Origin: Planctomycetota bacterium | GTDB lineage: Bacteria > Planctomycetota > Planctomycetia > Pirellulales > Thermoguttaceae | Length of the DNA: 27,828 nucleotides | Assembly: GCA_013202535.1 (NCBI GenBank) | Contig: JABMRP010000905.1 | Span: 1-27,828 of the forward strand | Direction: 5' to 3' | In this document: one piece after another, positions 1 to 27,828 of the stretch | How positions within the stretch are numbered: position 1 is the stretch's first letter | Layout of the letters: each line of letters begins with the position of its first letter | Notes under the pieces: model-generated | What the model saw: only the letters and a program-made list of their open reading frames with translations | Database searches by the model: none | What the model was told of the DNA's origin: nothing | Translations under genes and position numbers: made by a program

Positions 1-17
1 ACGCAAAGACAAAGCTA

Positions 18-41
18 CATCTCGCGGAGCGAGATGGCTAC
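18..41 (-). repeat. REP-like palindrome (GTAG family), possibly also terminating the kinase transcript
   Basis: Minus strand reads GTAG-C-CATCTCGC-TCC-GCGAGATG: a GTAG tetranucleotide followed by a perfect 8-bp stem, 8 nt beyond the kinase stop and followed by a T-rich tract. Confidence 0.6.
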
Positions 42-49
42 TATACGAC

Positions 50-1201
50 TTACTTCTCCGACGGCGTGCTTCCCGGCTCTTCTTCCCGCGTTTCAAATTC
101 CTGCAACTCCTCCAGCCACAAGCGGATCTCGTTGTCGTATTCGCTGGCCAAATCGCCTTTGATCAACTGCCGGTGGAAGCTGGCGGCGCCCTCCTTGACC
201 AGATCGGCCGCCTCGGCGCTGGGGAACCGGCGCATCGGGTCGGGGGCGATCAGCCCCAGGCAGAAGTTCATCAGCAGCTTGTTGCAGACGATTTCTTGGG
301 GCAGGATGCTGGGGAGCCGCTGCCCGATGAACCGCTTGGCCTCGAGCAGATCGCGGAGGGTCGCCGCTCCCTCAAACGGCGGTTTGCCGGAGAGCATCTC
401 GATCAGCACGTATCCCAGACTGGCCAGATCGGATCGCGGCGTGGACTCGCCTCCCTCGAGCACTTCCGGCGCGGCGTACACCGGCGTACAGGTGCGTTGC
501 GGCGGCGCGTTGTCCAACTCGAAGGCCGACCCCAGGTCGACGATCTTCGCGTTGCCCGTACGCTTCAGCATGATATTCGACGGCTTGATGTCGCCGTGAA
601 CGATCTCCTCGCGGTGCAACGCGGCCAACGCCGCCAGACAGTCGCGCACCACGGCCATCGCCACCCCCGGCTTGATCCGCGGCTGCACCGGTCCGGCCGT
701 GACGATCACGTTGTTGAGGTAATCCCAGCGTTTGGCGCTCACCCGCTGTCGAACGCGCTCGAGCATCTGGTGGGTCAACAGCCGGGAGAGATCGAACCCG
801 TCGACCCATTCCATCACCATCAGCCGAATGCGACCCCGGTCGACCCAATTGTGAACGTCCAGCAGGTTGTCCTGCTGGATTTGGGCCACCCGGGCGGCGA
901 CCTGGGCGATACGGCCCATCGCTTCGTCGTAGCGGCTTTCGGTTTCGTAGCGCAGCGGGGAGAAGATCTTCAGCGCGACCGGGAGCGTGAAATTGTCCGT
1001 TCCGCGACGTTCGCTCAGGTAAACCATGCCTTGCCCACCGGAACCCAACAGCCGGATCAGCCGGTGGTGTTCGGTCCAACTGAGACGCTGATGGTCGAGG
1101 ATATCCTGATATCGCTTCAGCAGGGCGGGGCAGCAACCGGCCGCCTGCTCGCCGCCGAATGAATGGGTCGCCGCACGGTCGAGAAACGTAGTCGTTGCCA
1201 T
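50..1201 (-). CDS. Cytoplasmic Hanks-type Ser/Thr protein kinase
   Basis: Gly loop LGSGGQGMVY, VALK, catalytic loop HGDIKPSN, DLG, YAAPE and DLASLG are all present; no TM segment. Confidence 0.93.
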   Translation of the reverse strand: MATTTFLDRAATHSFGGEQAAGCCPALLKRYQDILDHQRLSWTEHHRLIRLLGSGGQGMVYLSERRGTDNFTLPVALKIFSPLRYETESRYDEAMGRIAQVAARVAQIQQDNLLDVHNWVDRGRIRLMVMEWVDGFDLSRLLTHQMLERVRQRVSAKRWDYLNNVIVTAGPVQPRIKPGVAMAVVRDCLAALAALHREEIVHGDIKPSNIMLKRTGNAKIVDLGSAFELDNAPPQRTCTPVYAAPEVLEGGESTPRSDLASLGYVLIEMLSGKPPFEGAATLRDLLEAKRFIGQRLPSILPQEIVCNKLLMNFCLGLIAPDPMRRFPSAEAADLVKEGAASFHRQLIKGDLASEYDNEIRLWLEELQEFETREEEPGSTPSEK

Positions 1202-1247
1202 GTGTCGGCCTCGCGGGGTCCCAACCGGTAGTCGTTCTTCGGAGCGA

Positions 1248-2270
1248 TTATCTTATCGGACATCCCGGTTGCCCGTCCAGAGCATCCTCCCCCCAGCCCG
1301 GGATTCCCGCCTGGCGGATGGGGAATCCCAGCCGTTTCTCGGTCAGCAGGTTCATCAACGGGCGGTCTTCCTGCCAGCGACGCAGGTTTTCGCAGAAGAA
1401 GTTGGTCATATTGTCGATCCGCCGGATACTCTGCCCTGCAACATGGGGGGTGATGATCACGTCGGGCCGTGCCCACAGCGGATGCTCCGGCGGCAACGGT
1501 TCGGGGTCGGCCACGTCGATGACCGCCCCGGCGATCCGCTCCGATTGCAGCACGGCCACCAGATCCTCGGTGACCACGAGCTGGCCGCGTCCGACGTTGA
1601 CCAGCAGGGCGTCGGGCTTCATTTTCCCGAGTTGCTCGGCGCCGATCATTCCCCGGGTCGAGTCGTTCAGCGGTGCCGAGAGGATGACCACGTCGGCGGC
1701 TTCCAGCAGGTCGTCCAATCGATCGGCGTCCCAAAGGGCCTCGACCCACTCGGGCCGGTCGACGGGGAACACGTCGGTGGCGAGAATCCGGCCGGCCATC
1801 GGCGCCAACACGCGCGCCACCCGGCGCCCCACCCCCCCGAAACCGACGATTCCCACGGTGCCGCGGCTGAAATCGCGCGGCGGACGGCGCACATACTCCT
1901 TGGTCTGCTGAGCCCGGAAGAAGACCGGCAGGCTGCGAAACCAGGCCGTCACCAGAGCGGTCGTGTGCTCGGCCACCTGTTCGGCCAAGACCCCCGAGGC
2001 ACTGGTCACCGGGATCGGCGACTCGATGACCGACGGCACGAGGCAATGGTCCATGCCGGCGGCCGACGACTGAATCCACTGCAATCGGCCTTGGGCGATC
2101 ACACGATCCCAGTCGACGGGAACTTTGGCGTGGCCGCAATAGATGTCGGCCGAAAAGAGCGCTTCGGCAACACCTTCCTGGCCGGCGTCGACGACCTCGG
2201 CCGAGGGCATCGCGGCAGAGATCTGCTGGCAGTGACGTGACTCGACCGGGTAGCACAGCACGATTCGCAT
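1248..2270 (-). CDS. D-isomer-specific 2-hydroxyacid dehydrogenase (SerA/GhrA-like)
   Basis: Rossmann motif GIVGFGGVG, LVNVGRG, IDVADPEPL and ITPHVAG. Start placed at MRIVLCYP (2270) rather than the ORF-track start 2330. Confidence 0.92.
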   Translation of the reverse strand: MRIVLCYPVESRHCQQISAAMPSAEVVDAGQEGVAEALFSADIYCGHAKVPVDWDRVIAQGRLQWIQSSAAGMDHCLVPSVIESPIPVTSASGVLAEQVAEHTTALVTAWFRSLPVFFRAQQTKEYVRRPPRDFSRGTVGIVGFGGVGRRVARVLAPMAGRILATDVFPVDRPEWVEALWDADRLDDLLEAADVVILSAPLNDSTRGMIGAEQLGKMKPDALLVNVGRGQLVVTEDLVAVLQSERIAGAVIDVADPEPLPPEHPLWARPDVIITPHVAGQSIRRIDNMTNFFCENLRRWQEDRPLMNLLTEKRLGFPIRQAGIPGWGEDALDGQPGCPIR

Positions 2271-2761
2271 GGCGTCTGGTATTGCTCCGATAAGTGGACC
2301 GCTGGGGAAGATCGATGGTGAATCGTCCATGTTAGCAGCGGAGGGGGCGGCTGTTTAGGCCGCGGGTGCGTAGATCTCGGGTGCCATGGGCGTTAAACGA
2401 ATACCTCCCAACACGTTACGCCGCTAGTCGAAAGCCGGCGGACCCATGGGGCATCACGCCCCCATATGGGACCAGAGGAAGGCGCAGGTTCGGGGGTAGC
2501 GACGGCCTGGTAAGCTGACGCGGCTGCAAAAAGGGCGTAAAGCGTAGTGGTTGAGCGGCCGGACAATGATTACAATTGAAAGAAGAGGCACAACCGAACC
2601 TGGCAATTTGCCGTCGGCGCACCCCACCTTACGCGTGGTCAGTCGTCGGAGGTTGATCGTATTTCCCACCTTGGTGACCGCATAATTTCCCCGCGAAACG
2701 CCCGTGACCATCGGCAAGGGCGAAGGAGGCTCCCCTGAAAGGCAATAAGTATACCATTGGT

Positions 2762-5059
2762 ATGGCCACGGTCGTCGCCCTGGTGGCGTTGCGGCTGGGC
2801 CTTGGAACGCACTTCCTATACGAGGGAGTGTGGAAGGTAAAGCACGCCGACAAATTCTCGGCCGAGCCGTTTCTCACGCAGGCCAAAGGACCCGCCGCGC
2901 CGCTGTTCTACAAGCTGGCCAACGACATCGACGGTCGCGAGCGTTTGCAGCTTGTGAAGTCGGTCACGCCGGACGGCGTTTTGAAGCAATGGGAGAAAGC
3001 CCGGGCCACGGTCGAGAAGTCGCTGGCCACCCGGTTCTACGCCAACGGCATCAAGGTCGACGACCAGTACGCGGATTACCGAGCCGTCAAACGCGAGTTG
3101 GATCTGAAGAACCGCGAGATTAAGACCTACGAAGCGGAAACGGTCGAGCAGTGGAAGGTGTTGGCAAGCAAACTCGCCCAAGAAGAGAAGGCGTTTGACA
3201 ACGCATTCGATTATGCGATGGCCCAATGCACGGTCGTTGCCCAGGAACTCACCGCCGAGTTCGATGTGCAATGCGAGCAACTGACCGAGGAAATGCTTGC
3301 CCAACGCGCGGTCGTGATTGCCCTGAAAGCGGCCATCGCGGCGAAAGAGGAGGGTGCCGAAGAAAAGATGGGGCCGGCACGGGCGAAACTGATCGAACTG
3401 GAACAAGCCTTGGCGGCCGCTGAAGAAGCCCGCGAGAGCCAGGTTGCTGAAAAGCTGGCCACCATCCGCGACAGCGAGGAGCTCAAGGCCGCCGAACAGC
3501 GGATCGACACGACGAAAGAGGCCATGGCCGCGTATCGTGATGAGCGTGCCGGCTGTGCCGATTGCTCCGAGGGACTATTCACGTTGAAGGCCGACTTGGC
3601 GGAAATCGAGTTGCGACTGGAACCGTTGAAGAAGCCGTACGATGAGAAGCTGGCCCAGTTCAAGGCGGACACCGAAGAAGCCTACCTCGGCTACGAAGCG
3701 GAACTGCTCGCTCTGCTGGCAACCGATCGGGAAAAGCTGGTCGAGTACGTCGCCTCGATCGAAGAGGGCGCGAAAGAAAACCCGAAGGTCGTCTTGGACG
3801 GTGCCGGCAAGGAATGTCTCACCACAATCGCCGACATCGAAACCCGCTACCGCGAGAAGCTGGTTGCGTTGATCGAAACGCACGACACGCCGCCGGAAGT
3901 CGAGAAAGAAGAGCCGGGCCCGCTGGACTTGGTCGTGGCACTTGTTCCCGACCTGGAGGCGGAGGTCGAAGTAACCGTGGTCGAGAGCGAGATCGGTCTG
4001 GCCCCCGGCCGGAGCAAGTACGTCGCGAAGAAAGTGAAGTTCAACGGTCGCGATCTGCTGGTCGTGTCCGACGCGGTCGACAGCCAGCCGTTTGCCGACG
4101 CCTGCGATAGCTTGCTGGCGGAAGTCACCGAGACTTACAGCCTGAGCGAAGAGCAGCAAGCCAAGGCCCGACGGTTGGGCCGGCTGTACAAGCAGTCGCT
4201 ACGGCAATACCTGGACGATTACCTGATTGAGATCGGCACCCATTTCGCCACGCTGGATCGCTTCGAGAAGCAAAAGGCCGAGATTACCAACAACGCGCCC
4301 GAGCAGAAGAAGCGAGACTGGGACAAGCAGCAGGAGTTGCGCCGCGACGTCAAGGTCTGGCTTTCGGAAATGGACGGCATGGCCGCCGACTACAGAACGG
4401 GCTTGTGGGATCTGCTGGACGCCGATCAGCAGGCCAAGGGCCGTTTCGCCGAACCGTGGACCATGACGCGACTGACGGACTTCGCCGTGACCTGGGGTCT
4501 GTTTGCCATCGGGCTCTGCCTGATCCTCGGGCTGGGTACGAATTTCGCCTGCCTCGGCGGCGCGGCGTTCATGTTCTCGGTCATCTTGACCCAACCGGCC
4601 TGGCCCGGCATTTATCCACCGGCACCGCCCGTGGCCGGCCACGCCCTGTTGATCAACAAGGACTTCATCGAGATGCTCGCCCTGCTGGCCCTGGCCACCA
4701 CGGCCGTGGGCACTTGGGGTGGCCTGGACTATTTCCTCTGGAACAAGCTCCTGAAACCGCTCTGCTGCGGAAAGTGTTGTGGTAAAAAGGACGAAGAGGA
4801 GCAACAACCCCAGAGCCCCGAGTCGCGGAAGTTCCCGCCCTCGCCGGCCGACGAGATCCTGTCGCCGCCAGCGGACACGGGCAAACCCGACGTCGTCGAG
4901 ATCGACGACCCACCCGCCGCGGACGACGACGAACCGACCGAAATCGTCGTCGATATACCGGGCGAAAGCGAAGAGATTTTCGGCGATCCGGCCGACACGT
5001 CGATCGACGACGTCCTGAACGAAGAATCCCAAGACAATAACCTTCCGGAGGATAAATAA
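2762..5059 (+). CDS. DoxX-family membrane protein with a ~500-aa soluble helical insertion and an acidic tail
   Basis: N-terminal TM LRLGLGTHFLYEGVWK and C-terminal TMs GLCLILGLG, QPAWPG, NKDFIEMLAL and GLD match the DoxX pattern. The true start may be CTG at 2735. Confidence 0.82.
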   Translation: MATVVALVALRLGLGTHFLYEGVWKVKHADKFSAEPFLTQAKGPAAPLFYKLANDIDGRERLQLVKSVTPDGVLKQWEKARATVEKSLATRFYANGIKVDDQYADYRAVKRELDLKNREIKTYEAETVEQWKVLASKLAQEEKAFDNAFDYAMAQCTVVAQELTAEFDVQCEQLTEEMLAQRAVVIALKAAIAAKEEGAEEKMGPARAKLIELEQALAAAEEARESQVAEKLATIRDSEELKAAEQRIDTTKEAMAAYRDERAGCADCSEGLFTLKADLAEIELRLEPLKKPYDEKLAQFKADTEEAYLGYEAELLALLATDREKLVEYVASIEEGAKENPKVVLDGAGKECLTTIADIETRYREKLVALIETHDTPPEVEKEEPGPLDLVVALVPDLEAEVEVTVVESEIGLAPGRSKYVAKKVKFNGRDLLVVSDAVDSQPFADACDSLLAEVTETYSLSEEQQAKARRLGRLYKQSLRQYLDDYLIEIGTHFATLDRFEKQKAEITNNAPEQKKRDWDKQQELRRDVKVWLSEMDGMAADYRTGLWDLLDADQQAKGRFAEPWTMTRLTDFAVTWGLFAIGLCLILGLGTNFACLGGAAFMFSVILTQPAWPGIYPPAPPVAGHALLINKDFIEMLALLALATTAVGTWGGLDYFLWNKLLKPLCCGKCCGKKDEEEQQPQSPESRKFPPSPADEILSPPADTGKPDVVEIDDPPAADDDEPTEIVVDIPGESEEIFGDPADTSIDDVLNEESQDNNLPEDK

Positions 5060-5060
5060 C

Positions 5061-6770
5061 ATGAACCTGACCGACGAACAAAAAGCCATTGGCAAGGAAA
5101 ACTTCGATGCCGCCATTGGCGTGACCCGACGGAGTTTCCTCAAACGCAGCGTTGCCGCGGGTGTCGTCTCCGGCGGCGGATTGGGCGCTTTCTACTACGG
5201 CTACGGTAAAGCGGTCGACGATCCCGTGCGCGTGGGTGTCATCGGCACCGGCGACGAGGGGAGCGTGTTGATCGGGGCAATCAACCCGGACTTTGTCCAG
5301 GTCGTGGCCATCGCCGACATCCGCTCCTACAGTATCTACCGCGCCTTCCACGGCGACCGATACAGCGCCTCCGCGCAGAAGGCCCGTTGCGGGCTGCTGG
5401 CCAAGTACGGATGGAAAGACGAAACCGAAGCCCGCAAGACGGTCAAGGTCCACCATGACTACATGAAAGTGCTCGACGACCCGGACGTCGAGGCGGTGAT
5501 CATCGCCCTGCCCTTGCATCTGCACGCCGAAGTGGCCATCGAGGCTATGCGCAAGGGTAAGCATGTGCTGACCGAGAAACTGATGGGCAAGACCATCGCC
5601 CAGTGCAAGGACATGGCCCGGGTGTCGGCCCAGGAAGACAAATACCTGGTCACCGGCCACCAACGCCACTACAACATTCTTTACGCCAACGCGATGGATA
5701 CGATCCAGAACAACCTGCTGGGCGATATCCACTACATTCGCGCCCAGTGGCACCGCGGCAACGTGCCGGGCAACGATAGCTGGAAGAAGCCGCTACCGCC
5801 CGGGTTCGGCGATACCGCGGGCGAGGCCGCCCTGCTTTCCAAGCTCGAGAGCTGGCAGAACAAGCTCAAGTCGGTCAAGGGCCGCGAGATCGAGGTCTGG
5901 AAGAAGAAGGTCGCCCAGGTCGAGGCCCAGATCGCCGATCGCGTGATTTTCGAGGGCGAGCCGAGTGACGCCGAGAAATACGGCTACAAGGCCTATTCGG
6001 AAGGATATTCCGAGAAGATTCCCGCCATGGGCGAATTGATCCGCTGGCGGCTGTTCAACCGCACCGGCGGCGGCCTGATGGCCGAGCTGGGAAGCCACCA
6101 GTTGGATGCCGCCGGCATCTTCATCTCGGCCATGCACGAGGGCAAGAAACAGGCTCCGCTGACGGTGGCCGCGGCGGCCAACCGGCCCATCTTCCCCGCC
6201 GACCGCGACGTCGACGACCACGTCTACTGCATCATCGAATTCCCCGGTCCCAACTACGAGAGCAACCCCCGCGATAAGATCGGCGTGACCTATTCGTCGA
6301 TCAACGGCAACGGTTTCGGCGGTTACGGCGAAGTGGTGATGGGCACCAAGGGAACGCTGATCCTGGAAAAAGAAAAGGACGTGATGCTGTTCGGCGGTTC
6401 GATCGGCAGCAGGATCAAGGTGACCGAATCGGCCACTTCGGGTCCCACGATGGATACCCAGGAGAGCGGTGACGCGCAGGCAGCAGTCGAGACGGTGACC
6501 GCCCCCGACGTCAGCCGCGGTTACCTCGAAGAGATCGAGCACTGGGCGTGGTGCATCCGCAACCAGGCGCCCGAGAACCAGCCCCGCTGCCATCCCAAGG
6601 TGGCTCTGGGCGACGCGGTCATCGCGCTGACGACCAACATCGCCGCCCGACAGGGTAAGCGGATCGAGTTCAATCCGAAATGGTTCGATCCGAACGAGAA
6701 CGCCACGCCGGAGGCCGAGTTCATCGACGCCAAGCTCGCTCCCCAGGAAGAGCCGGCCAAGAAGGCGTAG
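5061..6770 (+). CDS. Gfo/Idh/MocA-family NAD(P)-dependent oxidoreductase with a twin-arginine (Tat) signal
   Basis: TRRSFLK followed by a hydrophobic stretch; VGVIGTGDEG; HVLTEKLM; GHQRHY; GGLMAELGSHQLD. Starts 1 nt after the DoxX stop. Confidence 0.92.
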   Translation: MNLTDEQKAIGKENFDAAIGVTRRSFLKRSVAAGVVSGGGLGAFYYGYGKAVDDPVRVGVIGTGDEGSVLIGAINPDFVQVVAIADIRSYSIYRAFHGDRYSASAQKARCGLLAKYGWKDETEARKTVKVHHDYMKVLDDPDVEAVIIALPLHLHAEVAIEAMRKGKHVLTEKLMGKTIAQCKDMARVSAQEDKYLVTGHQRHYNILYANAMDTIQNNLLGDIHYIRAQWHRGNVPGNDSWKKPLPPGFGDTAGEAALLSKLESWQNKLKSVKGREIEVWKKKVAQVEAQIADRVIFEGEPSDAEKYGYKAYSEGYSEKIPAMGELIRWRLFNRTGGGLMAELGSHQLDAAGIFISAMHEGKKQAPLTVAAAANRPIFPADRDVDDHVYCIIEFPGPNYESNPRDKIGVTYSSINGNGFGGYGEVVMGTKGTLILEKEKDVMLFGGSIGSRIKVTESATSGPTMDTQESGDAQAAVETVTAPDVSRGYLEEIEHWAWCIRNQAPENQPRCHPKVALGDAVIALTTNIAARQGKRIEFNPKWFDPNENATPEAEFIDAKLAPQEEPAKKA

Positions 6771-6802
6771 GATCGCCGGCAAAACGTGCCCGTCGCGACT
6801 GC

Positions 6803-6830
6803 TTGCAACCGCCCCCGAATCGGGTATGCT
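6803..6830 (+). promoter_or_regulatory. Candidate sigma70 promoter for the TIM-barrel gene
   Basis: TTGCAA-N16-TATGCT in the 131-bp intergenic gap; AAGGAG lies upstream of GTG 6902. Confidence 0.45.
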
Positions 6831-6901
6831 AGGGGGCTGGTTGTTTAGCAAGGGGATAGGGCCTCGCTTGGCCCGTTGAAACGACGAGCAAGGAGAATCT
6901 C

Positions 6902-7744
6902 GTGGACAAGTGGCCCATCGGCGTTTTCGCCAGTATCGACGCGGGCTTGGGAGTAAAGTTGGAAGTGGCCCAGGAGTTGGGGATTCCGACGATCCAGCTT
7001 CATGCCCCGGCCAAGGAAAGCCGGACCCCGGAACGGGCGAAGGAATTTCTCGCTAAACTCGAGGCGATGGGGATCACCATCACGGCCGTTTTCGGCGGCT
7101 TCGAGGGCGAGAGCTATGCCGATATCCCGACGGTGGTTCGCACCGTGGGGCTGGTCCCCCCCGAGACCCGTGCCCAGCGTACCGCCGAGATGAAGGAGAT
7201 CGCCGACTTCGCCAAGCTGCTGGGGTGCGACGTGGCGGCTCTGCACATCGGATTCGTTCCCCACGACACGTCCGACCCGATGTATGCCGAGGTGATCGGC
7301 GTGGCCCAAGGTCTGTGCGACCACTGCGCGGGCAACGGCCAGCGGCTGCATCTGGAGACGGGCCAGGAGTCGGCCGACGGACTGCTGCAGTTCATCGGCG
7401 ACGTGGGCCGGGACAACCTCTTCATCAATTTCGATCCGGCCAACATGATCCTCTACGGGTCGGGGGAACCGATCGAAGCACTGAAGAAGGTCGGCAAGTA
7501 CGTTCGCAGCGTGCATTGCAAGGACGCCACCTGGGCGGACAAACCGGGCGAGGAGTGGGGCGCGGAGGTGCCGTTGGGCCAAGGAGCCGTGGGCATGGAG
7601 ACCTTTGTCCGCACTCTGGCCGAACTGGGATACACCGGCCCGCTGACCATCGAGCGAGAGATCCCCCAGGAACCCGACCGGCAAAAGGCGGAAATCGGGG
7701 CCGGCGTTGATTTGCTCACCGCACTGAAGGCCAAGATCGGCTAA
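6902..7744 (+). CDS. Sugar phosphate isomerase/epimerase (xylose-isomerase-like TIM barrel)
   Basis: Metal-ligand pattern LHLETGQE, INFDPANM, SVHCKD and LTIERE. Confidence 0.9.
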   Translation: MDKWPIGVFASIDAGLGVKLEVAQELGIPTIQLHAPAKESRTPERAKEFLAKLEAMGITITAVFGGFEGESYADIPTVVRTVGLVPPETRAQRTAEMKEIADFAKLLGCDVAALHIGFVPHDTSDPMYAEVIGVAQGLCDHCAGNGQRLHLETGQESADGLLQFIGDVGRDNLFINFDPANMILYGSGEPIEALKKVGKYVRSVHCKDATWADKPGEEWGAEVPLGQGAVGMETFVRTLAELGYTGPLTIEREIPQEPDRQKAEIGAGVDLLTALKAKIG

Positions 7745-7779
7745 CGCCCCCCTCCACGCAAGCAAAGGAACCACGCGCA

Positions 7780-8082
7780 ATGCCACGCCTTTCCATGTCG
7801 CACCCCCACTCGCTGGGCCGGGAAGAAGCAATGCGGCGGCTGAAAGAGAAGTTCGACGCCACGGTGGCCGAAAACGAGGGTCAGCTCAAAGACGTCGAAG
7901 CCCAATGGACCGACGCCGGTCTGACGTTCGGCTTCAAGGCCATGGGGTTTGCCGTTTCCGGCACGGTCGGCGTGAGAGAGGGCGCGGTGGACGTGGCGGT
8001 CGAGTTGCCCCTGGCGGCGATGATGGTCCGCGGGATGATCGAATCCCGCCTTCGCGGCGAACTGGAGACCCTGTTGGCCTAA
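7780..8082 (+). CDS. Polyhydroxyalkanoate-system (PHA_gran_rgn-like) small protein
   Basis: 100 aa with HPHSLGREEAMRRL, W..AGLTFGFKAMGFAVSG and VELPLAAMMVRG, the pattern of this family. Confidence 0.8.
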   Translation: MPRLSMSHPHSLGREEAMRRLKEKFDATVAENEGQLKDVEAQWTDAGLTFGFKAMGFAVSGTVGVREGAVDVAVELPLAAMMVRGMIESRLRGELETLLA

Positions 8083-8462
8083 GTCGCGGTCGTTTGCGGC
8101 GGGCTGACAAGTTGCTCGAGCGTTTCGACCAGCGTGGCCTTGTCGAACGGTTTGACGATGAAATCGGCCGCCCCCTGCCGAAAGGCTTCTTTGAGCACGT
8201 TTCTCTGATCCAGGGCGCTGACAACGCAGACGCGTGCTTGGCCGTCCAATGCCCGGATCCCCCTCAGCGCGTGCAGGCCGTCGTAGTTGGGCATCACCAG
8301 GTCCAGCGTGACGGCGTCCGGCTTGAGTTCGGAGTACCGCAGGATGCCTTCCTGCCCGTCGGTTGCCTCGCCGACAACGGTCCAGCCGGCTTCCGTGACG
8401 GCGTCCTTGATGATCTCGCGGATGATCATGGCATCGTCGATGACCAGTAATGTCTTCGTCAT
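8079..8462 (-). CDS. cheY: Chemotaxis response regulator CheY (operon copy)
   Basis: Single receiver with LVIDD, phosphoacceptor TLDLVMP, VVSAL and VKPF; last gene of the che operon. Start set at MTKT (8462). Confidence 0.88.
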   Translation of the reverse strand: MTKTLLVIDDAMIIREIIKDAVTEAGWTVVGEATDGQEGILRYSELKPDAVTLDLVMPNYDGLHALRGIRALDGQARVCVVSALDQRNVLKEAFRQGAADFIVKPFDKATLVETLEQLVSPPQTTAT

Positions 8463-8521
8463 GGTCTTCGGTCCTCTGCTGGGCGTCGCTGGTATTGGAT
8501 CCAGCCGTACACCCCAGTTGG

Positions 8522-9013
8522 TTAAAGCATTCGGGAAGCGGCGCCGGCAATTTCCACGAGGAAGTTTCCGTTGGAGCAATCGAGGGTCACCCTTCGCCCC
8601 TTGACGCCGCCCACGCACCGGCCCGCGATTCGAATCCCCTCGGCCTGCAGCAATTCGGTGACCTTCTGGACGTTGTTACTCCCGATTTGCAGCGGTCCGG
8701 ACGTGGCAAACATACTGGCGCCTCCGGCAATCTTAGCCACCAGGCCGGTGGTTCCGGCTCCCAATTGGCGAAGCTGCCGGAGCATGTCCGCAATGGCCGT
8801 GTCGGCGAACTTGCCGGGAGCCGCCGTGAAACCCGACGACTCGGGCAGCACGACGTGGGCCAGTGCCCCGACGCGATGCCGGGCGTGGTACAGGGCCACG
8901 CCGACGCACGAGCCGAGCACGGAACTCAATCGCGCCGGATCTCGAGCGACGGCAATCCCTCCCATGCCGACGGTCGCGTCTTGCGTGGTTCTCAGGGCAG
9001 TGATGGAAGCCAT
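8522..9013 (-). CDS. cheD: Chemoreceptor glutamine deamidase CheD
   Basis: VLGSCVGVAL (catalytic Cys), AHVVLP (His), AKIAGGASMF, IGSNN and VGG..GR. Start set at MASIT (9013). Confidence 0.92.
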   Translation of the reverse strand: MASITALRTTQDATVGMGGIAVARDPARLSSVLGSCVGVALYHARHRVGALAHVVLPESSGFTAAPGKFADTAIADMLRQLRQLGAGTTGLVAKIAGGASMFATSGPLQIGSNNVQKVTELLQAEGIRIAGRCVGGVKGRRVTLDCSNGNFLVEIAGAASRML

Positions 9014-9057
9014 GACACGGGTTCCCTTTGAAGTGGATTCATCGTTTCTGGAGTGGG

Positions 9058-9675
9058 TCACGGTGCCGAGTGCAACGCTCCAATCATGGCCGTTCGCATC
9101 GCGGTCGTGGGAACGAAAATAACGCGCCAATTGAGCTCTTCGCCACGGCGGTGGAATCCGGTGCGGCAGATCACCACCTGATCGCACGTCATGGCCTGTG
9201 CCATGAGCGCCTGCTGAAGAACGCTGGCCCCGAAGTCCTGAATGAAGTAGGGTGGCGAAGGGACCAACTCCGAGTCGATCAGCCGCGTCAGGGCGTTCAT
9301 GTAGGCGCACCCGAGAATGTTGCCCGTCTCGGTCAGGGCCGACTTCTCCAGGTCGCTCCACTCGGGTGAATCATCCGCCGGGCGTCCCAACAGGGAGGCC
9401 GCGAGTTGCCTGCCGTTGGACTCGTCGAAGGTGAGAATCATCTCGCCGCCGACTTCCCCCTCAAGGCTCAAGACGACCATCGTCAAGAGTTCGTCACCGA
9501 GGTTCAATTCCTCGCAAACGGTCTCCAACGGAATCTCGCGAACCTCGTCCAGGGTGAGCGTAATCAGACCGTCGGTCCAACGGCACATGGCTGTCGACGC
9601 GTCGTGCGTGGCCGACGCGAACAGTGCCTGGAGCACTTCGACCCGTGGATCGGCTACGGTCATGGAATCGGGCAT
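9058..9675 (-). CDS. cheC: CheY-P phosphatase CheC
   Basis: SALTETGNIL ExxN motif, PSPP and CheC-like length; lies between cheA and cheD. Confidence 0.88.
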   Translation of the reverse strand: MPDSMTVADPRVEVLQALFASATHDASTAMCRWTDGLITLTLDEVREIPLETVCEELNLGDELLTMVVLSLEGEVGGEMILTFDESNGRQLAASLLGRPADDSPEWSDLEKSALTETGNILGCAYMNALTRLIDSELVPSPPYFIQDFGASVLQQALMAQAMTCDQVVICRTGFHRRGEELNWRVIFVPTTAMRTAMIGALHSAP

Positions 9676-9686
9676 GAATCAATCTC

Positions 9687-12600
9687 CTAGGATACCGCGG
9701 TAGGTGTATACGCTTTGGAAGACATCTCGATCAGGGCGCCGACGTCGAGGATCAGCGAAACGCGCCCGTCGCCGAGAATACTCGCGCCGGCAATTCCCGC
9801 GACGTTGCGGTAGTTTTCGGCCATCGACTTGATGACGATGTCTTCTTCTCCGAGCAGCACGTCGACCGCCAGGCCGACTTCGTGGCCCTCGTCGCCGAGG
9901 ATGACCAGCGTGGTTTCGTCGGTGTCGCCCTCGGGAGGCTGCTTGCCCGATCGGTTCCACGCCAACAATTCGTCCAGCTCGACGACCGAGACGATGCGCC
10001 CCCGAACCCGGGCGGTTGCGACCCCGTGGACCGTGGACAGATCGCGCGACGGAACGTTGACGATCTCCACCACCGATTCGACGGGAATGGCGAACACGTC
10101 GCCGTCGATCTTGGTCATCAGACTGGGCAGAATCGCCAGGGTCAGCGGCAGTTTGATCGTGAAGGTCGTCCCCTGGCCGAGGACACTTTCCAGATCGACG
10201 GCGCCGCTGATGTCTTCGATTTTCGACCGGACGATGCCCATTCCCATGCCGCGCCCGGAAACTTCAGTCACCTTCTCGGCGGTGCTCAGCCCCGGTTCCC
10301 AGATCAACTGGAGGACCTCGTGCGGCGTCATTTTCTCGGCATCGGCTTCGCTGATGATCCCCTTGGACAGCGCCTTGGCGAGAATCCGGTCGGGATCGAG
10401 GCCCTTGCCGTCGTCGGTGACCTGGATGATGATGCTGTTGCCCCGGTGGAACGCGTCCAGGGTGACCGTTCCCTGGGCCGGCTTGCCGGCCGCCTCGCGG
10501 ACGTCGGGGAGTTCGATGCCGTGATCGGCCGAGTTCCGAACCATGTGGATCAGCGGATCGCCCAACTCGTCGATCATCCGCTTGTCGAGTTCCGTCTTCT
10601 CACCCCGGATGACCAGTTGGATATCCTTCCCGTTGCCACGGGTGATGTCGCGCACCACCCGCTTGAAACGGGTGAAGAGCGGGCCGATGGGCACCATGCG
10701 CGTGTCCATCACGCTCTGCTGGATCCCGTCGGTGACTCGGTCGAGTTGGTGGATACCTTCCAACAGATCGTTGACCGAGCCGCGTACCTGGCCGAGCATT
10801 CCGATTTCGCGACGAACGACTTCCAGATCGGCCTGCATTCGGCGGGCATGGCTTCGCAGGTTCTCCAATTCGATGTGCGGATCGGCCTGACTGCTTCCGC
10901 CCGACGGCTCCTCGGTTATCTTGCCCAGCGTGCCCAACACGTTGCCTAGCACCTGGGCCGACTGCTTGCTGGCCAGGGCGTTCTTCAAGGCGTCGCCGAT
11001 TCGGGAGAATCGGGCGCGGTTGATCACCAATTGCCCGGCCAAATTCATCAACTGATCGAGCCGGTCGATGTCGACCCGCAAGGTTTCCGTCGGCTTGTTG
11101 GACGGTTCGGCCGGCCGGCTCTTGCCCGGTTTGGCGGGGGTGGCGGCGGCTCGGGGCTTGGCGACACGCGTGTCCGCCTTCGTGGCGGTGCAAGGAGCCG
11201 GCGCGGGTGCCTTCACCTTGGCAGCGGACTCCGACGGTCCACGCACGAGCCGGGTGACCTCCAATCCGGCCACGCCGGCGATTTGCAGGTTGCGGCGGAT
11301 CGTGTCGACCGATTCCTCGCTGGCCAGACCGAACGTGAGTCGCTCGACGTCGTCGGACTCCTCCAGACGTTCCACCGGAGGATTGAGATAGCAGACCTGG
11401 CCCAAATGCGAGAGTTTTTCGTAAAGCAGGCGGGCTTTCAGACCGGCCAGCGCAAGGTCCTTGCGGAAGACGACCATTCCGGCCAGCGTGGGAAGACCTT
11501 CCGGAGCCAGCCGGCCGATTTCCTCGCGGATCGCCTCGGTGAGGGTTGCCGACGGCACGATCTCAGCGGCACCGACGGGCGGTTCCATCTTGCCGGGCGT
11601 TGCCGGCGAAGCGTCCTCGGTGCTCGGCGCCGTGTTACTCGATTGCGCGTCGCTCGATTGCGCGTCACTCGATTGCGCGTCGCTCGATTGCGCGTCGCTC
11701 GATTGCGCGTGACTCGATTGCGCGTCGCTCGATTGCGCGGTCAGCAGGTCGTGGGCCAGACGGGGGAAGTTTTCCGAGACGGGATTGCCCTTCTTGAGGC
11801 CCTCGATGTAGGCTCGCAAGCCGTCGGTGCATTGCAGCATGGCATCGGTCACCTCGGGCGTAAGTTCCCGGCCCGTCTCGCGGATCTCCTGCAGCAGGTC
11901 CTCCATCAGATGGGCCAGTTTGGCCGGCCGGTTCAGACCGACCGAGGCCGCCGACCCTTTGATTCGGTGGGACGTGACCAGCAGCGTCTCGATCGCCTCG
12001 GTCCCGCCTTGCCCCTCCATCGCCAGCAACGTTTCGGTCAGGCTGTCCAGCGACATGTCCGCCTCGTCGATGAAGATCGAGAGGTACTTGGTGGCCATCC
12101 CGGTCTCGTCGGTCAAATCGGCGAAGTGATCGATTTCCGCGATCGAGGGCTCTGGCGGCGCGTCGGCCACCCGCGGCATTGCTTCACCGCCGGCTTCCAG
12201 CCCCGGGCCATCCTGGCCGCTTTGGGCCGGCGGCTCGGGAGACTCGTCCGCCAGATCATCCGACCCGGCCAGCGCCCGTTCCGCGTCTTCCTGGGAAGAT
12301 TGTTTCCGCTCGGCACCGGCCTCCCGAAGCAGTTGGCTGATGCCGTCGATGACCGGTTGACATTCGATCGGCTCGGCGTCGGGAACCTTGAGGACGTCGA
12401 CCAGGCTGACCAGTTGGTCCACGCCCTGGAACATCAGTTCCACGACGTCGCCGCTGATCGTCAGTTCGTCCTTCCTGGCGGCGTCGAAGACGTTCTCGAT
12501 GCGATGGGTGAGGTTGTTGATGTCACCCAGCCCGAGCATCGCCGAGAGCCCCTTGAGGCTGTGGGCGGACCGGAACATGTCGTTGAGCAGTTCTTCGTCG

Positions 12601-12758
12601 CAACTCTGCTGGTGATCGTCGTCCAGGGCGCGCACCCATTCGTCCAACTGCAGGAGATCCTCGTTGAGCCGGTCGAGCAATTGTCCCGACTCGTCGAGAA
12701 AATCGCCCAGCAAGCTCTCGAAGAACTCGTCTCGAACCGGCGCTTCCTTGTCACTCAT
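9687..12758 (-). CDS. cheA: Chemotaxis histidine kinase CheA (P1-P1-P2-P3-P4-P5)
   Basis: Two Hpt motifs AHSLKG and SHRIKG; dimerisation motif TLRVDIDRLDQLMNL; RNSADHGIE; DDGKG; GRGMG; KLPLTLAI; C-terminal CheW-like GASILGDGRVSLILD. Confidence 0.97.
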   Translation of the reverse strand: MSDKEAPVRDEFFESLLGDFLDESGQLLDRLNEDLLQLDEWVRALDDDHQQSCDEELLNDMFRSAHSLKGLSAMLGLGDINNLTHRIENVFDAARKDELTISGDVVELMFQGVDQLVSLVDVLKVPDAEPIECQPVIDGISQLLREAGAERKQSSQEDAERALAGSDDLADESPEPPAQSGQDGPGLEAGGEAMPRVADAPPEPSIAEIDHFADLTDETGMATKYLSIFIDEADMSLDSLTETLLAMEGQGGTEAIETLLVTSHRIKGSAASVGLNRPAKLAHLMEDLLQEIRETGRELTPEVTDAMLQCTDGLRAYIEGLKKGNPVSENFPRLAHDLLTAQSSDAQSSHAQSSDAQSSDAQSSDAQSSDAQSSNTAPSTEDASPATPGKMEPPVGAAEIVPSATLTEAIREEIGRLAPEGLPTLAGMVVFRKDLALAGLKARLLYEKLSHLGQVCYLNPPVERLEESDDVERLTFGLASEESVDTIRRNLQIAGVAGLEVTRLVRGPSESAAKVKAPAPAPCTATKADTRVAKPRAAATPAKPGKSRPAEPSNKPTETLRVDIDRLDQLMNLAGQLVINRARFSRIGDALKNALASKQSAQVLGNVLGTLGKITEEPSGGSSQADPHIELENLRSHARRMQADLEVVRREIGMLGQVRGSVNDLLEGIHQLDRVTDGIQQSVMDTRMVPIGPLFTRFKRVVRDITRGNGKDIQLVIRGEKTELDKRMIDELGDPLIHMVRNSADHGIELPDVREAAGKPAQGTVTLDAFHRGNSIIIQVTDDGKGLDPDRILAKALSKGIISEADAEKMTPHEVLQLIWEPGLSTAEKVTEVSGRGMGMGIVRSKIEDISGAVDLESVLGQGTTFTIKLPLTLAILPSLMTKIDGDVFAIPVESVVEIVNVPSRDLSTVHGVATARVRGRIVSVVELDELLAWNRSGKQPPEGDTDETTLVILGDEGHEVGLAVDVLLGEEDIVIKSMAENYRNVAGIAGASILGDGRVSLILDVGALIEMSSKAYTPTAVS
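11638..11739. repeat. Tandem repeat of a 15-bp unit, about 7 copies, encoding (AQSS[D/H])n in a CheA linker
   Basis: GATTGCGCG recurs at 11641, 11656, 11671, 11686, 11701, 11716 and 11731; unit CTCGATTGCGCGTCG with minor variants. Confidence 0.97.
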
Positions 12759-12773
12759 TATTCACTCCAGAGA

Positions 12774-13652
12774 TCATTCGGGGCGGCGATAGAGCCACGG
12801 TTGGAGGCGATGGAAATCCCGGACCAGATCGGAAACGCCTTCCGCGGCGCCGGCGACCAGTAGTCCTCCCGGGCGAATCGCTCGGCGCACGTTCTCCAGG
12901 ACCGCGCGTTTCGAATCCGTATCAAAGTAGATCAACACGTTCTTGAGAAAGACGACGTCGAACGGCCCGTCGCGCATGGCGTGCATCAGGTTGTGCTGGC
13001 GAAATCGGAGCATGTCGGTAATCACCGGCCTGGCCTGCCAGATGCGGGCGTCCTTGGCCTGCTGGAAGAACCGGCGGGAGTAATCGCGGGGGACCAGCCG
13101 CATGGCCCGTTCTCCGAAAACGGCCGACTTGGCTTGTTCGAGCGCTCCCACGCCGATGTCGGTTCCCAGAATGGTCACGTCCCATGGCGAGCAAGCGGAA
13201 AACGCATCGGCGATGCAACAGGCGATGGTCGCCGGTTCGTCGCCCGTGCTGCAGGCCGCCGACCAAATTCGCAGTTTCCGCGTCCCGCGTCCCGCTCGGG
13301 CTTCGGAAGCACACTGGGCAAGGAACTGCGTGCGAAACCAGGTCCAGTGCGATTCGTCGCGAAAGAGGTACGTTTCGTGGGTCGTGATTTCCTGAAGAAA
13401 CGCATCCCACTCGGGATCCGCGGGCGTGAGTTTCTTGAGGTGAGCGAAGTACTCTTCAAACCCCTTGATTCCCGTCTTGCGGAGCCGCCGGCGCACCCGA
13501 TTCGACAACAGGGTCTTCTTCTGCGGCGATACTCGAATACCCGTTCGAGCATAAATCAACTCGGCGTATTTCTTCAGTTCCGCGTCCGATACCTGTTCGG
13601 CCGGGCAAACCGGTGGCAAGGGTTTGATGACTTCGGGCAGTGGTGGCTTCAT
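12774..13652 (-). CDS. cheR: Protein-glutamate methyltransferase CheR
   Basis: ITTHETYLFRD, IWSAACSTGDEP, ILGTDI, FRQHNL and KNVLIYFD. Start at 13652 preferred (13688 possible). Confidence 0.93.
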   Translation of the reverse strand: MKPPLPEVIKPLPPVCPAEQVSDAELKKYAELIYARTGIRVSPQKKTLLSNRVRRRLRKTGIKGFEEYFAHLKKLTPADPEWDAFLQEITTHETYLFRDESHWTWFRTQFLAQCASEARAGRGTRKLRIWSAACSTGDEPATIACCIADAFSACSPWDVTILGTDIGVGALEQAKSAVFGERAMRLVPRDYSRRFFQQAKDARIWQARPVITDMLRFRQHNLMHAMRDGPFDVVFLKNVLIYFDTDSKRAVLENVRRAIRPGGLLVAGAAEGVSDLVRDFHRLQPWLYRRPE

Positions 13653-13696
13653 GTGTGTGTTCTCGATCTTCGTTGGCCGCGTATCCACGTCCGACG

Positions 13697-13723
13697 CTAT
13701 CGCCGCGCCGATCCGTGGCTTGC
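13697..13723 (-). promoter_or_regulatory. Candidate sigma28 (FliA)-type promoter of the che operon
   Basis: Minus strand GCAAG-N14-GGCGATAG against the consensus TAAAG-N14-GCCGATAA, just upstream of cheR. Confidence 0.4.
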
Positions 13724-14018
13724 GAGAACGGGAACCGGGCCAGCCCAGCGATCCTCACGCAAACTATAGGTTACGGTTTCGTGTTTGCGCAAGAGCCGTC
13801 TCGTTTACGCAGGGTCTCCCCTCTAGCTAATCCGGGGGGCCTCCTTGTGGCGGTGATGGCAAATCGAACGGTCACGAGGATTGCGCCGCCTGAAAGGAAA
13901 GCGAGGCCGGGGGCAACGGCCAATCGGCGACGGTCCATGGGCCGTGGTATGTCGGCGGCGTCGAACGCGGCTCTTCGTTTGACTCTTTCGCGGGCCGACC
14001 TATCTTTGTGCGGCGGAG

Positions 14019-14047
14019 TTGAGCCGCCGGAAAGCCAGGGCCGATAA
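14019..14047 (+). promoter_or_regulatory. Candidate sigma28-type promoter of the divergent cheY
   Basis: Perfect -10 box GCCGATAA at 14040-14047, 58 nt before the ATG; the -35 box is weak (TTGAG, spacing off by 2). Confidence 0.45.
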
Positions 14048-14105
14048 GCGCCGGCTTACTGAAATCGATCCTTCAAGACCCTAGCAAGCAAGTTAAAGGG
14101 AAGTC

Positions 14106-14465
14106 ATGACCAAAGTTCTCGTCGCCGACGATTCCAGTACGATGCGGAAGATCATTTCGCGGTCTCTCCAGGCGGTTGGTGTTTCCGACACGGTGGAAGC
14201 CGCCGACGGCACCGAGGCGGTCGCCGCCTTCACGCCCGGCGAGTTCGACCTCGTGCTGACCGATTGGAACATGCCCGGAAAAACGGGCCTGGAAGTGGTT
14301 CAAGAGATTCGCGCGCTAGACGCCAAAGTGCCGATCATCATGGTGACCACGGAGGCGGAAAAAGGCCGTGTCATGGCGGCCATTCAGGCCGGATGCTCCG
14401 ATTATCTGGTCAAGCCGTTCACCGCCGACACCCTGCGCGAGAAGCTCGAAAAGCACGGCTGCTGA
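14106..14465 (+). CDS. cheY: Stand-alone CheY-like response regulator
   Basis: VLVADDS, LTDWNMP, MVTTEAE and YLVKPF; 119 aa. Confidence 0.88.
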   Translation: MTKVLVADDSSTMRKIISRSLQAVGVSDTVEAADGTEAVAAFTPGEFDLVLTDWNMPGKTGLEVVQEIRALDAKVPIIMVTTEAEKGRVMAAIQAGCSDYLVKPFTADTLREKLEKHGC

Positions 14466-14492
14466 GCCTGCGCGAAAAAAGAGACGCTATAC

Positions 14493-14526
14493 AAGAGCCC
14501 CCGGCTTGCGCCCGGGGGCTTTTTTT
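14493..14526 (+). terminator. Rho-independent terminator
   Basis: Stem AGCCCCCGG / CCGGGGGCT with a 7-nt loop and a T7 run, 27 nt after the cheY stop. Confidence 0.9.
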
Positions 14527-14594
14527 GTGGGCTCCCAGGGTGAGACCTCGTCCCCATGCTCTGGACCGTGACCCTGCCGGTCCACTTGACTTCA

Positions 14595-14723
14595 CTACTG
14601 AGCCCGCCAGAACTTCGCCACCTGACCGAAGATCGGTATGGTCCAGGGCAAGCTCATCACCATCGAGCCGCCGATCAGCAGGGTGATGATTCCCAGCAGT
14701 CGGCAAATGTACGGCTTGTTCAT
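14595..14723 (-). pseudogene. trkH: Truncated 5' fragment of a TrkH potassium-uptake gene (42 codons)
   Basis: Manual translation (below the ORF-track cutoff): MNKPYICRLLGIITLLIGGSMVMSLPWTIPIFGQVAKFWRAQ followed by two stops. It resembles the first TM of TrkH (MN...RLLG..LLIGGSM..SLPW), as recalled from planctomycete TrkH sequences. Confidence 0.65.
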
Positions 14724-14791
14724 TGGTGGCTATGCCATGATTACGCTGGGGTGCCCCGGCAAATCACAGAACGACCCGGTGGGCGCCCAAG

Positions 14792-14820
14792 AGTGTATCA
14801 CCCCTCAATATGGCTGGCAA
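14792..14820 (-). promoter_or_regulatory. Sigma70 promoter upstream of the trkH fragment
   Basis: Minus strand TTGCCA-N17-TACACT with an extended -10 TG, about 70 nt before ATG 14723. Confidence 0.6.
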
Positions 14821-14948
14821 CCGCGTGCTGTTCGCGCGCATCCCAGGTTCGATCTTCATGCGGCCCGCGGCGATCCTTGCCGGCGCCACCCCGATCGCGC
14901 CGGCCGACTGGTTGTTTTGGTTCTTCGGGGCTTTCCCAGGTTTGACTA

Positions 14949-14964
14949 CGGCACGGAATGTGCT
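14949..14964 (+). promoter_or_regulatory. Candidate sigma54 -24/-12 promoter pointing into the island
   Basis: CGGCACG-GAAT-GTGCT, with GG at 14950-51 and GC at 14962-63 at the exact spacing. Confidence 0.45.
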
Positions 14965-15101
14965 CTTTCAACCGGCAACGTGATCAGGTACGCGGAGGCC
15001 GTGAAGCTGCGTCGATTTATGATCGGGCCGGTAAGACGGTAGTCCTACGCCGTGGTGGAGACAATTCCGGTGCGACAGAAGCACGAGGGAGAACCGGGCT
15101 G

Positions 15102-15135
15102 TGCAGGAAATTGCGTGGATCTGCAAAAAGTTGCA
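15102..15135. promoter_or_regulatory. Two tandem TGCA-N6-TGC[A/G] sites, resembling NtrC/AtoC-family activator sites
   Basis: TGCAGGAAATTGCG at 15102 and TGCAAAAAGTTGCA at 15122, 20 bp apart. Confidence 0.45.
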
Positions 15136-15251
15136 CATCCATGCCGGCCACCCAGGGGGGTTCTTTGTGCGGAAGATCGCCGGGCTTGTTCAAATTGTCG
15201 GGCATTGGAGTGAAACACCGTACGACAGCACATATGAGCAGGACGAAGCAA

Positions 15252-15716
15252 ATGAAGCTCATCGTGTCGGAAATGGTGAAAACCCGCATGGGGCTCCTAC
15301 AATCGAATGCAAACGACGCCGAGGTGGCCTACGAACAGGCACTGGATGATGGAGTAGAAGATCCGGTTGTCTGCTTACTTGATATCCGAGACCCACAGGT
15401 CGCCATGCTCGCGGAAGCCTATGTGCGAGAGGAAGGCAAAGTCCGGCAAGCGATTGACGACTGCGTCGCCAAAGAGGCGATCCCGATTGCAGTCGTCGCT
15501 CTCCCGCACGGCAACGCCGTCGAACTCATGGACGCCGTTTTCCAAGGTGCCGGAGGTGCGTGGCCGACCACAATCCCGTGCGGGTGCTTTCGCATCGTCG
15601 TCATCGCTTTTGGTGGATACACGCACCGGACACACCCTGAGCCGGTAAAGAGTTGGTGGAAGTTGAGTATACCCGGGCTTCCGGCTCACGACCGTGAGCG
15701 GCCAAGCCGGGATTAG
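15252..15716 (+). CDS. Hypothetical protein
   Basis: Protein-like composition from MKLIVSEM (EDPVVCLLD...FRIVVIAFGG), with AGGA 8 nt upstream. The upstream part of ORF 14958 looks non-coding. Confidence 0.6.
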   Translation: MKLIVSEMVKTRMGLLQSNANDAEVAYEQALDDGVEDPVVCLLDIRDPQVAMLAEAYVREEGKVRQAIDDCVAKEAIPIAVVALPHGNAVELMDAVFQGAGGAWPTTIPCGCFRIVVIAFGGYTHRTHPEPVKSWWKLSIPGLPAHDRERPSRD

Positions 15717-15982
15717 CGTGCTTTTGTTTCGGCAGGCGGTTCCGGCCGCGACATCATCGTTGCGGTCGGCACATCCACAAGGCACTTCAAGAACCTCGGC
15801 ATGTTGAGTGTTGTTCTTCTATTTGAGGCCAAGGAAGAGTCCGAATGTACCTTGAGCGATGGGCATTTCATTCCCGCATACATCTCGGACCGCACATACC
15901 TGCTTATTGGGATTGGGGCTGGACCCGAGCCCGGCGGAACGATCATAAGGAGCGAATGGCTTCGCGGCCTTGCGCATAACCA

Positions 15983-18127
15983 ATGAATCGGATTCTCCCA
16001 TTTCTTGGCTGGTTCAAAGACTACCGGAAGGCGGACCTCAGGGCAGACCTTGTCTCCGGAGTGACGGTGGCATTGGTCCTGATTCCGCAATCCATGGCCT
16101 ATGCCCAACTCGCGGGACTCCCTCCATACTATGGCCTTTACGCCTCTTTCTTTCCGCCAATGGTCGCAGCTTTGTTCGGCTGCAGTCGGCAACTGGCCAC
16201 CGGACCGGTTGCGGTGGTCTCCCTCATCACGGCGGCCTCGCTGGAACCGCTCGCGACGGCCGGCAGCTCCGGCTACATCGCTTATGCAATCACGCTCGCC
16301 TTGACGGTCGGAGTATTTCAGTTTGCCTTGGGCGTGTTGAGGCTGGGAGTGGTCGTGAACTTCCTCTCCCACCCCGTCGTCAGTGGATTCACCAACGCCG
16401 CGGCGATCATCATTGCCACCTCTCAACTGTCCAAGTTCTTCGGCGTCCACGTGGACAAGGCCGAGCACCACTACGAGACGATCGGCCGCGTAATCGTCGC
16501 GGCATGGCACTATACTCACTGGCCGACTCTTGGCATGAGTATCCTGGCGCTGATGATCATGTACGGCCTGAAACGGACCTACCCCAGGATTCCCTATGTT
16601 CTGGTGGCCGTCGTTGTGACTTCCGTGATCGCTTGGGCAACCGAATTCGAGCAAAGGCATCATGTTCCGCTTTCGTCCATTATTTCTCCTGAAGTTCGAG
16701 AGTTAGTCCAAAGCTACAATGATTCGACGGTCAAGATGGAGGAGCTTTCGGCCACGCGAACGGCGATGAATCATGAGTTGGCGGCGATCAAGAGAAGTGC
16801 GGGAGATGACTCTCTTGAGTACCTTCACGTCAAGCACGAGGTGGATGCGGCGAATATCCAGATCTATAAGACTAAGGCCTTGACTTGTTCTTACCGGCAT
16901 GAGTTGCGATCATTCCTGTTTACGGGCGTCGTGGAACCTGACGAGTCCCTGCGATTCCATCTTGCCGCCGATGAACTCGCGGATGACCGCGGCGACGGCC
17001 GGACGTGGCGTCTGGCCGTGGGCAACGGGGCTTTTGATAACGGCTCGGTTACCATGACGTCCGGTGGCGCGGTCGTCGGGGCCATTCCCGGGGGGCTTCC
17101 CACGCTGGCCATGCCAAAGTTCAGCATACAAGAGTTTCTCGCCTTGTTGCCGTCGGCGGTGATTATCTCGTTGCTTGGTTTCATGGAAGCAATCTCGATT
17201 GCAAAAGCCATGGCCGCGAAGACCGGGCAGGTGCTCGACCCCAACCAGGAGTTGATTGGGCAAGGGCTGGCGAATATCGTGGGCTCGATCGGTCAGAGCT
17301 ACCCCACCTCCGGCTCGTTTTCCCGGTCCGCCGTCAATTTGCAGTCCGGCGCGGTGTCGGGGTTATCGAGTGTCATCACGAGCATCGCGGTCGCGGTCAC
17401 CCTTCTCCTGTTCACACCCTTGCTGTACCATCTTCCCCAGGCAACCCTGGCAGCGATCATCATGATGGCCGTGATCGGCCTGGTAAGTGTCACCAGTTTC
17501 GTTCACACGTGGCAGACCCACCGGATCGACGGTGGCATTCAAATCATATCGTTTGTTGCCACGCTGGCCTTTGCGCCGCATCTCGACCGAGGTATCATGA
17601 TCGGTGTCGCGCTTTCCCTGACGTTCTATCTCTATAAAGGTATGAAGCCTAACGTCGCCCGTCTATCGCTCAGTGCGGACGGCACGTTTCGCGACGCGGA
17701 ATACTGGGGACTCAGAGAGTGTATTCACATTTCCATGATTCGTTTTGATGCGAGTCTGTTCTTCGCCAATGCAAGTTACTTTGAAGATCTGGTTAACGAA
17801 AGAGTCACGACACTTCCGGAGCTTCGGCACATCCTCCTGGTTGCCAACGGCATCAACGACATGGATGCATCTGGTGAAGACGCGCTGGCCTTGGCCGTGG
17901 ACAACGTGAGAGCCGCGGGCATCGAGTTCTCGATGAGCGGCATTAAGGAGAATGTTCTCGCGCTAATGAAGCGGACACATCTTTACGAGAAGATCGGCGA
18001 GGAAAACATCTTTCCGAGCCAGCCCACGGCTATCAGGACGATTTGGGGCGCGGCCCATCAGGGATCGGAAGAGAAGCGATGCCCTTTAGAGGTGGTCTAT
18101 ATCCTTGAAGAATGTGGTGGAGACTGA
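15983..18127 (+). CDS. sulP: SulP/SLC26 anion permease with STAS domain and an inserted loop domain
   Basis: IPQSMAYAQLAGLP, GLYAS, TGPVAVVSL, NQELIGQG, GSFSRSA and STAS motif DASLFFANA...INDMDASG. Confidence 0.95.
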   Translation: MNRILPFLGWFKDYRKADLRADLVSGVTVALVLIPQSMAYAQLAGLPPYYGLYASFFPPMVAALFGCSRQLATGPVAVVSLITAASLEPLATAGSSGYIAYAITLALTVGVFQFALGVLRLGVVVNFLSHPVVSGFTNAAAIIIATSQLSKFFGVHVDKAEHHYETIGRVIVAAWHYTHWPTLGMSILALMIMYGLKRTYPRIPYVLVAVVVTSVIAWATEFEQRHHVPLSSIISPEVRELVQSYNDSTVKMEELSATRTAMNHELAAIKRSAGDDSLEYLHVKHEVDAANIQIYKTKALTCSYRHELRSFLFTGVVEPDESLRFHLAADELADDRGDGRTWRLAVGNGAFDNGSVTMTSGGAVVGAIPGGLPTLAMPKFSIQEFLALLPSAVIISLLGFMEAISIAKAMAAKTGQVLDPNQELIGQGLANIVGSIGQSYPTSGSFSRSAVNLQSGAVSGLSSVITSIAVAVTLLLFTPLLYHLPQATLAAIIMMAVIGLVSVTSFVHTWQTHRIDGGIQIISFVATLAFAPHLDRGIMIGVALSLTFYLYKGMKPNVARLSLSADGTFRDAEYWGLRECIHISMIRFDASLFFANASYFEDLVNERVTTLPELRHILLVANGINDMDASGEDALALAVDNVRAAGIEFSMSGIKENVLALMKRTHLYEKIGEENIFPSQPTAIRTIWGAAHQGSEEKRCPLEVVYILEECGGD

Positions 18128-18137
18128 GGAGAGACGG

Positions 18138-19385
18138 ATGTCCGTAGTTACGGTGTTTAGCGGTACCTATTGCCGTGGTGATGAAATCACCGGAGGAGTC
18201 GTCGAGGCGCTCGGTTGCGAATTGCTTGACGATGCATACGTCATCCATGAGGCGTCCAAGCGTTTTGGCATCGCAGAGAACAAGCTCATGCGAACGCTTG
18301 CCGGCGGATTGTCCATCTTCAACCGTTTTACGCACGAAAGAGAACGACATGCGAGCTGCCTGAAACTGGTGGTTGCGGAAACCATGAAGAGAGATCGAAT
18401 TGTTCTCTCGGGCTTCTGTGGCCAACTCGTTCCAGCCGACCTGTCTCATGTACTGAGCGTCTGCATCATCGCAGACATCGGGTATCGCTGCGACTTGGCC
18501 ATGCAAACACTCGGCGTCTCCGAGAAGGAGGCGCGGAGGACCATCCAAGAGAGTGATGAAATGAGCACGCGGTGGACCGACTTCGTCTTGGGGAAATCTC
18601 CTTGGGATTCGGACATCTACGATGTATTCATACCGACCAATCGGGTAGAAGTCGACGAAGCCGTGAAGCTGGTCTGTCGCAATGCCCATAGCGGCGCACT
18701 CGTGCCCACGGAAGACTCCCTGCGGGCGGTGGATGATTTCATTCTTGCAGCGCAAGTGGAAGTCATGCTGGGCACAAGGGGGCATGACGTTGCCGTCTCC
18801 GCCAGAGGCGGCAACGTGACATTGGTAATAAACAAGCACACCGTCTTGCTCTCCCGCTTGGAAGGGGAGTTGAAGCGCATCGCCCAGGACGTCGAAGGAG
18901 TAAAGGACGTCGAGACCAAGGTCGGGCCGGGGTTTTACCAACCGGGAGTCTACCGGCAGTTCAACCCGGAGTTGCCCAGTAAGGTCCTCTTGGTGGACGA
19001 CGAGAAGGAGTTCGTGGAAACGTTGTCGGAACGACTCGAAATGCGAGACATGGGCTCGACCGTTGTCTACAGCGGCGAGCAGGCCCTGTCTCTGGTCCGG
19101 GAAGAAGAGCCGGAAGTGATGGTGTTGGATCTTCGAATGCCCGGCGTGAATGGGATCGAAGTCCTCCGAGAAATCAAGCAGACGCACCGGCACGTCGAGG
19201 TGATCGTGCTCACCGGCCACGGTTCCAAGAAGGACGAGGAGACGTGTATGAAACTGGGCGCATTTGCCTACCTGCAAAAGCCGGTCGATATCGAGAAGCT
19301 TTCTCGTACCATGCGGGAAGCCTACGAAGAAGTGAAGGCGAAACAGAAGAAGCCCCGCGTGAATCGCGCAAAGGAAGGTGAATAA
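18138..19385 (+). CDS. Cytidylate-kinase-like + BON + receiver-domain protein
   Basis: N-terminal VVTVFSGTYCRG and YDVFIPT; BON-like AAQVEVML...VEGVKDV; C-terminal receiver LLVDDE...VLDLRMP...LTGHG...QKP. GAGGAG precedes ATG 18138. Confidence 0.85.
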   Translation: MSVVTVFSGTYCRGDEITGGVVEALGCELLDDAYVIHEASKRFGIAENKLMRTLAGGLSIFNRFTHERERHASCLKLVVAETMKRDRIVLSGFCGQLVPADLSHVLSVCIIADIGYRCDLAMQTLGVSEKEARRTIQESDEMSTRWTDFVLGKSPWDSDIYDVFIPTNRVEVDEAVKLVCRNAHSGALVPTEDSLRAVDDFILAAQVEVMLGTRGHDVAVSARGGNVTLVINKHTVLLSRLEGELKRIAQDVEGVKDVETKVGPGFYQPGVYRQFNPELPSKVLLVDDEKEFVETLSERLEMRDMGSTVVYSGEQALSLVREEEPEVMVLDLRMPGVNGIEVLREIKQTHRHVEVIVLTGHGSKKDEETCMKLGAFAYLQKPVDIEKLSRTMREAYEEVKAKQKKPRVNRAKEGE

Positions 19386-20182
19386 TGTCTATCATCACAA
19401 TTTCCAGAGGATCGTACAGCAGAGGAAAGGAGGTGGCTGAGAAGGTCGCTCAAAGGCTGGGCTACGAATGCCTCTCCCGCGACGTCATCATTGAAGCCTG
19501 TGACGAGTACAATGTGCCGGAAATCAAATTGGTCCGGGCCATTCAATACGCCCCATCCATTCTGGAACGTTTCACGGGAGGGAAATTGCGGTTTCTCGCC
19601 TACTTTCAGGCTGCTCTCATGGAGCATTTCCAGAGGGACAACGTGGTATACCACGGCCTGGCCGGCCACTTCTTCGTCAAGAATATCCCGCACGTGCTCA
19701 AGGTCCGGATCATTGCCGAGATGGAAGATCGTGTTAAACTTGAAATGAAGCGCGAGGGGATCTCGGCGAGAGAGGCGTTACGGATCCTGAGCAGCGATGA
19801 CGACGAACGAAGAAAATGGAGCCGCTACGCTTTTGGAATCGACACTTGGGATCCCTCTTCGTACGATCTCGTCCTCCATATCAAGAAGCTTACCGGCGAC
19901 GAGGCGGCGGACTTGATTTGCCACACGGTTGCCCTGGAACACTTTCACGCAACCCCCCAATCGCAACAGGCGATGGACAACCTGACGGTTGCCGCAAGGG
20001 TGAAAGCCGCTTTGATCGACCGGAAGCCGGAAGTCGAAGTATCCGCGGAGAACGGAGTTGTCCGCGTGAAGATCAAGAGTTCACAACTTCGAGAGGAATG
20101 GCGCATTGAGAAACTTGCCAAGGCTGTTCCAGGCGTGCAACAAGTCCAGATCGAGGCGCAAGAAATCAGCCTCACACCGTGA
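19385..20182 (+). CDS. Cytidylate-kinase-like + BON protein
   Basis: IITISRGSYSRGKEVA, LKVRIIAEMEDRV, DDDERRKW and YDLVL; BON-like AARVKAAL...VPGVQQV. TAATG overlap with the previous gene. Confidence 0.87.
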   Translation: MSIITISRGSYSRGKEVAEKVAQRLGYECLSRDVIIEACDEYNVPEIKLVRAIQYAPSILERFTGGKLRFLAYFQAALMEHFQRDNVVYHGLAGHFFVKNIPHVLKVRIIAEMEDRVKLEMKREGISAREALRILSSDDDERRKWSRYAFGIDTWDPSSYDLVLHIKKLTGDEAADLICHTVALEHFHATPQSQQAMDNLTVAARVKAALIDRKPEVEVSAENGVVRVKIKSSQLREEWRIEKLAKAVPGVQQVQIEAQEISLTP

Positions 20183-20206
20183 ATTCATGCGTGATAGGCA
20201 TCGCCG

Positions 20207-21925
20207 ATGAATACAGATTCGCCGAGCAAACCGATTCCTGTCTCGCGCAGTGAGCGCGATCCGAAGGGAGGGTTTCATGCCCACTATCGCCGGCTCTGGT
20301 TGTATTCCGTCTGCGTCACGGCCTTCGTGTCGTTGACGCCCCTGGTGATTTTCACCTGGGTGAACTTCTACCAGTACAGAAAAGCACTCCGGGAGGAGGT
20401 GATTCATCCGATTTCCCGGCTCGCGTCCATCTCGAGACGATTCATGGATGATTTCCTTGAGGAGCGTCGGGCGGCGCTGACCTATGTGGCCCGACGTGAA
20501 TCGTATGAGGACCTATGCGATCGGGAGAAACTCAGCCGCACGCTCATGGACATGAAAGAGTCGTTCGGTGGTTTCGTCGATCTGGGGGTGATTGACTCAG
20601 ACGGGAATCAGCGATCCTACGCGGGACCTTATGAACTGGAGGGGCTGAACTACAAGGAACAAGACTGGTTCGAGGAGGTCTGTGTTCGAGGGATCCACGT
20701 AAGCGACGTCTTCCGCGGCTACCGCAACTTGCCCCACTTCGTGGTCGCCGTCCGGCAGCACGACATCGAGAACGGGAACTTCTACATCGTTAGAGCGACC
20801 ATCGACGCGGAAGTACTCAACTCGTACATTTCCTCACTTGACCTCAAACCGTCGAGCGATGTCTTCCTCATCAACCGGAAAGGTGTGTTGCAGACCGCGT
20901 CGCGTCACAATGGGGCGGTCTTGGACCAGTGCCCCATGGCAGTTCCGCCCTTCTCGTCAAGAACGGAAGTACTGGAAACAGCCGGCGAGAAGGGAGAGCC
21001 CGGAATTCTCGCGTATGCCTATATCGAACACTCGCCATTCATCTTCGTTGTCCTGAAGCATCCGGAACACGTTATGGAAAGCTGGTTGCTCGTTCGAAGC
21101 AATATCCTCTGGTTTTTAGGTACGAGTATTGTTCTTATCGTGGTCGTCATACTCTGGAGTTCGACGGCCCTGGTTAACCGCATCCGGGACGCGGATCACA
21201 GGCACGACAACACCCTTCATGCGATTGCATACACCAACAAGATGGCTTCCATCGGCAGGATGGCGGCGGGCGTGGCCCACGAGATAAACAATCCTTTGGC
21301 CATTATCAATGAGAACGCCGGCCTGCTCAAGGATCTGGTTTCCATCGACGATAAACCACTCGAAAGGGATCGGCTCCTGAGAATGGCTGAGAAGGTCATC
21401 CGATCCGTGGTGAGATGCAGCAGCATCACCCACCGCCTGCTGGGCTTTGCCAAGAGGATGGATCCTGCGATCGAACGTTTCGCGCTCGGGCCTCTTCTTG
21501 AGGAAATATTGAGTTTTTTCGGCAAAGAGACGGAGTACCGCAGGATAGCCGTCAACTTCGACGTCCCGGAGGATCTGCCAATGGTCGAGAGTGACCTTGG
21601 GCAACTCCAGCAAGTGTTCCTGAATATCTTGAGCAACGCTTTTGCCGCGGTTGCCGAGGGAGGGCAGGTCGACATTTCCGTGGAGGCGGTGGACGAAAAC
21701 ATGGTCACGGTCAGGATCCATGACAACGGCGTCGGAATCCCCGAGGAGCACATTGACCATATCTTTGAACCCTTCTTCAGCACCAAGGGCGAGTACGGTA
21801 CCGGACTGGGCCTTTCCATAACGTATGGCATTGTCGAGAACCTGGAAGGCCGGATAGCCGTTCAGAGCACGGTCGGCGAAGGCACCACCTTCACCGTGCT
21901 GCTGCCTATTGCGATGCGGAGATAA
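20207..21925 (+). CDS. Sensor histidine kinase with two TMs and a Cache-type sensor domain
   Basis: TM1, then Cache-like GVIDSDG...YAGPY...WF...SDVFRGYRNLPHF, then TM2; H box GVAHEINNP, N box QVFLNILSNA, DNGVG, FFSTK, GTGLGL. Confidence 0.93.
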   Translation: MNTDSPSKPIPVSRSERDPKGGFHAHYRRLWLYSVCVTAFVSLTPLVIFTWVNFYQYRKALREEVIHPISRLASISRRFMDDFLEERRAALTYVARRESYEDLCDREKLSRTLMDMKESFGGFVDLGVIDSDGNQRSYAGPYELEGLNYKEQDWFEEVCVRGIHVSDVFRGYRNLPHFVVAVRQHDIENGNFYIVRATIDAEVLNSYISSLDLKPSSDVFLINRKGVLQTASRHNGAVLDQCPMAVPPFSSRTEVLETAGEKGEPGILAYAYIEHSPFIFVVLKHPEHVMESWLLVRSNILWFLGTSIVLIVVVILWSSTALVNRIRDADHRHDNTLHAIAYTNKMASIGRMAAGVAHEINNPLAIINENAGLLKDLVSIDDKPLERDRLLRMAEKVIRSVVRCSSITHRLLGFAKRMDPAIERFALGPLLEEILSFFGKETEYRRIAVNFDVPEDLPMVESDLGQLQQVFLNILSNAFAAVAEGGQVDISVEAVDENMVTVRIHDNGVGIPEEHIDHIFEPFFSTKGEYGTGLGLSITYGIVENLEGRIAVQSTVGEGTTFTVLLPIAMRR

Positions 21926-21928
21926 TCG

Positions 21929-22294
21929 ATGAAACAGCTTAAGATACTGCTCGTTGACGATGAAGAGGACTTGACTTCCACCATGGTGGAACGTCTCGGA
22001 CTTCGCGACTTTCAGGTTGAGGCGGCCACTAGCGGGATCGACGCACTGAAACGCGTAAGCGAGGGAGATTTCGACGTGCTCGTCCTCGACGTCAAAATGC
22101 CCGGAATCGGCGGCCTGCAAGTGATGGCGGAGATCAAGCGCCAACACCTGGATCTCCCGGTCATCCTGCTTACCGGTCACGGCTCCGCCGCCGATGCTGA
22201 AAGAGGGATGAAAGAGGGAGCTTCCGACTATCTTATGAAGCCAATCGACATCGACACACTGGTCGAGAAGATCCGCAACGCGGTGCAATCATAA
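21929..22294 (+). CDS. Stand-alone response regulator (receiver only)
   Basis: LLVDDE, VLDVKMP, LLTGHG and LMKP. Confidence 0.92.
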   Translation: MKQLKILLVDDEEDLTSTMVERLGLRDFQVEAATSGIDALKRVSEGDFDVLVLDVKMPGIGGLQVMAEIKRQHLDLPVILLTGHGSAADAERGMKEGASDYLMKPIDIDTLVEKIRNAVQS

Positions 22295-22307
22295 CGGAGG
22301 ATTGGTT

Positions 22308-22739
22308 ATGGCAAATGAGAAAGTGTTGCTGGTGGATGATGAACGAGAATTCACGCAAATACTCTCGGAACGAATGGTGTCCAGAGGTGTCGACGTCGAT
22401 ACCGCGGCAAGCGGAAGTGAGGCCGTCCAGAAGGCGAAGGATGCATCGTACGATGCGATTATCCTTGATCTTGCCATGCCGGAGATGGATGGGATTGACA
22501 CGCTGAAGCGTCTGCTGGAGATGAACGCCGACCTGCAAGTGATTTTGTTGACGGGTTACGCCACCGTTCAGAAGGGCAGCGAGGCCATTGAGCTCGGCGC
22601 AATGGATTTCCTGGAAAAGCCCACCGAGATTCATAAACTCATGGAGATGATCCAGCGGGCCAAGGCCAACAAGATGCTGCTTGTCGAGAAGCAGTCCGAG
22701 GAGAGAATCAAGGGTGTATTGGAGCCCAAGGAGCGGTAG
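22308..22739 (+). CDS. Stand-alone response regulator with a short helical tail
   Basis: LLVDDE, ILDLAMP, LLTGYA and LEKP; GGAGG 7 nt before ATG 22308. Confidence 0.92.
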   Translation: MANEKVLLVDDEREFTQILSERMVSRGVDVDTAASGSEAVQKAKDASYDAIILDLAMPEMDGIDTLKRLLEMNADLQVILLTGYATVQKGSEAIELGAMDFLEKPTEIHKLMEMIQRAKANKMLLVEKQSEERIKGVLEPKER

Positions 22740-22825
22740 GCCTTTCTTTTCTTCCGCGTCGACTTTGAGCCTCACCCGATTCGTTGTGGAATACGCTATC
22801 GTCTTGGACGATGGAGATTGGCCGT

Positions 22826-24181
22826 ATGTTTCGTGATCGTTCCAGGGCCCCCCGGCGGGCGATGTTATTGGCGATGATCGGCGTGTTGGTGGCCGTTGTG
22901 TTGGCGGTAGCCATGACGGTTTGGCTGGTTTTCGAAGTGCGCAAGGAACAACAGGCCATTGCCGAACTACTCCGTGACGAATCCGGCTCCGTTAACACTC
23001 GGGTAAGTGCTTTGCCGGCTGAATTGCGAATACAACTAGTGTTCTCGATCCTGGTGCTCGCCGTCCTGGTCGTGGCTGCCATTGCTTTACTGCGGGTTTT
23101 CCTCGCATATCTGGCGAGCCAGAAGAGTTTGCATGAAGTCAAGAATCTCTCCTGGAACATATTCGCCAGCATGGACCGTGCGGTCGTGACGACCGACTGT
23201 CACGGTCTGATTACGAGCATGAATCCAGCCGCATACACACTGCTGCACATTGGCTCGGAATGCGTTGGGCAACCACTGACAGACATCAGCACGAACGAGG
23301 TGTCCCTGGATCGACTCAGTCACCAAGTCCTGCAATCGAATAACCCCGTCCGTGATTGCGAGTACTCCGTCGTACGGGGCCCACGGAAGCATCGGCTACG
23401 AATTGACTGCCATTTGCTGGTCGATACTGACAAGAGAGTCTTTGGGACCGCGTTGTATGTACGCGACATAACGGACCGCATACTGGTGGGAGAACGTATC
23501 CGGCGAATGGAACGTTTCCTCGGACTGGGATCACTTGCCGCCGGCTTGCAGCATGAGATCAAGAACCCTCTGAGCGCCTTGTCTCTCCACGTTCAACTAC
23601 TCGAAGAGCACTTGCAGGGCGAATCGGACGCGGAAGTTACCGAGGATCTTGGCGTATTGAAAACAGAGATGAGGCGAATCAGTGGAGTTTTGGAGAGTTT
23701 TCAGGATTTTGCCACGCTTGACACACTCAACCGCTCGGTGACCGGCATCGCCCAGATTGTGCGGCGGACCGTGCGCCTTGTCCGGCCGCAGGCCGAAGGC
23801 CAAAATGTTCAGATCGCAGTAGCGACACCTACAGGCGAACTCCCGCCAGTCTCCGTTGATGTTGCCAAATTAGAGCAAGTCCTCTTGAATATCATCCTCA
23901 ACGCACTTGAAGAAATGCCTACCGGCGGACAGTTGAAAATCCATCTGGGCCACGATGAGGATACGGCGTGGATTGAAATCACGGACACGGGTCCCGGTAT
24001 CCCGGAGAAAGTCCAGCCCCGGATTTTCGACCCGTATTTTACGACCAAGAGCGAAGGCTCGGGGATGGGACTTGCCGTGTGCGAGAAAATCATCCAACAG
24101 CATTCCGGCCAGCTTGACTTTGACACGGGGCCAAACGGCACCACTTTTCGCCTTTCTCTGCCAGCGGAACCGGTCTCATGA
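22826..24181 (+). CDS. PAS-domain sensor histidine kinase (NtrB-like)
   Basis: Two TMs, PAS (AVVTTDCHGLITSMNPAA), H box GLQHEIKNP, N box LNIILNA, DTGPG, YFTTK and GSGMGL. Start uncertain (22784, 22811 or 22826). Confidence 0.92.
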   Translation: MFRDRSRAPRRAMLLAMIGVLVAVVLAVAMTVWLVFEVRKEQQAIAELLRDESGSVNTRVSALPAELRIQLVFSILVLAVLVVAAIALLRVFLAYLASQKSLHEVKNLSWNIFASMDRAVVTTDCHGLITSMNPAAYTLLHIGSECVGQPLTDISTNEVSLDRLSHQVLQSNNPVRDCEYSVVRGPRKHRLRIDCHLLVDTDKRVFGTALYVRDITDRILVGERIRRMERFLGLGSLAAGLQHEIKNPLSALSLHVQLLEEHLQGESDAEVTEDLGVLKTEMRRISGVLESFQDFATLDTLNRSVTGIAQIVRRTVRLVRPQAEGQNVQIAVATPTGELPPVSVDVAKLEQVLLNIILNALEEMPTGGQLKIHLGHDEDTAWIEITDTGPGIPEKVQPRIFDPYFTTKSEGSGMGLAVCEKIIQQHSGQLDFDTGPNGTTFRLSLPAEPVS

Positions 24182-25530
24182 ATACAAACGGGATTCGGAT
24201 TCTGGTTGTTGATGACGAGCCGAACGTGCGGGCGGGCTTGGCCAAGGGCCTCCGCGGCGACGAGACGTCGGTTGAGACGGCAAAGGACGGGACCGAGGCG
24301 TTGCAGAAGTTTGAAAATGCCGGGCACCAAATCGTCATTACCGATGTTCGGCTGCCGGGGAAGCTGGATGGCCTTCACCTTCTGAAGATGTTTCGCGACA
24401 GACGCCCGGAGACCTTGGTAATCGTGATTACCGCGTACGACACAATCGACATGGCCGTGGAGGCCATGCGGCTTGGTGCCTATGACTTCGTCACCAAGCC
24501 GGTGGACTTGAACCTCATCCGCCTACAGGTCCGGAAGGCCGCGGAACATCGCCGTCTCGTATTGGAAAACCGGCAACTTCGCGATCGCCTTGCGGGAACG
24601 GGCGAGGATCTTGAAATCATCGGCAATTGTGCAGCCACGCGAGAGCTCCTTCGCCAGATTCGCCAGGTGGCTGAAACCGACGCTACCGTTCTGATTCACG
24701 GGGAGAGCGGCACCGGTAAGGAACTGACCGCCAGGGCGATCCATCGTTTCAGTCCGCGACAGCAACGCCCGTTCGTCACGGTCCATCTGGGAGCGCTTCC
24801 CGAGACGCTGCTCGAAAGCGAATTGTTTGGCCACGAGAAAGGGGCCTTTACCGACGCCCGCAGCCGAAAAATTGGCCATTTCGAGGCGGCTAACGGCGGC
24901 ACGCTATTCCTCGATGAAATTACGGAGACGTCGGCTAAGAGCCAGGTCGACTTGCTTCGCGTAATCGAGCATCAGGAGTTCCGGCGTCTCGGCGGAAACG
25001 AGTTGATCTCCTGCGATGTTCGCATTGTTGCGGCGACCAATAGCGATATTCGGGATCTGGTACACGCCGGCAAGTTTCGGGAGGATCTATACTATCGACT
25101 CGACGTCATCCCCCTGCAAATCCCGTCCCTGCGCGAGCGCCGTGAAGACATACCTTTGCTTGTCGAACATTTTGCCCGGCATTTATGCCAGCGCCACCAA
25201 CGCCACATTAAGCGATTTGCGAACGAAGCGATGCAAGTCCTTGCGAGCCATAGCTGGCCGGGCAACATCCGACAGATCCGCAATCTGGTGGAACGTCTCG
25301 TCGTTACCGTGGACGGTGACGTGATCCATGCCGAAGACCTCCCAAATGAAATGCGGACGCACCCTCGGCAAATCGAGAAGACGCTGGAGGCGGCCGTGGA
25401 AGCTACGGAAAGGCAGGTGATCGTCGCCGCATTGGCTGAGTGTGACAACCATCGCGAACGTACCGCCAAGCGACTCGATATCAGCGTCCGTACCCTCCAC
25501 TACAAGATGCGTCGCTACGGTCTTCATTGA
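24178..25530 (+). CDS. Sigma54-dependent response regulator (REC-AAA+-Fis HTH; NtrC/AtoC family)
   Basis: Receiver (ITDVRLP), Walker A GESGTGKE, ESELFGHEKGAFTDA, FLDEI, FREDLYYRL, WPGNIRQ and C-terminal HTH. ATGA overlap with the kinase. Confidence 0.95.
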   Translation: MNTNGIRILVVDDEPNVRAGLAKGLRGDETSVETAKDGTEALQKFENAGHQIVITDVRLPGKLDGLHLLKMFRDRRPETLVIVITAYDTIDMAVEAMRLGAYDFVTKPVDLNLIRLQVRKAAEHRRLVLENRQLRDRLAGTGEDLEIIGNCAATRELLRQIRQVAETDATVLIHGESGTGKELTARAIHRFSPRQQRPFVTVHLGALPETLLESELFGHEKGAFTDARSRKIGHFEAANGGTLFLDEITETSAKSQVDLLRVIEHQEFRRLGGNELISCDVRIVAATNSDIRDLVHAGKFREDLYYRLDVIPLQIPSLRERREDIPLLVEHFARHLCQRHQRHIKRFANEAMQVLASHSWPGNIRQIRNLVERLVVTVDGDVIHAEDLPNEMRTHPRQIEKTLEAAVEATERQVIVAALAECDNHRERTAKRLDISVRTLHYKMRRYGLH

Positions 25531-25598
25531 GTCATTCGCCTCGCTGGTCCAGGAACTCTGACGCGTGCGGATCGGTTCTCCGGTCACGCACTGCTTGC

Positions 25599-25623
25599 CT
25601 TTGTGTCCTTCGTGCCTTTGTGG
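25599..25623. repeat. Single unit of the CTTTGTGTCCTTCGTGCCTTTGTGG dispersed repeat (reads HKGTKDTK on the minus strand)
   Basis: Recognised from memory as a widespread intergenic repeat of environmental bacteria; only one copy in the window. Confidence 0.55.
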
Positions 25624-25630
25624 TAGGCCT

Positions 25631-25656
25631 GAACGGTGGCTCCGCCTTGTTCGGCG
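25631..25656. repeat. 26-bp direct repeat, left copy (intergenic)
   Basis: GAACGGTGGCTCCGCCTTGTTCGGCG, identical to 25998-26023. Confidence 0.95.
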
Positions 25657-25678
25657 CGAATGCGACAATACCGTCGAT

Positions 25679-25960
25679 TCAATCGTTCTGTCGCCTCTCT
25701 TTCCTTCGTTCGAAGTATACATCCGCAACTCCGGCAACGCCGACGAGAGCCACGGCAGGACCCGCGAAGAAACAAATAAGACCGAGGCAAAAGAGAAGAC
25801 CGCCTCCGGCCGAGTACCCGGGGACGGCGATCGGGCAGTCTATTCGGATAAACCAGTAGCCGAGCAGACAGAGGGGGATGGCACCTGCGAGAGCAAGCAC
25901 CCAGGGCTTGAAACTTGGCAATGCGATGTCGGTATTGTCTCTCATCATCACTCCAGTCAT
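25679..25960 (-). CDS. Small two-TM membrane protein, unknown function
   Basis: Two hydrophobic segments and a basic C-terminus (ERRKERR); ATGA overlap with the upstream gene. Confidence 0.65.
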   Translation of the reverse strand: MTGVMMRDNTDIALPSFKPWVLALAGAIPLCLLGYWFIRIDCPIAVPGYSAGGGLLFCLGLICFFAGPAVALVGVAGVADVYFERRKERRQND

Positions 25961-27108
25961 GGCGCCGGAACCACCTCGAACCCCAGGCCGCGGCGGCGAA
26001 CGGTGGCTCCGCCTTGTTCGGCGACTTGGCGAAGGAGTCCTTCGATCGACGCGTCCTTGACCGTGACGGTGACCAGTTGGTCGAGCGAGATGCCGGCCTG
26101 GGCGAAGGCCGCCCGGTCGATGGTCAGTTCGACCTGTAACTGTTTGGCCAGATTTTCCAGGACGTCGCCCAGGTGATGGTTCTTGACGTTGTATTCGGCA
26201 ATCCGGATTTCCGTGCCGGGGCGCGGACGCACGGGACGGGTAGTCGGCCGGCTGGCGGCCGCCAGCCGCTCGTGATCTTCCAGTCGCCCCTTAACCCAGA
26301 CCTTCCCGCCGGAGAGCTTGACCTCGCAGTCGGGCAACAAAGCCGCTACCTGTTGGGCCTTTTCTTCCGGCTTGCTGCCGCCCGGGTAACTGCGCACCAT
26401 CGACACGTCCTGGGGGATGGGAGTCAAGGAGACCGTGTTGCTCTGGGGGTCGACGGCAAAGGTAAGATCGAACTGACCGGCGATCCACGTGAGCCGATCG
26501 ATCGGGCTGATCGGCGGCAATTCGGCCCCCGCCCAAAGATCGTGCGGAACACGGTCCAGACCGGCCAACGTAAAGCCGCCTTCCTCGGCGATACGCCCCA
26601 GCAACTCGGCCGGCGTCGTAAAATCATCCCATCGCATCGACTTCCTGGCCGCCAGGCTGTCGCGGAGCGGGGCGGGCAGTTTCGACACGTCCTGGCGCCG
26701 CAATTCGGCCAATGTGCGCATCCGGGTCGTGAACTCCGGCGGCCCGAAGCAAGCGACCGATCCGAGCATACTGACGTGGAGTCCTCGGGCGTCGGCGATC
26801 CGAGCCAACAGTTCTCGCAACGAGATGCTCCCATGGGACATCTTCAGCGGCTGCCCCGGGTCGACGCGCCGATCGAGCAGAACGGCCACGCGGTGCTTTC
26901 GGGAGACTTCGGTGAGCGCGTCGCGCAACGGAATCCCGGACCAACTACCCGGCCCGATTTCTTGCGAAAGCCGCTTGTGGAGCGTCGTCCCGGTGAGCCA
27001 AGGTTCCGCCGCGCCGGCGGTCGGCAATCGGTCGGCGGGAGCGGCCATCGCGATCAGCGACAATCCCGTCCAGAACCACCAAAGACGCCAGAGAAAACGT
27101 ATGTGCAT
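25957..27108 (-). CDS. Exported protein with repeated STN/secretin-N-like domains
   Basis: Signal-peptide-like N-terminus. Repeats of the type PLRDAL..VSR...VAVLLDRRVDP and LGDVLENLAKQL.VEL..D...V....SIEGLL. Start 27108 or 27120. Confidence 0.7.
   Translation of the reverse strand: MHIRFLWRLWWFWTGLSLIAMAAPADRLPTAGAAEPWLTGTTLHKRLSQEIGPGSWSGIPLRDALTEVSRKHRVAVLLDRRVDPGQPLKMSHGSISLRELLARIADARGLHVSMLGSVACFGPPEFTTRMRTLAELRRQDVSKLPAPLRDSLAARKSMRWDDFTTPAELLGRIAEEGGFTLAGLDRVPHDLWAGAELPPISPIDRLTWIAGQFDLTFAVDPQSNTVSLTPIPQDVSMVRSYPGGSKPEEKAQQVAALLPDCEVKLSGGKVWVKGRLEDHERLAAASRPTTRPVRPRPGTEIRIAEYNVKNHHLGDVLENLAKQLQVELTIDRAAFAQAGISLDQLVTVTVKDASIEGLLRQVAEQGGATVRRRGLGFEVVPAP
25998..26023. repeat. 26-bp direct repeat, right copy (inside the STN-like gene, codons AEQGGATV)
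   Basis: Identical to 25631-25656. Confidence 0.95.
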
Positions 27109-27298
27109 GAAATTCCCCATCTAACCAGATTATCCCTCAAAATCGTCCCCACCGCCAGAGGAAATCGAGCCAACACGCCCGTGTTTTCGTTGGCTACTTT
27201 GGGCGTGTCCGATTACAATCGAGACTGTGGTTCGTGTCGGTGAAACGGAAGCCCGATGCCCCCTTGCATTGCCACGCATCCGTTTCGGAGCAATCAGC

Positions 27299-27828
27299 GT
27301 GAACGATAATCGTCCCCAATCACCGGTCCTGGCCCCCCTCTATCAACAATACTTGGATAACCAGGATTCGGCCAGCTTCATCAGCAAGATTTCTCGGCTA
27401 TACACGGCGGGAACGCTTGAGCGCCTGGTCAAGCATCCCCAGCCCGAGATGCGCCGCGCCGCGGTCCTGGCGCTGGGATTCCTCGGCGAGTACCAGTCGA
27501 ATCACGTCATGGGACGGGCGCTGAACGACGAGGATCGAACCGTCCGATTGCTGGCGGAGAATGGCATCCGCTCGCTCTGGACACGCGCTGGAAACGACCG
27601 CCAGCGACAGCAACTGAGCATCATCATCCGGCTCAATGCCGCGCAACATTTCGAGGAAGCCATCGACCGGTGCGCCGAACTCATTGAAGACGCGCCCTGG
27701 TTTGCCGAGGCGTGGAAGCAACGCGCGGTCGCCCATTTCAATCTGGGGCAGTTCGTCGAGGCCATCCGCGATTGCCATCAGGCCCTGGAAATCAACCCCT
27801 ACCATTTCCTCGCGGCCACCGCCATGGG
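27299..27828 (+). CDS. HEAT-repeat + TPR protein, truncated by the window end (absent from the ORF track)
   Basis: Open frame from GTG 27299 with GGAG 8 nt upstream: MRRAAVLALGFLG, ALNDEDRTVRLLAENGI, FAEAWKQRAVAHF and ALEINPYHF. Confidence 0.88.
   Translation, partial: MNDNRPQSPVLAPLYQQYLDNQDSASFISKISRLYTAGTLERLVKHPQPEMRRAAVLALGFLGEYQSNHVMGRALNDEDRTVRLLAENGIRSLWTRAGNDRQRQQLSIIIRLNAAQHFEEAIDRCAELIEDAPWFAEAWKQRAVAHFNLGQFVEAIRDCHQALEINPYHFLAATAM

Follow-up and report, generated by a model that had tools for sequence, protein, structure and literature searches.

A SulP permease with a candidate private phospho-signalling set: a Planctomycetota variant of a conserved operon of sulfate-respiring lineages

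The window analysed here, a stretch of 27,828 nucleotides from a Planctomycetota genome, carries a Planctomycetota-type lineage variant of a widespread and strongly conserved operon of sulfate-respiring lineages. Relative to the canonical operon, the window is without a carrier protein of ~220 aa and has in addition a kinase-like/BON paralog, CKBON. As an explanation of the whole, to which we give an even chance, we propose that the SulP permease is coupled to a private phospho-signalling set by which uptake is tuned post-translationally. Dissimilatory sulfate reduction, a major carbon mineralisation route in anoxic sediments, begins with sulfate uptake, and to our knowledge the regulation of this uptake is essentially unknown. 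The features of the window are as follows.

15983-18127, + strand: SulP-STAS permease, 714 aa (ORF call and Pfam)
16670-17068, + strand: SulP insert of ~133 aa (residues ~230-362) in the TM7-TM8 loop (alignment break and AF2 model)
17624-18127, + strand: cytoplasmic STAS domain with conserved C-terminal tail (PF01740, residues 583-679)
18138-19385, + strand: CKREC, a cytidylate-kinase-like/BON/receiver fusion, 415 aa (Cytidylate_kin2 and Response_reg)
19385-20182, + strand: CKBON, a kinase-like/BON paralog, 265 aa (Cytidylate_kin2)
20207-21925, + strand: dCache sensor histidine kinase (dCache_1, HisKA and HATPase_c)
21929-22294, + strand: REC1, a single-domain receiver, 121 aa (Response_reg)
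22308-22739, + strand: REC2, a single-domain receiver, 143 aa (Response_reg)
22784-25530, + strand: PAS histidine kinase and NtrC-type sigma54 response regulator, neighbours of the operon (Pfam)

The sequence-only reading of this DNA had described six tightly packed, co-oriented genes, and the ORF coordinates agree, with gaps of 10, -1, 24, 3 and 13 nt. Its tally of one kinase and three receivers, without a DNA-binding or recognised enzymatic output domain, was borne out by Pfam, with the correction that the first of these receivers is not a separate protein but part of the first kinase-like/BON protein, CKREC. For CKREC, the ATG at 18138 is supported over a TTG start at 18105, the homologs opening with MS.I..FSG. 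Conservation of the gene set as a unit was confirmed by a neighbourhood survey, in which the same set was found in more than 60 species-level genomes. Among the 80 species-level loci surveyed, SulP was directly 5' of CKREC in 62 of 66, and the kinase, a receiver and the ~220-aa carrier-like protein came next in 47 of 52; the spacers between operon genes were short by median. The recurrence of this arrangement is far beyond chance. In a sample of 401 Desulfobacterota genomes, CKREC occurred in 43 and the insert-bearing SulP in 48, together in 39 and adjacent in 34, and CKREC is the signature partner of the insert-bearing SulP. The operon is carried by about one-tenth of the sampled Desulfobacterota genomes and also by members of other phyla that have dsrA, and two Desulfosarcina genomes (loci L083 and L121) bear the same operon as the window. 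Compared with the near-identical relative L041, all eight genes are under purifying selection (dN/dS of 0.07 to 0.49).

The operon tracks dissimilatory sulfur genes. In a 401-genome sample of the window's phylum, six of the eight genomes with CK/BON proteins were among the eight with dsrA, although such co-occurrence counts overstate significance, related genomes being non-independent. The genome of the window itself contains dsrA (574.7 bits, cut-off 392.85) and an aprA fragment, both on short contigs that could be mis-binned (bin contamination 3%). Its SulP, the sole SulP gene found in a PF00916 search of this 79%-complete genome, matches PF00916 (Sulfate_transp) in two stretches (355.3 bits) and TIGR00815 sulP (445.8, cut-off 380.45), with scores far under the cut-offs for the DauA and BicA equivalog models. 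The closest solved relative is AtSULTR4;1 (7lhv), a plant sulfate transporter (E of 4e-95). The low DauA and BicA scores, the relatedness to AtSULTR4;1 and the dsrA/aprA context indirectly make sulfate the candidate substrate.

The Pfam and 7lhv alignments of SulP are both interrupted at 229/363, where the permease differs from solved SulP members in lacking their short TM7-TM8 linker: AtSULTR4;1 has 2-3 residues at this position and the window ~133. An AF2 model of residues 222-378 (pLDDT of 90.1; helices at 15-52 and 57-89) builds the insert from a short strand, an antiparallel coiled-coil hairpin of two helices and a small beta sheet, for which searches with the insert model found no specific fold match. 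The insert is kept across 66 homologs (~155 aligned residues) and is, judged from this alignment, a trait of the subfamily. By the 7+7 inverted-repeat topology that SLC26 proteins share, its predicted location is the periplasm, and it should face the same compartment as the sensor domain of the kinase. At the other end of the permease, the STAS domain (PF01740, 48.7 bits, cut-off 22.6) is followed by a tail with an invariant Cys, an invariant His and a C-P-L motif (C33, H145 and C153-P154-L155 of the region aligned in 49 homologs). As in the regulation of DauA through its STAS and acyl carrier protein and in the partner-switching module SpoIIAA/SpoIIAB, the cytoplasmic STAS is the likely place for a regulatory partner to bind, but the candidate partner in the window is a P-loop-fold pseudo-kinase with BON and receiver domains rather than a GHKL kinase or ACP.

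This candidate partner, CKREC, matches PF13189 at 77.6 bits (cut-off 28) and PF00072 at 99.3 bits. The DD, D, T and K residues of its receiver are invariant in homologs, and its P-loop is degenerate, the homolog alignment showing D or E at the Lys position of the Walker A motif, G-x4-G-K-[ST]. The paralog CKBON matches PF13189 more strongly (148.2 bits, cut-off 28), and its AF2 model (pLDDT of 85) matches 3hdt and 3fdi, kinases for CMP and for dephospho-CoA, and BonA. By both fold and sequence, the kinase-like domain is best matched by the PF13189 structural-genomics proteins 3hdt and 3fdi (TM of 0.8 by target), which differ from CKREC and CKBON in being single-domain Firmicutes proteins of no known function, without BON or receiver. 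The BON assignment (PF04972) is below the Pfam cut-off of 27 in both proteins, at 20.8 bits in CKBON and 14 bits in CKREC; its sub-threshold signs are a C-terminal alpha-beta-beta-alpha-beta fold in the model and matches to BonA (E of 5e-4) and OsmY (E of 0.003).

The kinase consists of TM1, a periplasmic dCache domain, TM2, a DHp domain with intact H-box and an ATP-binding domain, with no HAMP. It matches PF02743, PF00512 and PF02518, and the H-box, N, G1, F and G2 motifs are legible in its translation. REC1 (PF00072, 105.7 bits) has the acidic pair, phospho-Asp, Thr and Lys; it best matches those receivers whose genes immediately follow the kinase gene in other loci and is by this measure the ortholog of the canonical post-kinase receiver. 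REC2 (PF00072, 99.3 bits) also retains the catalytic residues and ends in a helical tail of ~25 aa. Its best matches identify it as the ortholog of the receiver 3' of the phosphotransfer-like gene in the canonical operon. Phospho-acceptor residues are intact in the kinase and all three receivers. The earlier statement that no receiver has a DNA-binding output was upheld by Pfam for genes 2, 5 and 6 of the window (CKREC, REC1 and REC2), and such a domain was likewise absent from the receivers of the 80 surveyed loci, which are ~115-165 aa long; a receiver length of ~120-145 aa also speaks for the lack of a DNA-binding output.

The canonical operon includes one further signalling component, the ~220-aa carrier-like protein. 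It has an invariant His within an H-box and a HisKA match (E of 2e-4), and the N, G1 and G2 motifs are absent. Its profile matches the kinase cores of ThkA, ZraS and KinB (E of 1e-12 to 1e-7), and it is homologous to the core of the window's own kinase. On sequence grounds it is a kinase-core relic in which the phospho-histidine box was kept and the ATP-binding motifs were lost, and the canonical system is therefore probably a His-Asp-His-Asp relay without DNA-binding output. The operon order of kinase, lone receiver, ~220-aa protein with DHp-type His and more receivers resembles the Spo0F-Spo0B-Spo0A relay of Bacillus and the CckA-ChpT-CtrA/CpdR relay of Caulobacter, multi-step phosphorelays with kinase-derived histidine phosphotransferases, and the protein has an ATP-blind catalytic-domain relic as do those of the Spo0B/ChpT type. 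We found no sequence match of the carrier to Spo0B or ChpT. Unlike in those relays, the canonical carrier arose within the operon's own kinase subfamily, the terminal acceptors are without a DNA-binding domain, and in the window the carrier gene is missing. The gene was found in 48 of 52 other loci and also in L129, a Planctomycetes relative; it is absent from the window and from L041, REC1 and REC2 being separated by 13 nt in the window. A carrier paralog was located on another contig (C831) of the same genome. This loss of the canonical phosphotransfer-like protein was overlooked in the sequence-only reading.

Considering these components together, the kinase most likely controls SulP activity post-translationally through CKREC. 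We infer that the signal for the periplasmic dCache domain is an anion outside the cell, probably sulfate or an oxyanion related to it, and that the kinase would then phosphorylate the receivers. In the canonical operon, phosphate would pass from the kinase to REC1, on to the kinase-derived histidine carrier and from there to REC2 and/or CKREC. The flow in the window, where the carrier gene is absent, may differ from this scheme: transfer could be direct or could proceed through the paralogous carrier on C831. The BON-like domain would hold phosphorylated CKREC at the membrane, where CKREC could act on STAS or on the cytoplasmic face of SulP so that uptake is gated or tuned and transcription is bypassed. 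CKBON may contribute nucleotide or energy-state input, and the sigma54 pair would form a separate, lineage-specific transcriptional layer. A more specific and tentative version is a phosphorelay-gated SLC26 complex, in which the CKREC-type regulator (a pseudo-nucleotide-kinase with lipid-binding BON) on STAS switches uptake while the SulP hairpin touches dCache. If true, such a complex would represent a hitherto undescribed control at the start of dissimilatory sulfate reduction. Direct gating of the permease by the set, if it occurs, would constitute a new class of response-regulator output, in which an SLC26-family transporter is controlled through STAS, and two large orphan families, the PF13189/BON proteins and the ~220-aa carrier, would gain a function. 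The window, as a natural variant without the carrier, offers a comparison for relay rewiring.

The sequence-only reading had instead proposed that SulP is a co-sensor in the manner of DctA/DcuB-DcuS, its flux being read through STAS and the kinase-like/BON proteins, coupled to the Cache kinase and passed to the downstream sigma54 pair. Those systems, like BceAB-BceS, have a transporter and a sensor kinase co-encoded, and contact between the two is plausible; here, the predicted periplasmic hairpin of SulP is conserved beside a periplasmic dCache, and both are always co-encoded. However, DctA/DcuB-DcuS and BceAB-BceS end in a DNA-binding regulator, whereas the core set of the window is without one and has, unlike the DctA/DcuS type, a dedicated receiver fusion beside the transporter gene. 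In the canonical operon, which is devoid of a DNA-binding output, co-sensing would be left without a target. A sigma54 two-component pair does lie directly 3' in the window and L041, but the locus survey gave no support for the proposed output to it: of 36 fully flanked loci, only 12 had any sigma54 activator within 10 kb, the other two-thirds having none, and those near other loci differ in architecture. The PAS/N-terminal sensor part of the second kinase matches only L041 among 86 loci, and this kinase looks cognate to the sigma54 regulator, their genes overlapping by 4 nt. The PAS kinase and the NtrC-type regulator are lineage-specific neighbours and not core members. We consider the co-sensor model unlikely and favour control of the transporter over it because the canonical operon lacks any transcriptional output.

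A literature search agreed with the earlier statement that the operon has had no functional study; we found none, and a 2025 Sci Adv article (PMC11887813) only points out related clusters. In these, SulP or DASS transporters of sulfate reducers are accompanied by Cache kinases; the article outlines them from genomes and proteomes and offers a transcriptional model, without experiments on the clusters. The SulP cluster of Desulfobacteraceae described there, composed of SulP, a Cache kinase, response regulators termed 'WalR type' and a TetR repressor, resembles the window in joining SulP to a Cache kinase and response regulators and in being conserved in sulfate reducers. The window differs from the cluster as outlined there in its phylum, in the loss of the carrier, in the gain of CKBON and in having no TetR, no such gene being detected by Pfam among the window ORFs scanned. 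The article gives no description of the kinase-like/BON/receiver fusion, the kinase-derived carrier or the SulP insert. Its model assigns the sensing of external sulfate to the Cache kinase and has the regulators of the cluster set transcription of the transporter genes, by analogy with PhoR/PhoB. The conservation of these clusters in Desulfobacteraceae and the constitutive abundance of the SulP protein, both reported in that article, count towards this model, as does the sigma54 regulator adjoining the operon in the window. The receivers of the window and of the 80 surveyed loci carry no DNA-binding domain, and sigma54-type promoters 5' of SulP were at chance level (12 matches versus 11.5 expected, none in 15716-15983), which makes the model quite doubtful.

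CKBON is an accessory member outside the canonical operon, a status overlooked in the earlier reading. Of 36 full loci, just 2 had a CKBON-type paralog; elsewhere the protein is encoded singly, in differing gene neighbourhoods. Its G-x4-G-K loop is retained, with G9, G14 and K15 invariant across 56 homologs and with E following K in place of S/T. That the kinase-like proteins are true enzymes (e.g., nucleotide or APS-related kinases) switched by receivers, so that a metabolite pool rather than the transporter is controlled, would fit this loop, the LID-like Asp and Arg of CKBON, its fold matches to CMP and dephospho-CoA kinases and an APS kinase gene beside one stand-alone homolog, but is highly improbable given that CKREC, the universally SulP-linked member, is without the loop lysine, that most operons are without CKBON and that no activity is known for 3hdt and 3fdi, the closest solved relatives.

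The block under study comprises six co-oriented genes of the window, followed on the same strand by two neighbors.

15983-18127, + strand: SulP (Sulfate_transp and STAS domains; ORF call and Pfam)
18138-19385, + strand: CKREC (Cytidylate_kin2 and Response_reg; ORF call and Pfam)
19385-20182, + strand: CKBON (Cytidylate_kin2; ORF call and Pfam)
20207-21925, + strand: sensor kinase (dCache_1, HisKA and HATPase_c; ORF call and Pfam)
21929-22294, + strand: REC1 (Response_reg; ORF call and Pfam)
22308-22739, + strand: REC2 (Response_reg; ORF call and Pfam)
22784-24181, + strand: PAS histidine kinase, co-oriented neighbor 3' of REC2
24178-25530, + strand: NtrC-type sigma54 regulator, co-oriented neighbor

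The ORF coordinates reproduced the spacers of 10, -1, 24, 3 and 13 nt between the six genes that had been described in the sequence-only reading, and the Pfam annotation agreed with its count of one kinase and three receivers carrying no DNA-binding or recognized enzymatic output domain. By Pfam, the first of the three receivers shares one polypeptide, CKREC, with the first kinase-like domain. All three possess the acidic pair, phospho-Asp, Thr and Lys, and the sensor kinase, with its dCache domain between two transmembrane segments, has intact H-box, N, G1, F and G2 motifs. In one pairwise dN/dS comparison with a close relative of the window (L041), purifying selection was found on all eight genes; constraint in this single comparison was weakest for CKREC (0.34) and REC2 (0.49), which is suggestive of looser constraint on these two.

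CKREC homologs number in the thousands. A scan of one genome per species yielded 80 loci, which were annotated with domain queries derived from the window. They came mostly from Desulfobacterota, with some from Nitrospirota, Acidobacteriota, Ignavibacteria and Planctomycetota and a few from Proteobacteria MAGs. The canonical gene order among them was SulP, CKREC, dCache kinase, receiver, a protein of ~220 amino acids, and receiver. SulP was immediately 5' of CKREC in 62 of the 66 loci with enough sequence, and in 47/52 the kinase and the ~220-aa protein followed within 5.2 kb downstream, together with one or more receivers. With starts set heuristically, the spacers were short: the median from SulP to CKREC was 18.5 nt, and most kinase-receiver pairs overlapped. 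Among 401 Desulfobacterota genomes, CKREC was present in 43 and an insert-bearing SulP in 48, with both in 39 and adjacent in 34. Although these counts include related, and hence non-independent, genomes, the operon is clearly a conserved unit, as the earlier reading had supposed, and a chance juxtaposition of the six genes was rejected on the strength of the counts. In composition the operon joins a transporter to a two-component relay. In one locus (L031, G208:C122, 13648-17376), the SulP frame runs on through four tandem STAS domains rather than one.

The ~220-aa protein did not reach the gathering threshold of any Pfam family. In its alignment one His, within an S-H-E-I-K-N box, is invariant, a second motif, R-F-A-H-S-x-D, is conserved, and the ATP-binding N, G1 and G2 motifs are all missing. 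It matched HisKA with an E value of 2e-4, its profile spanned both halves of the kinase cores of ThkA, ZraS and KinB, and the window's own kinase core was detectably homologous to it. The idea that it was a diverged CKBON was rejected, as it matched kinase cores and not PF13189. We therefore read the ~220-aa protein as a putative kinase-derived histidine phosphotransferase, similar to Spo0B or ChpT in its proposed phosphotransfer role, in which case the canonical operon would be a His-Asp-His-Asp relay. The window lacks this gene, since the gap between REC1 and REC2 is only 13 nt, and it is also absent from L041, which is 87% identical to the window. In L129, a Planctomycetes contig less closely related to the window, the set numbers seven genes, with CKBON and a 218-aa version of the protein both among them, so the carrier was lost in the window's lineage after CKBON was gained. 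A second set of receiver, dCache kinase and carrier was found in the genome of the window (contig C831, locus L125, 1164-5950) and could act in trans. That set ends 470 nt from the contig end and is directly 3' of HTH/IrrE-like and DUF4411 (PIN-like) genes resembling a toxin-antitoxin pair.

The SulP protein passed the TIGR00815 cut-off, was clearly distant from the equivalogs DauA and BicA, and had the plant sulfate transporter AtSULTR4;1 as its closest solved relative. Both the Pfam and the AtSULTR4;1 alignments broke at residues 229 to 363, opposite a TM7-TM8 linker of 2 to 3 residues, and this insert was conserved in 66 homologs. Because the N-terminus of SLC26 proteins is cytoplasmic and their topology is a 7+7 inverted repeat, the TM7-TM8 loop, and with it the insert, should face the periplasm. 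The insert was modeled (pLDDT 90) as a strand, two antiparallel helices of ~35 residues each and a small sheet, and it may reach the dCache domain. Fold searches with the model (Foldseek PDB, AlphaFold clusters, VIA-align wide) gave no functional fold assignment, the matches being limited to coiled-coil hairpins of a generic kind and a single SulP homolog; a resemblance to the hairpins of membrane fusion proteins (AcrA, MacA, HlyD) was weak and not significant.

The two kinase-like proteins differ in their nucleotide-binding motifs. In CKREC homologs the P-loop lysine is missing (consensus F-S-G-x-x-C-x-G-E-E), whereas G-x4-G-K is invariant in CKBON homologs. The CKBON model (pLDDT 85) exhibited a nucleotide-kinase fold matching 3hdt, 3fdi and CMP and dephospho-CoA kinases, followed C-terminally by an alpha-beta-beta-alpha-beta unit that matched BonA; by sequence, the Pfam match to BON was below threshold. 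CKBON is accessory, being present in 2 of 36 full loci and otherwise standing alone in varied contexts. Cys12 of CKREC is near-invariant and His104 and Cys109 are conserved (alignment A6; window 18138-18500), and in the STAS region a Cys, a His and a C-P-L tail are invariant (alignment A5; window 17624-18127). Such residues could make up a candidate site for metal or redox chemistry, either inside one of the two proteins or shared by them. A complex prediction for STAS and CKREC with custom 49-row alignments scored 0.00, which is uninformative on binding either way.

The ecological context of the operon is important. In the MAG carrying the window (G000, 79% complete), where no SulP other than that of the window was found, two markers of dissimilatory sulfur metabolism were detected.

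C316, 534-1703: dsrA, above the equivalog cut-off (locus L131)
C1280, 20-967: aprA fragment, cut by the contig end (locus L138)

This organism may thus be capable of dissimilatory reduction of sulfate or sulfite, the two contigs being short and possibly mis-binned. By the names of its near homologs, the MAG resembles Planctomycetota of the Pirellulales type. In a sample of 401 genomes from its own phylum, CK/BON proteins were present in 8 and dsrA above the cut-off in 8, with 6 shared, and all four genomes with the SulP-CKREC module were among these six. Together with dsrA and aprA, this co-occurrence supports uptake of sulfate, or a related sulfur oxyanion, for dissimilatory metabolism. In two genomes a CKBON homolog shares its contig with dsrA, at a distance of 7 to 17 kb (G252:C4:46196-55256 and G327:C1:9441-27691), which hints that the stand-alone CKBON family may be tied to dissimilatory sulfur metabolism in general.

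Since the core set consists of signaling proteins and one transporter, with no DNA-binding receiver, the output is most simply the transporter itself. CKREC would be the obvious adaptor, as gene order ties it to SulP and it combines a phosphorylatable receiver, a pseudo-kinase and a BON-like domain, a domain type that in DolP binds phospholipid (PMC7806268). We therefore favor, at about even odds, a reading in which kinase-to-receiver signaling tunes SulP post-translationally; beyond gene composition and conservation, its steps are inferred. The sequence-only reading had instead made SulP a co-sensor with output to the downstream sigma54 pair. Its unit conservation and missing DNA-binding output have held, but the pair was not a conserved partner: an activator of any kind was within 10 kb in 12/36 loci, with mixed architectures, and the sensor part of the PAS kinase recurred only in L041. 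The canonical system would then have no output, and we consider co-sensing improbable. Slightly less probable is sulfate sensing with transcriptional output, as proposed in 2025 for Desulfobacteraceae clusters in which Cache kinases accompany SulP or DASS transporters (PMC11887813). That model conflicts with the absence of DNA-binding domains, and the article describes no experiments on the signaling proteins; two Desulfosarcina genomes were among our loci. Most doubtful is the reading that the kinase-like proteins act as enzymes, which is unlikely for CKREC and possible for CKBON, where the motif is retained. Marietou et al. 2018 (PMC5840216) did not mention the signaling genes, and a literature search for SulP with cytidylate kinase, or for cytidylate kinase-like protein with response regulator and sulfate, likewise found no functional study, as the earlier reading had stated.

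A search for sigma54 promoters (TGGCAC-N5-TTGCW, at most 2 mismatches) gave 12 sites versus 11.5 expected, with none in the 266 nt 5' of SulP, and scans for sigma70 promoters and terminators did not rise above background. Promoter conservation was uninformative because the window and L041 share 95% identity in the upstream DNA. One sigma54-like -24/-12 element, GGCACG-N5-GTGC at 14949-14964, differs from the consensus at 2 positions and does not exceed chance expectation; it is ~290 nt 5' of a 154-codon ORF (15253-15716) that had no Pfam match and was also predicted just 5' of SulP by the gene caller of L041. In L041, cheY is separated from the SulP block by an intact TrkH gene (518 aa, 4899-6455), of which the window retains only a stump (14530-14820). 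The GC content of the SulP block is 55 to 57%, versus 60 to 65% in the left flank. In the Desulfobacterota loci L039, L046, L053, L054, L060, L062 and L126, a receiver-less PAS-sigma54 activator and a small Nitro_FeMo-Co-like protein are directly 5' of the dCache kinase, a pair that may represent a recurrent transcriptional layer unlike that of the window.
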